IMG/VR virus record: IMGVR_UViG_3300044612_000719
Span: 33,276-97,275 of that record
Strand: one strand, 5' to 3'
DNA length: 64,000 nt
Origin: a virus
The notes under the pieces are model-generated. The model saw nothing but the letters and a program-made list of their open reading frames with translations. It made no database searches and had not been told where the DNA came from. Positions 1 through 64,000 of the stretch are shown here, piece after piece; within the stretch, counting starts at the first letter, position 1, and each line of letters begins with the position of its first letter. Both the position numbers and the translations under genes were made by a program.

Positions 1-47
1 TGCTTCCCACCTTCAGTCTTTTTATTAAACGCCACCATGACAGCGCC

Positions 48-395
48 TTAAGCGATTCGGTTAACGTATCCGCTTATCTGAATTGCGTTAGCGGCGGCGG
101 CACAGAAAGCACGAACAACTGTTCCACCAGTCAAAATAAGACCTGGAACAATCAGGTATAGACCATTTTGTGCCTTAACGGTGAATTCAATGTCATCATC
201 TGTTGCCGTTGTTCCACCCCACTGGATGGTCAGCAAGCGGTCTGTTGCGGTGTCATTAACGGCATACAACCAAATCTCATCCAATGCCGTTGCATGGGCT
301 GTGTGGATAAGCGTTCCAGCGGAGGCTGTCGCCACAACCTTGATCTGCCTACCATTTGTTGAACCACTAAGGGTTGTTTTGCTATATGTTGCCAT
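48..395 (-). CDS. Small (~115 aa) beta-rich virion protein, putative tail-fibre adaptor; similar in size and context to 6544-6882 and 11133-11486
   Basis: ORF track; follows a fibre gene ending in a hydrophobic C-terminal motif, as do the other two. Confidence 0.6.
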   Translation of the reverse strand: MATYSKTTLSGSTNGRQIKVVATASAGTLIHTAHATALDEIWLYAVNDTATDRLLTIQWGGTTATDDDIEFTVKAQNGLYLIVPGLILTGGTVVRAFCAAAANAIQISGYVNRIA

Positions 396-403
396 AATTA
401 CGC

Positions 404-793
404 CTAACTAAATATTCTTTGTGATAATACAATTTGGTCGTCTTCCCAGCCAGTAATCTTTGTTGTTGCAATAGCCGCCGACGCATTAATATCTGCGTTC
501 ACAATCGTACCATCAGCAAGCATAGTGGATGTGATAGTTCCTGTTGGGGCGCTAAAAGTACCTGTAAAAGAAGCATTGTTCGTTGTGGCAAGGCCCGTCA
601 CTATGCCTGTACTGCCGTTTACTGAGATAACACCTGCTTGGTAGGAAAGGCTATTCCAGGCGGTTGAGCCATCACCAATTTTAAGTTTACCTGTGTCGGT
701 TTCACCGCCCAGTTCACCAGCACCAAGAGTGGGGTTAGACGCCGTCCAGTTAGCCGCTGTATCTCTACGAATCAGTATTCGTCTAAATGCCAT
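404..793 (-). CDS. Short tail-fibre protein with Mtd-N/hyaluronidase-type N-terminal domain
   Basis: RRILIRRDTAANWTASNPTLGAGELGGETDTGKLKIGDGSTAWNSLSY; near-identical N-terminus to 2577-3359. Confidence 0.7.
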   Translation of the reverse strand: MAFRRILIRRDTAANWTASNPTLGAGELGGETDTGKLKIGDGSTAWNSLSYQAGVISVNGSTGIVTGLATTNNASFTGTFSAPTGTITSTMLADGTIVNADINASAAIATTKITGWEDDQIVLSQRIFS

Positions 794-865
794 TAGTCAT
801 CTCCAGAAGGGTTTTTATCTACCCAAGTATACAAGTTCTTTATCCTGCAATCGCTGTAATTACTA

Positions 866-1210
866 TCAGCCAGCGGGAATTGCGACCCATGCCAGAGTTT
901 CTTCGTCCCAATAGAACTCCCCCTCTGGTCTAGGGTTTGGTGCTTGCCAGTCATGGTTGTCATCTAAAGACCAAGAAGGAAATGGTTGTGGCGCAACAAA
1001 CACATCAGCGTCAGCATCATAAGTGAAACCAATACCTGCGTACTGTTTACGAATGTTGTTGTTGTATGAAGTGCGTTTACAGGTTTGTCCACGTATGTTT
1101 CCATAATGTGTTTCCCAATCGGAAATACCATTTACAACTTCGGTTTCATTGCGACCAGTTATTACTTCTGTAACAATGTTGTTTTCATCTAAAAATGCGT
1201 AATGTGCCAT
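866..1210 (-). CDS. Tail-fibre-associated small protein (putative chaperone/tip partner), paralog of 9771-10139
   Basis: MAHYAFLDENNIV...RTSYN...YAGIG.TY...P.PSW.LD...WDEE shared with 9771-10139; both lie directly downstream of Gly-rich genes. Confidence 0.65.
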   Translation of the reverse strand: MAHYAFLDENNIVTEVITGRNETEVVNGISDWETHYGNIRGQTCKRTSYNNNIRKQYAGIGFTYDADADVFVAPQPFPSWSLDDNHDWQAPNPRPEGEFYWDEETLAWVAIPAG

Positions 1211-2574
1211 TAGAAAGAAACCGTTCCTGTTCCAGCCGTAAATGTGTAAACTCTGTACCCAGCACGGCTTACTGTGCTAACAGAGTATGTTAATCCTGCA
1301 CCAATAGTGTTAATTTGAGGGAATGTACTTGGATATGCAATAATCACTATTCCAGAACCACCAGCACCTCCAATACGAGCCGCACCGCCAGAGCCTCCAG
1401 AACCACCACCACCTCCACCAGTGTTTGCGGACCCAGGATTACCAGCGTTAGCACCAACTCCATTACCACCACCGCCAGCACCACCTGAGCCGCCTGAAGT
1501 AAAACCACCAGCGCCTCCACCACCTGCACGAGTTACCGCAGAACCTGTTATTGATGAAGAGATTCCTGATCCACCGTTGCCGCCTTGGTTCGTTGAAACA
1601 GCGTTGGCACCGCTTCCACCAGCACCTCCTCCGCCGCCTCCTGAACCATAACCACCATTACCACCACCTGTACCGTTGCCTCCAGCATTACCTTGACCAG
1701 CAGTACCAGCACCACCGACCATGCCTTGATAACCTTCACCGCCTCCGCCAGAGCCTCCAGAACCACCATTTCCAATTTCACTACCACCAAATCCACCACC
1801 AGTAGATGAAACACTGCTCAAAACAGAAGAAGAACCCTGTGATTGGGCTGCGCCACCCGCACCTACGGTAATGGTGAATCCACTAGTTGGTATTGCAAAA
1901 CTAGCAGATGTTAAATACCCACCTGCACCACCACCACCGCTAGCATGTCCATTGCCAGCACCACCGCCACCAGCAACCACAAGATATTCAACATTGAATA
2001 CTGTAGTGAATCCAACTCCTGCGGATTGCGAACCAACACCGTAAGCGTTTTTGGGTCGCACGTACACCGTATAACTTGTTCCAGAAGTCAATCCAGTTAG
2101 GTTTTTTGGACTAGACGAAACACCTGCATCAACCCAACTTGTTAAGTAGTAGTCATACCCCGTTATTGCACTACCACCAGCGGTAGTTGAGAAGTTAACG
2201 GTTGCTGTTGTTGCTGTAATACTGCTTACTGACGAAATAGTTGTAGTTCCAGTAGGTGGTCCAAATGTTGTAAATGAAACAGCAGTTGAAGCAGGGCCAG
2301 ACCCAACAATGTTTACAGCCCTCAAGTAGACGCTGTACGCAGTGTTTTGTGCCAAACCGCTAACCGTTACGGGAGAAGTAGCGTCCGCTGGGGATAGGGC
2401 AGTCCATGAAGAGTTGTTAAATGAATACTCATAGTTGGTAATTGCAGCGCCACCGTCGTTTGTTGGTGCAGTAAACGAAATCGCTACGGATGTATCCGTA
2501 GGAATAGCACTTAATGAGGTTGGAGCATTGACTGGTTCTGAAGCGTATGAGTTGGCTACGCCAAGTATTTGCAT
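1210..2574 (-). CDS. Virion protein with two fibronectin type III domains and a C-terminal glycine-rich domain
   Basis: APTNDGGAAITNYEY...GL.QNTAYSVYLRAVN repeats; EYLVVAGGGG...GGSGIVIIAYP...YTFTAG. Start moved to ATG 2574, just after the upstream stop. Confidence 0.75.
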   Translation of the reverse strand: MQILGVANSYASEPVNAPTSLSAIPTDTSVAISFTAPTNDGGAAITNYEYSFNNSSWTALSPADATSPVTVSGLAQNTAYSVYLRAVNIVGSGPASTAVSFTTFGPPTGTTTISSVSSITATTATVNFSTTAGGSAITGYDYYLTSWVDAGVSSSPKNLTGLTSGTSYTVYVRPKNAYGVGSQSAGVGFTTVFNVEYLVVAGGGGAGNGHASGGGGAGGYLTSASFAIPTSGFTITVGAGGAAQSQGSSSVLSSVSSTGGGFGGSEIGNGGSGGSGGGGEGYQGMVGGAGTAGQGNAGGNGTGGGNGGYGSGGGGGGAGGSGANAVSTNQGGNGGSGISSSITGSAVTRAGGGGAGGFTSGGSGGAGGGGNGVGANAGNPGSANTGGGGGGSGGSGGAARIGGAGGSGIVIIAYPSTFPQINTIGAGLTYSVSTVSRAGYRVYTFTAGTGTVSF

Positions 2575-2576
2575 AA

Positions 2577-3359
2577 CTATGCCGCCGTATTGCCGACTAA
2601 AACCCACTCATCAGTACCAATTTTTATCAACGTAGCCGCTGAGTATTGTCCGTTAAGTTTTAACTTAGAACCCTGAGAACGAATGGTTACACCTGCACCT
2701 CCAACAGTTACCTGACCAGCGCCAAGTTGCAGAATGTTCACTTGGTCGCCAATAGTAAAACCAACAACTGCATTAGTGGGTATAGTCAACGTGATTGCCG
2801 AAGCGTTGCTCAATGTAACCAAGTCATGTGCGTCAGTAAGCGCAAGCGTGTACGTAGTTCCAGTTTGAGCATTTAAAGTTAAGCCAGTTAGTTCGGCAGA
2901 ACCAACAGCCCTATCAGCGATCTTTGCTTGAGTGACAGCGTCTGATGCGAGCATTGCATTCGTTACTGTGGAGTTAGGCAATACAACAGTGCCCGTAAAC
3001 GTGGGTGAAGCAAGTGGTGCTTTAGCATCAATCTGTGTTTGGATAGCAGAAGTAACACCATCCACATAACCAATCTCCGTGGATGTGACTGTTCCGATGG
3101 ATGTAGTTGATGGTAAAACTACGGTTCCTGTAAATGTAGGACCAGCGGTTGTGGCAAGACCCGTTACTACACCTGTATTACCGTTCACCGAAGTAACGCC
3201 GCCTTGATAGGCGAGACTGTTCCATGCGGTTGAACCGTTACCAAGTTTAAGTTTGCCTGTGTCGGTTTCCCCACCTAATTCACCAGACGCAAGAGTTGGG
3301 TTAGCCGCAGTCCAAGCCGCTGCCGTGTCCCTACGAATCAATATTCGTCTAACTGTCAT
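2577..3359 (-). CDS. Tail-fibre protein (Mtd-N-like N-terminus, SPTFTG repeats, C-terminal beta domain)
   Basis: RRDTAAAWTAANPTLASGE; APLASPTFTGT; TYTLALTDA...QYSAATLIKIGTDEWVLVG. Confidence 0.75.
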   Translation of the reverse strand: MTVRRILIRRDTAAAWTAANPTLASGELGGETDTGKLKLGNGSTAWNSLAYQGGVTSVNGNTGVVTGLATTAGPTFTGTVVLPSTTSIGTVTSTEIGYVDGVTSAIQTQIDAKAPLASPTFTGTVVLPNSTVTNAMLASDAVTQAKIADRAVGSAELTGLTLNAQTGTTYTLALTDAHDLVTLSNASAITLTIPTNAVVGFTIGDQVNILQLGAGQVTVGGAGVTIRSQGSKLKLNGQYSAATLIKIGTDEWVLVGNTAA

Positions 3360-3538
3360 TACGCACCACCACCATCGTCTACAAAGGAAAAATTAAGACT
3401 TGAATCGGAAAATCCTCCATCAGACACAGTCTCTGCAAGAACTTTCCATACCCCATCATAATATAGCCAAACCCTTCCACCTGATACGTATTCATCTCCA
3501 GAAGATGGGGAGTTAGGGAAATCAAGTGGTGTAGCCAT
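3359..3538 (-). CDS. 59-aa stand-alone fibre N-terminal module (MATPLDFPNSPSSGDEYVSGGRVWLYYDGVW...), not in ORF track
   Basis: Translated by hand; same FPxSP..D.Y..G...W...G.W module as the N-termini of 6884-7258, 7258-8466 and 8466-9767; stop overlaps next start (TAATG). Confidence 0.7.
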   Translation of the reverse strand: MATPLDFPNSPSSGDEYVSGGRVWLYYDGVWKVLAETVSDGGFSDSSLNFSFVDDGGGA

Positions 3539-3585
3539 TATGATTCCATTGTATCTTGGTTATAGATGGTAGTCATTAACTACCT

Positions 3586-4347
3586 TTAGAAATACGCCGT
3601 TATATAAATTGCGCCAGAACCACCAGCACCACCTGCTTGACCACTTGTTCCAGCAGCACCGCCTGCACCACCAGCACCGACTGAATACGAGTAACTAGCG
3701 GATGGTGCTGAAATTATTGCTTCTACATATCCAGCCGCACTACCAGTTCCACCCATGCAAACTCTTGTTGCCCCTGCGCCAGCATTTGTTCCACCAGCAC
3801 CAAATGCTCCTAGAGGAGTTCCTGGTCCAAACGAACCACCAGTGTAAACTTGCCGAGCAGTGTTGTATTGTGCAACGTTGATTCCGCCCGCACCGCCGAA
3901 AACAAAACCAGTTGCAGGCGAGTTAACTGTTCCACTCCCAGGATTACCACAACCCTGCCCAGATGCCAAACCGATTCCACCACCAGTTGCGGTTAACAAT
4001 GATGTGCCAAAGGTTGAAGTACCACCAATGCTTCCAGCGCCTGCGTTTCCTGCACCGTCACCACCGCCAGAACCAGCACCGCCACCACCGCCACCTACCA
4101 TTTGAATCTTCAAATACCTAGCGTTAGATGGGGTTGTATATGTTCCGCTTCCACTTGTGTAAACAGTTAATTGTGGGGTTGGCTCAGGAAAAACAACAGC
4201 CCAAATAGAACTGTTCCAAGCCATGATTCTGTTTGTGTCAGTTTCATAAATAACTTGACCAACAAACGGTGAAGCAGGACGAGTAGACGACGTACACACA
4301 CCAGGCTTAACAATGGACTGTGCGCCAACAACACTACTCAGAGGCAT
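3586..4347 (-). CDS. Glycine-rich virion/tail protein with CTSSTRP N-terminal module
   Basis: KPGVCTSSTRPASPFVGQVIYETDT followed by Gly-rich domain; start moved to MPLSS. Confidence 0.7.
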   Translation of the reverse strand: MPLSSVVGAQSIVKPGVCTSSTRPASPFVGQVIYETDTNRIMAWNSSIWAVVFPEPTPQLTVYTSGSGTYTTPSNARYLKIQMVGGGGGGAGSGGGDGAGNAGAGSIGGTSTFGTSLLTATGGGIGLASGQGCGNPGSGTVNSPATGFVFGGAGGINVAQYNTARQVYTGGSFGPGTPLGAFGAGGTNAGAGATRVCMGGTGSAAGYVEAIISAPSASYSYSVGAGGAGGAAGTSGQAGGAGGSGAIYITAYF

Positions 4348-4519
4348 TAGGACTCCATTCTTCGGCGGTGTTACCTTCAGCAACCCACGCTAGATACTGC
4401 TGGTAGTCAGAGTTAGCAGGGTCGGTAGGGACATGGCTCATAACACCGCCACAAACCATGACTATTGCGTCAGGGTATCCAGCATTAGTGCGCTTAAACC
4501 ATTCAACAATGTTTGTCAT
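4334..4519 (-). CDS. Small tail-associated protein (P.DPANSDYQ.YL.W..EGN family)
   Basis: VPTDPANSDYQQYLAWVAEGNT motif, typical downstream of phage fibre genes; start moved to MTNIV, overlapping upstream stop. Confidence 0.6.
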   Translation of the reverse strand: MTNIVEWFKRTNAGYPDAIVMVCGGVMSHVPTDPANSDYQQYLAWVAEGNTAEEWSPNASE

Positions 4520-5604
4520 AACTCTATGCTCGCCGTGTATCTGCTCAAAATCATCATTCCATTTACGCCAGTAGTCCCACCAATACCACCAGCGACATAT
4601 TGCCAACCGTCTGTGTTGACATCAATAGATACTGGAGGGGTGATGTTATTTTGTCCAGTTCCGCCAGCATTTGCAATACTTATTTTGCCAGAATTTCCTG
4701 CCGAGTCAAAAACTGTAATTGTTGGTGCGGCTCGCATACTTACTGGGAACTTTGCAAAACTACAGTGAAAGTTTCCGCTGTTGAAAATGTTGTAATAAAG
4801 GGTAGTTGTGTTTTGTTCATAGTAGTACCGTTCGCATTTAGCAAGCGTTGTGCCGTAGTCTTCAAACTCAAATGGTGTAGCAACAGCACCAGCCTCAAGT
4901 TGAATACCAGTAATGTCAAAGGTTCCAGTAGCGTTTGCGGGAAAAGTAACAATAAAAGAAACTGAACTATTAGACGTAATTGTTTTACCCGATACAGAAG
5001 GCATAGTAAAACTCACGGAAAAGCGTTGCCAAGTTGAAGTAAAACTAAAGTTAGTTGAGTTTACCGCAACTGCACTAGAGCCACCTGTCCCAAACTCTTG
5101 ATATGTTTGCCAGTTAACAGTCCTTGATGCGTCTGCTTTCCCGTAAAAACTTAACGTAACCGTTTGACCATTAAGTTTTCGTACATCTTCAATTCTGGAA
5201 AACATACCGTTCGTTGTTGAACCAGAACCAGCAACAGTAAAAGCAACACGCATATAGTTTGAAACATTCAAACCAGTAGGTTGGTCACCAGTAAAAGTCT
5301 GTTGGCTGATTGTTCGTGTTGCACCAGTGCCGTCGTAGTACATGAACCATCTGTCTGCGATAAAGGCTGCGTTAGCAGGGTTGCTGAACGAAGTCCCTCG
5401 TTGCCAAATCTTAAAGTCCCCGTTTACAACCATGTTCCTGCCACCAGCGATAGGAGCCAACACAGTCCACTGTGTACCATCCCACACCGCAGTCTGGTCA
5501 ACATCAGTCATATAAATAACCTGACCATCAAACGGGGCAGACGGGCGGTTGCCTGAAGTACAGACTCCAGGCTTCAAGCCTTGTGTCGTAGCAGAAATCG
5601 TCAT
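4516..5604 (-). CDS. Tail fibre/receptor-binding protein with carbohydrate-binding-like domain
   Basis: CTSGNRPSAPFDGQ module; RNMVVNGDFKIWQRGTS...ADRW...GIQLEAGAVATPFE...LAKCERYY. Confidence 0.75.
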   Translation of the reverse strand: MTISATTQGLKPGVCTSGNRPSAPFDGQVIYMTDVDQTAVWDGTQWTVLAPIAGGRNMVVNGDFKIWQRGTSFSNPANAAFIADRWFMYYDGTGATRTISQQTFTGDQPTGLNVSNYMRVAFTVAGSGSTTNGMFSRIEDVRKLNGQTVTLSFYGKADASRTVNWQTYQEFGTGGSSAVAVNSTNFSFTSTWQRFSVSFTMPSVSGKTITSNSSVSFIVTFPANATGTFDITGIQLEAGAVATPFEFEDYGTTLAKCERYYYEQNTTTLYYNIFNSGNFHCSFAKFPVSMRAAPTITVFDSAGNSGKISIANAGGTGQNNITPPVSIDVNTDGWQYVAGGIGGTTGVNGMMILSRYTASIEL

Positions 5605-5855
5605 TGCTCTAAAAGACTCTCTTGTCTTTCTGCGGCAGATTGGATGTTGGCAGCAAGTACTACAGCGTCACGGTCAGCAGGAATTTCTGTAATAGTAGGG
5701 TCAGCCAACATACGTTGTACCTCTATTTGGAAGATTTCCTCTATCGCTACACGGCAACGCTCTTTTACTGCGTTGTTAATCCAATCCTGTTGGTCAACAG
5801 CAACATATCCAAGCGCTTTATTTTCTGCTTCCGTAAGTGTGATTGTATATTCCAT
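5601..5855 (-). CDS. Small hypothetical tail-associated protein
   Basis: ORF track; coupled to downstream fibre gene. Confidence 0.55.
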   Translation of the reverse strand: MEYTITLTEAENKALGYVAVDQQDWINNAVKERCRVAIEEIFQIEVQRMLADPTITEIPADRDAVVLAANIQSAAERQESLLEQ

Positions 5856-5911
5856 AAGTTTCCTTTATCCGAGTAAAAAAGTAATTACAGGGGTATGCCT
5901 AGTGTAAATCG

Positions 5912-6544
5912 TCATGAAATTAGCGCTCCTCTAAAAAATGTATGCTCATATTGCTGGAAAATTGTTCTTGCTTGACCATCAGACCAAGAAGCAACACCAA
6001 GTGTGTCACCAACATTTAAATAGATATTACTGGCACCAGCAAGAATGTTCCAGGTGTTCCCACCATCAAAAGCAAAAGTACGTTCTCTGCCTCCGTTGTA
6101 TCTAAACCACACCTGAGAAACAAATGCGTTTTGATAAATGCTTGCAGAAAATACGTAGTTTCCAGCCACGGGAGCAGTAAACAAACCAGTGGAAGTATTG
6201 AAATGAGAACCCACGTTGTATGAAGTTGCATTAAATACAACCGTGTTTCCGCCCGTATAACTTAAGTTTCCATTTCTAGTAGCAAGAAATGATGGTTGTG
6301 CGGTAGCAGTCAATACACCAGAAGCAACAGTAGTTGGAAGCGTTACCGTTCCAGTAAAAGTTGGCGATGCTGTGTTTGCCTTGCTTGGTGGGTACTCAAC
6401 CCAAGCAGAACCAGTCCACACCTTTGCCAAAGTGGTATCGGTTTCGTAGATAATCTGACCGACATAAGGTGAACCAGGGCGTGTAGTACTAGTGCATACT
6501 CCTGGCTTTACTGAGCCAATACCGTAGCCTTCAGAAAAAGCCAT
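5912..6544 (-). CDS. C1q-domain virion protein
   Basis: PSFLA...VVFNATSYNVGSHFNTSTGLFTAPVAGNYVFSA...YLNVGD...TFFRGALI (C1q/TNF-like signature); CTSTTRP N-module. Confidence 0.8.
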   Translation of the reverse strand: MAFSEGYGIGSVKPGVCTSTTRPGSPYVGQIIYETDTTLAKVWTGSAWVEYPPSKANTASPTFTGTVTLPTTVASGVLTATAQPSFLATRNGNLSYTGGNTVVFNATSYNVGSHFNTSTGLFTAPVAGNYVFSASIYQNAFVSQVWFRYNGGRERTFAFDGGNTWNILAGASNIYLNVGDTLGVASWSDGQARTIFQQYEHTFFRGALIS

Positions 6545-6882
6545 TAGGCAGTCTGCTTCTCCCAGCCAACGGCTGTAACTGTTACTTTGGCGGCTGTATC
6601 TGATAAACCTTGTAATGTCTCACCAGCCGCTAGAACAATGGCTGTATCCCAGACCATAAGATCGTTTGCGCCAATAGGAAGCGCCGACATGATGCGGTTG
6701 GCGGCTGTAGCCGCTGAACCAATAGCCAATGTCACCGTACGGTCAACGGTATCCGTATTTGCAATGATTATTTGCTTAATGATGTCGGCATAGCCAGTTG
6801 CGGCTGTCACAATTGTGGTCGTAGATGTGCCTAACTGGACTGGACCACCAAGCCGTGCTTCGTTTCTGTCTCCAATTGCCAC
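6544..6882 (-). CDS. Small beta-rich putative fibre adaptor (paralog of 11133-11486)
   Basis: IIKQIIIANTD...VTL...IVLAAGETLQG pattern. Confidence 0.6.
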   Translation of the reverse strand: MAIGDRNEARLGGPVQLGTSTTTIVTAATGYADIIKQIIIANTDTVDRTVTLAIGSAATAANRIMSALPIGANDLMVWDTAIVLAAGETLQGLSDTAAKVTVTAVGWEKQTA

Positions 6883-6883
6883 G

Positions 6884-7258
6884 TCACGCTCCTATAGTCA
6901 TAGTCATAATTGCACCTTCTGTAGTCGTTGAAAGACCACCAGAAGGAGGGATGATCGCCCATTTTACACCCGAAGTGGTAGACGAGTCAGCGGTCAACAC
7001 ATAGGAGTTAGATGCTCCAGCCGCTAGTTTTTCCGCCGTAATAGCATTTGTAGCAATTTTTGCTGTGGTAACAGAGTCACTAGCAAGTTTGGCATCAGTA
7101 ACGGCAAGTGCGGCTATTTTTGCAGTAGTGACTGCATCAGTGGCAATTGCGGATTCGCCCAAGACGATAACCCATGCTGTGCCGTTATACATCCACGTTG
7201 TTGTTCCAACGGTGTATTGGTCGTTGTTTGACGGGGAGTTAGGGAAATCTATAGCCAT
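6884..7258 (-). CDS. Short fibre segment (FPNSP module, VTTAKIA repeats, hydrophobic C-terminus)
   Basis: MAIDFPNSP; DAVTTAKIA repeats; VLTADSSTTSGVKW. Confidence 0.65.
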   Translation of the reverse strand: MAIDFPNSPSNNDQYTVGTTTWMYNGTAWVIVLGESAIATDAVTTAKIAALAVTDAKLASDSVTTAKIATNAITAEKLAAGASNSYVLTADSSTTSGVKWAIIPPSGGLSTTTEGAIMTMTIGA

Positions 7259-8466
7259 TATGCCTCCAACGCTTCAATACGGGCAGTTAATTGTTCAATC
7301 ACTGCTTGTTGTTCTTGAACAGTTTTAACTAGCAACCAGGTAATTTCCGTTGCATTAACAGACTTGATGTCTGTAGTTTCTTCATCTTCTGGATTAAGTT
7401 TACCTTCATAGGTGTGAACCGTATCTGGAAGCACCAACTCAATTTCGTTAGCAACAACACCAAGACCTTTGGAACCAGCCTGTAAACCGCCTTTGCCGTT
7501 GTGTTCCCACTCACGAACACGGACCTGCATAAGTTCTGCTGTGCCTTTGTCGTAGTCACGTACATTGTCTTTGAGGCGAATGTCTGATAGTGCTGACCAT
7601 GAACCACCACCAGGTTTACTTGCTGAACCACCAGTATCAAACAAAAAACCGTTTTCTCCACCAGCGGAGTTTGTGCAAGTAAAAGATATGTTCCCACCTT
7701 CGTCAAAACGAATCATCTGTGCTGAAAGACCCGTGTTGGGGCGTGGAAAACTACCTGCTGAATTTATTCTGTTTCTTGATATTCCACACCCAGTCCAAGT
7801 TGCACCTGGTTCACTAACCCACATATGGAAACTTACTTCTCCAGTTGAGTTACCGTTATGCACTGCAGGCAATCTGAGTCTATGTACAATTCCGTGAACA
7901 AAATCTTCTGTTACGTTACCAGAAAATGTTGGTGACTCCAAATTCGCTTTTAAGTTAAGGGCAGTTTGCTGTGCAGTGGAAACTGGTTTTGCTGTATCTG
8001 CCGTGTTGTCCACAGAACCCAAGCCAACCATTGACTTGGTTATTCCAGAAACAGTTCCTGTAAAAGTAGGGTTTGCTACTGGCGCTTTGGCGTTTAACTG
8101 TGTTTGCACCATTGAAGAAACACCAGCAAGATAACTAATTTCTGTTCCAGTCACAGCACCAACGGAAGTTGTAGATGGCAATACTACGTTTCCAGTAAAA
8201 GTTGGCGATGCTGTGTTTGCTGGGGTATACCCAATGTTGGCTACAGCGGCACCAGAAGCAAGTTTGGCGGCTGTCACAGCACCAGAAGCAAGTTTGACTT
8301 CGTGAACTGCGCCAGTAGCAATTTTATCTGTGGTTACTTCACCTGTAGGAATAGTATAAGAGTTAGCCGTAATGAGGTTCCAAGTGGAGCCATTAAAGAT
8401 CCACTTCTTTCCTCCTGATGTGAAGGAGTCGTTTTCGGCTGGTGAGTCGGGAAAGTTAATAGGCAT
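7258..8466 (-). CDS. Tail fibre/spike with C-terminal peptidase S74 intramolecular chaperone
   Basis: WSALSDIRLKDNV...GVVANEIELVLP...LLVKTVQEQQAVIEQLTARIEALEA. Confidence 0.85.
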   Translation of the reverse strand: MPINFPDSPAENDSFTSGGKKWIFNGSTWNLITANSYTIPTGEVTTDKIATGAVHEVKLASGAVTAAKLASGAAVANIGYTPANTASPTFTGNVVLPSTTSVGAVTGTEISYLAGVSSMVQTQLNAKAPVANPTFTGTVSGITKSMVGLGSVDNTADTAKPVSTAQQTALNLKANLESPTFSGNVTEDFVHGIVHRLRLPAVHNGNSTGEVSFHMWVSEPGATWTGCGISRNRINSAGSFPRPNTGLSAQMIRFDEGGNISFTCTNSAGGENGFLFDTGGSASKPGGGSWSALSDIRLKDNVRDYDKGTAELMQVRVREWEHNGKGGLQAGSKGLGVVANEIELVLPDTVHTYEGKLNPEDEETTDIKSVNATEITWLLVKTVQEQQAVIEQLTARIEALEA

Positions 8467-9767
8467 TATGCGATAACCAAACTTCCTGATGCTGTAAATG
8501 TATGGATTGTGTATATTCCTGCTGTGGTTTTTGTTCCACCAGTAATAGTCAGACCTGATGCCGTTGCAGTGTTATAGCGAAGAATAACAACTCCAGAACC
8601 ACCAGCACCTCCTATGCCTGCTACACCGCCAGCGCCAGCGCCACCGCCACCGCCAGTATTTGCTCCGCCTGCACCACCTAATGCTCCATTACCTGAAGCA
8701 CCATTACCGCCGTTTGCAGTTCCACCTGTTCCACCTGTTCCACCTGTGGATGCAGCAGAACCACCACCACCTCCACCACCAGAACCCCCAAAACCACCTG
8801 GAACGGCATTGTAAGTACCTGAACCGCCGCCTCCAGCATAAAAGAAACTTGTTCCAGATACATCATTTCGTAGTCCTACACCGCCATCAATGCGAGTTGC
8901 GTCATACGAGTTGGTTCTAGTTTGTCCTACACCGCCTGCACCACCGCCACCTGCTCCAGATGTGTTTGTTTGACCTGCTCGTGCGCCAACGCTTCCCCCA
9001 GCAAAACCCTGTCCAGATGTTCCTGCACCACCTGCGCCACTGCCAGCGGTGTTATCTCCACCTGCGCCACCACCTGAACCACCAGCAATACCTGTAATGG
9101 TTCCAATGCCTTGCCAAGTTCCACCTCCACCACCACCTAAAGATGTAATAGTGTTAAATACAGAGTTAGCCCCGTTAGTTCCTCTTGCGTCTGATGCCCC
9201 ACCAGCACCACCGCCACCAACAGTTACTGTGTATGTTCCAGCAGAAAGGGATGCAACTGTTTCAATAACACTGCTTCCTCCAGAACCTTCTCCAGACACA
9301 CTAGTTCGTAAGCCACCGCCACCACCGCCACCACCAACGTGTGAACCGCCGCCTCCACCGCCAGCAACGACAAGGTATTCAATAGGGAGCGCAGTAGTGT
9401 GGTTTATACCATTTGACCAAGCAGAACCCAACCAGATTTTCTGTAAGTTAGTGTCAGTTTCAAAAACTGTTTGTCCTGTAAAAGGCGAAGATGGTCTTGT
9501 AGAACTAGTACAAATCGTGACACCACTTAAAGTTGTATGAAGTTTGGCTTGCGTTACAGCGTTAGCGGCAATGTCTGCCTCTACAACGGCTCCAGCCGCA
9601 ATCTTGGCTGTGGTTACTGCATTATTGGCTAATTCAGTTGTGCCAATAGAACCAGCCGCCGCAATAGTACCTGTGATTTCCCAAATCGTTCCTGACCATG
9701 TCCAAGTACGTGCACCTACCGTGTAGGTATCACCAACGCTTGGAGAGGCAGGAAAAGTAAGGGGCAT
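8466..9767 (-). CDS. Glycine-rich virion protein carrying both FPxSP and CTSSTRP modules
   Basis: MPLTFPASPSVGD; ICTSSTRPSSPFTGQ; EYLVVAGGGGGG...GGSGVVILRY. Confidence 0.7.
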   Translation of the reverse strand: MPLTFPASPSVGDTYTVGARTWTWSGTIWEITGTIAAAGSIGTTELANNAVTTAKIAAGAVVEADIAANAVTQAKLHTTLSGVTICTSSTRPSSPFTGQTVFETDTNLQKIWLGSAWSNGINHTTALPIEYLVVAGGGGGGSHVGGGGGGGGLRTSVSGEGSGGSSVIETVASLSAGTYTVTVGGGGAGGASDARGTNGANSVFNTITSLGGGGGGTWQGIGTITGIAGGSGGGAGGDNTAGSGAGGAGTSGQGFAGGSVGARAGQTNTSGAGGGGAGGVGQTRTNSYDATRIDGGVGLRNDVSGTSFFYAGGGGSGTYNAVPGGFGGSGGGGGGGSAASTGGTGGTGGTANGGNGASGNGALGGAGGANTGGGGGAGAGGVAGIGGAGGSGVVILRYNTATASGLTITGGTKTTAGIYTIHTFTASGSLVIA

Positions 9768-9770
9768 TTA

Positions 9771-10139
9771 CTATTCCGTTGTAATTTCGGCTTCTACCCA
9801 CTCTTGCTCTTCTTCGTCCCATGTGTAGAAACCTTCTGCTGGGCGAGCAATTGGGGCTTCCCATTCAGTGGTTTCTTCATCAAGAGTCCATGATGGGTAA
9901 GGCTTTGGGGCGATGTATGCGTCTAGGGCGGAGTTGTAGGTATACCCAATTCCTGCATAACGGTCACGCATGTTGCCGTTGTAGGAGGTCTGCTTCCATG
10001 TTCCACCGAGCAGATTACGACAGAATTCAGCGCCCACAGCCTCTGACTCGTTGCCCTCTGAGTCTTTGCAATCATCGTTAGATACCACGATTACTCGCAA
10101 TACGATGTTGTCTTCGCCAAGTTCTGCAAAATGTGCCAT
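9771..10139 (-). CDS. Tail-associated small protein, paralog of 866-1210
   Basis: MAHFAEL...WKQTSYN...YAGIGYTY...PYPSWTLDE. Confidence 0.65.
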   Translation of the reverse strand: MAHFAELGEDNIVLRVIVVSNDDCKDSEGNESEAVGAEFCRNLLGGTWKQTSYNGNMRDRYAGIGYTYNSALDAYIAPKPYPSWTLDEETTEWEAPIARPAEGFYTWDEEEQEWVEAEITTE

Positions 10140-10150
10140 TTAAGTTTCTC

Positions 10151-11131
10151 CTAGAAAGTAATACTGCCAGACGCAGTAAAAGTATATATCCGATAACCAC
10201 CTGTTGTTGTTAACGTAGGTGAACCAGTAGTTGCGGATGCTGGGGGAGAAGCATCGGGATAGCGAATAATAACTACACCTGAGCCACCGTTTGCACCATT
10301 TCCCCAACCGTTACCGCCACCTCCACCACCACCTGAACCAGTATTTACTGCTCCTGTTGTTGCGGCAACAGTTTCGGTTACCGTGTTGTTTGTTGCGCCA
10401 GTTCCTCCGCCACCACTACCGCCAGCCGCACCAGCACTGGCATAAGAACCACCACCGCCACCGCCTGCACGAGTTACTGAAGTTCCAGTAATACTGGAAG
10501 CAACTCCACTACCACCTGCTGTTGGAGTGTTGGCACTTGTTCCGTCTACTCCTTGACTCCCTGCACCACCACCACCCGTACCACCATGAGGTGATTGATA
10601 AGTGCCACCAAAGTTACCACCACGGAAACCTTGACCAGTCGCACCAGTTCCTCCGAGATTTCCTGTACCACTACCATTATTTCCAACTCCACCGCCTGAA
10701 CCACCGTTTGCATAAGCGGGTCGTGCAGATTCAAAAGATGCGTAAGCCGCACCACCACCAGTAGAAGTAATAGATGAAAATGAAGAACTTGAACCAGGAG
10801 TTCTGGTTACGGCAGTGCCGCCAGCACCAACTACAACAGTGTAAGTTCCCACAGTGGTATTAAATGTTGCTTCTGCACTAGCACCACCGCCAGATGTAGC
10901 ACCAACCACGTTAGTTCTGTATCCGCCTGCTCCACCACCACCACCAGCAAATCCTGCTGCACCACCACCACCGCCTGCGATAACTAGGTATTCAAGAGTT
11001 GGTGGAATTAAACTAGGCCAGTTATTTGCTCCCTTTTCACGTTGCAGATCGGATGTGGACCAAAAACCAGACGCAGCAGAAGTACTAATAACCTTCTTTG
11101 CCCCAATCAACCCACCATTACCTCTAGCCAT
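10151..11131 (-). CDS. Glycine-rich virion protein
   Basis: NGGLIG...SGFWS...NWP; EYLVIAGGGG; GGSGVVIIRYP. Confidence 0.7.
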   Translation of the reverse strand: MARGNGGLIGAKKVISTSAASGFWSTSDLQREKGANNWPSLIPPTLEYLVIAGGGGGAAGFAGGGGGAGGYRTNVVGATSGGGASAEATFNTTVGTYTVVVGAGGTAVTRTPGSSSSFSSITSTGGGAAYASFESARPAYANGGSGGGVGNNGSGTGNLGGTGATGQGFRGGNFGGTYQSPHGGTGGGGAGSQGVDGTSANTPTAGGSGVASSITGTSVTRAGGGGGGSYASAGAAGGSGGGGTGATNNTVTETVAATTGAVNTGSGGGGGGGNGWGNGANGGSGVVIIRYPDASPPASATTGSPTLTTTGGYRIYTFTASGSITF

Positions 11132-11132
11132 A

Positions 11133-11486
11133 TTATGAAATCTGTTCGTATGAACAAGTGGCTTCTAGTTTAAGAGTTGTGCTACCAAGCGCTCTAATTG
11201 AATCCCCTTCTTCAAGGTAAATTGCTTTAGATAAAACATCTAGGGTTGCGCCTGGGGGTACGGATACTTGGTAAGCAAGACGATAGGCCGTAGACGAACG
11301 AAATAGGTCAATAGTTACGGTGTACGCAGTAGCGCCATCTACGTTAGCAACATATAAAGCGTTGACCTTGTAGACCATTCCACTGGCTGCTGAGTTTGTA
11401 ACAATTGCGGCTGCTGAAGCCGTGAGTGCAAGAACTGCTGTTTTACCAGTAATCGTTGCTACGTTAACAATATTAGGTGCCGCCAT
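11133..11486 (-). CDS. Small beta-rich putative fibre adaptor
   Basis: MAAPNIVNVATITGKT...ANVDG...IYLEEGDSI...SYEQI. Confidence 0.65.
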   Translation of the reverse strand: MAAPNIVNVATITGKTAVLALTASAAAIVTNSAASGMVYKVNALYVANVDGATAYTVTIDLFRSSTAYRLAYQVSVPPGATLDVLSKAIYLEEGDSIRALGSTTLKLEATCSYEQIS

Positions 11487-11487
11487 A

Positions 11488-13407
11488 TTAACCTCCGAAG
11501 ACTATAGCCATGGCAATGGCTTTACCTGTTGAAACTGGGGTGTCCCATTTTAGACCAGTTGCTGTAGATGAATCTACTGTGAGAACTTGTCCAGCCGAGC
11601 CAGCCGTTAGTCCCCCAATTGTGTTATCAGCGGTTCCTACAAGAAGGTCACCTTTAGCGTTAATAGTATTTACAAGAGCGCTAAAAGGTGATGCACCAAC
11701 TTCAATCCAGTTTGTTCCGTAATAAACGTAGGTACCACCCGTGAGGGAGTTAAACCAGATTTGTCCAGAAACAGGGGCGGCTGGGGCAGAATCTTGCACA
11801 CTGGCAGTTACGCCTGATGCACCGATTTCAATCCACTGCGAATCGTAATAAACAAATGTTTGGGCAGTATCGGTGTCAAACCACATACTTCCTTCAAGTG
11901 GTGACGCTGGGGCAGAAGAACTGGACACCATTCGTGCGCCCGTACCAACACCACCGACTTCAATCCAAGATGAGTCATAGTAAACAAAGGTTTTGCCGTT
12001 GGTTGATTGGAACCAAAGTTGACCTGCCAAAGGTGATGCAGGGGCTGTATCAGAAATGGTTGCGCCACCAATAATCGTTTCTGGAACCCATGCTGTGCCA
12101 TTCCACTTCAAGAACTGTCCAGACGATGGTGATGCGGCGCTTACGTCGCCAATATCGTCAAGTGCGTTAATTGTTGGAATTGAATCTGGAACCCAAGCGG
12201 TACCATTCCACTTCAAGAACTGTCCGTTTGATGGGGACGGTACAGAAACATCACCAATATCATCCAATGTGTTGATGGTTGGGATAGTTCCGTTAACCCA
12301 GCGGGTTCCGTCAAACTTTAAGAATTGACCGTTAACTGGGGTAGTAAGAGTGACATCAGAGAGGTCAGTTAAATCCTCTACAAGATCTGGTTCTCCACTT
12401 GCTTGTAGCCAATGGTTATCGTAATAGATGTATGTTTCTAATGTTGCCGAGTTAAACCAAAGGTCGCCCACTTCAGGGGATGCAGGGGCAGTTGCTGAAA
12501 CTTCAAGGCTGGCTCCACCACCTGCTGACGCAGCAGTCCATAGTGAGCCGTTGTATGTAAGAACATCTCCAACATTTGGTGATGGGATGCTTACGTCATG
12601 TAATTCGTCTAGTTCGTATCCGTTTTGTGTAGCAACATAAACAATACCGTTGTTGGTTGCACGGACAACTACACCTATGAATACAAGATGGTCTGGGGCG
12701 GTTGGTTTGGTTTTAGTAAACGCACCGTTTTCTCCAAGCCACAAAATGTCACCAGCGGTATAACCAACAGACAAGTTAATGCCATCAACATAACCACGAG
12801 TAACAACTGGACCATTATTACTTGCTGTAATGTTCGCACCAACAAGACCAATCGTTTTTGACGAGGTGGCATCAGAGTTATTATCTGCTCTTTTTACTGT
12901 GGCATGGTCACCCGTAGCACCAAACAAATAAACAGCGGTGCCTGTAGTAAGCGTTGTCGCTTCAGCGTTACGAACATATGAAACAACAGAAGAATAAGTG
13001 TTTACCCAATTAGTTCCATTATATTCAAGGGTTTGAAACTCTTCTGGGGAAGTAATTACAACATCAGAAAGGTCATCAATAGATCCAACAGTGCTGGCGG
13101 TTCCTGGAACAAACTTGGTTCCGTCAAACTTAAGAACTTGATCGGTTGTTGCACCTGTTGGGTCAATCTCAATGCTGTCTACAAACAGAACAGGTGTTTT
13201 AAAAGTGTCGTCTGTTTGTAGTACATCAGCAGATGCACGATAGAGGTTTACGTCACCAGCAGATGCGCCACCACCCCAAGTAAGACGACCACCCGCTTCA
13301 ACTTTTAAGCGAGAAAATGTATCTTGGTCAACATAGACGGTGACAGCATCAGAACCAGCAGAAGCAAGTTGCTTAACAGTAATAGGTACTGTAAATTTCT
13401 GTGCCAC
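11488..13407 (-). CDS. Long repetitive tail-fibre protein
   Basis: LDDIGDV...GQFLKWNGTAW repeats; AP.SP..G.LWF.S....YVYYD..W repeats; ends GKAIAMAIVFGG. Confidence 0.8.
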   Translation of the reverse strand: MAQKFTVPITVKQLASAGSDAVTVYVDQDTFSRLKVEAGGRLTWGGGASAGDVNLYRASADVLQTDDTFKTPVLFVDSIEIDPTGATTDQVLKFDGTKFVPGTASTVGSIDDLSDVVITSPEEFQTLEYNGTNWVNTYSSVVSYVRNAEATTLTTGTAVYLFGATGDHATVKRADNNSDATSSKTIGLVGANITASNNGPVVTRGYVDGINLSVGYTAGDILWLGENGAFTKTKPTAPDHLVFIGVVVRATNNGIVYVATQNGYELDELHDVSIPSPNVGDVLTYNGSLWTAASAGGGASLEVSATAPASPEVGDLWFNSATLETYIYYDNHWLQASGEPDLVEDLTDLSDVTLTTPVNGQFLKFDGTRWVNGTIPTINTLDDIGDVSVPSPSNGQFLKWNGTAWVPDSIPTINALDDIGDVSAASPSSGQFLKWNGTAWVPETIIGGATISDTAPASPLAGQLWFQSTNGKTFVYYDSSWIEVGGVGTGARMVSSSSAPASPLEGSMWFDTDTAQTFVYYDSQWIEIGASGVTASVQDSAPAAPVSGQIWFNSLTGGTYVYYGTNWIEVGASPFSALVNTINAKGDLLVGTADNTIGGLTAGSAGQVLTVDSSTATGLKWDTPVSTGKAIAMAIVFGG

Positions 13408-13455
13408 GACCTCAATCGCTTCCTATGTTGTGACCCCTCAAGGTCTATTTAATGA

Positions 13456-14757
13456 TTAACCTACGACAACGATGGTGTAATCGTTAGCGGCAATCGTTCC
13501 ATAGAGTACTACGGAAAGAGTGTTTCCGTTTGAACGGGTCACATCACCAATTACCGTTGCACCAGTTGCTACTTCGTAAATCTGTACGTTTACATCAGTT
13601 GTACCAAAGTTGTGGGTAACTGTGGTGGTTGAAACACCTGTGCTACTTGCGGCACATCCTTGCTTTGCAGTACGAGCCAAAGCAGGGGTACTTGTTGTAC
13701 GTCCAGTTGCTTCAGCGGCTGCTGAGGCGAGGTTTGTGCGGGCACCAGACTCCGTGGATGAACCAGTACCACCGTCTGTAACAGCGACATCTGTACCGTT
13801 CCAAACACCCGTGGTAATCGTACCCAAGGTGGTGATGCTTGCTTGACCAACATAAGTGCTTGCAATGTCTACAGCATCTGCACTAACCGAGATACGATCA
13901 GTAGTACCAATAACATTAAGGGTGTTACCAGTCTTGGTGAGACCGTCACCAGCAAAGATAGAACCAGCAACTGAGAACAAAGCCCATGTGAGACCCGTTA
14001 CACCTACGTTGATGGTTCCGTTAGTTGTGAGAACCCAACCGCTGTCTGCGTTAAGTGTTCCTTCTTCTACGAAGGTAAACGCTCCAGGAGTTACTTCTGC
14101 GTTGGAGTCAAAATCAGTTGCACGAACTGCGGCACCTGAAGCCTGAACAACGTAGATACCGTTCTCTGATGCGGTGCTCTGGTCTTTAACAAGAACACGG
14201 TCACCAGCAACAAGTGTTACGTTGGTGTCAAGGGTGTCACCAGCCTCAAGGTCTGATGCAAGGTTGATTGGCGCAGTTGTTGCGGCACGTACCGAAGCCT
14301 TAACGTCAAGACCTGAACGAGCAGCGTCTACGTAAGACTTAGTTGCGGCATGGTCAGGGTCAGTTGGCGTACCAAACTTTGCTTGACCGTTAGCGTCACG
14401 GAGAACAAGTTTGTTTGCAGTTGCTTCAGAAGTGGCGTCTGCCAACTTTGAGAAGTCTGAGGCTGAGAGGAGACCAGCACTTGCTGAGGTAGCAAGGTTT
14501 GGCGTAATGGTAATGGCACCATTAGATTCGTTGATAGTAAGGGCTGTTGACTGGGAACCAGCGGCGGTTACGCCAGTAATCATCTTGCGCCATGCGGCGG
14601 CAGTTAGGTCATAAACTTTAATTACACCTTCAGTGCTATTAAAGATCATACGACCATCAAATAGACCAGTGTTAGGGTCGGTGCCTACTACTTCAAACGA
14701 ACCGTTAAGCAGTTGGTTCTGATTGAGGTCAATATTAGTTAGAAACTTTTGAGCCAT
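13456..14757 (-). CDS. Tail-fibre/baseplate structural protein
   Basis: HAATKSYVD...GLDVKASVRAATT...GDRVLVKDQ...ENGIYVV...GAFTFVEEG. Confidence 0.75.
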   Translation of the reverse strand: MAQKFLTNIDLNQNQLLNGSFEVVGTDPNTGLFDGRMIFNSTEGVIKVYDLTAAAWRKMITGVTAAGSQSTALTINESNGAITITPNLATSASAGLLSASDFSKLADATSEATANKLVLRDANGQAKFGTPTDPDHAATKSYVDAARSGLDVKASVRAATTAPINLASDLEAGDTLDTNVTLVAGDRVLVKDQSTASENGIYVVQASGAAVRATDFDSNAEVTPGAFTFVEEGTLNADSGWVLTTNGTINVGVTGLTWALFSVAGSIFAGDGLTKTGNTLNVIGTTDRISVSADAVDIASTYVGQASITTLGTITTGVWNGTDVAVTDGGTGSSTESGARTNLASAAAEATGRTTSTPALARTAKQGCAASSTGVSTTTVTHNFGTTDVNVQIYEVATGATVIGDVTRSNGNTLSVVLYGTIAANDYTIVVVG

Positions 14758-14766
14758 TAAAATTCC

Positions 14767-15198
14767 TTACGTGAGATAGGCAAAGCCTGAGAACGCTGAT
14801 GTAAAGTTTACTACAACTTGTGTGGTACTTAGATAGGTAACTTCTCCAATAACCACTGTTTTAGCGCTATCTACAATGGATACGGAAGGATAACCACCTA
14901 GAGCATGGGTAATAGACCATGAAGTAGAAGCGGTCCCTTGCGTGTGTACATGGCGAACTGACGCTGGATAAACAAGGTTTAGTACTTGGTTTGGGGCAAT
15001 CCCAGTAATACTGGCACTTGCTTCAGAGGCAACAGTTACTGTGCCAATACTGAGGACGTTTGGAGGACCAGCAACACCTGGATCATGAACTTCAATTGTC
15101 TGATCGGCAGGATCCGTGACAGTAGAAACTACCTTCTTCTGTGTTACCGTAACATACTTGTTCGGTTGCTTGGTTACCTCAACGGTTTTGGTGGTCAT
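14767..15198 (-). CDS. Structural protein (W.ITH.LG.YPSV.IVD family)
   Basis: HTQGTASTSWSITHALGGYPSVSIVD...FSGFAYL; start moved to MTTK, overlapping upstream stop. Confidence 0.65.
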   Translation of the reverse strand: MTTKTVEVTKQPNKYVTVTQKKVVSTVTDPADQTIEVHDPGVAGPPNVLSIGTVTVASEASASITGIAPNQVLNLVYPASVRHVHTQGTASTSWSITHALGGYPSVSIVDSAKTVVIGEVTYLSTTQVVVNFTSAFSGFAYLT

Positions 15199-15911
15199 GC
15201 GGGCGGTGCGGAGATAGCGGCTTCTACAACAACAGTTCCAGATGCCAAACAATCCCAATCACCAGCCGAGTCCTGAACAAACAAATCAAAGTTGTAACTG
15301 CCCGAAGACACTGTGTTTTTGTCTGAAACATGCATTTCTAGTGTGGCACCCGATGCAGGAGCAAGATAACCACGGCGTTCTGCTGGGAGAGCAATGACAG
15401 TTGATTCCGACGGGGTAGACGAGTACCAACGCAAGTCCAGCACGGTAGTGCCTGCGGTGTCTTTTGCCTGCATGTAGGCGTTCTGAACCGTGAGAATGTC
15501 CCCATCGGCATCTTTCCATGTGAAGGTGCGACGGAAGTCCACACGTTGCTTGAAGCGGATTTCCATTGCCTGTGAGTCCTCCAGTGGTGTGATGTTGTCA
15601 AGAGCCGTTACAACGATTGTACCCCGTGCAACAGGGCGCTGAATGTCGTTAATAGTTGCAAGGACATCGTATTCAAGGTCACCTAAAGGAAGGTCTTGGG
15701 TTTCTTCGGCGCTCAATGAGAGCATTATGCCATTTTCCCTTGTCAAGTCAACAGTAATTTCCTTCTTAGCCAGTCCAGTCGTTTGGATAAATGACCGTGC
15801 TTCAGTAGGTTTTACTTGTCTGTGGGTACGGCGATCCTTGACAATGATCAAGCGCTCCCATGGAAGCCCACGAGTAATGGAGTAATTGACGGTGTGGGCG
15901 CTATTGGTCAT
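15195..15911 (-). CDS. Putative baseplate/tail protein with two tandem Ig-like domains; leaderless
   Basis: Two repeats ending YDVL...RGTIVV and YNFDLFV...SGTVVV; TAAACT-N6-ATG upstream. Confidence 0.6.
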   Translation of the reverse strand: MTNSAHTVNYSITRGLPWERLIIVKDRRTHRQVKPTEARSFIQTTGLAKKEITVDLTRENGIMLSLSAEETQDLPLGDLEYDVLATINDIQRPVARGTIVVTALDNITPLEDSQAMEIRFKQRVDFRRTFTWKDADGDILTVQNAYMQAKDTAGTTVLDLRWYSSTPSESTVIALPAERRGYLAPASGATLEMHVSDKNTVSSGSYNFDLFVQDSAGDWDCLASGTVVVEAAISAPPA

Positions 15912-15920
15912 GTTCTAAGT

Positions 15921-16094
15921 TTACTCTACGGAATCGTCACCTTTTAGAAGGGCGCCAACAAGGTGGACGACCAGTGAGGCAACTGTAATCCAGATACCCC
16001 ACTTCAACGTCTGACCGCTCAAGGTAATCAGGACCATGCCCGTACCACCCAGAGTCCACGCCAAGGCATGCAGTTCATCAATAAGTTTCTTCAC
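15921..16094 (-). CDS. 57-aa two-TM membrane protein (not in ORF track)
   Basis: AGGAGA RBS + GTG; LAWTLGGTGMVLITLSG and WGIWITVASLVVHLVGALL. Confidence 0.65.
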   Translation of the reverse strand: MKKLIDELHALAWTLGGTGMVLITLSGQTLKWGIWITVASLVVHLVGALLKGDDSVE

Positions 16095-16115
16095 AAGTCT
16101 CCTAGAGAATTAGAT

Positions 16116-18029
16116 TTAAACTATTGATTGACGTCTAGAGACGACTGGTGCAGGCAATATAAATGATACCGTAGTGGCGGCTACCACGACACGACGAGCA
16201 CCCACGGAAATCGTAGAGTCTGTCGGCACGTACTCGTCAAACCCTCCCTCAAAGACGTTAATTTCTTCTTCAAAGGCTTCTTTTACTTCGGTTGGTGCTT
16301 CCAAAAGTGCTTCAACAATGGCGGCGGCTTCTTCTCCCGAGAGTTCCCCAGTATCAATAGAAGCAAACACTTCAGTTGCTTGGTCTCCAGTAATGCTTTC
16401 CAAAACTGCGGCGCTAGTAGCAAGTTGGGTTGCTTGGTCACTAGTTACGTCAGTAGCCAAGATGGTGTCCACAACCTCTTGTACCTGTTCCTCAGTAATA
16501 TTGTCGGATTCCAAAATGTTCAAAACCTCATCTAGAACTTCTGCGGTTATTTCAGTAAGTGTGTCTAGGTTCTCAACCACAGCGTCCACAATCTCTTGAA
16601 CTTGTTCTTCAGAGATATTGTCTGAGTTCAGAGCGTCCACAACTTCGGACAAAACCTCTGTGGTTAACTCTTCAATGTTGGTCAATTCCTCAACTACAGC
16701 CGCTACTTCTTCTTCAGTCAATGGCTCTAAATTTGGCTCTAAATTTGGCTCTGGCTCAGTTGTGATTGTGGGTTCTTCCACGGTAATCTCTGGGGGTGCT
16801 TCAGTTGTTATGGTCTCTGGCTCAGTGGTCTCTGGTTCTGGTTCAGTTGTTGTGGTTGTTTCTTCGGGAAGCGTCTCCTCTGGCATGGGTTCCTCTACTA
16901 CTGTCGTTGTGGTGCCTGTCGGTACTTCTACGATCGGTTCAGGTTCGGGTTCAGGCTCAGGAGCGGGAGGAACTGTAGATGTTGTGGTGGTGCTTGTTGG
17001 GGTCACCGTTGTCGTGGTACTTGTTTCTGGGACTGTTGTGGAAGTTGAAGAAGTAGATGTTGTCGTCGTCTGAGGTACGGTACTTGTTGTGGTCGTGGAT
17101 TCCGTGGTCGGCGTCTGCGGCACTGTTGTTGTGGATGTTGTCGTCGTCGTTGTGGAAGTGGTGGAAGAAGTAGTCGTAGTTGGAGTTGGTTCAACTACGG
17201 TTGCGTCAACACTTGCATAAGGCCCATATATACATGAACCGTTGCCTTCTCCAACACAAGGTGCGTTACCAGCAGAAACTTTAAACCTAACTAAACCATA
17301 CCCAGAAGTGTTTGGAAATTGGTAGGCACCAATCGTGTATGAAGTGTTTTCTGCACGAGTCCATACACCCCAGCCACCAGATTCAACACCTTCAGTCACG
17401 TCAAACCATGTAATTGTGTAAATGTACGGCTCAAGATTGCCTGCGTCAGGTGCATCCCAATCAAGGGTTACACTTCCGTTCTCGTTTGCAACAGCAGTAA
17501 GGTTTTCCACAGCGTTGTAGTACGGCTCAACTGTTGTCGTTGTGGTTGGTGGAATTGTTGTAGTTGTTGTAGTTGTGGTACTTGTCGTTGTAGATGTTGT
17601 AGTGCTGGAAGTAGTCGTAGTGCTAGATGTTGTAGTGGTAGAAGGTGCATTTGATGGGGCAATGTTTACGTCAATCACATAGGAAGTTCCATACCATCGG
17701 TTTGGGTCACCACAACAAACACCTGTTCGCAAACGGTAAGTACCAGAATTTAGATTTATTGAGATGTATGAATCAAGCCCGTATTGCGAGTCGTCATTTT
17801 CAGCAAGAACTTGGTTGTTGGAGTCATAGAGCCAAAGCATTGAGTCAATGCCATACTGTTGTGCGTAGGTACGAACCGTGAATGTCTGAGCCTGACTAAG
17901 AGTAAAGAAGTAATCTTCAGCGCCAGTAGTTGTAAAAGAATCCGCATTTGCGGTAGAAACGCCTACTGGAGAAATCCAAGCAAAGAGCGCTACAGGGAAG
18001 TAGATCCAAAAACCTTTACGAAGCCTCAT
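16116..18029 (-). CDS. Secreted/membrane-anchored mucin-like protein (signal peptide, PPC-like domain, Fn3-like domain, Thr/Pro/Glu-rich stalk, acidic helical repeats)
   Basis: AAGGAGGGG RBS before ATG 18029; MRLRKGFWIYFPVALFAW...ANA signal; DSMLWLYD...LAENDD; long poly-Thr tracts. Confidence 0.75.
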   Translation of the reverse strand: MRLRKGFWIYFPVALFAWISPVGVSTANADSFTTTGAEDYFFTLSQAQTFTVRTYAQQYGIDSMLWLYDSNNQVLAENDDSQYGLDSYISINLNSGTYRLRTGVCCGDPNRWYGTSYVIDVNIAPSNAPSTTTTSSTTTTSSTTTSTTTSTTTTTTTTIPPTTTTTVEPYYNAVENLTAVANENGSVTLDWDAPDAGNLEPYIYTITWFDVTEGVESGGWGVWTRAENTSYTIGAYQFPNTSGYGLVRFKVSAGNAPCVGEGNGSCIYGPYASVDATVVEPTPTTTTSSTTSTTTTTTSTTTVPQTPTTESTTTTSTVPQTTTTSTSSTSTTVPETSTTTTVTPTSTTTTSTVPPAPEPEPEPEPIVEVPTGTTTTVVEEPMPEETLPEETTTTTEPEPETTEPETITTEAPPEITVEEPTITTEPEPNLEPNLEPLTEEEVAAVVEELTNIEELTTEVLSEVVDALNSDNISEEQVQEIVDAVVENLDTLTEITAEVLDEVLNILESDNITEEQVQEVVDTILATDVTSDQATQLATSAAVLESITGDQATEVFASIDTGELSGEEAAAIVEALLEAPTEVKEAFEEEINVFEGGFDEYVPTDSTISVGARRVVVAATTVSFILPAPVVSRRQSIV

Positions 18030-18041
18030 GCCCCTCCTTAG

Positions 18042-18087
18042 ACACGAAAGACGGGCCGCCCGCAGGCAACCCGCCTTCGTTGAGTCT
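18042..18087 (-). promoter_or_regulatory. Long 5'-UTR hairpin between a TACAAT -10 and the RBS of the mucin-like gene
   Basis: Minus strand ACGAAGGCGGGTTGCC-TGCG-GGCGGCCCGTCTTTCGT with G-U pairs on the coding strand. Confidence 0.55.
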
Positions 18088-18145
18088 CGGTAATACATTG
18101 TACTACATTTTTAACAATGTACTCGTAGAATAGAATAGAAAACAC

Positions 18146-18289
18146 TTAATATACCCCTTCACAGCAGGCGTCTCTGGACCCGCACTCAGGGCAACGGTAG
18201 TGGGCATGTTCTGGGCGCATACGAGCGCCACACCGAACACACTGCTCGCTACAGTCGGTTACTTGAGGACTTGGAGTTTGACTTCCCAT
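18146..18289 (-). CDS. 47-aa zinc-finger protein (not in ORF track)
   Basis: QCVRCGARMRPEHAHYRCPECGSRDACCEG. Confidence 0.65.
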   Translation of the reverse strand: MGSQTPSPQVTDCSEQCVRCGARMRPEHAHYRCPECGSRDACCEGVY

Positions 18290-18417
18290 GCACCTACCCC
18301 TACAGACCGAATGTTTAATAAAACAGACGACTTGTAGCCATGTGCCTTTGCAAGACGCATTGCTTGATCAATGGCATCCTGCATTCCAGGCGTATGAATC
18401 GGATAGGTCACAATCAC
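18259..18417 (-). CDS. 52-aa hypothetical protein, leaderless (not in ORF track)
   Basis: TAAACT-N6-GTG; open frame VIVTYPIHTPGMQDAIDQAMRLAKAHGY... Confidence 0.5.
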   Translation of the reverse strand: MIVTYPIHTPGMQDAIDQAMRLAKAHGYKSSVLLNIRSVGVGAWEVKLQVLK

Positions 18418-18434
18418 ATGTATAGTTTACATCA
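18418..18434. promoter_or_regulatory. Bidirectional overlapping -10 elements driving two leaderless genes
   Basis: Plus TAGTTT 18423-18428 + 6 nt + ATG 18435; minus TAAACT 18424-18429 + 6 nt + GTG 18417. Confidence 0.55.
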
Positions 18435-19010
18435 ATGAAACTCCTTAACGCAGGGTGCGGAACCCATTACGCAGACGGTTGGGTAAACACTGACGTTTGG
18501 CAGAACCATGAAACACGACCTGATGTACTTCTTAAACCAAATGAGCCTTACCCATTTGAGGACAACACATTTGACGCTGTATTAATGAGTCACGTGTTGG
18601 AACACATTGCATGGGCAGAAGTGCCTGCGTTCCTTAAAGACATGTCACGTGTGGCTAAACCAGGCGCTCCAATGTTAATTGTGTGTCCTGACGCTTACAA
18701 ATCCATCAAGATGTGGCATGAAGGAAGATTACCGTGGTGGCTAGTTGAGGCGGTGTTGGAGCACCAACATATGAAGCCAGAAGATATCGGTGATAACCCA
18801 TGGTGGGATAACGCACCACATCATTGGAATGCTCATGAGAAGCGTGTAGAAACTTTACTTAGAGATCTTAAATTTGTAGATATAGAAAACATCATCAACG
18901 AAATGCCTAAAGGTGATTCATGGGTGGATAAGTACATACCTGAGTTGACTTGGCATACTATCGGTGTTGACGAATGGCAATTGGCTTTTAGGTTTAAAAA
19001 CATTATTTAA
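18435..19010 (+). CDS. SAM-dependent methyltransferase-like protein (type 11)
   Basis: LLNAGCG...GWVNTD...PFEDNTFDAVLMSHVLEH...RVAKPG. Confidence 0.8.
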   Translation: MKLLNAGCGTHYADGWVNTDVWQNHETRPDVLLKPNEPYPFEDNTFDAVLMSHVLEHIAWAEVPAFLKDMSRVAKPGAPMLIVCPDAYKSIKMWHEGRLPWWLVEAVLEHQHMKPEDIGDNPWWDNAPHHWNAHEKRVETLLRDLKFVDIENIINEMPKGDSWVDKYIPELTWHTIGVDEWQLAFRFKNII

Positions 19011-19611
19011 TCCAAATACCTATACGTTCTGCCTCTGCACCGTCGTCACTGACAAAAGTGTAACCCTCTGGCATTGGATCTGCTTCGTCAAACCATACGG
19101 GAATCATACAAGTGTTCCCGTAAACAAAATCAGGGTTACCTCTTAAATGCACTTCTATGAGGTTGCCGTCAATAAACTCACAATTTATAGTTTTGTATCT
19201 ATTAACTAAGTGTTTTAAGAAACTAGGTAGCGGGTAAGTCTTATCAACCTTCTCCCAATAAACAAATCTGCTGTATGGATGTTCTGCATGTTTGACACCA
19301 ACTACAGATAACACTGGTTTGCCTAACTCGTAATCAATGCTTAGATGCTCGCCTGTAAAGATCTCACACCAAAACTCACCTGGATGTAGGTGGTTTGTGT
19401 TGTGAATAAGATGCTCAACACGTGCTTTAGTCCCCATGCCATTGATATTCATGACTGGTTTAACGAAATAATCGTTAGGAGTTGGGACTGTTACGCCCGT
19501 GGGACCACACAGGTGTCCAGCACGTCTTGCAACGATTAATTTATCAAAGACCCATAAGTCTTCGTCAGATGTATTCCCAACCCACGCAATAGCGTCTGGG
19601 GATGGGCGCAT
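19003..19611 (-). CDS. ATP-grasp-like phage protein
   Basis: YFVKPVMNINGMG...FWCEIFTGEHLSIDY...INCEFIDGNLIEVHLRGNPDF. Confidence 0.6.
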   Translation of the reverse strand: MRPSPDAIAWVGNTSDEDLWVFDKLIVARRAGHLCGPTGVTVPTPNDYFVKPVMNINGMGTKARVEHLIHNTNHLHPGEFWCEIFTGEHLSIDYELGKPVLSVVGVKHAEHPYSRFVYWEKVDKTYPLPSFLKHLVNRYKTINCEFIDGNLIEVHLRGNPDFVYGNTCMIPVWFDEADPMPEGYTFVSDDGAEAERIGIWIK

Positions 19612-19612
19612 A

Positions 19613-19894
19613 CTATTCTTCGTCGTCAGGGATTCCGTTGCCGTCTTTGTCCTCACCGTTACGTCCTGTGGAGATCATAAGACCTGCCAACGTACCAGTG
19701 ATAAAAGTTGCAACAGAAGAAAGCACACCAAAGAACATCTTGTCGTTTTCGGCTTGAGCACCAATCGGCTGTGTCACGAATACGAGTGCGTAGAGAATGA
19801 AGCAGGTGGTGATCAACAAAACTGCACCGAGCATGCAACCAATGACAAACTTAAGACGGGCGTCTAGTTCTGCTGGGGTAAGGCGCTTTTTCAT
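19613..19894 (-). CDS. Two-TM membrane protein
   Basis: Two hydrophobic helices; acidic DKDGNGIPD tail. Confidence 0.65.
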   Translation of the reverse strand: MKKRLTPAELDARLKFVIGCMLGAVLLITTCFILYALVFVTQPIGAQAENDKMFFGVLSSVATFITGTLAGLMISTGRNGEDKDGNGIPDDEE

Positions 19895-20115
19895 GGGGCA
19901 ACTGTCTCCTCGGTAGGAACGGTGTCAATAAATAAAGATCCTGTGAGTGGATCAAATCCGAGCAATACGTCTGGGCATGCTCCGTCTACTTCACATGCTG
20001 GTCTTTGGCATTGTGGGGCTTCCCAGTTTGCAGGATCTTGGCATTCGTAGCGGTAACCGCCGTCGTAACCACAACCCGCAAGCAAAACAGCAGAGATGAA
20101 AAGTAGTTTCTTCAT
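19891..20115 (-). CDS. Small lipoprotein, leaderless
   Basis: MKKLLFISAVLLAGC lipobox; RYECQDPANW...C...C...C; TATAAT-N6-ATG. Confidence 0.7.
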   Translation of the reverse strand: MKKLLFISAVLLAGCGYDGGYRYECQDPANWEAPQCQRPACEVDGACPDVLLGFDPLTGSLFIDTVPTEETVAP

Positions 20116-20132
20116 CTACCGATTATAGATGA

Positions 20133-20330
20133 TTAGACCTTAGAGCGCCTTTTGAAGTCTTGGTGCATGAGGTAACCACGGTGGTCACGGTACTTTTCTT
20201 CATAGGTAGGAGCAACGTGCTCGTCTACAGTGCGCATCAGATGGCGGTGGAAAGAGCGGATAGCAAGAAGAATGGCGGTGGCGATAATAAAAGTAGTCAT
20301 AAGGGGTTTAAGTATAACCGATTTAGTCAT
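20133..20330 (-). CDS. Small single-TM hypothetical protein
   Basis: GGAGG RBS; hydrophobic N-terminal segment. Confidence 0.5.
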   Translation of the reverse strand: MTKSVILKPLMTTFIIATAILLAIRSFHRHLMRTVDEHVAPTYEEKYRDHRGYLMHQDFKRRSKV

Positions 20331-20333
20331 AAT

Positions 20334-20507
20334 TCATCCTCCATTGGAATAAAAGCCACGACCGACCAGATTAACTGCTGGGGAGAAGTAGACAGGGCGT
20401 AACTGCTCACCGCAGTCTGGACAGTTGATTACTTTTTGTTCGTCATAGATACTGCGGGTTTCTTCATGACGGTGGTCATTCCCGCACTTGTAAGCATATG
20501 TTGGCAT
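20334..20507 (-). CDS. FmdB-family zinc-ribbon protein, leaderless (not in ORF track)
   Basis: MPTYAYKC...H...CPDCG...RPVYFSPAVNLVGRGFYSN; TAGACT-N6-ATG. Confidence 0.8.
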   Translation of the reverse strand: MPTYAYKCGNDHRHEETRSIYDEQKVINCPDCGEQLRPVYFSPAVNLVGRGFYSNGG

Positions 20508-20516
20508 GACAGTAGT

Positions 20517-20972
20517 CTAGCGCTTGTAGCGGGCGCCTTGCTTACCAAGGTTTACACGTCCTAAATTTTCAGATACATCTTCACCAGTATCAAGATCAGT
20601 CATAGATCCTGGGCGAATCTTTAGAGGGTTACCACCACGAAGGTTAGGACCAACAGTTCCTCTAACAAAAGTGTTACGTGTCTTTGCTTTTGTTGGATTT
20701 TCTAGATGTTTTTTAAGTTCCCTAGCGTCTACTGCCATACTGGCGTTTTCTAATGAAATGTTTTTACTGTGCCCAATAAGGAGTCGGGAGTTATCAAGAA
20801 CGCTGTAGATAGGTTCACCTAAGGCTTTAGTAGCAGGGGTGTGCATATGGACGTTGACAGGTGTGCCCCTTAGACCAACCATGGATTCAGGACTGATAAT
20901 GCGAACAGGTGTTCCACGAACAATGTGCTCTTCAGAAAACTGAATGCCATTAAGGTCACGTCTACTAGCCAT
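20517..20972 (-). CDS. Hypothetical protein with N-terminal L-x3-QF tag
   Basis: MASRRDLNGIQF. Confidence 0.65.
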   Translation of the reverse strand: MASRRDLNGIQFSEEHIVRGTPVRIISPESMVGLRGTPVNVHMHTPATKALGEPIYSVLDNSRLLIGHSKNISLENASMAVDARELKKHLENPTKAKTRNTFVRGTVGPNLRGGNPLKIRPGSMTDLDTGEDVSENLGRVNLGKQGARYKR

Positions 20973-21814
20973 TAGTCAATCCCTGGAAGTTTCATTTGCT
21001 CGCCTTGCATGGCAGGGCGCTTTTCACGTTTATTTAATCCAGCAAGTCTATAGGCTGTTTGCCTACCTTCAGCAATTGTTTGAGGTGACAAACGTTCAGC
21101 GTTACTAAAGTCAAGGTGTTCTGGACGATGAGCCATACTCCATTTAGTGTCGTCAGGGCGCATTAGTGTTTGCCTACCTGACTCATTATTTACGGCTCCC
21201 TTAATAACTCCCTTTTCTATTCCTTTACGAGCCAACCTACTGCTGTATTGCGTCATACTTCCAGGGCTGTGAAACTCTGCATCAGGGTGGTCATTCATAG
21301 CGATACCTATAAGGGTAGGTAAAGAACCACGCAATGTAGGGTGCATAAAAGCATTTTCAAATTGAACTTTACGTGGTTTGCTGGTAAACAACTCTGTAGG
21401 TACAGGTATGTCTTTGCGAGTTTCCGCAGGGGCATTGTGGTCTAATGCCGCACGTAGTTTCTTTGTACGCTCAGGATCACGTGTTGCGATCATGTCACTT
21501 GTTGCTTTTTGATTTTTGTCCCACATGTAATGCTGGCTAATGCCAGTGTCTAAAGTCTGTTGGGCGTGTGGGTAACGAGGGTCGTGCGTGTTTGCTTTTA
21601 ATCTTTCCATGTTTTCTGGATCAAAATCAAAGTTAACAATAGTTTCAGCAGGTTCTATTGTTTCCACTGCAATGTGTCCATAAGGTACGTGTGTTGGAGG
21701 TTTTTGACTCAGTTCATCAAACTGGTTACCGTGAACCAACTTATCCCCGACAATAGAATACTTAGTGTTTCTACCACCGTACCAGTGACTATCTTTCTTA
21801 TAAAACTTAGCCAT
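20972..21814 (-). CDS. Hypothetical protein, paralog of 25000-25659
   Basis: Shared PYG, TELFT..P, (Y/F)SS(R/K)LA and C-terminal Q..LPG motifs. Confidence 0.65.
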   Translation of the reverse strand: MAKFYKKDSHWYGGRNTKYSIVGDKLVHGNQFDELSQKPPTHVPYGHIAVETIEPAETIVNFDFDPENMERLKANTHDPRYPHAQQTLDTGISQHYMWDKNQKATSDMIATRDPERTKKLRAALDHNAPAETRKDIPVPTELFTSKPRKVQFENAFMHPTLRGSLPTLIGIAMNDHPDAEFHSPGSMTQYSSRLARKGIEKGVIKGAVNNESGRQTLMRPDDTKWSMAHRPEHLDFSNAERLSPQTIAEGRQTAYRLAGLNKREKRPAMQGEQMKLPGID

Positions 21815-23505
21815 TAAACTTCAAAACCTGGTAACTGTAGTTGTTCACTTTTAGAAGCAGTTTTAGCATTAACACGGTCTTGGTAGAATTGACGTGCTTC
21901 CCTACCTGCTGTTCTTAAACTCTTATTTGGGTTGCTATCAATAGCATTACGAACGTGCTCATGGGCGTCGTATAAGTGACCCAACATTAGTTTATTAGCA
22001 AGGTCTCGGGTTGGTCGGGTTTCATCTGCTGTGGAATGACGCATAACTAATTGCTTGCGTGTAGGTGTTTCTCTAAACACTTTAGGATCAGCAACAGCGC
22101 TTGCGTGGGCACGCACTGCCGAGTACACAGCCCTTTCAGTATTAGTAGTCCAACGACGGTGTCCTGTAGTGTATCCAGAACTGGCGTGTAGATCACCTAC
22201 ATCACCAGTTTCAAACATTCTTTGTGAATACTTGTTGTTATCATCTGCACTACCCCATAGATCCCTATGAGCATCAGCAATACCTTCTGATACAGGGTCT
22301 GCCCCACCTTTGTCGTAAATGTCAAAACGATGCTTATTATCCATTTTGTGACCCATCTCATGGATGATGGTAGAGCGAGACACACTTGGATTTGTTTTTG
22401 TCACAATGGTTTTACCACGAACTGTTTTTTCAACAGGGGTTCCCCCAGTTACTTCACTTCGTGTATGCCATGTTTTTTCTGACCACCTGTTTGCACCATA
22501 CCCATATACACCAGCGTATGGTTCTACAGCAACATTTGGGTTTTTCTTTTTAATGTCAGAACCTGTTCCAGAAAATGCATTTATTTGATAACCCTTTTCA
22601 ACAAAGTCTTCTGCTTTAATATTTTGAGCATTTACTTGTTTGTTTCCACCAATCATGTTTGGTGCTTTAGGAATCTTCTTTTCAATTTCTCCGACTGTGT
22701 TGTATCTTGAATAAGAGCGAGTGCCTGGTTTGTCTTTTTGCGTCCATTGACGACCTTCAGGGGTAGTGACAACTGCACCAGCCCTTAATGCATCGTTAAT
22801 TGGCAGGCCCATGCGGTGAGATTGTTCATCACCTAAATCTTTACTTAATTGTTGAATAAACTTAGGATTGTTTATCGGTGTCTTGTCGCCACCTGTTATC
22901 ACTGTACGGGTAGTGTCAGGTTCTTTGGAATAGGTTTTTTCGTAGTTTAATGGTTGACGAATAACATCAATTCTTCCAGAAGTAACCCCTTCAAGACTCG
23001 CTCCTGGGAATGTATTGTCAATGTGCCCTGCATGTCTTACGTCCTCAACAGCCACTGCTAACGCTGGCTGTTTGTTTGCAAACTCTGAATTAATCATGTG
23101 GGTAGACATTTGAGAGGTATCTACGGCGTGGGTGTAGGCATTACGTGAATCTTCGGCAGTTTTCTTGCTCAAAGGTTTTCCAGTCAAATTCCTAGTACGA
23201 GCCACACCAGCATTTTTACGGTAGGTCTCAAGATCAGACATTCCTAGACCTTTTTGAATTGCTTCAATGCGCTTTTCATGAGGGATCAACGGGTCATTGC
23301 GTCTACCCGTACCTGTTTCAGGACTGAACAACATTCCTTGTGCGTTAACAGTTCTTGCTTGAGCACGTGCCGCAATACCTGAAGTTTGTTCTATTTCGTA
23401 CTTATGTTTACCTTCAGCAAAACCATGAGGGTTAAGCAAAGACGCATGAGTCTCACCTTGGTCATCATGCCAGTAGGTGTTTTCAAACTGTCGTCCAAGA
23501 GCCAT
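21814..23505 (-). CDS. Large protein with HExxH zinc-metalloprotease-like motif; leaderless
   Basis: TIIHEMGHKMD...SEGIAD; MALGRQF N-terminus; QLQLPGF C-terminus; TAAACT-N6-ATG. Confidence 0.65.
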   Translation of the reverse strand: MALGRQFENTYWHDDQGETHASLLNPHGFAEGKHKYEIEQTSGIAARAQARTVNAQGMLFSPETGTGRRNDPLIPHEKRIEAIQKGLGMSDLETYRKNAGVARTRNLTGKPLSKKTAEDSRNAYTHAVDTSQMSTHMINSEFANKQPALAVAVEDVRHAGHIDNTFPGASLEGVTSGRIDVIRQPLNYEKTYSKEPDTTRTVITGGDKTPINNPKFIQQLSKDLGDEQSHRMGLPINDALRAGAVVTTPEGRQWTQKDKPGTRSYSRYNTVGEIEKKIPKAPNMIGGNKQVNAQNIKAEDFVEKGYQINAFSGTGSDIKKKNPNVAVEPYAGVYGYGANRWSEKTWHTRSEVTGGTPVEKTVRGKTIVTKTNPSVSRSTIIHEMGHKMDNKHRFDIYDKGGADPVSEGIADAHRDLWGSADDNNKYSQRMFETGDVGDLHASSGYTTGHRRWTTNTERAVYSAVRAHASAVADPKVFRETPTRKQLVMRHSTADETRPTRDLANKLMLGHLYDAHEHVRNAIDSNPNKSLRTAGREARQFYQDRVNAKTASKSEQLQLPGFEV

Positions 23506-23514
23506 ACACTTAGT

Positions 23515-24156
23515 TTAGTTGATATGAACGCTTCCCGAGAACGACACACCTTCTAAATTAAAATTCACAAAAGGGTTTAGAGAGTACACAGTGCAACCAA
23601 ACTTTTCTGCTAACCATCGCTTTAGCATGATTAATTGAGTGTTGTACAACTCCCAAGGGTTATCACCAGGGACATAAGCGCCAAAACGATCTCTACCGTT
23701 CAACTTGCCACAGTCGGCACCAACCAACACAATGTGTTTAGCGCCCATGTAGGCGGCTAAGTGCATCGCACCATGAATACTGGAGGCACCAATGACCAAC
23801 CCATCTGTTGGAGCGTCCTTACCATAGGGGTCAAAACTCGCTCCAGGCTGTCCTGTCTCCGTTTCAAACAGCACAACGTTATCGGGAACGTCTCCGACCC
23901 ACTCTTCAGCGTTCCCATGCTGTTTTTTAGGCGTAAAAACGTAATTTGAACACTCTGACATCTCTAATGAGTCGGCGTGATAGTGCGAAAACGTGTAGTA
24001 GTTCAATAAATTAAACGTTTTGCCAACAAAATTGACCCCAACACACACTTTGTCATCAAAAAATGACGGTGTTAAGAAATCTAAAGAGCCACCAGAGCCT
24101 AAAACCCAGACAGTTTCACCTTTGTACAGGTCTTTGAAGGTTTCTAACGCTGGCAT
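23515..24156 (-). CDS. MptE-like/DUF115 (Maf-type) Rossmann-fold transferase; leaderless
   Basis: FKDLYKGETVWVLGSGGSL...VGVN...SSIHGAMHLAAYMGAKHIVLVGADC. Confidence 0.7.
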   Translation of the reverse strand: MPALETFKDLYKGETVWVLGSGGSLDFLTPSFFDDKVCVGVNFVGKTFNLLNYYTFSHYHADSLEMSECSNYVFTPKKQHGNAEEWVGDVPDNVVLFETETGQPGASFDPYGKDAPTDGLVIGASSIHGAMHLAAYMGAKHIVLVGADCGKLNGRDRFGAYVPGDNPWELYNTQLIMLKRWLAEKFGCTVYSLNPFVNFNLEGVSFSGSVHIN

Positions 24157-24197
24157 GGCTAGAGATTAGCCCCTTTCACCGAAAAATTGTACAAAAG

Positions 24198-24578
24198 TTA
24201 GTCTAAATCTTCTTCTGGTTGATAGGAAGTACGGGAATAATATTTGTCTTCAAACTTTGAAGCAATATGTGTGGATGCTGGGTTGATAGTCAAGCCCCAA
24301 TCAACATGTGATTTTGGGTAACGGTTGTACAAGTGCTCCATAAGGCGTTGAGCATGTCCTTGTCCTTCAACATGGCTCTTTAAATAATCTACTTCTATTC
24401 TTGAGGATGGGTCAGAGTGTGGGTCGTTATAATGCTCAAAAGACACACGTGCAAGGTCTAAGCCTTTTTTAGGGTCTGTCAACGTAAGGGAATGCCATCC
24501 TCTTCCACCAGACACGCCCTGTCCTAGTTTTTGATGGACTATTTTAAATTGTCCACCTAAATTCTCGTGTGCCGCCAT
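24198..24578 (-). CDS. GNAT-like acetyltransferase with MAAHENLGGQF tag
   Basis: IEVDYLKSHVEGQGHAQRLM resembles GNAT motif A. Confidence 0.55.
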   Translation of the reverse strand: MAAHENLGGQFKIVHQKLGQGVSGGRGWHSLTLTDPKKGLDLARVSFEHYNDPHSDPSSRIEVDYLKSHVEGQGHAQRLMEHLYNRYPKSHVDWGLTINPASTHIASKFEDKYYSRTSYQPEEDLD

Positions 24579-25000
24579 TATCTTTTCCTTGTAGGTGGGG
24601 TAAATACATATGCGTCAATGGATGGGCGTTTATCAATTAAAGCAGCAGCAATACGGTGATGTCCATCTAGAATTTCAGCAGTACCTTTATGCATATATAC
24701 CTGTGGATACTCCAAATGCTCGTATTCTGGGTCTTCTTCCTCACCGTATATGTCTGATTTTCGCTCAGAACCTGCTTTCCTGTAAGCATCTACTGTTCTG
24801 GGATTTAAGTCAGTTTGTTTGTTGCTAAAAAACTTGGTGTTTTGAAGGTCTAGTTGTGTAGTTCCACGTTCTACTGCTTCAGAATAATCTTCTTTAAACA
24901 GTGGTCTACCTTTCATGGGCCAATTTTTGGGAGTAGATGTACCAATACCTACTTTTTTAAGGCTGTCAAACTGACCGCTTAAGTTCTCGTGTGCACCCAT
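24578..25000 (-). CDS. ParB/Srx-like domain protein with MGAHENLSGQF tag
   Basis: P.V...EILDGHHRIAAALI. Confidence 0.7.
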   Translation of the reverse strand: MGAHENLSGQFDSLKKVGIGTSTPKNWPMKGRPLFKEDYSEAVERGTTQLDLQNTKFFSNKQTDLNPRTVDAYRKAGSERKSDIYGEEEDPEYEHLEYPQVYMHKGTAEILDGHHRIAAALIDKRPSIDAYVFTPPTRKR

Positions 25001-25659
25001 TACTTGTCTTCCATACCTGGGAGTTGGGGTTGATCAAACTTAGGTGCAGGCGCCGTTTGTTCTTTTCTAGGACGCAACGTCTCTTTAAGGAACTGTTTAC
25101 CTTTCATGACCTCTGACCGTGTGAGTTCAAACGCATTTACACCTAGTCGGTCAGTTGTGATCCTGTGTACGCTTCCCACCTGACGGGCATACACATCGCC
25201 TTCATTGGGGTCCTCATCGGTTTCCATTTTAGGGTTCTCATAACTAGGCTTCAATAAACCACGTTCATGTGCATTCTTAGCCAGTTTGCTACTAAAGTTA
25301 CTTAAACTGTCTGGTGCCACAACCTGAGCGTTCGGATGGTCTAGTTTGGCTAGTGCCATCACTGTCATCATGTGGGGACGGACACGCTTGTCGGCGTACA
25401 TGAGGTTGACGTGCAGTTCCTCAGGTCGGTGCGTGAACAACTCGGTAGCGTTTTTCCTCATCGGGTGACCATCACTATCAAAGTTAGGGTCTTCTCGGGA
25501 TGGCGTGTGGTACATGCTGGCGTACCCGTAAGGATACTGAGGCTTACCCCCTGCTCTAGCGGTCGCCGCCGCATCGGGGGTGTCATGAATAACACCATAC
25601 GTGGGGTAACTTACGCCGTCACCATAACCTTTGTTCGGGTTTTTGAAGTAGCGAGCCAT
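25000..25659 (-). CDS. Hypothetical protein, paralog of 20972-21814
   Basis: MARYFK; PYGYA; TELFTHRP; FSSKLAK; QPQLPGM. Confidence 0.65.
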   Translation of the reverse strand: MARYFKNPNKGYGDGVSYPTYGVIHDTPDAAATARAGGKPQYPYGYASMYHTPSREDPNFDSDGHPMRKNATELFTHRPEELHVNLMYADKRVRPHMMTVMALAKLDHPNAQVVAPDSLSNFSSKLAKNAHERGLLKPSYENPKMETDEDPNEGDVYARQVGSVHRITTDRLGVNAFELTRSEVMKGKQFLKETLRPRKEQTAPAPKFDQPQLPGMEDK

Positions 25660-26036
25660 TAGTCTTTATCCCATATTTTACTTACACGGTGCTGTACAGG
25701 GATTTCCATGTTTGGATCAATATCGTGTGCTGTGGCAATACGGTGGTGCCCGTCACTAATCATTTTATGTGGAAACTGTCCGATGTGGGTGATGCTTATA
25801 GGCTCTTCTACACCCGTAGTTTGAATACTTTCACGATCTGCACCTTTTTTCCATACTTTGTATTTGTATGTACTTTTGTCCTCAGACATGGGTTTTAGGT
25901 GCTTCAAGCCCTCAGGGTCAGGGGTTCTGTCCAGATTCAATATAGGCCATGAGTCACCAGCGTGTACATTCATCAGTTCACGGGCAGGCATGAACATTTG
26001 CAATTGTTCGTGGTTGAGGCTCTCGTGTGCCGCCAT
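25659..26036 (-). CDS. ParB/Srx-like domain protein with MAAHESLNHEQL tag
   Basis: ESIQTTGVEEPI...ISDGHHRIATA...IPV. Confidence 0.75.
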   Translation of the reverse strand: MAAHESLNHEQLQMFMPARELMNVHAGDSWPILNLDRTPDPEGLKHLKPMSEDKSTYKYKVWKKGADRESIQTTGVEEPISITHIGQFPHKMISDGHHRIATAHDIDPNMEIPVQHRVSKIWDKD

Positions 26037-26194
26037 TACTTCTTCTTCCGTTCCTGTTTTTGCTTATTCTTCTCTAGCAGGTACTCAGGGTCACGCTTAG
26101 TAAAGCCTGCGGCTTGATGGATCTCGGAGCGGGGCACAGGCTCACCATCTACCCATACGTAGTCATTGAACTGTTGTCCGTCTAGGCGTGGCAT
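26036..26194 (-). CDS. 52-aa basic protein with LDGQQF tag; leaderless (not in ORF track)
   Basis: MPRLDGQQFNDYVW...KQKQERKKK; TATACT-N6-ATG; stop overlaps next ATG. Confidence 0.65.
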   Translation of the reverse strand: MPRLDGQQFNDYVWVDGEPVPRSEIHQAAGFTKRDPEYLLEKNKQKQERKKK

Positions 26195-26211
26195 TTACCT
26201 AGTATAGATGG

Positions 26212-26610
26212 TTACTTACGTGGGGGAAGAGTGTCACCTGTAGATTTAGCCCAAGCGTCGCCTTCTGGGGTGCGCTGGGGGGAATGGCTTGGGATAGGTA
26301 TAACGCCTTTAGAAGCCCTGGCAACGGTTTGAGAATGCTTCAGTGCCGCTGTAGCCAAACCTTTTCTACGATGTTCTGGTGACACTTCAATTTCTAAGAT
26401 TTCAGTAGCAGAATCAGGTCTTTCGGATTTTTCCCACTCCATGAATCCCACACGTCGTCCACCTTGAGGAAGCCCCAAAGCATCAATACTTCGTGATGTG
26501 TCCACGATGTCCGTTCTCCATGTATCTGGAGTGGACTCTGGGAGGTCAGGATTAGAGCCAATAGGGTGCGTTCTGAACTGATAGTTGTTCAGGTTGTTCC
26601 TAGCAGGCAT
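26212..26610 (-). CDS. GNAT acetyltransferase with NLNNYQF tag; leaderless
   Basis: EILEIEVSPEHRRKGLATA...HS...TPEGDAWA; TATACT-N6-ATG. Confidence 0.8.
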   Translation of the reverse strand: MPARNNLNNYQFRTHPIGSNPDLPESTPDTWRTDIVDTSRSIDALGLPQGGRRVGFMEWEKSERPDSATEILEIEVSPEHRRKGLATAALKHSQTVARASKGVIPIPSHSPQRTPEGDAWAKSTGDTLPPRK

Positions 26611-26747
26611 GTTTCAAGTATAGGGCTATTTGGGCGAGGTGGGTGGTCCGTCGGATTTTTGAATGGGGCTATTGGGCAGTTGAGCGTTGGGTGGGGCCTC
26701 TGTCCTACCCCCAGCCCCGCCACCACGGCTCGCTTAACCATGGGGGG

Positions 26748-26848
26748 TTATCCACAGCCCGCACCCATACTGGGCATGGCTTTGCTGAGTTATCCACAGG
26801 TACTCCTGTGTACATCCTGTGGATACCGTGGAACATCGCTGTGGAACA
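26748..26848. promoter_or_regulatory. Cluster of DnaA boxes
   Basis: Perfect TTATCCACA at 26748-26756 and 26790-26798; reverse-oriented degenerate boxes at 26818-26826 (TGTGGATAC) and 26840-26848 (TGTGGAACA). Confidence 0.65.
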
Positions 26849-26862
26849 TTGAGGGCGAACCC

Positions 26863-26901
26863 ACGTTCGTATGACGTTCGTCACGTGTGACGTTCGTCAC
26901 G
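26863..26901. repeat. Tandem palindromic repeats TGACGTTCGTCACG x2 plus a partial third copy
   Basis: Copies at 26872-26885 and 26888-26901; ACGTTCGT at 26863-26870. Confidence 0.7.
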
Positions 26902-27398
26902 CCATTGTTACAACTTCATGACAATGTGCCCGAAATGCTTGACAAATGGAAAATGCCCTCAGACGCATCAGGAGCCATTCTCAGAGGAGGAGAGGCGGGT
27001 GCAAGGGGTCAAGGCGGACACAGGTACAAAGTACCCTCAGAGAGCGCCTCGTATGCCTAGGAATGGGGCTATGAGCCTTACGGTGCATGGGTTTGCGGGG
27101 TATGGGTAGGTTGTACACATGCCCCACAAGCCCCCGTATTGCTATCCACTGCACCATCGCTCCATTCCACGTATTGCACGCAACACAGCGCATCCTGAAG
27201 CGTCTCAGAGCATTCTGCAGTGTTCATTGATCAATTGAATTCTCTGCCCATTCCATGCCTTCTCCTGCTTCTCCTGTATCTCCTCCTCCATCCGATGGAT
27301 GGCTGGTCGTTGGGGGCGCCCAATTCCAGCCCTAGATCCGCTCCAGCCCTTACGGGGCTTGGCTCGGAAGATTCTCAGGAATTGTTTGAATTTGGTCG

Positions 27399-27427
27399 TT
27401 GCTATTCGTACACCCATCCACTAGCCT
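27399..27427 (+). promoter_or_regulatory. Sigma-A-like promoter of the plus-strand operon
   Basis: TTGCTA-17 bp-TAGCCT. Confidence 0.5.
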
Positions 27428-27431
27428 CCAG

Positions 27432-27487
27432 TCAGGAGTTGCGTTGCGGTACGGGGCGCAGTCTCCTGAGGTTCCTTGAAAATTGAA
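27432..27487 (+). promoter_or_regulatory. rrn-like boxB hairpin + boxA antitermination element
   Basis: TCAGGAG...CTCCTGA hairpin immediately followed by GTTCCTTGAAAATTGAA (27471-27487). Confidence 0.5.
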
Positions 27488-27489
27488 GA

Positions 27490-27680
27490 GCGCCCGAATT
27501 GCTTCGGCAAAAATGCACGCATGCATGTGGCACGTCCCCGAGTCCGCTCGGTCGGCTCGTGCCTTGCAGAGATGGCTTCAACGGATCCATGCATGCCCGC
27601 CACGGGGGAATTGAACAACAGTCCCTCACGGCGCATTACTCAACGGCTCAAACCGTTCGCTGACTTCGGGCACATGGTTC
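27490..27680 (+). ncRNA. Multi-branched structured leader domain
   Basis: GCCCGAA (27492) pairs with TTCGGGC (27665-27671), enclosing GCATGCATG/CATGCATGC, GGCAC/GTGCC and AACGG/CCGTT helices. Confidence 0.45.
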
Positions 27681-27690
27681 AAATTCCTCA

Positions 27691-27816
27691 GCGTCACGGG
27701 TCATCTTCGGATGGCTCGTGGCGCTCATAGAGCACTGGGGTTCATCCCCTGACTCCAGTGCTGTATGAGCGCAGAGCGCTCCGCTGGCAACCAGCCAGCG
27801 CAGTCCTGAGGAGGAC
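27691..27816 (+). repeat. Class I intergenic RNA element + SD hairpin GTCCT-GAGG-AGGAC
   Basis: H1 GCGTCACGGGTCATC-TTCG-GATGGCTCGTGGCGC; H2 GCGCTCATAGAGCACTGGGG...CTCCAGTGCTGTATGAGCGC. Confidence 0.75.
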
Positions 27817-27823
27817 ACACACC

Positions 27824-28342
27824 ATGAAAGCAACACGACAGCAACTACTCAATCTCGGAGCCAGCATCCTGAGCACTGCCTATGAAGGCGGGTCTTGCGG
27901 AATGGCTTCATGGGCAGTTGCCAATGGCACCTACAAGTGGGGCACGGAGAAGGGCGAAGGCGAATTGCACGGCAACGAGCACTACGCATCAGTCACCGTG
28001 TACGACACCGAAGCGTGCGAGTTGGTGGAAGACGAAGCCGAATTGGCGAAGTTGACCGATGACGATGGCTTCAATGGCTGGGGCGGGTTCTACCGCTTCG
28101 GCAAGCCACTCGTGATCAATGAGTCCATCATTGCTGACTTCATTGAGAAGATCGGCACAGGTGAGTTCAATCAGGACAATGTGCCTGACTACGGTCAACT
28201 GTCAATCAAGCGGGTGAGTGCCCTTGCAGGGTGCTACCTGTTCGGTGAAGACGCCATTGACGAATTTGAGTCCGACAATGACTGCATCGTGTCTGACACC
28301 ATCGTGCAGTTCATCCTGCTCGGTGAGGTCACATACGGCTGA
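27824..28342 (+). CDS. Early hypothetical protein (ends D..V.D.IVQ..LLGEV.YG)
   Basis: GAGGAGG RBS; start moved to MKATRQ. Confidence 0.75.
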   Translation: MKATRQQLLNLGASILSTAYEGGSCGMASWAVANGTYKWGTEKGEGELHGNEHYASVTVYDTEACELVEDEAELAKLTDDDGFNGWGGFYRFGKPLVINESIIADFIEKIGTGEFNQDNVPDYGQLSIKRVSALAGCYLFGEDAIDEFESDNDCIVSDTIVQFILLGEVTYG

Positions 28343-28346
28343 TCAA

Positions 28347-28427
28347 TCCCCCAGCGCCTAGGGCGTGGCTCTTCAATGAGCACTGGGGACTGTGAGCAAC
28401 CGCTCACTACAACGACCTGAGGAGGTC
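28347..28427 (+). repeat. Class II intergenic element (three-way junction with TTCAAT loop) + SD hairpin
   Basis: CCCCAG-CGCC.TAG.GGCG-TG-GCTC.TTCAAT.GAGC-A-CTGGGG; then GTGAGC/GCTCAC; GACCT-GAGG-AGGTC. Confidence 0.75.
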
Positions 28428-28433
28428 AACACC

Positions 28434-28841
28434 ATGAACACACTCACCAAACTGTACGAGATTCGTTTCTCGGGAACGGTTGAATGCGATATGGAGCCGA
28501 TCATGCACGACATTGCAGTCGCAATTGATAAGGGCACGCTGGAAGAGAGCGACAAGGCGTTTGCCGAGTTCGTAATGGCTCCACAGCGGATCGTGGTCAA
28601 GCGTCAAGGTAACAACACCTACGCAGTGGATCTGTCCATTGAGGGCGTGATCGCATTCGCCAAAGAGGTTGCCTATCGCAAAGAAAATGCGATTGACATC
28701 CGTACCGAGGAGGGCAGTTATGACCGAAACGGTTACAACTACCACACCAAAGTGATCCGTCAACTTGACACCGCATTGAAGGGCGCCAACAAGGTGCTCG
28801 CCAGTGTCGGTATCGCTCCAGTGACTTCATACTGGAATTGA
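28434..28841 (+). CDS. Early hypothetical protein
   Basis: SD hairpin then ATG (MNTLTK). Confidence 0.75.
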   Translation: MNTLTKLYEIRFSGTVECDMEPIMHDIAVAIDKGTLEESDKAFAEFVMAPQRIVVKRQGNNTYAVDLSIEGVIAFAKEVAYRKENAIDIRTEEGSYDRNGYNYHTKVIRQLDTALKGANKVLASVGIAPVTSYWN

Positions 28842-28847
28842 GTGATT

Positions 28848-28941
28848 GAGTGACCTAGTCACTCACCCCTAGCGCCTCGGGCGTGCCGATTCAATTCGGA
28901 CTAGGGACTGGGCAAATAGCCCTCGGAGCAGAGGAGGCTCC
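28848..28941 (+). repeat. Class II intergenic element + variant SD hairpin
   Basis: CCCTAG-CGCC.TCG.GGCG-TG-CCGA.TTCAAT.TCGG-A-CTAGGG; GGAGC-AGAGGAG-GCTCC. Confidence 0.75.
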
Positions 28942-28946
28942 ATACC

Positions 28947-29483
28947 ATGAAAACATCAGAGATAAAGCAGATAATTGCAAAGGATCCGAACGCTGTGTTT
29001 CGCATTGGCGGACGTGGTCGGTACACGCACTACGGCTCAATCACCAAGATTGAGGAGAAGGTCGTGGACACCTACAGCGCATGGGGTCGTAAGTCAGGCA
29101 CCCGTGTTGATGTGCGATTCACAGTGCGTTACGAGTACTTCACTCGTGGCGTTGAGGCTCAGTTTGGTTACCCCGAGAAGTTGCCTTCAGTGATACTGGA
29201 CGGAAACTCGTGGACTAAGCCACGTGACATTGAATGGCACGTAGCGGACTTCGGTATGACCATTGAGGAGTACGTAGCAAAGACTGATGCTGAAGTGAAG
29301 GCGGATTGGCAAGCCAAGAAGGACGACCAATACGCAAAGCAACAGCAGGTCAATGCGATCATCCGACACATCAGTAGCCCAACGGTTACCGATGCCGAGT
29401 GGAACGAACTCAACGATGATCTAGAGCGACTCAGTGTTCAGACATTGCAATTAATCAATCAGAAGATCGCATCACTTGTGTGA
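28947..29483 (+). CDS. Early hypothetical protein
   Basis: ORF track, strong RBS. Confidence 0.75.
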   Translation: MKTSEIKQIIAKDPNAVFRIGGRGRYTHYGSITKIEEKVVDTYSAWGRKSGTRVDVRFTVRYEYFTRGVEAQFGYPEKLPSVILDGNSWTKPRDIEWHVADFGMTIEEYVAKTDAEVKADWQAKKDDQYAKQQQVNAIIRHISSPTVTDAEWNELNDDLERLSVQTLQLINQKIASLV

Positions 29484-29489
29484 TGTGGT

Positions 29490-29597
29490 CGGGAGCATCA
29501 CGGGTTCGCCCGTGGTGCCCTCACAGTGCATCGGCGTTGTGTCGGTGCATTGTGAGGGCATACAATTGCCCGTTCAACTAACAGACCCGAGGAGGTC
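29490..29597 (+). repeat. Class I intergenic element + SD hairpin
   Basis: GCATCACGGG-TTCG-CCCGTGGTGC; GCCCTCACAGTGCATCGGC...GTCGGTGCATTGTGAGGGC; GACC-CGAGGA-GGTC. Confidence 0.8.
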
Positions 29598-29601
29598 AAC
29601 C

Positions 29602-29856
29602 ATGGATGCAAGTATTCACAAAGTAACTGGGTTTCGGATTGAGAAGTCCGATGACCCACGACTCAAGACAATTGATCTCGTGATTCAATACGAGGATTTG
29701 TCGTTTGTTCGTTCCCAATATGAGAACGGCAGTGAGTCATTCGGTTACGCAAAATTGGAGTCCACGATCACGCTGTTCATCAGTGACACCGTTGACATGG
29801 ACGTGGTGGTGTGGCAAGCAATTGCAAACCTCACTTCCGATCTTGCCAATAGGTGA
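29602..29856 (+). CDS. Early hypothetical protein
   Basis: SD hairpin then ATG (MDASIH). Confidence 0.7.
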   Translation: MDASIHKVTGFRIEKSDDPRLKTIDLVIQYEDLSFVRSQYENGSESFGYAKLESTITLFISDTVDMDVVVWQAIANLTSDLANR

Positions 29857-29868
29857 GTAATCCGCAGT

Positions 29869-29978
29869 GGGCAGTCATGGCGCAAGCCATGGCGTGCTCG
29901 GAGTGCACTGATCCCCCATCGGTGCATTCCGAGGACGCAAGTCCATTCACATTCCCTAACTGAAACTTGAGGAGGTTT
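29869..29978 (+). repeat. Class I intergenic element (sequence-diverged) + SD hairpin
   Basis: GTCATGGC-GCAA-GCCATGGC; CTCGGAGTGCACTGAT...ATCGGTGCATTCCGAG; GGAC-GCAA-GTCC; AAACTT-GAGG-AGGTTT. Confidence 0.75.
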
Positions 29979-29979
29979 T

Positions 29980-30696
29980 ATGGGAGCAATAACACCAAAG
30001 CAACAGGCATTCATTCGCACGATGCTCTTAGAGCGTGCTGTCACACTCGGTCTTGATGAGGCTGGTGTTGACCAGTACCTCGTAGATCAGAACGTGAATG
30101 CATTGTCAACTAAGGATGCTTCGCTCGTCATTGATGCGATCAAGAAGATTGAGATCAAGCGAGTGGGCACCGAGCACCTGCCGAAGGGTGATCGCACCAT
30201 CGTCAACAAGATCGCCAAGCCATGCCAACTGTGCGGACACACCGTGCAGATCGGTCATGGCTGGAGCGTTCAAGTTGCCAGTGGCTGGCAGACATTCCAC
30301 AAGGCTGGTGAGTGTTCAGCCGAGGTCATCGCCAAGCCAGTAGATGAGCAATCGCTCTTCGCTGATGTCAAGGATGGCTTCTATGCGTTGCAGTCAACGG
30401 GCACCAATGATCTCGTGTTCTATGCGATCAAGACCAACAAGGGCTACCACAATGCGAGCCTGAAGGGTCAACGTGGCATGTACATCGTGGTCGGCGGTCA
30501 CGCTGACGAGAAGTTGCGTGGCGAGCGCTTGGTCAATTCAATCAAGCGCATCACGTCACTCAGTGAGGATGAACGCAAGCAAGCAATGACGCTGTACGGT
30601 CAGGAGATCGGGCGCTGTTGTGTGTGCGGTCGTCATCTCACTGATGAAGCAACACGCAAGGCTGGTATCGGCAACGACTGCGCAAGCAGGTTCTAG
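29980..30696 (+). CDS. DUF6011-like zinc-binding protein
   Basis: ITPKQQAFI; CQLCG; C-terminal GRCCVCGRHLTDEATRKAGIGNDCA. Confidence 0.75.
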   Translation: MGAITPKQQAFIRTMLLERAVTLGLDEAGVDQYLVDQNVNALSTKDASLVIDAIKKIEIKRVGTEHLPKGDRTIVNKIAKPCQLCGHTVQIGHGWSVQVASGWQTFHKAGECSAEVIAKPVDEQSLFADVKDGFYALQSTGTNDLVFYAIKTNKGYHNASLKGQRGMYIVVGGHADEKLRGERLVNSIKRITSLSEDERKQAMTLYGQEIGRCCVCGRHLTDEATRKAGIGNDCASRF

Positions 30697-30701
30697 GTAG
30701 T

Positions 30702-30807
30702 CACGTCACGGGCACACGCTCGTGGCGTGCTCACATTCCATGGGAGCGATCTCGTGGAGTGTGAGCACGCAAGTGCAATTCACAATTCCAATAGACCTGA
30801 GGAGGTC
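30702..30807 (+). repeat. Class I intergenic element + SD hairpin
   Basis: CACGTCACGGGC-ACAC-GCTCGTGGCGTG; GTGCTCACATTCCATGGGA...TCTCGTGGAGTGTGAGCAC; GACCT-GAGG-AGGTC. Confidence 0.8.
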
Positions 30808-30812
30808 AGACC

Positions 30813-32342
30813 GTGAGTAATCAATTAGAGCAATTAAATACATTGCTTGGTTCACTGCATCGCATACCACCAGCAATCATTGCTGATCCTGCGTTGCTTG
30901 AATTGAGCAGTGCACATGACGGCGAATGCCCAGTGGAACTCGCTGTTCCGCTGTTCCCATTCCAACGTGCTGGTGTCGCTTATGCATTGAAGCAGAAGCG
31001 AGTGATCATCGGTGACGAGATGGGACTCGGCAAGACACCGAGCGGTATCGCTGTTGCGGTACAGGCAGTCAATGAGAAGCACAAGGTGCTCGTAGTAGTG
31101 CCACCATCGCTTCGCATCAACTGGCTTCGCTCATTCAAGATGTTCGCACCATGGCTCAACGTGGCTGTGGTGACGGGCAACAAGGTGGGCGCTCTGCCGA
31201 AGGAGCCAGTAGTCATCATCGGTGACTCCAACATTGACGCTTGGTCAATCAAGTTGGCTGGCAAGTTCGGTGCGCTCATCGTTGACGAGGCACATCGTGC
31301 CAAGACCGAGAGTGCTGGACGCACCAAGGGCATCTCATTCATTGCGAAGTCAATCCCTGAGGAGGGATACGTCACGCTGTTGAGTGGCACCATCATCGTC
31401 AATCGTCCGAACGAATTGATCAGCCCGCTGAATATTCTCGGCAGGCTTGACCGAGTGTTCGGTGGCAAATCAGCGTTTCGCTTCCGCTACTGCGATCCCA
31501 TTCACAATGGCTGGGGTTACGTGTACAACGGTGCGAGCAACACCACTGAGTTGAACGAGAAGTTGCGAGGCACGTGCTACGTGCGCCGTAACAAGTCGGA
31601 CGTGCTCACCGAGTTGCCTGCCAAGCGCCGTGCACAAGTAGCGACCGAGATCAGCGACAGCGATCTCAGCGCATACATGCACGCCGAGAATGACTTCCGT
31701 GACTTCGTTATCGCCAATGGCGGTGCTGAAGCATGGCAGAAGGCATCCAAGGCTGAGACCATCACACGCCTCAATGCACTGCGCATGTTGCTCGGTGTTG
31801 CGAAGGTGCCATACGTGGTGGATCACGTTGAGCAACTAGTTGCTGAAGGTGAGAAGGTCATCGTGTTCGCACATCACAAGGATGTCATCGCACGCTTGAC
31901 TACAGCACTCACTCCGCATGGCGTGGTGCGTGTCATCGGTGGCATGAGCGATGAAGCCAAGCAAGCATCAGTGGATGCATTTCAGAATGACCCCGAGGTC
32001 AAAGTGTTCATCGGGCAATTCCAATCTGCTGGTGTTGGTCTCACGCTCACAGCGTCATCGCACGTTGTGTTCGCTGAGATCCCATTCACGCCTGCCGAAG
32101 CCACGCAGGCTGAGGATCGTGCGCACCGCATTGGTCAGACGTCAAGCGTTCTCGCTTGGTGGATGATCGGCGTGGGTAATAACCCTGACATCCCGTTGCT
32201 GGACGATCGGATGTGGGCATTGCTCAACAGCAAGCACGAGGTCGTCTCCAGTGTTCTCACTGGACAGGGCGAAGACATGGGAGCCGAGGGTGGAAGCATC
32301 ACTCAGGCACTCATTGAAGCAATTGTCGGCAACGGCATCTGA
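30813..32342 (+). CDS. SNF2-family (SMARCAL1/HARP-like) helicase/annealing ATPase
   Basis: IIGDEMGLGKT; IVDEAH; LLSGT; GVGLTLT; QAEDRAHRIGQ. Confidence 0.9.
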   Translation: MSNQLEQLNTLLGSLHRIPPAIIADPALLELSSAHDGECPVELAVPLFPFQRAGVAYALKQKRVIIGDEMGLGKTPSGIAVAVQAVNEKHKVLVVVPPSLRINWLRSFKMFAPWLNVAVVTGNKVGALPKEPVVIIGDSNIDAWSIKLAGKFGALIVDEAHRAKTESAGRTKGISFIAKSIPEEGYVTLLSGTIIVNRPNELISPLNILGRLDRVFGGKSAFRFRYCDPIHNGWGYVYNGASNTTELNEKLRGTCYVRRNKSDVLTELPAKRRAQVATEISDSDLSAYMHAENDFRDFVIANGGAEAWQKASKAETITRLNALRMLLGVAKVPYVVDHVEQLVAEGEKVIVFAHHKDVIARLTTALTPHGVVRVIGGMSDEAKQASVDAFQNDPEVKVFIGQFQSAGVGLTLTASSHVVFAEIPFTPAEATQAEDRAHRIGQTSSVLAWWMIGVGNNPDIPLLDDRMWALLNSKHEVVSSVLTGQGEDMGAEGGSITQALIEAIVGNGI

Positions 32343-32343
32343 C

Positions 32344-32523
32344 CACTGGCGCTCGGCGCCTTCATGGTCGGTGCCTGTAGCGACATCCGAAGCGTTTAGT
32401 CCTCACTGGACGCTTCACAGTGCATCACGGGCGCAAGCCCGTGGTGTTCTCACACTCCATTGGCATATCGTTGGTGGAGTGTGAGAACATCACCCGATGT
32501 TCAACTAGCCCTTTAAGGAGGGG
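32344..32523 (+). repeat. Extra three-way structure, then class I element + SD hairpin
   Basis: CACTG...GAAGCGTTTAGT-CCTC-ACTGGACGCTTC..CAGTG; GCATCACGGGC-GCAA-GCCCGTGGTGT; TGTTCTCACACTCC...GGAGTGTGAGAACA; CCTTT-AAGG-AGGGG. Confidence 0.75.
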
Positions 32524-32526
32524 ATC

Positions 32527-32766
32527 ATGAAAGTAAGTCACGCAATTAAATTATTGAGTGAGATCAATCCTGACGAAGAGATTGCTATCTCTTGGTGGGA
32601 ATCAAACCTGTTCACCATTAGTGACAATAACGAACCACTACCAGCAGACTCAGAACTGTGGCTCAAAGCAGTCTCAGTGTTTGATGCCAACGGTGGTTAT
32701 GACAGTGTCAACCAGTTGGTGTGGGATTACCTCAATTACGACATCAAGCAAGAAGGAGAGTTCTAA
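32527..32766 (+). CDS. Early acidic hypothetical protein
   Basis: ORF track, RBS. Confidence 0.7.
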   Translation: MKVSHAIKLLSEINPDEEIAISWWESNLFTISDNNEPLPADSELWLKAVSVFDANGGYDSVNQLVWDYLNYDIKQEGEF

Positions 32767-33152
32767 TGAGCAACAACGAAACACGACCTACTGAGGGGTC
32801 AATCATCAACTTGGTTGACGTAGAAGGGAATCAATCAAAAATGAAAGTATCGGGAATCGGCACACCAATTGGTGCGTGGGCAATCATCCAATGGAAGGAC
32901 ACGCAACAGGAGGACGAGGTGTACATCTCGTTCGGCACGTGGAATGAGAACGAGTGGGGCGGTGAGTTTGACTCACTGGGCAACCGAGACGATGAGGTCT
33001 TCTTCTACTGCGAAGACGGCGAAGAGGAACTCAAGGCGCTCGTGGGCAGTAGCAACGAAGACTTCGTGGTCTTGTCGTACGACATTGACTACAGCATCCC
33101 ATTGGTACTCGCTGATATGGACGAGCCAGTCTTCGCTGAAGACGGGGAATGA
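32766..33152 (+). CDS. Early acidic hypothetical protein
   Basis: TAATG coupling, AAGGAG RBS; very Asp/Glu-rich. Confidence 0.7.
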   Translation: MSNNETRPTEGSIINLVDVEGNQSKMKVSGIGTPIGAWAIIQWKDTQQEDEVYISFGTWNENEWGGEFDSLGNRDDEVFFYCEDGEEELKALVGSSNEDFVVLSYDIDYSIPLVLADMDEPVFAEDGE

Positions 33153-33269
33153 TCGGGAGCATCACGGGCTACGGCTCGTGGTGCCCTCACAGCACATAAA
33201 TTCTGTTTGTGTGTTGTGAGGGTACAGAGTGCCCGATAAATTAGTTAATCCCTATGACCTGAGGAGGTC
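33152..33269 (+). repeat. Class I intergenic element + SD hairpin
   Basis: GCATCACGGGC-TACG-GCTCGTGGTGC; GCCCTCACAGCAC...GTGTTGTGAGGGT; GACCT-GAGG-AGGTC. Confidence 0.8.
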
Positions 33270-33271
33270 TT

Positions 33272-33631
33272 ATGTTAGAGCCAGTAATCACGATGACCGT
33301 TGAGCAATGGGAAGAGCAATACGAACCCTTTGTTAATCACCTAGATGCGGATGCATCATGGGCAACCGATGACGCCAACGGCATCATGTTTGAGACATAC
33401 GGTGCCGAAGTTGATTATGTGTTTGCCCGACCGCTCAACCACACATGGACATATGTGGACGGCGAAGAAGGCACATACATTCTTGCTGGACGCCATCTCG
33501 TAAATCGCATCGGTTACTTCGTAACTGCGGTGCCATGGAAGGATGACTTCAACACCAAGTATGAAATTCAAGTAAGTGCCAATGATGATTATTACCAAAC
33601 AGTGTTAGACCTTGAAGGAGGTAACCAATGA
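33272..33631 (+). CDS. Early hypothetical protein (FETYG.E...WT.VD...G.H.VNRIGY family)
   Basis: Recurrent phage motif; SD hairpin. Confidence 0.75.
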   Translation: MLEPVITMTVEQWEEQYEPFVNHLDADASWATDDANGIMFETYGAEVDYVFARPLNHTWTYVDGEEGTYILAGRHLVNRIGYFVTAVPWKDDFNTKYEIQVSANDDYYQTVLDLEGGNQ

Positions 33632-33858
33632 AACAACCAACAACATACATCACCACACTTGCTGTTGAAGTAGGCATGGAAGTAGAACTACTTGTGCAGA
33701 TATCTCCGAAGGAGACATTTGAATACGCAGGCATCGTCTCACACATCAGCGAGACCGAGTTGTCAATGTGGACTACAGACAGTCCGAACGACACCTACGA
33801 GAACGAGCGTGAGATTGACATCCCACTCTCAAAGATCATCTCAGTGGACGTGTTCTGA
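33628..33858 (+). CDS. Early acidic hypothetical protein
   Basis: AAGGAGG RBS in a variant hairpin. Confidence 0.65.
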   Translation: MKQPTTYITTLAVEVGMEVELLVQISPKETFEYAGIVSHISETELSMWTTDSPNDTYENEREIDIPLSKIISVDVF

Positions 33859-34109
33859 TGATCCTCGGTGGGTACCCAGTAGTGCGCAGGGACTTGGTGG
33901 AGGCGGATCTTTTGATCCCCTCCGTCAATACCAACGAGTACTACGGGGACGAGCAACTGTCCAAGATGAAGTACATCGGCAGTGTCAATGAGCAGTTTGA
34001 AGATGACGACTCGGGCGCTTACATCAAGTTCTACGCACCTGAAGGTCATGTCGTGTATCTGTACAACATTGACTTAGATTGGATTGAAACATCGTTAAGC
34101 GAGTCCTGA
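33858..34109 (+). CDS. Early acidic hypothetical protein
   Basis: TGATG coupling. Confidence 0.65.
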   Translation: MILGGYPVVRRDLVEADLLIPSVNTNEYYGDEQLSKMKYIGSVNEQFEDDDSGAYIKFYAPEGHVVYLYNIDLDWIETSLSES

Positions 34110-34123
34110 GAGGCTCGTACGAA

Positions 34124-34245
34124 GGGTGACATCAGCCTCGGCTGGTGTCATCCCGTGAGCACTCCCCTTGATCCGCCTTGGGGAGTGTTCACGGGGTGAA
34201 GCAACCCTGCAACACCCATCAACAACAATGATCTGAGGAGGTCAT
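34124..34245 (+). repeat. Class I intergenic element (diverged) + SD hairpin
   Basis: GGTGACATCAGC...GCTGGTGTCATC; CCCGTGAGCACTCCCC...GGGGAGTGTTCACGGG; ATGATCT-GAGG-AGGTCAT. Confidence 0.75.
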
Positions 34246-34491
34246 ATGAAGCAATGGAATGTCACACTCTCGCTCCAAACGGGCGTGTATCTAGAAGGAG
34301 TCAATGCAAAGGATCCACTGGCACTGTACGAGGGCGACCTTAGTTACAGCGCTGTGGTCACAGCATTGATTGATCAATTGCAATCAGGTCAAGCAACACT
34401 TGACTGGGTCGTAGAGGAAGTGGAAACACTGGACGGCGTCACCGTATGCCGTGACGATGAAGATCATGTATGGATGGGAGACGTGGTATGA
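34246..34491 (+). CDS. Early hypothetical protein
   Basis: ORF track, SD hairpin. Confidence 0.65.
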   Translation: MKQWNVTLSLQTGVYLEGVNAKDPLALYEGDLSYSAVVTALIDQLQSGQATLDWVVEEVETLDGVTVCRDDEDHVWMGDVV

Positions 34492-34694
34492 GCAAAGGCT
34501 GGGTCTCACAGATCGTCATGCTTCTCGGAGTCACCGAGATGGAAGCCGAGCAGATGGACAAGTACGCCCTTGAAGAAGGACTGTACAACGAGATAGATAG
34601 CAGTGAAGCCACCGTGGCAGAACTCAAAGGGTTCTACACGATGGTCTGCGATGAGTACAGAAGAGCAAACAACATTCAAACAAAGAGCCTTTAG
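34488..34694 (+). CDS. Early hypothetical protein
   Basis: ATGA overlap, GGGAG RBS. Confidence 0.6.
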   Translation: MSKGWVSQIVMLLGVTEMEAEQMDKYALEEGLYNEIDSSEATVAELKGFYTMVCDEYRRANNIQTKSL

Positions 34695-34702
34695 GAGGGC
34701 AT

Positions 34703-34837
34703 ATGGATAACGGATTCACCATTCACATAAGCGGTCACGCAATTGATTGCTTTGTGTTTTTTGTAATTGGGATCTCTTGGGGGATCGTACTTACACGAGC
34801 ATTAGACATGTACAGAGACAGAAGGAAGGCAAAGTAA
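34703..34837 (+). CDS. 44-aa single-TM protein (not in ORF track)
   Basis: GCCTT-TAGG-AGGGC SD hairpin; ...CFVFFVIGISWGIVLTRAL...RRKAK. Confidence 0.6.
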   Translation: MDNGFTIHISGHAIDCFVFFVIGISWGIVLTRALDMYRDRRKAK

Positions 34838-35133
34838 TGGGAAGCATCAATGCACTAGACATGGCAGAAGCCATGGAAGACGGAATGATTGAACTACGAC
34901 AGGCGCTCGCATGGCACCTGCAAAGCAATCACTACCCAGCGGTACCACTTAACATGATTGATCCATGCGTGGTGGCAATTCAATTGGTCACCGAAGGTGA
35001 GCACGACACCAACGTCTCGCTCCCCGATGGGATCTTGTGGAGGGGTCAGCCAGTTGCTCCAGCGTGGGCAGTGGTGGATGCACACCATCTTGAGTCATTC
35101 ATTGACACCAGTGAAGAAGACTGGGGCTTCTAA
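34837..35133 (+). CDS. Early hypothetical protein (WHLQSNHYP...P.......HHLE.F family)
   Basis: TAATG coupling; start moved to MGSIN. Confidence 0.7.
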   Translation: MGSINALDMAEAMEDGMIELRQALAWHLQSNHYPAVPLNMIDPCVVAIQLVTEGEHDTNVSLPDGILWRGQPVAPAWAVVDAHHLESFIDTSEEDWGF

Positions 35134-35282
35134 TGGATGAATTCACACTTCAAGTCACGGTGCGCAAGCGCTCTGACATGGACGAACCAACCAATGCCCC
35201 CGATGCAATACGTCTCGTTGAGGCGCTGTTGACGTTGGGGTCATTCATAGAAATCGTAGAAATTACGGAGGTAAAGCAGTGA
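35133..35282 (+). CDS. 49-aa hypothetical protein (not in ORF track)
   Basis: TAATG coupling; open frame fills gap. Confidence 0.5.
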   Translation: MDEFTLQVTVRKRSDMDEPTNAPDAIRLVEALLTLGSFIEIVEITEVKQ

Positions 35283-35440
35283 ACAACATGAGAGCAGTTG
35301 AGTTAGTCAATCAAATTCAAGACGAACTGGGAATCACAGGGTTTACATGGTTCAAGTACGACCTAGGTCTTGTGCTACCAGCAAAATCACTAGAGGACAT
35401 CTTGTCCGCAATCATCAGACTTAAGGAGAAAGCATCATGA
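35279..35440 (+). CDS. 53-aa hypothetical protein (not in ORF track)
   Basis: GGAGG RBS, GTGA overlap with upstream stop. Confidence 0.5.
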   Translation: MNNMRAVELVNQIQDELGITGFTWFKYDLGLVLPAKSLEDILSAIIRLKEKAS

Positions 35441-35721
35441 AGGACTACACAGTCACCAATCGCAGGATCACAGTGGCGTTCTATGTGTATCTTGCGGTGC
35501 TTGTAACAGCATTCGTAGTAATACTGTTCCGAGATTACGCAGAGCGCATGGACTCCTACGTCTGTGACGTCAAGCAACACACCGTGTCATACGGGGAGAG
35601 CCTATGGGAGATCGCTCAGAGCAACTGCTCAGGCAACATAGAGTCCGCCGTTAATGACCTAGTAGAGACCTACGGGTCAACCATCCAAAACGGGCAGGTC
35701 ATTGACCTTCCCACAAAATAA
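35437..35721 (+). CDS. Membrane-anchored LysM-domain protein
   Basis: TM helix, then HTVSYGESLWEIA...IQNGQVIDLP. Confidence 0.85.
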   Translation: MKDYTVTNRRITVAFYVYLAVLVTAFVVILFRDYAERMDSYVCDVKQHTVSYGESLWEIAQSNCSGNIESAVNDLVETYGSTIQNGQVIDLPTK

Positions 35722-35730
35722 GAACAGAAG

Positions 35731-35759
35731 TTGCAATTCCCGTGCCACGGTGATAATTT
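35731..35759 (+). promoter_or_regulatory. Sigma-A-like promoter
   Basis: TTGCAA-17 bp-TAATTT with extended TG. Confidence 0.5.
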
Positions 35760-35812
35760 TATTGTCGTAGTACAAAACATCAAATAAACCAAACAACTAA
35801 CAAGGAGACATC

Positions 35813-36835
35813 ATGTCAAGAGAAACCAGCCAGTGGCTCAACCAGAACGTTCTGGTGGGCTTTACATCCAAGCGTGGAAACGCATGGCACTACAAGTCAA
35901 CCGATCAGGGCACCGAGCCAAACCATTACGAGCAGGCAATCCCTGTTGAGGACGTCCGTCGTCGCTTGTTCAACTGGCAAGCAATTGAAGCGCCAGTGTT
36001 CGTGCAGGTTCCACAACTGTCAACGTACAAGTATGTTGAGCAGACCGACCGTAAGGCAATCGTGCGCAGTGACAACAATGCTGTGCTCGGTATGTTCAAA
36101 GACTCATATCAGATCCACCAGTACGACCAGTGGTTGATCGGCACCATCAGCAACATCATTGATGACAGCAACCTTCAGATCGGTTCTGCGGGCTTGCTTC
36201 GCAACGGTGGTGTGGCTTGGGTCAGCATTGAAATGCCTGAGACGGTCACCACCAAGGCAGGTTTTGACATCCGTCCACACTTGCTTGGCACCACGAGCCA
36301 CAACGGCACCATTGCAACCACCTTCAAACGAGTGGTCACTGCGGTGGTCTGCGACAACACGCTCGCTGGAGCGCTCGGTGAGCAGGGATCAGAGTTCAAG
36401 ATCCGTCACAGCAAGTTCAGCAACGGACGCATTCAAGACATCCGTGACGCCCTTGGCATCATTCATGCCATGGCAGATGAAGCAAGCGCAGAGATTGAGC
36501 GCTTGGCATCAATCACAGTTGCTCAGTCCGAATGGGATGCCATCGTGGAGCGCTTGATTCCAGTAAGCCTTGAGTTGGACGCTCGCCCACAAGCGATCAG
36601 CCGTGCTCAGAACAAGCAAGAGTTGGTACGCCACCTCTACAAGCACGACCCACGTGTTGAGCCTTGGGCAGGAACGGGTCTCGGAGTGTTGCAGGCATTC
36701 AATACATGGAGCCAGCACTTCAGTGGCAAAGACGACTCACGTGTGGAGCGCAATGCGTTCAATGCAATCAACGGCAAGACCGATGAGTTTGACCGTCAGG
36801 TTTTGCGCATCATGAATGACGTTGTCTTTGCATGA
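35813..36835 (+). CDS. DUF932 (LGT_TIGR03299-type) phage/plasmid protein
   Basis: AWH; SAGLLRNGGVAW; TSHNGT; VVCDNTL; KIRH. Confidence 0.85.
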   Translation: MSRETSQWLNQNVLVGFTSKRGNAWHYKSTDQGTEPNHYEQAIPVEDVRRRLFNWQAIEAPVFVQVPQLSTYKYVEQTDRKAIVRSDNNAVLGMFKDSYQIHQYDQWLIGTISNIIDDSNLQIGSAGLLRNGGVAWVSIEMPETVTTKAGFDIRPHLLGTTSHNGTIATTFKRVVTAVVCDNTLAGALGEQGSEFKIRHSKFSNGRIQDIRDALGIIHAMADEASAEIERLASITVAQSEWDAIVERLIPVSLELDARPQAISRAQNKQELVRHLYKHDPRVEPWAGTGLGVLQAFNTWSQHFSGKDDSRVERNAFNAINGKTDEFDRQVLRIMNDVVFA

Positions 36836-37197
36836 ACCGTTGGGATTACTACGATGATGCGGGGGAGTCAAATCCCCCGCTACATTGGGAACTCACAATC
36901 AACAGAGACATCATAGATCCGTTGCCATTCCCCGATAGTGGTGTGTGGCGTGCGCATTCATCGTGTCGTCACGAAGATGTGTCTACCTTCTTTGCTACTG
37001 GCGAAGCGGGTTACACACGAGAAATAAGAAGTAAGCGATTGGAAGCCATTTCAATCTGCAAAGGCTGTCCAGTGTCATTCCAGTGCCTACGCTATGCCGT
37101 CAAGAACGACATGCGCTGGGGCGTGTGGGGTGGCAAGGATATGCAGTCGCTTGAAAAGGTTGAGCGTATTAAGTTACGCAAGATCTTCAATAAGTGA
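36832..37197 (+). CDS. whiB: WhiB-family Fe-S transcription factor
   Basis: W....C.....FF...AISICKGCPVSFQCLRYA...GVWGG. Confidence 0.9.
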   Translation: MNRWDYYDDAGESNPPLHWELTINRDIIDPLPFPDSGVWRAHSSCRHEDVSTFFATGEAGYTREIRSKRLEAISICKGCPVSFQCLRYAVKNDMRWGVWGGKDMQSLEKVERIKLRKIFNK

Positions 37198-38238
37198 GTT
37201 GAGGCGGTGTGCTCCGAGGCTGATGTCTCGTGAGCGCACTGCTTCTCTCAAAGCCTCTCCCTCGTCTGCTCGCCTGACTGGATCCCGAAGATCCCTCAGA
37301 TGCTTGAGCCACTGCGATGGTTTACTCGCAGTACGACCAATCCCCCAACTTTTACGCAAGCCCTCGTACGCTGAGAGACCTGAACCAACCCACGGAATGC
37401 CCGAGGCTGAGTACTCCAGCAACTTGATGTCGCTCTTGGCATGGTTGAATGGGGTGTCACGCAATGGTGCGATGCCCACGTCCATGGTCAGCAGTGATGG
37501 GTAAGACTCAGCGTCTACAGCGCCCAGTACGGTGATCTGATCGTCATGCAAACCCAGTTTGCTGGCGACTGATGGTGCTGTTGGGTAATGCCCACTGTGT
37601 TGAAACTTAATTTCGTTATTAGCAATTAAAGGGTTGATGATCCCCTTCATGATCTCTAAGTCACTGGAGCGATGGCTCGTGGCTCCTACCCACCCAACTA
37701 CAGGAATAGAACTATCGGTGTGCGCATGCGGAGTGAACCGTGCAATGTCTACGGTGTTTTCAAGAATGATGATAGGGCAGTGCACAAACGACTTAATGCG
37801 ATCGGCAAGGTACTGCGTTGACACAGTGACCACGTTGCTTGATGCGATTACCTTTTTGTAGTGATCTCGGTTCTCTTTAGGGTTCGTCTTTGGGTGTGAT
37901 GATTTGAAGGCATCATTGGCTGGGTCAAGCCCCCAGTACCAGTCATCCAAGTCATTCACGATCACCTGACCAATGGCACGAGCCTTACCAATGTGCTCCG
38001 CTAACGAGTCGTGCATGAGTCGTTGCATGATAACCATGTCTACTGACTGCAACTCTTCGTACTGGTCACGAATGAGGAACCGATCTTCTTTCCATACCAA
38101 CACACCTGTGATAACTTCATGATTGAGGTGTGGGGTGTACTGACCAAGGCGTGCCCAGCCCGAACCCCCCCAGTGGTGCATGCCATCAGTGGATTTCAGT
38201 GCTGGTAGAAAGTCTCCACTAACAAACCCAACTCTCAC
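37174..38238 (-). CDS. Glycosyltransferase (GT-B, GT4-like)
   Basis: DLDD; VGWVG..SH..DL; DVGIAPL.DTPFN.AKS.IK.LEY. Confidence 0.85.
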   Translation of the reverse strand: MRVGFVSGDFLPALKSTDGMHHWGGSGWARLGQYTPHLNHEVITGVLVWKEDRFLIRDQYEELQSVDMVIMQRLMHDSLAEHIGKARAIGQVIVNDLDDWYWGLDPANDAFKSSHPKTNPKENRDHYKKVIASSNVVTVSTQYLADRIKSFVHCPIIILENTVDIARFTPHAHTDSSIPVVGWVGATSHRSSDLEIMKGIINPLIANNEIKFQHSGHYPTAPSVASKLGLHDDQITVLGAVDAESYPSLLTMDVGIAPLRDTPFNHAKSDIKLLEYSASGIPWVGSGLSAYEGLRKSWGIGRTASKPSQWLKHLRDLRDPVRRADEGEALREAVRSRDISLGAHRLNSLIEDLA

Positions 38239-38372
38239 TTCTTCTCCACCATTTCAACGGTAAGGCTGGTGTGCCTGTCAGGGTTAGTGCATGTTGGTGG
38301 CACCGATGGCTTTACATATACGGTGACGACCTTTCCGCATTGCGGGCATTCGTAATGGCGCTTCTCGCTCAT
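38235..38372 (-). CDS. 45-aa zinc-ribbon protein (not in ORF track)
   Basis: YECPQCGK...PPTCTNPDRH. Confidence 0.55.
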   Translation of the reverse strand: MSEKRHYECPQCGKVVTVYVKPSVPPTCTNPDRHTSLTVEMVEKK

Positions 38373-38578
38373 TGTTGTGCCACCTTCCATGGACGCCACT
38401 CAGCGAGGAATGCTTGGATATCACGCTTGTCCCAAATTGGTGTTGATGCCAAGTTTGCGATCGGTTGTGGAAACTTCTTCTGCTTACGCAGTGCATGGAT
38501 GCGCTGTTTGGTTACTCCAAGTATTACAGCGATCTCGCTAGTGCCTGCTAAGTGTTCGGGTTGTAGTTCGTTTGTCAT
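38369..38578 (-). CDS. AlpA/excisionase-like HTH DNA-binding protein; leaderless
   Basis: LAGTSEIAVILGVTKQRI...FPQP...PIW; TAGGAT-N6-ATG. Confidence 0.8.
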   Translation of the reverse strand: MTNELQPEHLAGTSEIAVILGVTKQRIHALRKQKKFPQPIANLASTPIWDKRDIQAFLAEWRPWKVAQQ

Positions 38579-38610
38579 GGTTACATCCTACTGTGTTGTG
38601 TACGTTGTTG

Positions 38611-39108
38611 CTACAGGCTCCAGTGTCGCAGTCCGCCATTGTCGTAGAGGTACTTTGCTACGGACAGGTTGCAGTCCACGTTAAATAGACCTGTGATGTC
38701 AGTCCCGCATATGTTCCTCGTGACCGTTCGCCAACTGCTGTTGACCTGTACCAGCCCGAGGTCATGTGATTTATTGCGGTTTAGCGTGGTGTTGTGTGCC
38801 AGAACGTTACAGCGGGACTCACGCCAACTGATATACGAAAACGCAACTACTGGCAAGCCGTACTCACGGAACTTGGCTTCCCATTGCGGGCAACGCTTTG
38901 TTGGATCTTTCGGTACTCCCTTTGGTTTTGGCATTTGTTCAGGTGCCAATTCCTTTGCATTTACTACCTCAAGTGCTACTGCCGTAACAAATGGGGTTAA
39001 TTGAATTGTTGCTACTTCGGACTGTTGATTACTTGGAGCCAGCCCCACCAACAACGATGTGATTGATGTGAATATGACTCCAACGATAACTAACGAGCGA
39101 TCTAACAA
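38611..39108 (-). CDS. Secreted lytic transglycosylase (SLT/lysozyme-like)
   Basis: Signal/TM segment; ISWRESRC; DLGLVQVN; CNL..AKYLY...GLRHW; AAGGAGAG RBS before TTG. Confidence 0.8.
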   Translation of the reverse strand: MLDRSLVIVGVIFTSITSLLVGLAPSNQQSEVATIQLTPFVTAVALEVVNAKELAPEQMPKPKGVPKDPTKRCPQWEAKFREYGLPVVAFSYISWRESRCNVLAHNTTLNRNKSHDLGLVQVNSSWRTVTRNICGTDITGLFNVDCNLSVAKYLYDNGGLRHWSL

Positions 39109-39196
39109 TATTCTCTCCTTGATAGGCGGATAAAGCAAAACGCCCACAGGATTCTGTGAAGAACTCTATGGGCGTTACCCTTCTAGTTTACAGGTG

Positions 39197-39613
39197 TTAA
39201 GGCTGAATCAACCTGAACTTAAGCATCTCTAAATCGGTCAGTTCCACACCCATTTTAGGAATCTCTTGAATATTTATTTCATTAATCTCTTTTGAGTCAG
39301 CGTCTACACATTCAGTGCAACGACAACCTTGTCTGTAACGAGTCCATGTACCGTGTGCACGAAGTACACTTGCTTTTGGATGTTCAACAGTGAGCGCTGT
39401 TCGCTCCTGTGGTGTGAGTCCGCCCCACAATCCCCACTTCTCTTCAAGCCCATCGTCTAAACATTCTTTCCACACAGGGCACTGACGACATACTGCTCTA
39501 GAAATTACATAGTAATTCTCTGGTACGTCAGTATCTAGTGGTGGGTACCAAAGATCAATGTGACGGTCTTTGCACAAAGCATCAATGCGCCAGTCGTCTT
39601 GATGGTTAGGCAA
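39197..39613 (-). CDS. whiB: WhiB-family transcription factor with extra C-terminal HG....Y..GCRC..C zinc motif
   Basis: WRIDALC...VCRQCPVWKECL...GLWGGLTPQER. Confidence 0.9.
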   Translation of the reverse strand: MPNHQDDWRIDALCKDRHIDLWYPPLDTDVPENYYVISRAVCRQCPVWKECLDDGLEEKWGLWGGLTPQERTALTVEHPKASVLRAHGTWTRYRQGCRCTECVDADSKEINEINIQEIPKMGVELTDLEMLKFRLIQP

Positions 39614-40048
39614 TTAGAACTCTTCCGATGGAATCTCATCATGCACACGCTTGTCACGAATTGGTCGGATGGTTGCTTCAATCGCAGTGTAGATCGCTGT
39701 ACTCATGCGCTCTACTTGCTCGTTCATCTTCTCAATCTGTCCGAGCAACGTAAGCACTTCACCTGACAGACGCTTGTTCTCTACAGCCAACTGAAGGATG
39801 CTGTCCCAGTTGTCTAGCAAGATCTCTGCCATGGACAACTCAGCCTGAGCAGAGAACTCTTCCAATGTAGGTGTGACCTCTTGTTTGACCAGTTGTGGAA
39901 TCATGCTGAGTGCTTTAGACATGCGCTTACGCTCACGCTCTAACTCTTGTTGCATCGTCCAATGGTTTGCTTCACTGGCACTGTATATGTAGCGGGGATC
40001 TTTTTTAGACATCCACTCATTGTAATAGTCGTGGTTATTGTGCATCAT
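39614..40048 (-). CDS. Coiled-coil hypothetical protein
   Basis: ORF track; start moved to MMHNN. Confidence 0.55.
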   Translation of the reverse strand: MMHNNHDYYNEWMSKKDPRYIYSASEANHWTMQQELERERKRMSKALSMIPQLVKQEVTPTLEEFSAQAELSMAEILLDNWDSILQLAVENKRLSGEVLTLLGQIEKMNEQVERMSTAIYTAIEATIRPIRDKRVHDEIPSEEF

Positions 40049-40361
40049 GGAGACCCTCTTCTTGGACTTCGCAGTCCCATCCGCAGGCTCCGTAGCCGAT
40101 GGCATCAGTCCAGTGGTCACGCTTTTCAGGTGTCCATGAGAGTCGGGCGATCTTGAGGAGCATCATCATGACAGCAACATCGTGTGGACGAATATGCACT
40201 TCTTGACGGCGGTCAATGATGCGCCGAATGTACGTTGTCCACAGATCCCCTGTGGTGGCAAAGTCATCAATTGGGTCGCCGTAGTCGGCGTCACGAACAC
40301 CGTTTACTAGGTGATCGGCTTCTGCCAAGATGTTGGTACGGTTAGTAGGATTGCTAGTCAT
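40035..40361 (-). CDS. DUF6378-type (nucleotide pyrophosphohydrolase-like) protein
   Basis: ILAEA..LVNG.R..DYG.P.DDF...LW...DVA.MM.LLKIAR...D.W.D.IGY. Confidence 0.75.
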   Translation of the reverse strand: MTSNPTNRTNILAEADHLVNGVRDADYGDPIDDFATTGDLWTTYIRRIIDRRQEVHIRPHDVAVMMMLLKIARLSWTPEKRDHWTDAIGYGACGWDCEVQEEGLHDAQ

Positions 40362-40413
40362 GGTGCACCTCGCTGTTATGTTGCGGGAATTATAGAAGTG
40401 CACTTACGGCTTG

Positions 40414-41850
40414 TCAATTGTCTTCAGATAGATCCAAGACATCTGCGTACATAGCGTTGGTTGCTTGTGCGCCCATACCGCCACCTTCAAGCATGCGGTT
40501 GGCTTCTCCAGCCTTAGCACCGAACAAGCGAGACAAAACTCCACTGGATCCTCGGGCTTCCATCTCTAAACGGATGGTGTCACGAGTATCGGATATGTTC
40601 TTGAAGCGATCAATGAGATTAAACAAACGATCCATTTCATGTGACAAGGCTGGGTCAAGACCCTGACCTTCTAGTTCTTCTGCAAAGCGAGCGAACATCA
40701 CACGACCTACTTGCATCTCTAACAAGGCACGCATCGCCGCCTGAAGTTGATCCTTTGTTCGGATTTCAATCGGAAGTTTAAATGCGCATTCTGTGTTTTC
40801 TTGAAATGAAGGACATCTGCTACTCAAATAGCAACTATTGCACTGGCGCAAAGGGTTCGCATTGTAGCGAATTACGTTGATCTTTTCGGGGTCTATTTCT
40901 ATAGATTCCCCTTCATTATCAACGGTTTGCGAGCCAAAGGAGGTGATGGTCTCTACCCCCATTACTGGTAGCAATACACGGTCACTCTCGTGCCTCTTAT
41001 TTGGCACGTTGATAGCAATAGTTGACCCCCCAGGAACCCCTAAAGTAGGGGTATGCGGTATAGGTGCGATAGCAACTATTTCATCATTCTGAGGGTCTGT
41101 GAACTCTAGTTCGTCATCGTCATTCATAGGGTCATAGCCCCCAAAAGTGTGGGTCTCCCATTGTTGCCAAGAGGCAATTGCAAGGTTACCGATTGCGGAT
41201 ACGTTGTCTTCCATTACAGCATCAAAGTCAATCCCAAGTCGGATGATGTCTGCACGATGCTTTCTACGTGACGACTCTTTCTGTTGTGCTGGGTAGCGGC
41301 GCAAGCCGTGACCGTCCCACACTTGTGTCTCTCCGTAGCGGATAGCGCTCGTCCACGATCCTGCAATGACGGTATCCCATTGAATACGTTCAATCAGGTC
41401 AGGCTTAGAGGTAATGCCGACTAACTTGGCGCTCCAGCGCTGTGAGATGGATGAGATACGAGCAATGTTGCGCCCTGTGACCGCTTTGTCGCTAATCGCC
41501 GCACGACCATACTTCTGGCAAAGCCATGCCAGACGCTCCAGATCCTGCTCATCATTCCATAGTGGGTAGTATTTCTCACCCAACCAAACGCCATCGTAAT
41601 CAGGGCGACCAATTACAATATCTATATTATCGGCGTGATCACGTACAAACTGGTCAAAGCGCCCTGTGTCCTCATCGTTCTCGGATGTGTACACAATGAC
41701 CTCGCCTCCTCCGTAGAGGACGCTGAGATCTAGTTCTTTCTTCTTGGGGATCGGAAAGTGGGTCAGGTTGATGGCGTAGCGTTTAACGCCAGCGTCCATG
41801 AGCATCTTGCGATACGTCCCCTTTTCCGCTCCACCAAAGAAGATCTTCAC
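40414..41850 (-). CDS. Large hypothetical protein with Cys cluster (C..C.....C........C)
   Basis: RQCNSCYLSSRCPSFQENTECAF; GTG start overlapping upstream stop. Confidence 0.7.
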   Translation of the reverse strand: MKIFFGGAEKGTYRKMLMDAGVKRYAINLTHFPIPKKKELDLSVLYGGGEVIVYTSENDEDTGRFDQFVRDHADNIDIVIGRPDYDGVWLGEKYYPLWNDEQDLERLAWLCQKYGRAAISDKAVTGRNIARISSISQRWSAKLVGITSKPDLIERIQWDTVIAGSWTSAIRYGETQVWDGHGLRRYPAQQKESSRRKHRADIIRLGIDFDAVMEDNVSAIGNLAIASWQQWETHTFGGYDPMNDDDELEFTDPQNDEIVAIAPIPHTPTLGVPGGSTIAINVPNKRHESDRVLLPVMGVETITSFGSQTVDNEGESIEIDPEKINVIRYNANPLRQCNSCYLSSRCPSFQENTECAFKLPIEIRTKDQLQAAMRALLEMQVGRVMFARFAEELEGQGLDPALSHEMDRLFNLIDRFKNISDTRDTIRLEMEARGSSGVLSRLFGAKAGEANRMLEGGGMGAQATNAMYADVLDLSEDN

Positions 41851-42086
41851 TCTTCGTAGCCAGCCTTGCGCCAAACCGAAGGGCTGTGGTTCTGCTCTAC
41901 GAGCATCGCTTCAAGGTCATCTACGTAAAGACGCAGGATGTGGATGCATGGGTCATCGCCATCGTCCCATGCCATGTCTTCGTCCTCGGTGGATGGTAAA
42001 CCATCGTGTGTTGAGCACACTGGTGGACCAACCCACTTGTTCTCTAATCCCATTTTAAGCCATGAGTCAAAATCCATTTCAGACAT
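41847..42086 (-). CDS. Small protein (CSTHDGLP...DPCIH family)
   Basis: Recurrent actinophage motif. Confidence 0.65.
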   Translation of the reverse strand: MSEMDFDSWLKMGLENKWVGPPVCSTHDGLPSTEDEDMAWDDGDDPCIHILRLYVDDLEAMLVEQNHSPSVWRKAGYEE

Positions 42087-42561
42087 CGCCCCAATTCCTT
42101 TCTGCTCTCGCAAGAGCCTGCTTATCAGTTTCTTCCACAATCTCGCCCCATTCCTTTTTGAAACGAGACTCAGACCATTCAGGTCTAACAGTGTGTGGCA
42201 CTGTTACTAGCAGTGTAGGGGTTCCGTTATGGGCTACACGTGCTACGACTTTAGGGTCAACGTCAATGTACCAGTTGATCTTGCCATACACAGCATGTAA
42301 GTTACTAATTCTTTCAACTTTGGCTTCTACAGTGTTTTCAGTAATAAAATCAACTGTTGAGGCTTTGAAGTTCTCACGCTTTAACCAACTAAGCAAGCCC
42401 TCTTGGTTTTCTACGCCGTGCGCAAACACCATCATCCGACCGCTGTATGCGGGGAATAATGTGTTCCACAGTTTCCTGCCTTCCGATGTTGGTTGTCTTG
42501 CTCCAACATCATCACTTACTGGGCTAGGCACCGATAGGACGTCTAGCGACATAATGATCAT
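42079..42561 (-). CDS. Degenerate HAD-like protein
   Basis: IIMSLDVL N-terminal strand; WYIDVDP. Confidence 0.5.
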   Translation of the reverse strand: MIIMSLDVLSVPSPVSDDVGARQPTSEGRKLWNTLFPAYSGRMMVFAHGVENQEGLLSWLKRENFKASTVDFITENTVEAKVERISNLHAVYGKINWYIDVDPKVVARVAHNGTPTLLVTVPHTVRPEWSESRFKKEWGEIVEETDKQALARAERNWGDV

Positions 42562-43025
42562 TAGTCGTAGAGTCCCAATTCAATTCGTTGACGATGCGTG
42601 TAATACTCGGCGGCGGGGCAATACATGCAGAGGTACTGGCGTTTACCTACAGGAACGCCGACCTTGCGACCGATGGTCTTATCATCTGCGCACCAGTCAA
42701 TACAACCTTGCTTAGGGCGGTTATGACGGTTAAAGCACTTGAGTGCATCTACCTTGAGTTCGTCACGAGTGTCACGAATGTAGACATCATTCTCTTCTAA
42801 TTTGCCCTTGACGGCTGTCTCAGCGTCTAGTTTCTTGGCGGTCTCTTCGTCTGTGCGGAAGATGATGGCGTTACAGTCTTGTGGGTTTGGCACCTGTGCG
42901 TTGTGGCGGTCGCAGAGTTCACGCAACTCTTGGTCGTACTCTGCTGGTCCGTCATACGGCTTCATCTTGTACATAACGCCGTGTGTTTTGCATACCAAAA
43001 GACGGTGTGCTTGATCATTAGCCAT
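42561..43025 (-). CDS. Cys/His-rich hypothetical protein
   Basis: CKTH; C..RHNRP..GC; YLCMYCP; AGGAG RBS. Confidence 0.65.
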   Translation of the reverse strand: MANDQAHRLLVCKTHGVMYKMKPYDGPAEYDQELRELCDRHNAQVPNPQDCNAIIFRTDEETAKKLDAETAVKGKLEENDVYIRDTRDELKVDALKCFNRHNRPKQGCIDWCADDKTIGRKVGVPVGKRQYLCMYCPAAEYYTHRQRIELGLYD

Positions 43026-43069
43026 GTTGTGCTCCTAACTTCGGGCTAGCCGAAGCCTACTACAACTTA

Positions 43070-43333
43070 TTAATCCTTGTACAGAATCTCTGCAGGGTCG
43101 TGTCCTCGGTAACTCATGTCTTCGGCATCTTCCATGTCTGCGTATCCTAAGCGATCTTTAGAGATACTGTCCTCTGGCTCCCAGTTCTTACCTGCAACAT
43201 TTCCTAAATTGGCGTAGTCGTTGTTAAGAACACGTGGGTCGGTTGACATTTCTTGGCGCATGTAATTGCGCATACGGTTTACTTTGTTGAGGTGTGGTTC
43301 ACCTACTGGGTTCATGCGGTGATCGTGTGCCAT
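43070..43333 (-). CDS. Hypothetical protein
   Basis: ORF track, GGAG RBS. Confidence 0.55.
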   Translation of the reverse strand: MAHDHRMNPVGEPHLNKVNRMRNYMRQEMSTDPRVLNNDYANLGNVAGKNWEPEDSISKDRLGYADMEDAEDMSYRGHDPAEILYKD

Positions 43334-43335
43334 GA

Positions 43336-43512
43336 TTACTCCGTATCTTCTCTGCCATACAATGGCTTTAATCTCAGTAACCCATTATGACATGATTGAC
43401 ACAAGTGGTTTGTGAGGTGCTCGGGGGTTTCTTGTTCCGTATCGCAGTGCACACACGTGCGCCTGTAATCCTTGTTATTGACCGCAGGATTACCCCGATA
43501 ATCGGGACGCAT
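43336..43512 (-). CDS. 58-aa zinc-finger protein (not in ORF track)
   Basis: CVHC...LCQSCH. Confidence 0.5.
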   Translation of the reverse strand: MRPDYRGNPAVNNKDYRRTCVHCDTEQETPEHLTNHLCQSCHNGLLRLKPLYGREDTE

Positions 43513-43513
43513 G

Positions 43514-43717
43514 TTATTGGTGCAGGTGTGCTTCTGGAGCGTTAGCCAGAGGGGTACGTTCTACGAGACCGTACTGTGGTTGTACTTCCATGGCACGTAC
43601 TGATGCGTCAGTAGGATCAACATCGCCACCACGATCTGGAGTCAGCGACTTGAACTTGCCGTCCTTGGCACCAAGGCGAAGGTCGTTGTTCATTGAGCGA
43701 GTTTCGTTTACAGCCAT
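43514..43717 (-). CDS. Hypothetical protein
   Basis: MAVNETRSMNNDL..GA.DGK.K. Confidence 0.6.
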   Translation of the reverse strand: MAVNETRSMNNDLRLGAKDGKFKSLTPDRGGDVDPTDASVRAMEVQPQYGLVERTPLANAPEAHLHQ

Positions 43718-43730
43718 AGTATTAATCCTA

Positions 43731-44324
43731 TCACGGTTTCTGGTTATTTAAAGATTCACGGATCCTAGCGATAGCGTCAGCACCCATTGCTCTGCGCTGT
43801 GCACGAGTTTTGGCTGGTTTACTAGCAGAGGGTGCTGTAGAGGCAAGGCGCTCTTCCTTCATTTTCTTAACACCTTCAATAGCCTGTTGCTGTTGTGGGG
43901 TTAACACGGTAGGAGCAGGTGGTTCTAGAGGAACTACTTTACTAATTTTAATAGTAGGACGTTCAAAAGGTACTGGCGCTGGGCGTGGTGTTGGAGGGCT
44001 TACTTCAATTTTTGGGCGGTCAGATACTCCAGCAACAGCAGTTTGCTGTAATGGGGTTAAGTTCTGTACTGGTGTCTTTGAAGCCAAAGGAGACATACGC
44101 AAAGTTGGACGTGGCTTGCCCATTGGACTAGCACCAGGAGGTGGTGGAACCAATGGGGATGTAGGAAGCGTAGGGACAACAGACGCTGGGGCGGGTGGGG
44201 GTGGTGTTGGGGTACTTGTAGTCATGCGTGCGTGGTGCTCTTTAGCCTCTTGCATAGCAGTGACGGCTTGACCAATCGGATGTGCTTTAGCAATTACTTT
44301 AAAAGTGTCTTTAAATGCGCCCAT
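43731..44324 (-). CDS. Pro-rich disordered protein
   Basis: ORF track. Confidence 0.55.
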   Translation of the reverse strand: MGAFKDTFKVIAKAHPIGQAVTAMQEAKEHHARMTTSTPTPPPPAPASVVPTLPTSPLVPPPPGASPMGKPRPTLRMSPLASKTPVQNLTPLQQTAVAGVSDRPKIEVSPPTPRPAPVPFERPTIKISKVVPLEPPAPTVLTPQQQQAIEGVKKMKEERLASTAPSASKPAKTRAQRRAMGADAIARIRESLNNQKP

Positions 44325-44325
44325 A

Positions 44326-44763
44326 TCAAATAGTTGTGCCTGAAGGTGTCCCCCATGGCGCCCTTCTCATTGACCTACTAGTAGACGCAGTAGTGATTGG
44401 TGCTGAGGGTGTACTAGGTGTTCCTAAAGTAGTAGCAACTGGGGCACCTGTTGGTGCTGGAAGTGCTGTTGGTGACGGAAGCGATGAAGTCCCTGTACTG
44501 GATGGCATTGACAGCCCCCAACTGCGTTCGCTCAATTTAGTCCTATTTCCGTCATTCATACCTGGGGTCATGATGTCGGTGTTGCCCTTGTTCCAGTTTT
44601 GTCTTACACCTGTGCTTGGGGGACGGAATCTAGTCTGTGAGACTCTTGGTCCTTGTTTGAATTGACCACGCATCCACGATGGGGTATTCCAAGCCATACT
44701 GTCCGACCATTGCTGATTAAGGCGTTGGTTTTGAATATTGCCAAGGTAGTCGTTGTCAGCCAT
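44326..44763 (-). CDS. Low-complexity hypothetical protein
   Basis: ORF track. Confidence 0.55.
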   Translation of the reverse strand: MADNDYLGNIQNQRLNQQWSDSMAWNTPSWMRGQFKQGPRVSQTRFRPPSTGVRQNWNKGNTDIMTPGMNDGNRTKLSERSWGLSMPSSTGTSSLPSPTALPAPTGAPVATTLGTPSTPSAPITTASTSRSMRRAPWGTPSGTTI

Positions 44764-44765
44764 AA

Positions 44766-45083
44766 TTACATCCCCAAACTTTGCATTGAGTAGCGACTAG
44801 ATCCTGAGAAGTTGTCTTCCATGAATGTACCATCACGGAACATCACAGGAGCACCTGAAACCCAAGAACGATTAGACGCTGTGTAGCGGTCAATATTTAA
44901 TACGTCCATTATACCCATCGTCTGTTTGGCATACCCTTCACGAGGAGTAAACAATTGTTGTGGGTGAATTGGGCGGATCTGACGAATGGATTCAGGATCA
45001 GAGATAGCCGTCTGCAAAGCCATATCAACAAGCGCCTCAGCGTGAGATCGCCATGGTTTAGCGTTAGGTATCTGTTGAGCCAT
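44766..45083 (-). CDS. Hypothetical protein
   Basis: ORF track. Confidence 0.6.
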   Translation of the reverse strand: MAQQIPNAKPWRSHAEALVDMALQTAISDPESIRQIRPIHPQQLFTPREGYAKQTMGIMDVLNIDRYTASNRSWVSGAPVMFRDGTFMEDNFSGSSRYSMQSLGM

Positions 45084-45086
45084 AAC

Positions 45087-45497
45087 TTAGTTGTACCAGC
45101 CGTTCCTGTACTTGTCTTCACGGCTTTCACGTTCAGGGTACTTAGGACGTGGCATACCGTGTGGAGGCGCTTCGTCATTGCTGTTCTTCTTAGGCTTGTC
45201 ATCACCAGCGCCACCGAGTTTAGTCTTAGGTTTCTTTGGTGGTTGCTTACCACCTTCTCCTGCCATGGCTTTGTAAATGTTGCGTGGAGACAGGTCGGAA
45301 ATACGTGCTTCTTGACCTGTGTATTCAGGCGTGTTGGGGTCGTCCAAATCTGGGTTTGCTGGACCACCAATAAAGACATCTTTAAAGAGATTAACGCCCT
45401 TTTGCAGACCACCAGACGCAGGGTGGTTACGCATCTTCCACTGATTTAAGTTAACGATGCGTGCTTCGTTACGTGATTCGTCATTACCTCGTGCCAT
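45087..45497 (-). CDS. Hypothetical protein with MARG.D N-terminus
   Basis: MARGNDESRNEARIV. Confidence 0.6.
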   Translation of the reverse strand: MARGNDESRNEARIVNLNQWKMRNHPASGGLQKGVNLFKDVFIGGPANPDLDDPNTPEYTGQEARISDLSPRNIYKAMAGEGGKQPPKKPKTKLGGAGDDKPKKNSNDEAPPHGMPRPKYPERESREDKYRNGWYN

Positions 45498-45718
45498 TAT
45501 TTATCCCAATTCTCATCTGTTCTTGCCAATGGGTTTAAACGTCCTGCCCCAGTGACTTTACCACTAGGAGTCAAAAAGCCTTCTGATTTAAGATGAGCCT
45601 CATAGTCAGTTGAATCACCTTGCATGTGCTTAGTGAGAGCAGAATTAAATTTGTTTCTGTAGTCATACAAACCCACTTTGCGAGCAGGATGATGCGCTGT
45701 GTCTTCTCCCCGTGCCAT
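45497..45718 (-). CDS. Hypothetical protein with MARG.D N-terminus
   Basis: MARGEDTAHHPARKV. Confidence 0.6.
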   Translation of the reverse strand: MARGEDTAHHPARKVGLYDYRNKFNSALTKHMQGDSTDYEAHLKSEGFLTPSGKVTGAGRLNPLARTDENWDK

Positions 45719-45720
45719 AA

Positions 45721-45885
45721 CTACTTACCTTTTTTCTTGCTCACGCCTGCTTCGCTCAATGCAATAGCGACAGCCTGCTTCTTAGATGTAACAACTGGTC
45801 CTTTTTTAGAACCAGAATGAAGTTCGCCCTTCTTGTACTCTTTAAGTACTTTGGCTACCTTCTCTGCTTTTTTCTTAGGCGCCAT
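45721..45885 (-). CDS. DUF6496-type small basic protein (not in ORF track)
   Basis: KVAKVLKEYKKGELHSGSKKGPVVTSKKQAVAIALSEAG. Confidence 0.75.
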   Translation of the reverse strand: MAPKKKAEKVAKVLKEYKKGELHSGSKKGPVVTSKKQAVAIALSEAGVSKKKGK

Positions 45886-45887
45886 GA

Positions 45888-46202
45888 TTAGTCTTCCGAC
45901 ATTGATGCACCACGGCGAAGTTGCGATTGGTGCTTAGAGGTTGTTGATGAGTACTTATCTTCTGGAATGACCCAACCTTGCGATTGGCTATGAACGCCAA
46001 TAGGAGTAGCGTACGAATGAACGACATAGTCAATGTCACTCAACGCTTTAATTGATGCCCTGCTACCTTCGGACATCTTTCCAAAGTTCAACTGGTCTCC
46101 AGGACCTGTGTGCGTGCGTGCGGAGAGAGCGCCATGGGATACAAAGGCTTCACGGCGACTAATCGGTTCGTATGCGTTGCGAGTACTAATTTTCTTTGCC
46201 AT
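45888..46202 (-). CDS. Hypothetical protein (YVV.SY.TPI...W......YS.TTSKHQ family)
   Basis: Recurrent actinophage motif; GGAG RBS before MAKK. Confidence 0.65.
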   Translation of the reverse strand: MAKKISTRNAYEPISRREAFVSHGALSARTHTGPGDQLNFGKMSEGSRASIKALSDIDYVVHSYATPIGVHSQSQGWVIPEDKYSSTTSKHQSQLRRGASMSED

Positions 46203-46204
46203 AA

Positions 46205-46696
46205 CTATCTCCAAGTTGGTGCTAAAGATTTAAGTTGGGAACGGCGTTGAAGGCTCATCTCTGTAGCCTCTTCACGCCTTTGGTCTCGTGAAATACCACG
46301 AGGACCGACTTTACCGTCATTAGTAAGTCGCACTGGCTCTGCACCTGTAGGCGCAAATTTCAAACCTTGTGCTTGATACTCAAGAGCAGTATAAAGATTG
46401 AACTCATCGGGCCATAGGTAATCGCCCGCATTAATGCGTTCACCTTTGTGCACACCACGTGAGTACTGGCGAGCATTCATTCGGCTAAGTGAGCCAATGA
46501 TTTTGTCCTGACGGCGGTTAGCCGACATCGTGCCAAGGTACCCATCTGGGTATTGTGTGTCAGCACCAGTTTGGTAACCCGAAAGCGCTAGGTCTTTAGC
46601 ATTGCGGAATACAGGAGCAGGACCGAATTCAGACTGCGTACTAACACCGTTTTGTGCCGCTGGAGTCATCCACGATGTAAAAGTGTTTTTGCTCAT
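46205..46696 (-). CDS. Hypothetical protein (YPDGYLGT..RR.D...Y.RGVHKGERI family)
   Basis: ORF track. Confidence 0.65.
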   Translation of the reverse strand: MSKNTFTSWMTPAAQNGVSTQSEFGPAPVFRNAKDLALSGYQTGADTQYPDGYLGTMSANRRQDKIIGSLSRMNARQYSRGVHKGERINAGDYLWPDEFNLYTALEYQAQGLKFAPTGAEPVRLTNDGKVGPRGISRDQRREEATEMSLQRRSQLKSLAPTWR

Positions 46697-46860
46697 ATGC
46701 CCGTTTGACCTTGTCCACTCGGTGTAAGCAGACCACCCATTGTACCTCCACCTAGAGGTGAGATTGGGCGCATCGTGTATCGGGCACCCCCACGTTCACC
46801 ACTCATGGATGCAGGAGTCCTACCAATAGTAGGTTTACGAGGCTTCTTCTTAGAAGCCAT
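46693..46860 (-). CDS. 55-aa basic Gly-rich protein (not in ORF track)
   Basis: MASKKKPRKP...; ATGA overlap with next gene. Confidence 0.45.
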   Translation of the reverse strand: MASKKKPRKPTIGRTPASMSGERGGARYTMRPISPLGGGTMGGLLTPSGQGQTGI

Positions 46861-46866
46861 TAAAAG

Positions 46867-47466
46867 TTATCGCTTCTCGTCCATGATTCGCTTGGTACGC
46901 ACATCCTGTGCGTCTTTTTGCATGGATGGGTTTTTCTTAACTTGTTTAGCGACAGCATCAACCCCACCAGTTTTCATGGTTTTAACTGTTTTTTTGTCAG
47001 CGGTTTCTTGATCACTGCCCATATATTCCATACCACCAGGCTTTAGCCAACTATCGTTTACACGATCATCAGCGGCTTTTGCGGCGTCATATGCCTGACC
47101 TGCCTTTGCGGACTTCGCAATTGTCTTAGGCTTATTGACATTCTTCAAAGCCTTTGCGGTACTCTTGTCTGACTTAGCCTGAGCCTTCCCTGCTGGGGAT
47201 TTTTCGTCAATCCATACCTTGCCACCATCGCCTCTGTCATGCAAGCCGATGTAAACCCTGTTAGTTACCGATGACTTGAAACTTGATGGACCTTCACGGC
47301 GAAGACCAATCTCATTGCGACCTGTTGTCTCGTTGTAACGAGTGTTTTGACCCGTTGAACGAGTTGTTTCTGGTCCAAAAGGAGTTTGAGTAGTGGAGGT
47401 TACACCATGTGGGTCGTCTCCACGACCGTAACTTGCTCCGCCACGAAGTTTGCCAAAAATACCCAT
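46867..47466 (-). CDS. Basic hypothetical protein
   Basis: ORF track, GAGG RBS. Confidence 0.6.
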   Translation of the reverse strand: MGIFGKLRGGASYGRGDDPHGVTSTTQTPFGPETTRSTGQNTRYNETTGRNEIGLRREGPSSFKSSVTNRVYIGLHDRGDGGKVWIDEKSPAGKAQAKSDKSTAKALKNVNKPKTIAKSAKAGQAYDAAKAADDRVNDSWLKPGGMEYMGSDQETADKKTVKTMKTGGVDAVAKQVKKNPSMQKDAQDVRTKRIMDEKR

Positions 47467-47468
47467 GA

Positions 47469-47759
47469 TTACCTCACCACTGGTTTGAATGAGATAGCCG
47501 AAATGGCTTCTCCGTTATCTCCAATAATATCATCAAAGCCAATAATGTAAGTGAGGTCAACACCACGTGGGGCAACAAAGCCTCTAGCAATTGCAGCGGC
47601 TTTTGCTGCTTGGTTGACTGCACTTGCACCGATGGCTCGCATCTTTGGCGATTGCCCAGCGTTTACAGCACGGGCAAGAATAGAGCCAACGCTTTGAGGG
47701 TTGCTGGAACCTGAGACTTTAAGGACGTCTTCAATTGCAGAATTAAGTTCTTGCGACAT
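47469..47759 (-). CDS. spoVS: SpoVS-family (Alba-like) protein
   Basis: VLKVSGSSNPQSVG...RAIGASAVNQAAKAAAIARGFVAPRGVDL...F.DI. Confidence 0.9.
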   Translation of the reverse strand: MSQELNSAIEDVLKVSGSSNPQSVGSILARAVNAGQSPKMRAIGASAVNQAAKAAAIARGFVAPRGVDLTYIIGFDDIIGDNGEAISAISFKPVVR

Positions 47760-47804
47760 AGTAATACTCCTAGTGGAACAGTAAGTTTAAATTGTTCCCA
47801 AAGT

Positions 47805-48170
47805 TTAGAAGTACTCTGCTTCTTTCAAGAGTTCTATCAGGTCATCTAGCCTCATCACAGCGTATGACTCACCCAACGCTTTTTCCCCTTTACCTTTCCT
47901 CTTCACAACTAGTGCAGGAACACCATCACCTAAGCGATCTGCCTGCTCTACCGTGTCATTGAGCCAGCCACTGATGTTGAATGACTTGTCGTTCTTGCAC
48001 TGGATTGCAACTTCACGTTCGGTTACACGGCGCACAATGCCATTGATGTCACCTGTGTCTTGTGCTCCAGCAAGGGCTGTTCTACGGGCGTTCTTGAAAC
48101 CTGCGCTAATCAAGTACTCCTTGACCAGAGTTTCAAACGCTGTTCCTTTGGCTTTGTGCTTATTGCCCAT
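47805..48170 (-). CDS. Holliday junction resolvase (PD-(D/E)XK)
   Basis: KAKGTAFE...ARR..LAG..D.GDI...AIQCKN...LVVKR. Confidence 0.8.
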   Translation of the reverse strand: MGNKHKAKGTAFETLVKEYLISAGFKNARRTALAGAQDTGDINGIVRRVTEREVAIQCKNDKSFNISGWLNDTVEQADRLGDGVPALVVKRKGKGEKALGESYAVMRLDDLIELLKEAEYF

Positions 48171-48567
48171 AACCCAAACTCTCTAAAGCGTCTTTACCTT
48201 TAAAACTAATCTTGTAAACACCTTGTGAACCACCAGCACGGCTTAGTCGTTTTCTAAATGTGTCAGTCAGATACCCCTCTTCTTTAAGGTGTGACACTAA
48301 TACCCACCAACCATGAGCAGTTTGGTCTAATCCTGTGTACTGACCCATTTCATCTGTGGTCATGTCTTTGTGCTCGGCGTATGCACTAAGAATTGTGTGA
48401 TAACGATTACCTTCAATGAGCACTACTTTTTCTTTGTCATCTTTTTTCTTGGTAAATACTTTGGCTTCTTTAAGCAAAGTCGTAAGTCGCTCAATTTCAT
48501 TAGCGGCTTCTACGCAATCTGCTTTCTTAGGAAAGTCAGAACGAAGTCTTTCTAGCAACGTAGGCAT
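48160..48567 (-). CDS. Winged-helix-like hypothetical protein
   Basis: MTTDE...L...GYL.DT..R.SRAG..Q.VY.I...G. Confidence 0.55.
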   Translation of the reverse strand: MPTLLERLRSDFPKKADCVEAANEIERLTTLLKEAKVFTKKKDDKEKVVLIEGNRYHTILSAYAEHKDMTTDEMGQYTGLDQTAHGWWVLVSHLKEEGYLTDTFRKRLSRAGGSQGVYKISFKGKDALESLGYGQ

Positions 48568-48569
48568 AT

Positions 48570-49361
48570 CTATTCCTTTGTGTATTTAGTGATTACAGGG
48601 TAACCAGTTAACGAGCACATCTCAAGGTCTGGAGAGATGGGGCTGGTGTAACTGCGGACAAGCAAGCGCTGTACCCAACGATCTGTACCGTCATAACGGG
48701 CTTGAAATGGTTTACGACCATGCACAGTGTTGGAGTTGTCAATGATTAAAAGATCTCCAGTAGCCAGTGCTACTTCTTGGGTGTGTTTTTCTACAGCACG
48801 CCCAAACTCTTCTAAAGCATCTTGAGCCGCCGCCGTTGTACCACGCATAACAGATTTGTCGTAGCACATGGTGCCACGCCCGTCTTTAACTCCAAGTATG
48901 GATGTAGTTACAACGGTGTCAGGCTCTCCGTTAGTTCTGAAACTCTCATCAACAGATGTTTCAAATAAAGGCATTGATAAAAGAGCAATACAAACATCGT
49001 CTAACTCAGGCAAGATGTCATGCAACTGCGCATAAGTTGTAAAGGCTTGTGGGTCACCACGCAAGCACAACAACATGATGTAGTCAGGCTTGTACGGATG
49101 GAATGCTGTCTCCGTATGTAGGTCAAGATTGACTTTGGATGACGATGAGATCTGTGAATACTCAGTCTTGGGGTTAGGCACGATGTTCTGAATCAACCTG
49201 CCGTTTTGCTCTTGCTTATAACCAACAGGGATACCGAAGTTCTTTGCGTAATGAAACATAGTGTGACGAGCAACGTGGCACGTATTCTCATCAATATGGG
49301 GTGTAATTGGTGTCGCTGGGATGGGACCAATTGGCAAATCTTTAAACAGGAAGATGGTCAT
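48570..49361 (-). CDS. Fe(II)/2-oxoglutarate dioxygenase, clavaminate synthase/AsnO-like (TauD family)
   Basis: LDLHTETAFH (H-x-E); PDYIMLLCLR; GDLLIIDN..VHGR..F.ARYDGTDRW. Confidence 0.85.
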   Translation of the reverse strand: MTIFLFKDLPIGPIPATPITPHIDENTCHVARHTMFHYAKNFGIPVGYKQEQNGRLIQNIVPNPKTEYSQISSSSKVNLDLHTETAFHPYKPDYIMLLCLRGDPQAFTTYAQLHDILPELDDVCIALLSMPLFETSVDESFRTNGEPDTVVTTSILGVKDGRGTMCYDKSVMRGTTAAAQDALEEFGRAVEKHTQEVALATGDLLIIDNSNTVHGRKPFQARYDGTDRWVQRLLVRSYTSPISPDLEMCSLTGYPVITKYTKE

Positions 49362-49882
49362 GGGTTGTATCGTGCTTGTCTGCGCTCTTGCGGAGCGATG
49401 CTGATACGGCGACTTAATTCTCGGGACAACACTTGTGCACCACGTTCACAACGCTCAAACACGGCGTCCACCATCTTGCGATATGCACGTGAGTTCAGGT
49501 GCTCTTCTTGTTGTTCAATCACTTCAGGGTCAACGTCTCTGCGTGCTTTAGCCAATGTCACTGTGTCACCTTTAGCGGTATCACTCCACTGACCGATCAA
49601 GCACTTAGCCTCAACGATCCGACAGTTGTTTGCTTGTCGTTCTTCGTTGATCTCTGCTTCAACTAATTCTGCTTTGGCGTATGACACCCATGCCATGAAC
49701 TCTCCGTAGAGAGACATCAGTTCAGCGTCTGATAACTCGTCCAGATACTGGGGTACCTGTGGCATTTCCCCCGCTGGTCGTGGGGGCATCGTGAACCTCT
49801 GATTGAACTTCTCCCTCACTGAGGAGTCGTCCTGTTGAGGTTTCGTTAGTGTCATCGGTTCTGGTCGCAGTATTGTTCGCAT
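49358..49882 (-). CDS. Helical hypothetical protein in recombination module
   Basis: ORF track; ...LSRELSRR. Confidence 0.6.
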   Translation of the reverse strand: MRTILRPEPMTLTKPQQDDSSVREKFNQRFTMPPRPAGEMPQVPQYLDELSDAELMSLYGEFMAWVSYAKAELVEAEINEERQANNCRIVEAKCLIGQWSDTAKGDTVTLAKARRDVDPEVIEQQEEHLNSRAYRKMVDAVFERCERGAQVLSRELSRRISIAPQERRQARYNP

Positions 49883-50750
49883 CGTTTTCCTTCCAGCATG
49901 TGTTTTTGTATGGGCATTGTTTGCATGTTTTATGTTCTGAGTCCGTTACCCACGCTGGACGCATGGGTGGGACTGAAGAATCTAGCGCCCGAACTACGGT
50001 TTCGCAAGCGCTAAGAATTGGGTCAACTAGTTCCTGTTGGAACTGGACTACAAACTCTTTTACTTCTTGAGTGGCTTTCCATTCATAGATAAACACCATG
50101 GTGTCAATGCCTGTGCAGTACATGTACAGCATGGCTTGACGGACGTGGGACTGGAACGGTTGGCGAATGCGCTTCCACATCTCGTCAGGGTTGCCTTCAG
50201 AATCTTTAAATATATCGTAACTCTCAAAACGAATGGTGCCAGCGCCAACACTCTTGATTTCAATGAGAAACGGCTTGTCTTTACCATTGTTGACAATACC
50301 GTCAGCATGACCAAGGATATGAAACTCTTCGTTACGTACTGGTACCTCACGGTAGACGGGATTAGGTGTTCCGCATGACGGGCACTTTTGTGGACTCAAT
50401 CCCACCCATTTGTGACCACAAATATCGCTCTTGCATTGCCACGTACCATGAAGCACACCAGCATCACGGAGCCATCCCTGCCATTTAGCGTGAATCGCAT
50501 GACCTTCTGCGAATACGTTTAAGCGTTGAAATGCAAACTTCTCGTCTGCTTTCTCGTAACCCTTGATGGTGTACCAAGACGAACGAGGGCACCAATCCTT
50601 CTTAGCAATCTCGCTTGGGTGTAGGTGAGCGGTATCCCGTGTGGAAGACAAGCGCTCTTTGATTAACTGAGCCTGCACGATAGGAAGCACCTTACCTTTG
50701 CTGGTGAGTGCCTTCTTGTACTCCTGTAAGTGCCATGGTGTTTCAGTCAT
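49722..50750 (-). CDS. Cas4-like PD-(D/E)XK exonuclease
   Basis: LHPSE...CPR...G..IH; GHADG; IEIKS; Q...YM; C-terminal CKQCPYKNTC. Confidence 0.8.
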   Translation of the reverse strand: MTETPWHLQEYKKALTSKGKVLPIVQAQLIKERLSSTRDTAHLHPSEIAKKDWCPRSSWYTIKGYEKADEKFAFQRLNVFAEGHAIHAKWQGWLRDAGVLHGTWQCKSDICGHKWVGLSPQKCPSCGTPNPVYREVPVRNEEFHILGHADGIVNNGKDKPFLIEIKSVGAGTIRFESYDIFKDSEGNPDEMWKRIRQPFQSHVRQAMLYMYCTGIDTMVFIYEWKATQEVKEFVVQFQQELVDPILSACETVVRALDSSVPPMRPAWVTDSEHKTCKQCPYKNTCWKENDANNTATRTDDTNETSTGRLLSEGEVQSEVHDAPTTSGGNATGTPVSGRVIRR

Positions 50751-51078
50751 CGTTTAATCCGCTCATCTCTAGGAAATCATCTTCAGTAAGAACTACGTAC
50801 CTACGGTTACTGAGGTCAAACTGAAGGACAGGAAGACGGTCTTCCAGAATCGCACGTTCAACTAACTCCGTTAGGTCTTTGTGTTTGAGTGTTATCTGTT
50901 TGGTATTGGTGGTGAACTTGTTTTCAATCAAGATATCGGCAGTGCGTACGTCATTCTTACGCAACCAACCTGATCCTGAACCAGCATTACGACTTCCTTT
51001 GTAGGTCTTAGCGCTTCGCTGTTCCTGCTTCTTGGAAGTTTTATTAATGGCTTTGCGGTCGTCACCACCAAGAATCAT
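50743..51078 (-). CDS. Small PD-(D/E)XK nuclease/resolvase-like protein
   Basis: SKKQE...GSG.GW..K.DV...LIENK.T. Confidence 0.65.
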   Translation of the reverse strand: MILGGDDRKAINKTSKKQEQRSAKTYKGSRNAGSGSGWLRKNDVRTADILIENKFTTNTKQITLKHKDLTELVERAILEDRLPVLQFDLSNRRYVVLTEDDFLEMSGLNDD

Positions 51079-52091
51079 TCAAGACCAAACTTTGTAAATA
51101 CTTCTTTAGTGATCTTGTCTCGGAGGTCTGCATCTTCACGAACTGCTTGGAGCACACCGTCTTTGCCTTGCCACTTCTGATCGCCGTACGAGTAGTAAGC
51201 GCCTGCACGAGTAATCAACTCATACGCAATAGCGATGTTAACAACGTCTTTAGTGGTGTCGTAGTCGCCACGGTTGAAGCCTGTGGTGTCTGCAAAGTAG
51301 TAGTCAACTACAGCAACTTGCTGTGGTCGGTATGTCTTGTTCTTCATGGTGCGAGCCTTGATCGTTTGACCAACAGTCTCGTCCTTGGCTTTGATCCACT
51401 CGTCACGCTTTACTTCAACACGGCAGAAGTAATGGAAGTTCTTAGCCTTACCACCTGGGGTAGTGCGGTTGTCTCCCCACATCACACCAATCTTCTCACG
51501 CCACTGGTTAATCATGATGCCTGTGCACTGGCGCTCGTCATGAATCAATGAGCGCTTCTGTGACTTAGAAGACTTGCGGAAGAACTTACCTGTGAGGCGA
51601 GCACCAAGACCAACAGTGAACTCTTCCATCATCTTTTCGGATTCGTCACTTGGTACGAGCGCAGGAAGTGAGTCAATCACGATCATGTCAACAGCACGGT
51701 TGTCCAACGTCTTAATGACGAGGTCATACACCTGTTCCATGATGTTGGATTCAACAACCCACAAGCGATCAAGATCTACGCCAATGCTCTTGGCATAGTC
51801 AGGCACGTACTCTTCAGCCGCAATCCATAGCGCTGTGAACTCTGGGTCAAGTGCTTGGTTAGCCGCAATGGTCTTGTATGCAAGCGCAGTCTTACCTGAA
51901 GACTCTTCACCAATGATTTCACTCCATTGGTTAGCAGGCCAACCTCCACCAAGCATGAGGTCATACGCAAGGATGCCTGTAGTGATACGTGGCATAAGTT
52001 CACGCACCTCACTACCTTTGACGATGGCTCCATCGCCGTACTTCTTGTTCATCGCATTGATGATTGAATTGAGTGACTCGTAATCAGACAT
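51075..52091 (-). CDS. recA: RecA recombinase
   Basis: TTG...D..LGGG.P; EIIGEESSGKT; IVIDSLPAL; INQWREKIGVMWG...TTPGG. Confidence 0.95.
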   Translation of the reverse strand: MSDYESLNSIINAMNKKYGDGAIVKGSEVRELMPRITTGILAYDLMLGGGWPANQWSEIIGEESSGKTALAYKTIAANQALDPEFTALWIAAEEYVPDYAKSIGVDLDRLWVVESNIMEQVYDLVIKTLDNRAVDMIVIDSLPALVPSDESEKMMEEFTVGLGARLTGKFFRKSSKSQKRSLIHDERQCTGIMINQWREKIGVMWGDNRTTPGGKAKNFHYFCRVEVKRDEWIKAKDETVGQTIKARTMKNKTYRPQQVAVVDYYFADTTGFNRGDYDTTKDVVNIAIAYELITRAGAYYSYGDQKWQGKDGVLQAVREDADLRDKITKEVFTKFGLE

Positions 52092-52478
52092 TTAAACTCC
52101 CCAACTGGATCCTTCGCCTTGTGAAAACCTACCGTTCCAACCACACGAATAACAACGTGGGGCTGGTTGTGCTCCGTTGATCATACTGTTTGATCCACGA
52201 CCTACACGACTAAATACATAAATACTTCCGCATTCTGGACAAGTAGCGTCACCTTCTTTACGAGCGGCTTCACCACCTTTCCATAAGCGCAATGCTTCAC
52301 CCATAGAGATTTGCTCTGTAGGAGCACGACTTGGATCTAACACTTCTTGGTTATGTGAATGCTGTTGCACTGGTTGCGTTGCAGGAAACTGCAATGCAGG
52401 TGTTGTTGGGGGTGTTGTGTAAGTGCGAGCAGGAGTTGGCTTATCTCCTGCAATCTTTTTACTCCACCAGTCACTCAT
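52092..52478 (-). CDS. Zinc-ribbon hypothetical protein
   Basis: CPECGS...RCYSCGW. Confidence 0.65.
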   Translation of the reverse strand: MSDWWSKKIAGDKPTPARTYTTPPTTPALQFPATQPVQQHSHNQEVLDPSRAPTEQISMGEALRLWKGGEAARKEGDATCPECGSIYVFSRVGRGSNSMINGAQPAPRCYSCGWNGRFSQGEGSSWGV

Positions 52479-52827
52479 AGTCTTCTTCCTCCAATAGGCT
52501 GTCCAACATTATTAGAATCTTCTCTGACTCTGCAAGTTTGTTTGTCAAAGCCATCCCATAGACAGTTAATACAGCGATTATCTCTTCTTTGGGGGAAACT
52601 AGTTTATCTGTTTTTTCTAGATAGTCAGCAAACCAAATAGCGCCTTCTAAGATTTCGTTATAGGTATCAGTTGCTAAAAGAACACCCCATCTAGACAAGA
52701 TGTCTGCGTGCTCTACTTCTCTTACATCTTCTGATGGTGGTGAAAACCCCATAACCTCGGCGTAGTTCTGCCCTTCAGGGACAGACATCATCAAATAGAA
52801 GTTACGCCGATCAATGTCGGATATCAC
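52471..52827 (-). CDS. Hypothetical protein
   Basis: ORF track. Confidence 0.6.
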   Translation of the reverse strand: MISDIDRRNFYLMMSVPEGQNYAEVMGFSPPSEDVREVEHADILSRWGVLLATDTYNEILEGAIWFADYLEKTDKLVSPKEEIIAVLTVYGMALTNKLAESEKILIMLDSLLEEEDYE

Positions 52828-54905
52828 TTAGCGTCCGCCCAGTTATGTGCAACGTTGCACGACACCTTGAGTGGCACCCCGTGCAAGACAACGCCGTCTC
52901 CCATGGCTTCAATAAAACGTGGCATGATGTCCTCCCAAGAGTTCTCTGGTACTGCGGTCACGATTTCGTCATGAACCTGTACCAACATCCTAGTATCAGT
53001 TCCTTGGAGGGCTTTTTCAATGTCAATCATGGCAATCTTGCAGATATCAGCCGCACTTCCCTGAACCACGGCGTTAATAGCCTGTCTCTCGGCTCTGGAG
53101 CGCTTCTCATCGTCTGTGGACTTAATATCGGGCAAACGGCGCCTACGACCTGTAAGGGTCTTTACGTAGCCTTTAGCACGGGCTTGTGAGATGACATGGC
53201 GTTTCCACTGGGTCAACCCTGCAAACTGTTCGTAGTAGCGGTTGATCATGTACTTGGCACGCTCCTCAGGGATCCCTGTAGTGCGAGCCAGTTTCATATA
53301 ACCACCGCCGTATGCAGTCAAGAAGTTCACGCCTTTACCAATCTGGCGCTCCTCACTGGTTACTTCTGAAACATCCTTGCCAAACAACAGAGCCGCCGCA
53401 CCTGCGTGAATGTCAATGTCATTGTTGAAGATGTGGATCAATTCAGGATCTTTGGAGAACATTGCCATTACTCGGAGTTCAATTTGGTCGTAGTCAGCAA
53501 CCATCAGGGTGTATCCCTCAGGAGCAATGAAGAGACTACGGATACTGGACTCACGTGGAATGTTCTGCAAGTTCGGGTTAGAAGCAGACAAGCGACCTGT
53601 TGCGGTTCGGTGCAAGTTGTATGACGGGTGCAGACGACCTTTTGACAACTTAGGCAACAACCCATCAACATACGTTGACTTCAACTTCTGCGTTTCAGAC
53701 CACTGTAGGAGCAATGTCAATGCTGGGTGTTTTGATTCCAAGCGCTTCAAAGACTCTTCGTCTACTGATGGAGCGCCACCTTTTGTTTCTTTAAAGGGCT
53801 TTAATCCCAAACCACCTTCACGCTTCTTGTTAAACAAGAACGCTTGTTTGTGCTTAGTGGAGTCAGGGTTGAAGCCAACAGGTGCGTAGTTGGACAACTC
53901 CAACAGAATGTCACGCATCTTCCCGTCCAATTCCTTACCCAGTCTCTTGAGTTGTTGAGAGTCAACTGGGATGCCTTCGTTCTCCATCTGCATGAGTACA
54001 CGCAGTACGTCAGAGTCTTGTATAACTACTCGCTTCAAGTCGTCTTGGTTTTTAATGGCATTCCATAAGCGCTCGTACAACATCCAGGTCCAGCGAGCAT
54101 CAAGATGTACATAGCGAGCCGCTACGTCAAACGGCACTTCATCAATGATCTTGCCTAACTTGCCTTCTCGGAAGTAAGCGTCATGCTTGCCGTAGTTGTT
54201 TTGAATGAGGTTCTCTAACGAATACGACATCAAGTTTTCATCTAGGGCGTGCTGTAGGAGCATGGTGTCCCTAAACGGTGCAGACGGCATCTCTTCGTAG
54301 TACTTGCTAATTGAACGAGCATCAAACTTTACGTTGTGACCTACTTTGATCAGGTCACTAAAAAACAAGGGCTTCAATGTTTCAAACACAACAGAGCGAG
54401 ACATTTGCTCTGGCGCTGGTGCGTACTCAGCAGGTATGTGATACCGAGCCTTGGCGGTGGACTCTTGACCGCTCTTGAGTACTTTGCGGTAACCCTCAGG
54501 TGGGACAGTGGTACCGTCACCAATCTCTTCAGCCTTTACTACGATGCCACGACTGTGCCCCATAGGGATAGCCCATGAGTGACCTTTAGTAGCAATGCCA
54601 ATCCAAAACACTTCGTTGCGCAAAGGATCTAGCGCAAGCATCTTTCGGTAATCACCTTCTATCTTCTCTCGTGCTTTACGAGTGATGTCAGGAGATGGGT
54701 TCTTTAGTTTGGCGACGTGCGCTTTCCATTCCTTTTCAATGTGTTCAAGAAGGTCGGGATGGCGAGAAAGGATTCCACGGGACTCAATGTCAAACGCAAA
54801 AGCCCCAACGCTTTGGATAATGGAGATGATCTCATGTAACTCTTCGGTGGTAGACACAACATGGGGCGCTTGGCGCCCCATGTCATTGCCTTTACTAGTT
54901 GTCAC
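52824..54905 (-). CDS. polA: Family A DNA polymerase with 3'-5' exonuclease (no 5'-3' exonuclease domain)
   Basis: FDIES; GHNVKFD; TATGRLS..NPNLQNIP; ADYDQIELR; R..GKGVNF...YG; QGSAAD; QVHDE. Confidence 0.95.
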   Translation of the reverse strand: MTTSKGNDMGRQAPHVVSTTEELHEIISIIQSVGAFAFDIESRGILSRHPDLLEHIEKEWKAHVAKLKNPSPDITRKAREKIEGDYRKMLALDPLRNEVFWIGIATKGHSWAIPMGHSRGIVVKAEEIGDGTTVPPEGYRKVLKSGQESTAKARYHIPAEYAPAPEQMSRSVVFETLKPLFFSDLIKVGHNVKFDARSISKYYEEMPSAPFRDTMLLQHALDENLMSYSLENLIQNNYGKHDAYFREGKLGKIIDEVPFDVAARYVHLDARWTWMLYERLWNAIKNQDDLKRVVIQDSDVLRVLMQMENEGIPVDSQQLKRLGKELDGKMRDILLELSNYAPVGFNPDSTKHKQAFLFNKKREGGLGLKPFKETKGGAPSVDEESLKRLESKHPALTLLLQWSETQKLKSTYVDGLLPKLSKGRLHPSYNLHRTATGRLSASNPNLQNIPRESSIRSLFIAPEGYTLMVADYDQIELRVMAMFSKDPELIHIFNNDIDIHAGAAALLFGKDVSEVTSEERQIGKGVNFLTAYGGGYMKLARTTGIPEERAKYMINRYYEQFAGLTQWKRHVISQARAKGYVKTLTGRRRRLPDIKSTDDEKRSRAERQAINAVVQGSAADICKIAMIDIEKALQGTDTRMLVQVHDEIVTAVPENSWEDIMPRFIEAMGDGVVLHGVPLKVSCNVAHNWADAK

Positions 54906-54908
54906 GGC

Positions 54909-55631
54909 TTAGTTGTTAAAGCCGAGTTCTTCTGATGCAATCTGCACCAAGTCACGCTTGGAAGGCACCTGAATGATGTCTTCGGTGTAAGCCGTTTCGG
55001 TAAACTCAGCGAGTTGGGCGCTGGTCAATGGAGTCAAACCCCATTCTTCAAGATCAGCCGCTTTGACCATCTGAAGCAAGGTGGACGATGTTGCGCCCTT
55101 ACCTGTGCGTGAGATAGCCCAGTAGTGCTTATCAAGAGGACCAGTGCGGTCGCTGTTGTGGAAGTTCTTCAACTGGTCAATAACTCGTGGACCAATCTCC
55201 AATGAACGAAGCACTGGGTCTTCACCTTCGGTGAGAAGTGCAACGTTAAAGTTGTGGCGCTTGGATGGGCGGTTGCCTGCCTTGCAGAGTGGGCAATCTT
55301 CACCGATGCAAACGAACGACTTCTGACCAGAACGCTCAAGCCAGTGCTGACCATACGAAGCGTATGGAGCATCGCCAATAAAGCGAATGATCTGAGTGTC
55401 TTCGGACAACTTAAGACGGACTGCGTAGTTACTGTCACCAGTCTTTACGGAGTCAACACCACTCCAACCACTGCGGACAACACGGCGTGCCTTAGGAGCA
55501 TCGTCTTCGTCCAGAGTCACTGCTGGTCGTGGCTTGCGGGTAATTTCTTCATCCCCAGTGGACTGGGCTGGCTTCTTGCGAACAACAGGTTGGAACTCTG
55601 TCTCGTCATCTTCAAAGTCTGTAAATGGCAT
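54909..55631 (-). CDS. Putative ssDNA-binding protein (gp32-like)
   Basis: IIRF...QHW...SFVC....CPLC...FNV; position in replication module. Confidence 0.6.
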   Translation of the reverse strand: MPFTDFEDDETEFQPVVRKKPAQSTGDEEITRKPRPAVTLDEDDAPKARRVVRSGWSGVDSVKTGDSNYAVRLKLSEDTQIIRFIGDAPYASYGQHWLERSGQKSFVCIGEDCPLCKAGNRPSKRHNFNVALLTEGEDPVLRSLEIGPRVIDQLKNFHNSDRTGPLDKHYWAISRTGKGATSSTLLQMVKAADLEEWGLTPLTSAQLAEFTETAYTEDIIQVPSKRDLVQIASEELGFNN

Positions 55632-55649
55632 CGTTTTTTCTTTCTGTGA

Positions 55650-56084
55650 TTATTTTGGATAGTTTTTTGCTGTGTGCTCCGCAAACTTATTCCAGTCTGC
55701 TTCCGCAGTGCCTAGTTTAAATGTTTGCATTGCTTCAAGTAGAAACTCTACCTGAGGTCTGCTGTATAACCTACGTCCTTTTGTAGATTTGTTAGGAATT
55801 TGTACGCCCTTAGGAGTTGGCGTACGGTACGTGGCTTTTGGTATCCAACCACGTGACTCCCACATACGAATCGTTACAGGTCGTCTGTTTACAGCAATTG
55901 CTAACTGACCAATGGTGAACATTTGTATCTCTTCACCATTGATCCGAAAGACTTTGTAGCGAGCGCCGTTAAAGCGATCACTTAAATGTGAATCTTGTTT
56001 CTTAGTTGCTGGACGATTTTTGGGCGCACGAGATCCTGGAAAGTCGGGCAGGTCGCCAAACATGTCAAGTGCTTTATCGCTCAC
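55650..56084 (-). CDS. MerR-like HTH DNA-binding protein
   Basis: FTIGQLA.AVNR.PVTIR.WE.RG.IP...RRLYS..QV. Confidence 0.75.
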   Translation of the reverse strand: MSDKALDMFGDLPDFPGSRAPKNRPATKKQDSHLSDRFNGARYKVFRINGEEIQMFTIGQLAIAVNRRPVTIRMWESRGWIPKATYRTPTPKGVQIPNKSTKGRRLYSRPQVEFLLEAMQTFKLGTAEADWNKFAEHTAKNYPK

Positions 56085-56515
56085 GCTTTAAATGCCCACG
56101 TTTCTTTTTCAACATAGAACGAAGTAACTGTTTCTTCTTGGTCTTTGTTTTCCCATGCAAACTTCACAAGGTTGTCTTCGTCTACAACTTCAACAACTTT
56201 CTTGATGGCGTCCCAATAACCATTGCTACGTGCCCACTGCTCTACAGCAGTAACATCCAATGAACGAGAGATACGGCGCTCACGCTTCAACTCGTACGAG
56301 CCAACCTTCAACCACTGATGACCTTTGTCGTCCGTGTAACCAAAGATGCTGACAGCCTCAGTCAGTTGCTTCTTCATTTCACCTAAGCGCTTTTCAAGAA
56401 TGTCAATAGTCTCTTTGGACTTTTTGAATTCTTCAGCAAGGCGCTCCATGTGCACCTCATCAAAGTTTTCAATGATGGATTTCTCCGCTGGTTTTTCCCT
56501 CTTTACTGTTGCCAT
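56081..56515 (-). CDS. Coiled-coil hypothetical protein
   Basis: ORF track. Confidence 0.6.
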   Translation of the reverse strand: MATVKREKPAEKSIIENFDEVHMERLAEEFKKSKETIDILEKRLGEMKKQLTEAVSIFGYTDDKGHQWLKVGSYELKRERRISRSLDVTAVEQWARSNGYWDAIKKVVEVVDEDNLVKFAWENKDQEETVTSFYVEKETWAFKA

Positions 56516-56516
56516 A

Positions 56517-58073
56517 TTAAACCTCCGAGTTGGATATGAAGTCTGAAAGTGTACCGATAGTCAGTTCAAATTTGCCCTGACTGTCATAATTCCCGTCAAT
56601 GAAAGCCTCATTGATGCCACGCTTCTGTTGAAGCATTTCATACTGGCGCTCTTCAATGGAACCCTTCATAACGAATGAAGCCACGGTAACATGGGGGTGT
56701 AACGAAGATAGACGGATGATGCGAGCCTCTCGCTGATCCAGTTTTCCAGCGCTCCATGGCAGGTCATAGGAGATGAGGTAGTTGGCGTTAGGCAAGTCCA
56801 CGCCGTAACCACCAGCGTCTGATGATAGGAACAGGCGGGTATGTGGGTCAGTAGCGAATTGCTGTTTGGCGCCGTCCCTCTCTTCAGCGGTCATGCCTCC
56901 CATAAACAGCACGCTGTTAGTTAAAGGGCGCATAGCCTCTTGAATCAATCGTAAGTTCTGTTTAAAGAATGAGAAGAGAACAACCTTACTGTCGGGGTCG
57001 CCTGACAGGATGTCTGAGACGTACTCCAAGACAGATGCCAACTTTGGCGACTTAGCGTTCTCAGGGAGCCACCCAGCCTTGATGATCTTGTCCGCATACT
57101 GACTGCCATCGGTACCACGTGACTCACGGAACTTACGTGCCGAGTCGTAGACAAGGGCTGGGTTATCACACAGCATGCGCAAGATAGTTAAGCGGGACAT
57201 GATTTGACCTTGCGCTTCACCACCCCCGTCACCTCCGTTGTAGTGCGACCACAAGTCAAAACCACGACCATGAGTAGCAATTGCATTGTTAATTTCTTTA
57301 ATGAGATCTTTAGCAATGGTTTGGTATGCAACAGAACCAGCGTTATCAAACGACACAGGTATTACCTGATGTATAACTTTTGGCAGTTGGTCGGCAATAT
57401 CTGCTCGGGTCTTACGAACCATGGACTCAGTAAGGCTGTCCTGTAGTTGCTTTAGGTTGCGATAGCGCATTGGCTTGCCGTAGTGGTCACGAACAATGAA
57501 CGTGCGGTCAAAGATGTCAAAGCGACCTAGCACGCTCTTATCAACAAACTCCATAATTGAAAACAGTTCTTCTGGCTTGTTCTCAATAGGCTGACCCGTT
57601 AATGCAAAGCGGTAGTGACATTTAGAGCCAAGACGCTTAAGCAACTTAGAGCGCTTTGCTCTAGGTGATTTGATAATAGTTGCTTCGTCTATGACCATGG
57701 CGTCACAACTAAGCGCTAGAAACTCTTTCTCATCTTTGACCAGCATCTCAGGGTTAACAATGACATAACGACAACGCAGAGCACTACGCCATAGTGGTGA
57801 TCGGGCATTTTTAGAGCCATCAATCACAATTGCTTTTGAGTTAGTGAACTTCTTAATTTCACGAAGCCACTGAAACTTAAGTGAGGACGGAACGATTACA
57901 GCAACACGATCAATCTCTCCATCATCAAACAAGCGTTCAATGGCGGCAAGTGTGGTCGGTGTTTTACCAGCGCCCATCACCATGGCAAGCATCATCTGTC
58001 CACGATCCACCATGCGTTCCATGGCTTCCTGTTGGAACGGATACAAGGTGCCATTAAAGGTCATTGCATCCAC
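56517..58073 (-). CDS. SNF2-family DEAD/H helicase
   Basis: LYPFQ; MGAGKT; IDEA; ALTGQPIEN; AGGYGVDL; QREARIIR. Confidence 0.9.
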   Translation of the reverse strand: MDAMTFNGTLYPFQQEAMERMVDRGQMMLAMVMGAGKTPTTLAAIERLFDDGEIDRVAVIVPSSLKFQWLREIKKFTNSKAIVIDGSKNARSPLWRSALRCRYVIVNPEMLVKDEKEFLALSCDAMVIDEATIIKSPRAKRSKLLKRLGSKCHYRFALTGQPIENKPEELFSIMEFVDKSVLGRFDIFDRTFIVRDHYGKPMRYRNLKQLQDSLTESMVRKTRADIADQLPKVIHQVIPVSFDNAGSVAYQTIAKDLIKEINNAIATHGRGFDLWSHYNGGDGGGEAQGQIMSRLTILRMLCDNPALVYDSARKFRESRGTDGSQYADKIIKAGWLPENAKSPKLASVLEYVSDILSGDPDSKVVLFSFFKQNLRLIQEAMRPLTNSVLFMGGMTAEERDGAKQQFATDPHTRLFLSSDAGGYGVDLPNANYLISYDLPWSAGKLDQREARIIRLSSLHPHVTVASFVMKGSIEERQYEMLQQKRGINEAFIDGNYDSQGKFELTIGTLSDFISNSEV

Positions 58074-58990
58074 CAGGGTACAACAGAGGCAGTGGTAACG
58101 GCGTGATTGACTTGTTCATCAGTCATGTCACCAATGTCTTTGGCGTCAGTCTTGTCGTAGTTCAAGAAGAAGATACCGTCACGGAACCGTGGAAGGTTCT
58201 TTAGCAAGAACTTTGCAGATTCAATACCTGCTTTGTCGTTGTCCATCGCAATGATTACTCGTTCTGCAACGTCTGTAACTAGTTGCATCTGCTCTTTGCT
58301 GACATGCGCACCGAACGTGGCGAGGGCTTGTATTCCCCCGAATGATGAAGCGAACCTCACCACGTCCAGTGGTGACTCAACAAGGACTGCTGTCCTTGAT
58401 TGAAACCGCTCAATCCCAAACAGTGTGTGGCTCTTCTTCACGCCTGTTGGGTTGTTGTTGAAATAGTTGTAACCCTTTTCCTGCCATCCCATGAGTTCTC
58501 CAAACGGAGACACAATAGGAATAACCCATGCTTTCTTAAGCACGTTCCATTTAATACCATGTGCAAGAGCAACATCGGCGTCAAGGTGGCGCTGTACGAG
58601 TTCTCGGTGAGGTACTAAAGAGAAACGGCTGTACGAGACCCAATCAACGTCTGGCTGAAACTCAACACGTTCTGGTGCTGTTAAACGATTGATACCTGTT
58701 TCAATGAGCAACTGGTTAACTGCTGACACGCTATCAGGGTTACCTGTTAACTCCGATACAAGACCAGCGAGTGTTCCACGAGCACCGCATGAGTGGCAGA
58801 TCCATAAACCGCTCTCTGCATTCATAGACCATGAAGGTGACCCATCTGCACGACCTGTTCGCTTCTCATGAACAGGACAGCATCCCGAAATCTCACGACC
58901 GTTTGTTCGGCGTACATCTACGCCAAGTTCTAAAAGGACGCTTGCTAGATCAGTAGTACCAGTTGTCGGTGTCGCCGTCTTCATTTTCAT
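58061..58990 (-). CDS. dnaG: DNA primase (CHC2 zinc finger + TOPRIM)
   Basis: CPVH...ICHSC; VLVESPLD; AMDNDKAG; KDIGD. Confidence 0.85.
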   Translation of the reverse strand: MKMKTATPTTGTTDLASVLLELGVDVRRTNGREISGCCPVHEKRTGRADGSPSWSMNAESGLWICHSCGARGTLAGLVSELTGNPDSVSAVNQLLIETGINRLTAPERVEFQPDVDWVSYSRFSLVPHRELVQRHLDADVALAHGIKWNVLKKAWVIPIVSPFGELMGWQEKGYNYFNNNPTGVKKSHTLFGIERFQSRTAVLVESPLDVVRFASSFGGIQALATFGAHVSKEQMQLVTDVAERVIIAMDNDKAGIESAKFLLKNLPRFRDGIFFLNYDKTDAKDIGDMTDEQVNHAVTTASVVPWWMQ

Positions 58991-60206
58991 CTACCTCCGT
59001 AAAGTTCATGTTTTCCCAATCCCATTTGATCCTGACCTCACCCTTAGGTGATGACCGTGACAAGATAACCCGAATGATTGCTTGGTTATCAATATCAGGA
59101 TCTGATTCCACACCGAGCACAAGGTCTGAGTCCTGTGCAAATGATGATGTGTAACCAATTGCTTCCGCCGTAATTTGTCGTGACTTCTTGTTACCAAGTT
59201 TCCACGACAACACCTGTGTAGTCCCGATGATAGGGATATCAAAGCGCTGTGCCAACCTCTTAAGCGAGCGTGTGATATTTGTCAATGCTTGTGGTGAACC
59301 TTTAGGTTCCCCTTGTTCATCGTCCATGAGATACACACCGTCAACAATGAGTAGACGTGGTCGGTGCTGTTGCACCTTTCCAGCGAGCGCACTTACTGTT
59401 GTCAATGAGTGAGTATCTTCAGTCATGATGAATGGGTGCATGTTCTTGCGAAGTTTTAATGCTTTGCCGATGCGCTCCATGTCTTGAGCCGTCAAGTCAC
59501 CTCGGATGATTCGTGTATGTGGGACACCTGAAATGATGGCGTCGTAACGAGCCGCTTGCTCTTCAATACTCATTTCAAACGAAACATACATTGGCGTGAT
59601 GCCGTGGTTGTGAGCCGCATCAGCCATGATCAAGGTCATTAATGATTTACCCTTTTTTGCTTCACCAACGAACGTAACCAACTGCTGAGGCCGAAGACCA
59701 GCAGTGATCCGATCAAGACCAAGGAAGCCTGTCGGAATGCCACGAAGACCGTTCGGGGTGTTACGCATTTCTTCATACTTTGATAACCGTCCTTCCCATG
59801 ATTCCATGAGGTCAATGTCTCGTAAGCGTGCAACCTCTACTGAGGCTTTCTGCAAACCTTCAGAGAGTTTGTTAAAGGCTTCTTCTGTTTCGTTGCTGTT
59901 AAGTGCTGGTAGTGCAGAGGTGATTGCGGTAACTAAGTGCTGGTGCTTGTAAGCAACGTAGATCTCGTCAACAAGAGCCTGGAACGGTTCGTTCTCAGCA
60001 TTGAGCAAACGGATGTCTGCGTATTGTTGTTTGAAGACACGTGCGGTTGGAACCACGCTGTACTCACGCCAGTAATCAAGAACCCATAACCAAATGTCGG
60101 ACCACTCACCACTGAAGTGGTCTGGGCGTAATCCTGCGTCAATGACTTCGCTAAGTTCAGCGGTTTGGATTACCTTGCTGATTAGGAGATGTTCAGTTGA
60201 TGCCAT
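58950..60206 (-). CDS. dnaB: Replicative DnaB-family helicase
   Basis: GIPTGF..LD..T.GL; GEAKKGKS; SFEMS; LIVDGVYLM; QDSDLVL. Confidence 0.9.
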   Translation of the reverse strand: MASTEHLLISKVIQTAELSEVIDAGLRPDHFSGEWSDIWLWVLDYWREYSVVPTARVFKQQYADIRLLNAENEPFQALVDEIYVAYKHQHLVTAITSALPALNSNETEEAFNKLSEGLQKASVEVARLRDIDLMESWEGRLSKYEEMRNTPNGLRGIPTGFLGLDRITAGLRPQQLVTFVGEAKKGKSLMTLIMADAAHNHGITPMYVSFEMSIEEQAARYDAIISGVPHTRIIRGDLTAQDMERIGKALKLRKNMHPFIMTEDTHSLTTVSALAGKVQQHRPRLLIVDGVYLMDDEQGEPKGSPQALTNITRSLKRLAQRFDIPIIGTTQVLSWKLGNKKSRQITAEAIGYTSSFAQDSDLVLGVESDPDIDNQAIIRVILSRSSPKGEVRIKWDWENMNFTEVDENEDGDTDNWYY

Positions 60207-60646
60207 TAGAAAACCCAAGCGCTTGTAGGAGATGAAACTGTTGCACGAATACCAAGTATTGAGGCTTGTTCTTGGTGCGGGACGAAGATTGTACGGACTG
60301 AGCGCTTGAAACGCAAGTCGTATTCAAGATCATTTACGGTCTTGTAGTAAAAAACTGGCAATGACATACTTTTACGTTGTAGCCAGTTGTCTACCGCATC
60401 AACAGCATCTTCCGAAAGAAACGTGTAAACCTCGGCGCCAATACCCAAACGATGAGTTGTGTCATACAAAGACTTCAATGGAAGGTCGTTAGGCTTCCAT
60501 AACTTTAAGACACGTTCCCAATTGTTGCGTGCTTGATACAAGGCACTTCCAATTCCTTTAACACCATCTGGAGGTGTTGCAAGCAAGTCTTCAAAGATGA
60601 CTCCGTAGCCAACATCTTCGTATGATTGAATGTCGTTACCAAGCAT
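60206..60646 (-). CDS. Hypothetical protein (degenerate HAD-like)
   Basis: ORF track; coupled within replication operon. Confidence 0.55.
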   Translation of the reverse strand: MLGNDIQSYEDVGYGVIFEDLLATPPDGVKGIGSALYQARNNWERVLKLWKPNDLPLKSLYDTTHRLGIGAEVYTFLSEDAVDAVDNWLQRKSMSLPVFYYKTVNDLEYDLRFKRSVRTIFVPHQEQASILGIRATVSSPTSAWVF

Positions 60647-61278
60647 CAGTCTTTAGTCCTGTAATCCTCACCAGTGATACCAAGCATAAAGCATGACTGC
60701 TTGATGATTGAGTACACCCGTGGGCTGTAGAGGACTGACAGTTTGTCTGGGTTGATCTCTGTTGTGTAAATCGTAGGAAGTTGCATTTCATAGCGAGACT
60801 CAATCATGTTTGACACAGTCTTTGCCATGTACTCAGTTAAGCGGTCTGAGTTCAAGTTGTCAATCACGACAATGTCATAAACACGGCGCATGTACTTAAG
60901 CAAGTTTGGATCGCCGTACATCTCAGGCAACTCACCATCGTTGTTACGTGAGTCGTGAACCATTTCAGTGAAGATGTCATATGACAAGAACAACCCACTG
61001 AGTTCGTTGTTGGTCACTACTTCACGCAATGCGGCTACTGCCATGTGTGTTTTACCAAGACCTGTTTTGCCATGGATGTACAAACCCATGCCATCTTCCA
61101 TGCGCTTGTCAATGCTCTTTGACCACTTTTCAATAGCGGTCTTAAATTGATCGGAACCGTGATCAATGTCGTAGTTGTTGAATGTGCAACTCTTATAACG
61201 AGGTGGTACACGCAAGTTCTTTAAACGTTCGTCAACTGGACGGTTGCGCCAGTACTTATTACTCTTCCATTCGCTCAT
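60646..61278 (-). CDS. DnaC/IstB-like AAA+ helicase loader
   Basis: VPPRY..CTF; GLYIHGKTGLGKTH.A.A; IE.RY...LPTIYTT; G.DYR. Confidence 0.85.
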   Translation of the reverse strand: MSEWKSNKYWRNRPVDERLKNLRVPPRYKSCTFNNYDIDHGSDQFKTAIEKWSKSIDKRMEDGMGLYIHGKTGLGKTHMAVAALREVVTNNELSGLFLSYDIFTEMVHDSRNNDGELPEMYGDPNLLKYMRRVYDIVVIDNLNSDRLTEYMAKTVSNMIESRYEMQLPTIYTTEINPDKLSVLYSPRVYSIIKQSCFMLGITGEDYRTKD

Positions 61279-61386
61279 TTGTCATCCGTTTTGTAAGGGG
61301 AAGTAGATGATACCGCACAGCGGTGGTCTAAGAAGGTAACTGGATCTAAAAAATACAGATCACAGCAAATGCAATGTATGAACGAT

Positions 61387-61788
61387 TTACTCTTCTGTAA
61401 GTCGTTGGTCAATTGATATTGAAGTTGGCTGATCGTCTTCTTTGACATGCATCTCCTTTGCATATTTGTCTAAGTTTGCTAAGAACGCCCTCCACGGCGC
61501 TACGTCTACTGGCAGTGCCCTTCGTGAGATGTCCTTAACGAACGCCAAGATCATGCCACGGATTTGTTCATTTGAAAACCCCTTATCGGAAAGTTTCTTA
61601 AAACCTTTCATTAGGGCGGGTCCATTTACTGGGGCGGTGATTCTCTCCAGCGTTTCGGCAGGCAAATTGTCACGGAAGAAGTAAACCAAACTTCCTCGGG
61701 AGTCTTGTTTCTTCTGTTTAGGAGCAACTTCTTTTTTGTCAAGGTCTTCGCCTAAACCGATTCCCCAGTCGTCAGATTGATTTTTCAT
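61387..61788 (-). CDS. Hypothetical protein, possible partner or split C-terminal half of the initiator
   Basis: Lies between initiator and loader; GAGG RBS. Confidence 0.6.
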   Translation of the reverse strand: MKNQSDDWGIGLGEDLDKKEVAPKQKKQDSRGSLVYFFRDNLPAETLERITAPVNGPALMKGFKKLSDKGFSNEQIRGMILAFVKDISRRALPVDVAPWRAFLANLDKYAKEMHVKEDDQPTSISIDQRLTEE

Positions 61789-62257
61789 CCATCAACCTCT
61801 GATCTACATTTGTTGAATTTTTCCCCTTCTTGATTTTATTACTCTTGTTAGTTACTCTTGATTGGGTGTCACCCGTGACACTACTAGTGGTGTCTCCCGT
61901 GACACTACCTAGTGTCTCCACAGTCACTACTAGGGGTGACTCGTGTGTCACTAGTGGGTTGTTAAAGTTGACGTAGTAGCGGTTCGTCAAGTTCTTGTTG
62001 TTGCGGGTCACACGGTGTTGCTTGACAATCAAACCAATCTCTTCCAGACGCTTCATAGATCGGATCACCGTACGGCGGTCACACCCCAACTGGTCAGCAA
62101 TGTGCTGGTACGAGGTTGTCAACTCTTGGGTGTCAGGGTGCAGGTACTGGAGCATGTGGTTCAGCACGGCATGCGAGATGTAGTCCGTAGCGATGTATGG
62201 GAGCACCCATCTTGGGACAGGTAGAAAGGGTCCACTCAACTTATTGTTTCTTGCCAT
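61772..62257 (-). CDS. Phage replication initiator (lambda O-like wHTH) containing iterons
   Basis: F..VPRW; SYQHIADQLGCDRRTVIRSMKRLEEIGLI...N.Y; internal VTGDT repeats; GAGGAG RBS before MARNN. Confidence 0.8.
   Translation of the reverse strand: MARNNKLSGPFLPVPRWVLPYIATDYISHAVLNHMLQYLHPDTQELTTSYQHIADQLGCDRRTVIRSMKRLEEIGLIVKQHRVTRNNKNLTNRYYVNFNNPLVTHESPLVVTVETLGSVTGDTTSSVTGDTQSRVTNKSNKIKKGKNSTNVDQRLMDEKSI
61866..61951. repeat. Four palindromic iterons GTG(T/A)C-N6-G(A/T)CAC; probable phage origin, with adjacent AT-rich tract at ~61805-61862
   Basis: Copies at 61866-61881, 61890-61905, 61912-61927, 61936-61951. Confidence 0.75.
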
Positions 62258-62311
62258 AACGCTCCTCAGGTTGTTATCTAGGGTCGCCATGCTACACTCT
62301 CGCCAGCGCTT

Positions 62312-62340
62312 TTAGCACTTTCCTGATCGGGTGCTAAAGT
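62312..62340 (+). promoter_or_regulatory. Promoter of the candidate sRNA, embedded in an inverted repeat
   Basis: TTAGCA-17 bp-TAAAGT with extended TG; IR TTTAGCAC...GTGCTAAA. Confidence 0.5.
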
Positions 62341-62346
62341 GTTTAG

Positions 62347-62440
62347 AGTGTTGGGAGGAGGGCGACCTCCTCAGGACGACAGAGCGGGGGCTTTCCCTCC
62401 TTTCTCCCCCGCCCGTGTTTATGGCTCTCCTCCCAACCGC
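62347..62440 (+). ncRNA. Candidate trans-acting small RNA with two C-rich anti-SD segments
   Basis: 14-bp closing stem GTTGGGAGGAGGGC/GCTCTCCTCCCAAC (G-U on plus strand); GACCTCCTCAGGAC; GCGGGGG-CTTTCCCTCCTTTCT-CCCCCGC. Confidence 0.55.
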
Positions 62441-62452
62441 TAAACTTGTTTG

Positions 62453-62617
62453 ATGGCATCTAAAAAAGAAGTATGGGATAAACCCAATCCAAAGAAGAAA
62501 TCAGAGAAGTTGACACCTGATCAAAAGTCAGAAGCAAAGGCTCGTGCTAAAGCCGCTGGTCGTCCGTACCCAAACCTTGTTGACAACATGGCTGTCAGTA
62601 AGAAAGGTAAGAAGTAA
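62453..62617 (+). CDS. 54-aa basic protein (AKARAKAAGRPYPNLVDNM family); leaderless (not in ORF track)
   Basis: TAAACT-N6-ATG; TAATG coupling to next gene. Confidence 0.75.
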   Translation: MASKKEVWDKPNPKKKSEKLTPDQKSEAKARAKAAGRPYPNLVDNMAVSKKGKK

Positions 62618-62892
62618 TGGCAAAGTCAGAAGCGTGGCAACGTAAAGAAGGTAAGAACGAAAAGGGTGGGCTTAACGAAAAAGGCCGTAAGTCCTACGAG
62701 AAGGCTAACCCTGGTTCAGATCTTAAGCCACCTGTAAAGAAAGAACAAGCCGCTAAGTCTAAGAAGTCTGCGGCTCGCCGTGAGTCCTTTTGTGCCCGCA
62801 TGGAAGGCATGAAGAAGAAAAACACATCGTCAAAGACGGCTAATGATCCAGATAGCCGTATCAATAAATCACTAAGAGCATGGGATTGCTAA
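62617..62892 (+). CDS. DUF6321-type basic protein
   Basis: GGLNEKGRKSY...RR.SFCARM...DPDSRINKSLRAWDC. Confidence 0.75.
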   Translation: MAKSEAWQRKEGKNEKGGLNEKGRKSYEKANPGSDLKPPVKKEQAAKSKKSAARRESFCARMEGMKKKNTSSKTANDPDSRINKSLRAWDC

Positions 62893-63326
62893 TGAAGAAA
62901 CTTGTTGATTCGTTAAAGGTTGCATTGGCAGATGCAGTGACTATGTACTTCGTTGCACATGGGTACCACTGGAACGTAGAAGGTCAAGACTTCAGCCAGT
63001 ACCACGCATTGTTTGCTGAGATCTACGAAGATGTCTACAGCAGTATTGACCCATTGGCAGAGAGCATCCGCAAGATGGATGAGTACGCTCCATTTACGTT
63101 GAGTAAGTTCACAGAACTACGCACAGTGGAAGCCAAAGAAGTTAAGCCAGAACCACAGGCAATGGCTAAAGCACTATTGAAAGTAAATGATGGAGTACTA
63201 GAGACTCTTGTCAAAGCCTTCCATGCCGCCAATGACGCTGACGAACAGGGTATTGCTAACCTACTCGCAGAGCGCATTGACATGCATGAAAAGTGGCGTT
63301 GGCAGTTAAAGGCGTCAACTAAATAG
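62892..63326 (+). CDS. dps: Dps / ferritin-like DNA-protection protein
   Basis: H.YHWNVEG.DF.QYH.LF.EIYE......D.LAE.IR; HEK..W.L. Confidence 0.9.
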   Translation: MKKLVDSLKVALADAVTMYFVAHGYHWNVEGQDFSQYHALFAEIYEDVYSSIDPLAESIRKMDEYAPFTLSKFTELRTVEAKEVKPEPQAMAKALLKVNDGVLETLVKAFHAANDADEQGIANLLAERIDMHEKWRWQLKASTK

Positions 63327-64000
63327 TTGCACCGAAGCCAAACAACTGTTTGACTTCTTCCACGTTTGCAGGACGGCTCATAATCACTCCACTAGGGAAT
63401 GTTGCCGTAAGCATGCAGGTGTCATAAGAGTTAGTAACTGCTCGGTCGTTTTGAGCACTACTTACAACATGAAATGTACCTAGGTCAATTGGTGGGAGTA
63501 TATCTACTTCTTCCACTTCGTTATCTTCAATGATTGGTTCAGGCATCGGCGTGTCATTGAGTATTGCATCAACGATCTGCTCTTTGGTCATGGTTGTACC
63601 TACGTGGATCCCTTGAGACTTGGCTGTCTTTCGTAGGACCCCGATGGACATTGACAACATCTCAGAACGACTGAACGGTTCAATCTCAACTTCTTCAGTT
63701 GGTATTGGGGCAGGTTTATCTTCTGGAGTGATGTCTACAACAATTGGTACAAGTCCGTTTGTCAAGTCCAAGATAGGCACGCCAGCGTCAGCGGCATCAA
63801 AACAGATCTCTTCCATCTCGGGTATCAACGTGTCATCCCAAAGAAGCAAAAGGGTTCCATTAGTCTTGGACAGGTACTTAACAATGTCTCGTGCTGGATT
63901 TGCGTCTAAGCGCTCAACGGAAGATTTCTCAATAAACTCCCCAGGGGCGGTCCCATTGTGGGTGAGCATAAAATCAACTTCCATGTCAATCAACCAGTTG
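63319..64000 (-). CDS. Hypothetical protein with Rho-N-like helical domain (frame open to window edge)
   Basis: EMLSMSIGVLRKTAKSQGI...MTKEQIVDAIL. Confidence 0.55.
   Translation of the reverse strand, partial: NWLIDMEVDFMLTHNGTAPGEFIEKSSVERLDANPARDIVKYLSKTNGTLLLLWDDTLIPEMEEICFDAADAGVPILDLTNGLVPIVVDITPEDKPAPIPTEEVEIEPFSRSEMLSMSIGVLRKTAKSQGIHVGTTMTKEQIVDAILNDTPMPEPIIEDNEVEEVDILPPIDLGTFHVVSSAQNDRAVTNSYDTCMLTATFPSGVIMSRPANVEEVKQLFGFGATI

Follow-up and report, generated by a model that had tools for sequence, protein, structure and literature searches.

A covarying structured RNA with exposed anti-Shine-Dalgarno-like loops beside the replication-initiator gene of an uncultured actinobacterial phage

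Several small RNAs of the Bacillota, including RsaE/RoxS (RF01820), RNAIII and LhrC, carry C-rich motifs in their loops that pair with Shine-Dalgarno (SD) regions and block translation. In temperate phages, the c4 RNA of P1/P7 and the CI RNA of P4 are processed from leaders, control their own operons and maintain immunity, whereas T4 makes a protein, RegA, that targets the ribosome sites of numerous early messages and turns these messages off once the early phase is over. In actinobacteria, 6C (RF01066; B11/6C in M. tuberculosis) is a small structured RNA that exposes C-rich loops to G-rich regions of mRNAs; these loops bind messages without a chaperone, by G-C-rich pairing that involves neither Hfq nor ProQ (PMC6486639).

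The RNA element described here resembles each of these systems in part. Like RsaE/RoxS, RNAIII and LhrC, it is proposed to direct more than one C-rich loop motif against SDs; however, those RNAs belong to Bacillota hosts, use a UCCC/CCCC motif and end in canonical terminators, whereas the phage RNA has neither a terminator nor an Rfam match. Its likeness to P1/P7 c4 and P4 CI is that a small phage RNA would pair with distant RBS regions of the same phage and prevent expression, but its predicted targets are at least seven separate cistrons ~30 kb away, and neither an integrase nor a resolvase was found in the phage. With RegA the likeness is a functional analogy only, the recogniser here being an RNA and the predicted targets sharing a structured hairpin. 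Unlike 6C, the RNA is encoded by a phage, forms a closed three-way structure built on a long outer stem and carries CCUCC-type anti-SD tracts in place of C runs. The 6C model was not among the Rfam matches up to E = 10 in the interval 62280-62480, where matches at E ≤ 10 were noise only (e.g., miRNA precursors and atoC at E = 3.3) and no riboswitch or other catalogued cis-regulatory family stood out above that level; in the whole window, no Rfam family reached its gathering score.

The element was found in an uncultured freshwater phage represented by an IMG/VR virus record of 97,275 bp, which CheckV rates as complete; the window analysed here is its final 64 kb. Since the phage carries two WhiB-family genes (36946-37140, plus strand; 39392-39592, minus strand), each over the Pfam cut-off, its host is judged to be actinobacterial, which bears out the host assignment made in a preliminary description of this DNA. 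The absence of an integrase and a resolvase suggests that the phage is probably lytic, and for the same reason the role in dormancy that had also been raised finds nothing in its favour. No tRNA or tmRNA genes were found, and among GenBank phages the element had no DNA match and the initiator no protein match. The element lies in the gap between the replication-initiator gene and a divergent, leaderless plus-strand gene. On the minus strand to its left, a replication module encodes an O-like helix-turn-helix initiator together with DnaC-like loader and DnaB-like helicase proteins; the plus-strand genes to its right encode a 54-aa protein (ATG at 62453, no SD) whose match to phrog_34011 starts at residue 1, a DUF6321 protein and a Dps-like ferritin. 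The initiator leader (62258-62294, minus strand) comprises the RBS CCUGAGGAGC (62261-70), ahead of the start codon (ATG, 62257-55), and a candidate -10 box, TAGCAT (62294-89), which forms part of a -10-like block that even distant relatives retain. The 3' part of the initiator gene contains, at 61842-61953, a four-copy array of a 22-24-nt unit (GTGTCACCCGTGACACTA-like) that bears internal dyads; this array, arranged as in lambda O, is probably the replication origin.

Fold, strand and conservation of the RNA

The predicted structured RNA, ~95 nt in length (62347-62441, plus strand), consists of a 17-pair outer stem (62347-63/62424-41) that encloses two hairpins. The core of the outer stem (62350-63/62424-37) is 14 nt long and 93% complementary, with one G-U pair on the plus strand, and pairing extends outward to 62347/62441; the 14-bp closing stem of the preliminary description, with its G-U pair in favour of the plus strand, is thus present. 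Folding of the element region yielded -51.6 kcal/mol with a z-score of -4.35. Related copies were recovered from uncultured phage contigs by way of the initiator protein and a DNA pattern, which gave 16 distinct sequences of about seven types. Across these sequences, every cell of the 31 base pairs was paired on the plus strand (496/496), and 10 pairs, four of them in the stem of hairpin 2, had undergone compensatory changes on both sides. The covariation score was reached by none of 500 shuffles, and only 41-57% of cells paired in controls with slid partners. Strand was indicated by the 34 G-U cells, which become A-C mismatches if read on the minus strand, and by the RNAalifold consensus energy of -46.3 kcal/mol for the plus strand versus -34.0 kcal/mol for the minus strand, which loses pairs and 12 kcal/mol. 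A covariance model detected a single copy in each genome, whereas three relatives at a greater distance had no copy. Full pairing, the 10 compensatory pairs and G-U pairs possible on the plus strand only strengthen the earlier proposal of a plus-strand folded RNA. Therefore, the alignment indicates that the element is a real structured RNA of the plus strand, with a fold that is not due to chance, and that it constitutes a new RNA family supported by covariation.

While the stems vary, ACCUCCUCAGG, ACAGAG and CCUCCUUUC are invariant across the 16 sequences. Segment 1 (62364-62377, plus strand; GACCTCCTCAGGAC) contains the first of these, which forms a 3-bp hairpin with a CCUC tetraloop and is the complement of the CCUGAGGAGG core of the early ribosome sites described below. 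The ACAGAG junction (62379-62384, plus strand) pairs in part with CCGUGU, where hairpin 2 has its base, and the corresponding pairs of the alignment (42-45 with 79-83) showed no variation. Hairpin 2 (62384-62412, plus strand) has a covarying 7-bp stem (GCGGGGG/CCCCCGC) and a 15-nt loop, CUUUCCCUCCUUUCU (62391-62405). The unpaired probability of this loop (CTTTCCCTCCTTTCT) was ~0.99 in the window and 0.95-1.0 across all versions. Two pyrimidine tracts are therefore exposed by the fold, the CCUC tetraloop and the 15-nt CCCUCCUUUCU loop. One contig (L007:2799-2914; IMGVR_UViG_3300008261_002026), otherwise the same as its relative L006, has a 27-nt deletion that takes the 3' arm of the outer stem as well as the -10 box of the adjoining leaderless promoter.

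The sequence at 62353-62372 can also form an alternative 7-bp hairpin, GAGGAGG-GCGA-CCUCCUC, with a GNRA loop, which is kept with G-U pairs in most relatives. Since this hairpin uses the 5' arm of the outer stem together with tract 1, it competes with the consensus fold; it could be the first to form during transcription, masking tract 1. Other accounts of the region were set aside. A coding reading (40-aa plus-strand ORF, 62331-62453) was ruled out by frame-breaking single-base indels, and a minus-strand terminator by the A-C mismatches on that strand and the lack of a U run after the fold. A triplex in the major groove, formed by the purine arm and the pyrimidine tracts, was dropped, since the purine arm varies and the tracts are invariant.

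A search for the element pattern in prokaryote genomes (one per species; 185,579 species) returned chance matches only, with no host homologue or prophage, and the true copies were confined to one phage group. In this respect also the element differs from 6C, which is chromosomal and conserved across Actinobacteria.

Promoters, 3' end and boundaries of the module

A putative promoter for the RNA (62312-62340, plus strand) is composed of a -35 box, TTAGCA (62312-17), a 17-nt spacer with an extended TG (62332-33) and a -10 box, TAAAGT (62335-40). These are the boxes recognised in the preliminary description, and the comparison of relatives adds that the position of the -10 box is conserved, with the start falling at the base of the stem. 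Indeed, a TAnnGT box lies 5-7 nt ahead of the first paired base in all relatives, while the spacer bases differ; this places the start at ~A62347. A strict sigma-70 scan and a terminator scan returned nothing at the element. The box and spacer are nearly duplicated at 62439-62453, just past the element (repeat D1). An inverted repeat, TTTAGCAC-N12-GTGCTAAA (62311-62338), is complementary at 8/8 positions and spans both the -35 and the -10; relatives keep this dyad with changed letters (TTTAACAC/GTGTTAAA and GGCACCA/TGGTGCT), and it could be an operator. Elsewhere in the window, the only further copy of promoter or operator sequence was a 14-nt stretch, CTAAAGTGTTTAGA (22072-22085, minus strand), which is identical to the -10 box and spacer of the RNA. 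It lies inside a 563-aa ORF with no structure after it, and the match may be due to chance.

The gene to the right has a promoter of its own (62441-62455, plus strand), in which the -10 box TAAACT (62441-46) is followed by six bases and then by the ATG at 62453 of the SD-less gene. A GCTAMAMT box is found exactly 6 nt ahead of the ATG in every relative that carries the phrog_34011 gene. Since a -10 box at exactly this distance from an ATG without an SD is the signature of a leaderless mRNA, the phrog_34011 mRNA is probably leaderless. In relatives that lack the RNA (L346 and L347), TACACT or TAGAAT is likewise followed by 6 nt and an ATG, and the leaderless promoter directly adjoins the initiator promoter. 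Because the two flanking promoters are joined directly in these relatives, the RNA and its own promoter form a separate inserted module, a unit of about 110-150 bp by this comparison. The gene downstream of the RNA varies by group (phrog_34011, a Cys-rich ORF or another small ORF), while the RNA stays beside the initiator promoter.

No intrinsic terminator, i.e., a G+C-rich hairpin with a U run, was found at 62340-62450. The flanking genes are divergent and therefore no transcript ends in the gap, and the next promoter immediately adjoins the outer stem. Since no terminator follows the stem, the RNA has no defined 3' end and transcription may continue into the next gene; the product of ~90 nt proposed in the preliminary description is accordingly a length that no terminator delimits.

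Complementarity to early ribosome sites

Five plus-strand copies of the 10-mer CCTGAGGAGG are present in the window (27805, 28416, 30796, 31356 and 33258), four of them at ribosome sites and one, at 31356, inside an ORF. The minus strand has a single copy, inside the element, where the expectation from shuffles was 0.04. Copies with one mismatch are present at 29586, 29966 and 34232 and at the initiator ribosome site (62261-70). Therefore, the segment that had been described as complementary to the early RBS hairpins is indeed so, and is the sole reverse complement in the window, while its near matches at other early RBSs and at the initiator RBS are confirmed as one-mismatch copies. The predicted target hairpins take the form NNCCU-GAGG-AGGNN and lie at the ribosome sites of early genes on the plus strand (27803, 28414, 29584, 29964, 30794, 33256 and 34230; 27803-34243 overall). 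Their stems covary (GACC/GGUC, GUCC/GGAC and, with U-G, GAUC/GGUC) in the window and in five relatives (G001-G005). The early hairpin sites are also the strongest SDs in the genome, those of the late genes being weaker. In the window and four of the relatives (G001-G004), the early strand carries 4-11 CUGAGGAGG sites per genome (with five CCUGAGGAGG copies in the window), and exactly one reverse complement is present per genome, always within the RNA.

The same region (27700-34250, plus strand) contains a second intergenic hairpin ~10-25 nt upstream of each early ribosome-site hairpin, often after TGTGAG. Examples are GTGAGC-AACC-GCTCAC and GGGCA-TACAAT-TGCCC, and similar modules are present in relatives.

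Predicted targets of tract 1 were ranked among 149 genes by duplex energy together with the opening costs of both partners; RNAcofold of the whole RNA with its targets was discarded because it cannot model pairing by loops inside the outer stem. Raw duplex energies of the early hairpin genes were -21 to -27 kcal/mol and placed them at the top ranks. After opening costs, their energies were -8.7 to -14.5 kcal/mol, compared to a median of +1.2 kcal/mol over the 149 genes, and they occupied ranks 1-5 and seven of the top nine, in a ranking with some circularity, since complementarity was how the motif had come to light. The preferential pairing with early RBSs that had been anticipated is thus reproduced when accessibility is taken into account. 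The covariation that had been looked for between the RNA segment and the stems of the SD hairpins was not found across five genomes, in which the flanks of tract 1 showed no better fit to the hairpin stems of the same genome than to those of another. The complementarity is limited to a core of 10 nt, which does not change on either side and therefore does not co-vary.

Two complete relatives extend this comparison. One of them (G005), whose initiator is 53% identical, has 15 CUGAGGAGG hairpins and no copy of the RNA. Since its hairpins are kept without the RNA, they serve a purpose of their own. Retention of the SD hairpins together with loss of the complementary segment is the very pattern that the preliminary description had named as telling against its proposal, and it makes the hairpins independent of the RNA. 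The other relative (G006) is without the motif family and without the RNA. At the corresponding locus of G005 (L342:1340-1472; IMGVR_UViG_3300032233_001072) there is an unrelated hairpin of 12 bp without mismatches, ending in a U-rich tail, and there are three TCAACCTA(A)GG copies, two direct and one inverted, one of which overlaps the initiator ribosome site. These boxes could be operators or an analogous antisense arrangement.

Possible roles of the RNA

We tentatively favour the reading that the RNA is a trans-acting anti-SD sRNA that shuts off early genes. A host-type promoter (-10 at 62335-40) would start the transcript at ~A62347, the first base of the 17-pair stem, and the resulting RNA of ~95 nt would fold into a closed three-way structure displaying two invariant pyrimidine tracts that resemble the anti-SD of 16S rRNA. 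Tract 1 (ACCUCCUCAGG) would pair with the invariant CCUGAGGAGG core of at least seven early ribosome-site hairpins ~30 kb away. This pairing may open as a loop-loop contact between CCUC and GAGG, which, at 4 nt, is a weak start. Since the pairing would cover the SD, early translation would be off once the RNA had accumulated, and tract 2 (CCUCCUUUC, in the 15-nt loop) would add a general affinity for strong SDs. The analysis shows the structure and strand of the RNA, its conservation, its promoter geometry, its complementarity and its target ranking, whereas its production, its 3' end, its binding to the messages and their repression by binding are inferred.

The stem without a terminator after it could also be accommodated by a cis-acting 5' leader, formed by read-through into the phrog_34011, DUF6321 and Dps-like genes and acting as a stabiliser or an operon switch. 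The start codon is 12 nt past the last paired base, a stem at the extreme 5' end, as here, is a classic mRNA stabiliser, and the deletion in L007 leaves the upstream promoter alone to drive the gene. However, the gene that follows retains a -10 box of its own, always 6 nt from the ATG, and lacks an SD, so that it is built for leaderless expression. Furthermore, it is this gene that changes between groups, while the RNA keeps its place at the initiator promoter, and a plain stabiliser needs no invariant loops; we consider a leader unlikely. The invariant, fully exposed loop 2 would suit a general mimic of the 16S tail, in which ACCUCCU-type tracts soak up the strong SDs of host mRNAs, so that the host is shut off and leaderless or weak-SD phage mRNAs are favoured, or serve as a decoy for a host factor or toxin with affinity for the 16S 3' end. 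Loop 2 agrees at 9-11 positions with CACCUCCUUUCU, which we take to be the actinobacterial 16S 3' tail, and its predicted binding tracks SD strength with no preference for the phage; the greater strength of the early SDs relative to the late ones points in the same direction. Thus, the 16S-tail likeness and the exposure of the second loop, as given in the preliminary description, both hold, but the particular RBS targets proposed for it are not preferred. A mimic would nonetheless require extreme abundance against thousands of ribosomes, and it leaves unexplained why tract 1 carries an invariant CAGG extension with a match to the phage motif alone. For these reasons such a role seems decidedly unlikely.

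The constant position beside the initiator promoter, from which the RNA is divergent, would suit replication control, with the RNA pairing with the initiator RBS and limiting initiator synthesis, as plasmid countertranscripts do. The perfect 9-nt match CUCCUCAGG/CCUGAGGAG gives a duplex of -20.1 kcal/mol, and CUCCUCAGG is kept in the initiator leader of all element-bearing relatives, while the RNA-less ones have different RBSs. RNA-based replication functions also have a precedent in mycobacteriophages, some of whose prophages use non-coding RNAs in replication (PMC7157519). Yet the match is shorter than those to the early genes, and the initiator, ninth of 150 targets of tract 1 by raw duplex energy, falls to 42 of 149 (-1.7 kcal/mol) after opening costs, so that its earlier listing as a possible target is not upheld once structure is counted. 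Moreover, the pattern of presence and absence across relatives reflects a single clade and therefore counts as one evolutionary event; replication control by this RNA is very improbable. A DNA-level element, either a strand-specific hairpin of single-stranded DNA used in replication near the origin or a set of protein sites upstream of the flanking promoters, would suit the distance of ~400 bp to the iteron array inside the initiator gene and the location of the invariant tracts ~50-90 bp upstream of both neighbouring start sites. DNA hairpins tolerate G-T wobble, and operator-like TCAACCTA(A)GG repeats lie at the same place in G005. On the other hand, the promoter is placed to transcribe exactly the structure, the many G-U pairs count against a double-stranded cruciform, and the anti-SD likeness of both invariant tracts would go unexplained, which makes a role at the DNA level the least probable of these readings.

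Returning to the trans-acting anti-SD sRNA, the features expected of such a regulator that were found are a seed invariant in the 16 sequences, a unique reverse complement and early genes that rank at the top after opening costs. A defined 3' end (hairpin plus U-tract) and co-variation of seed and target across genomes were not found. Accordingly, the early-gene off-switch of the preliminary description gains from the structure, strand, promoter geometry, complementarity and ranking, and loses from the missing covariation, the missing terminator and G005. In its strictest form, an early shut-off by RNA only, in which a CCUC-tetraloop reader would silence 7-15 GAGG-tetraloop early cistrons at once, perhaps assisted by the small basic proteins encoded next to it, we hold the proposal to be doubtful.

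Whatever its function, the element represents an RNA family whose promoter, strand and fold are defined. If the proposed shut-off is true, a lytic phage would time its own genes by means of one sRNA that reads a structural tag common to its early RBSs, and if it is carried out by RNA only, it would be an RNA counterpart of T4 RegA in a phylum that lacks Hfq. Few sRNA mechanisms are understood in the Actinobacteria, the host phylum, and the pair of tag and reader may offer a compact translational switch for actinobacterial genetics.
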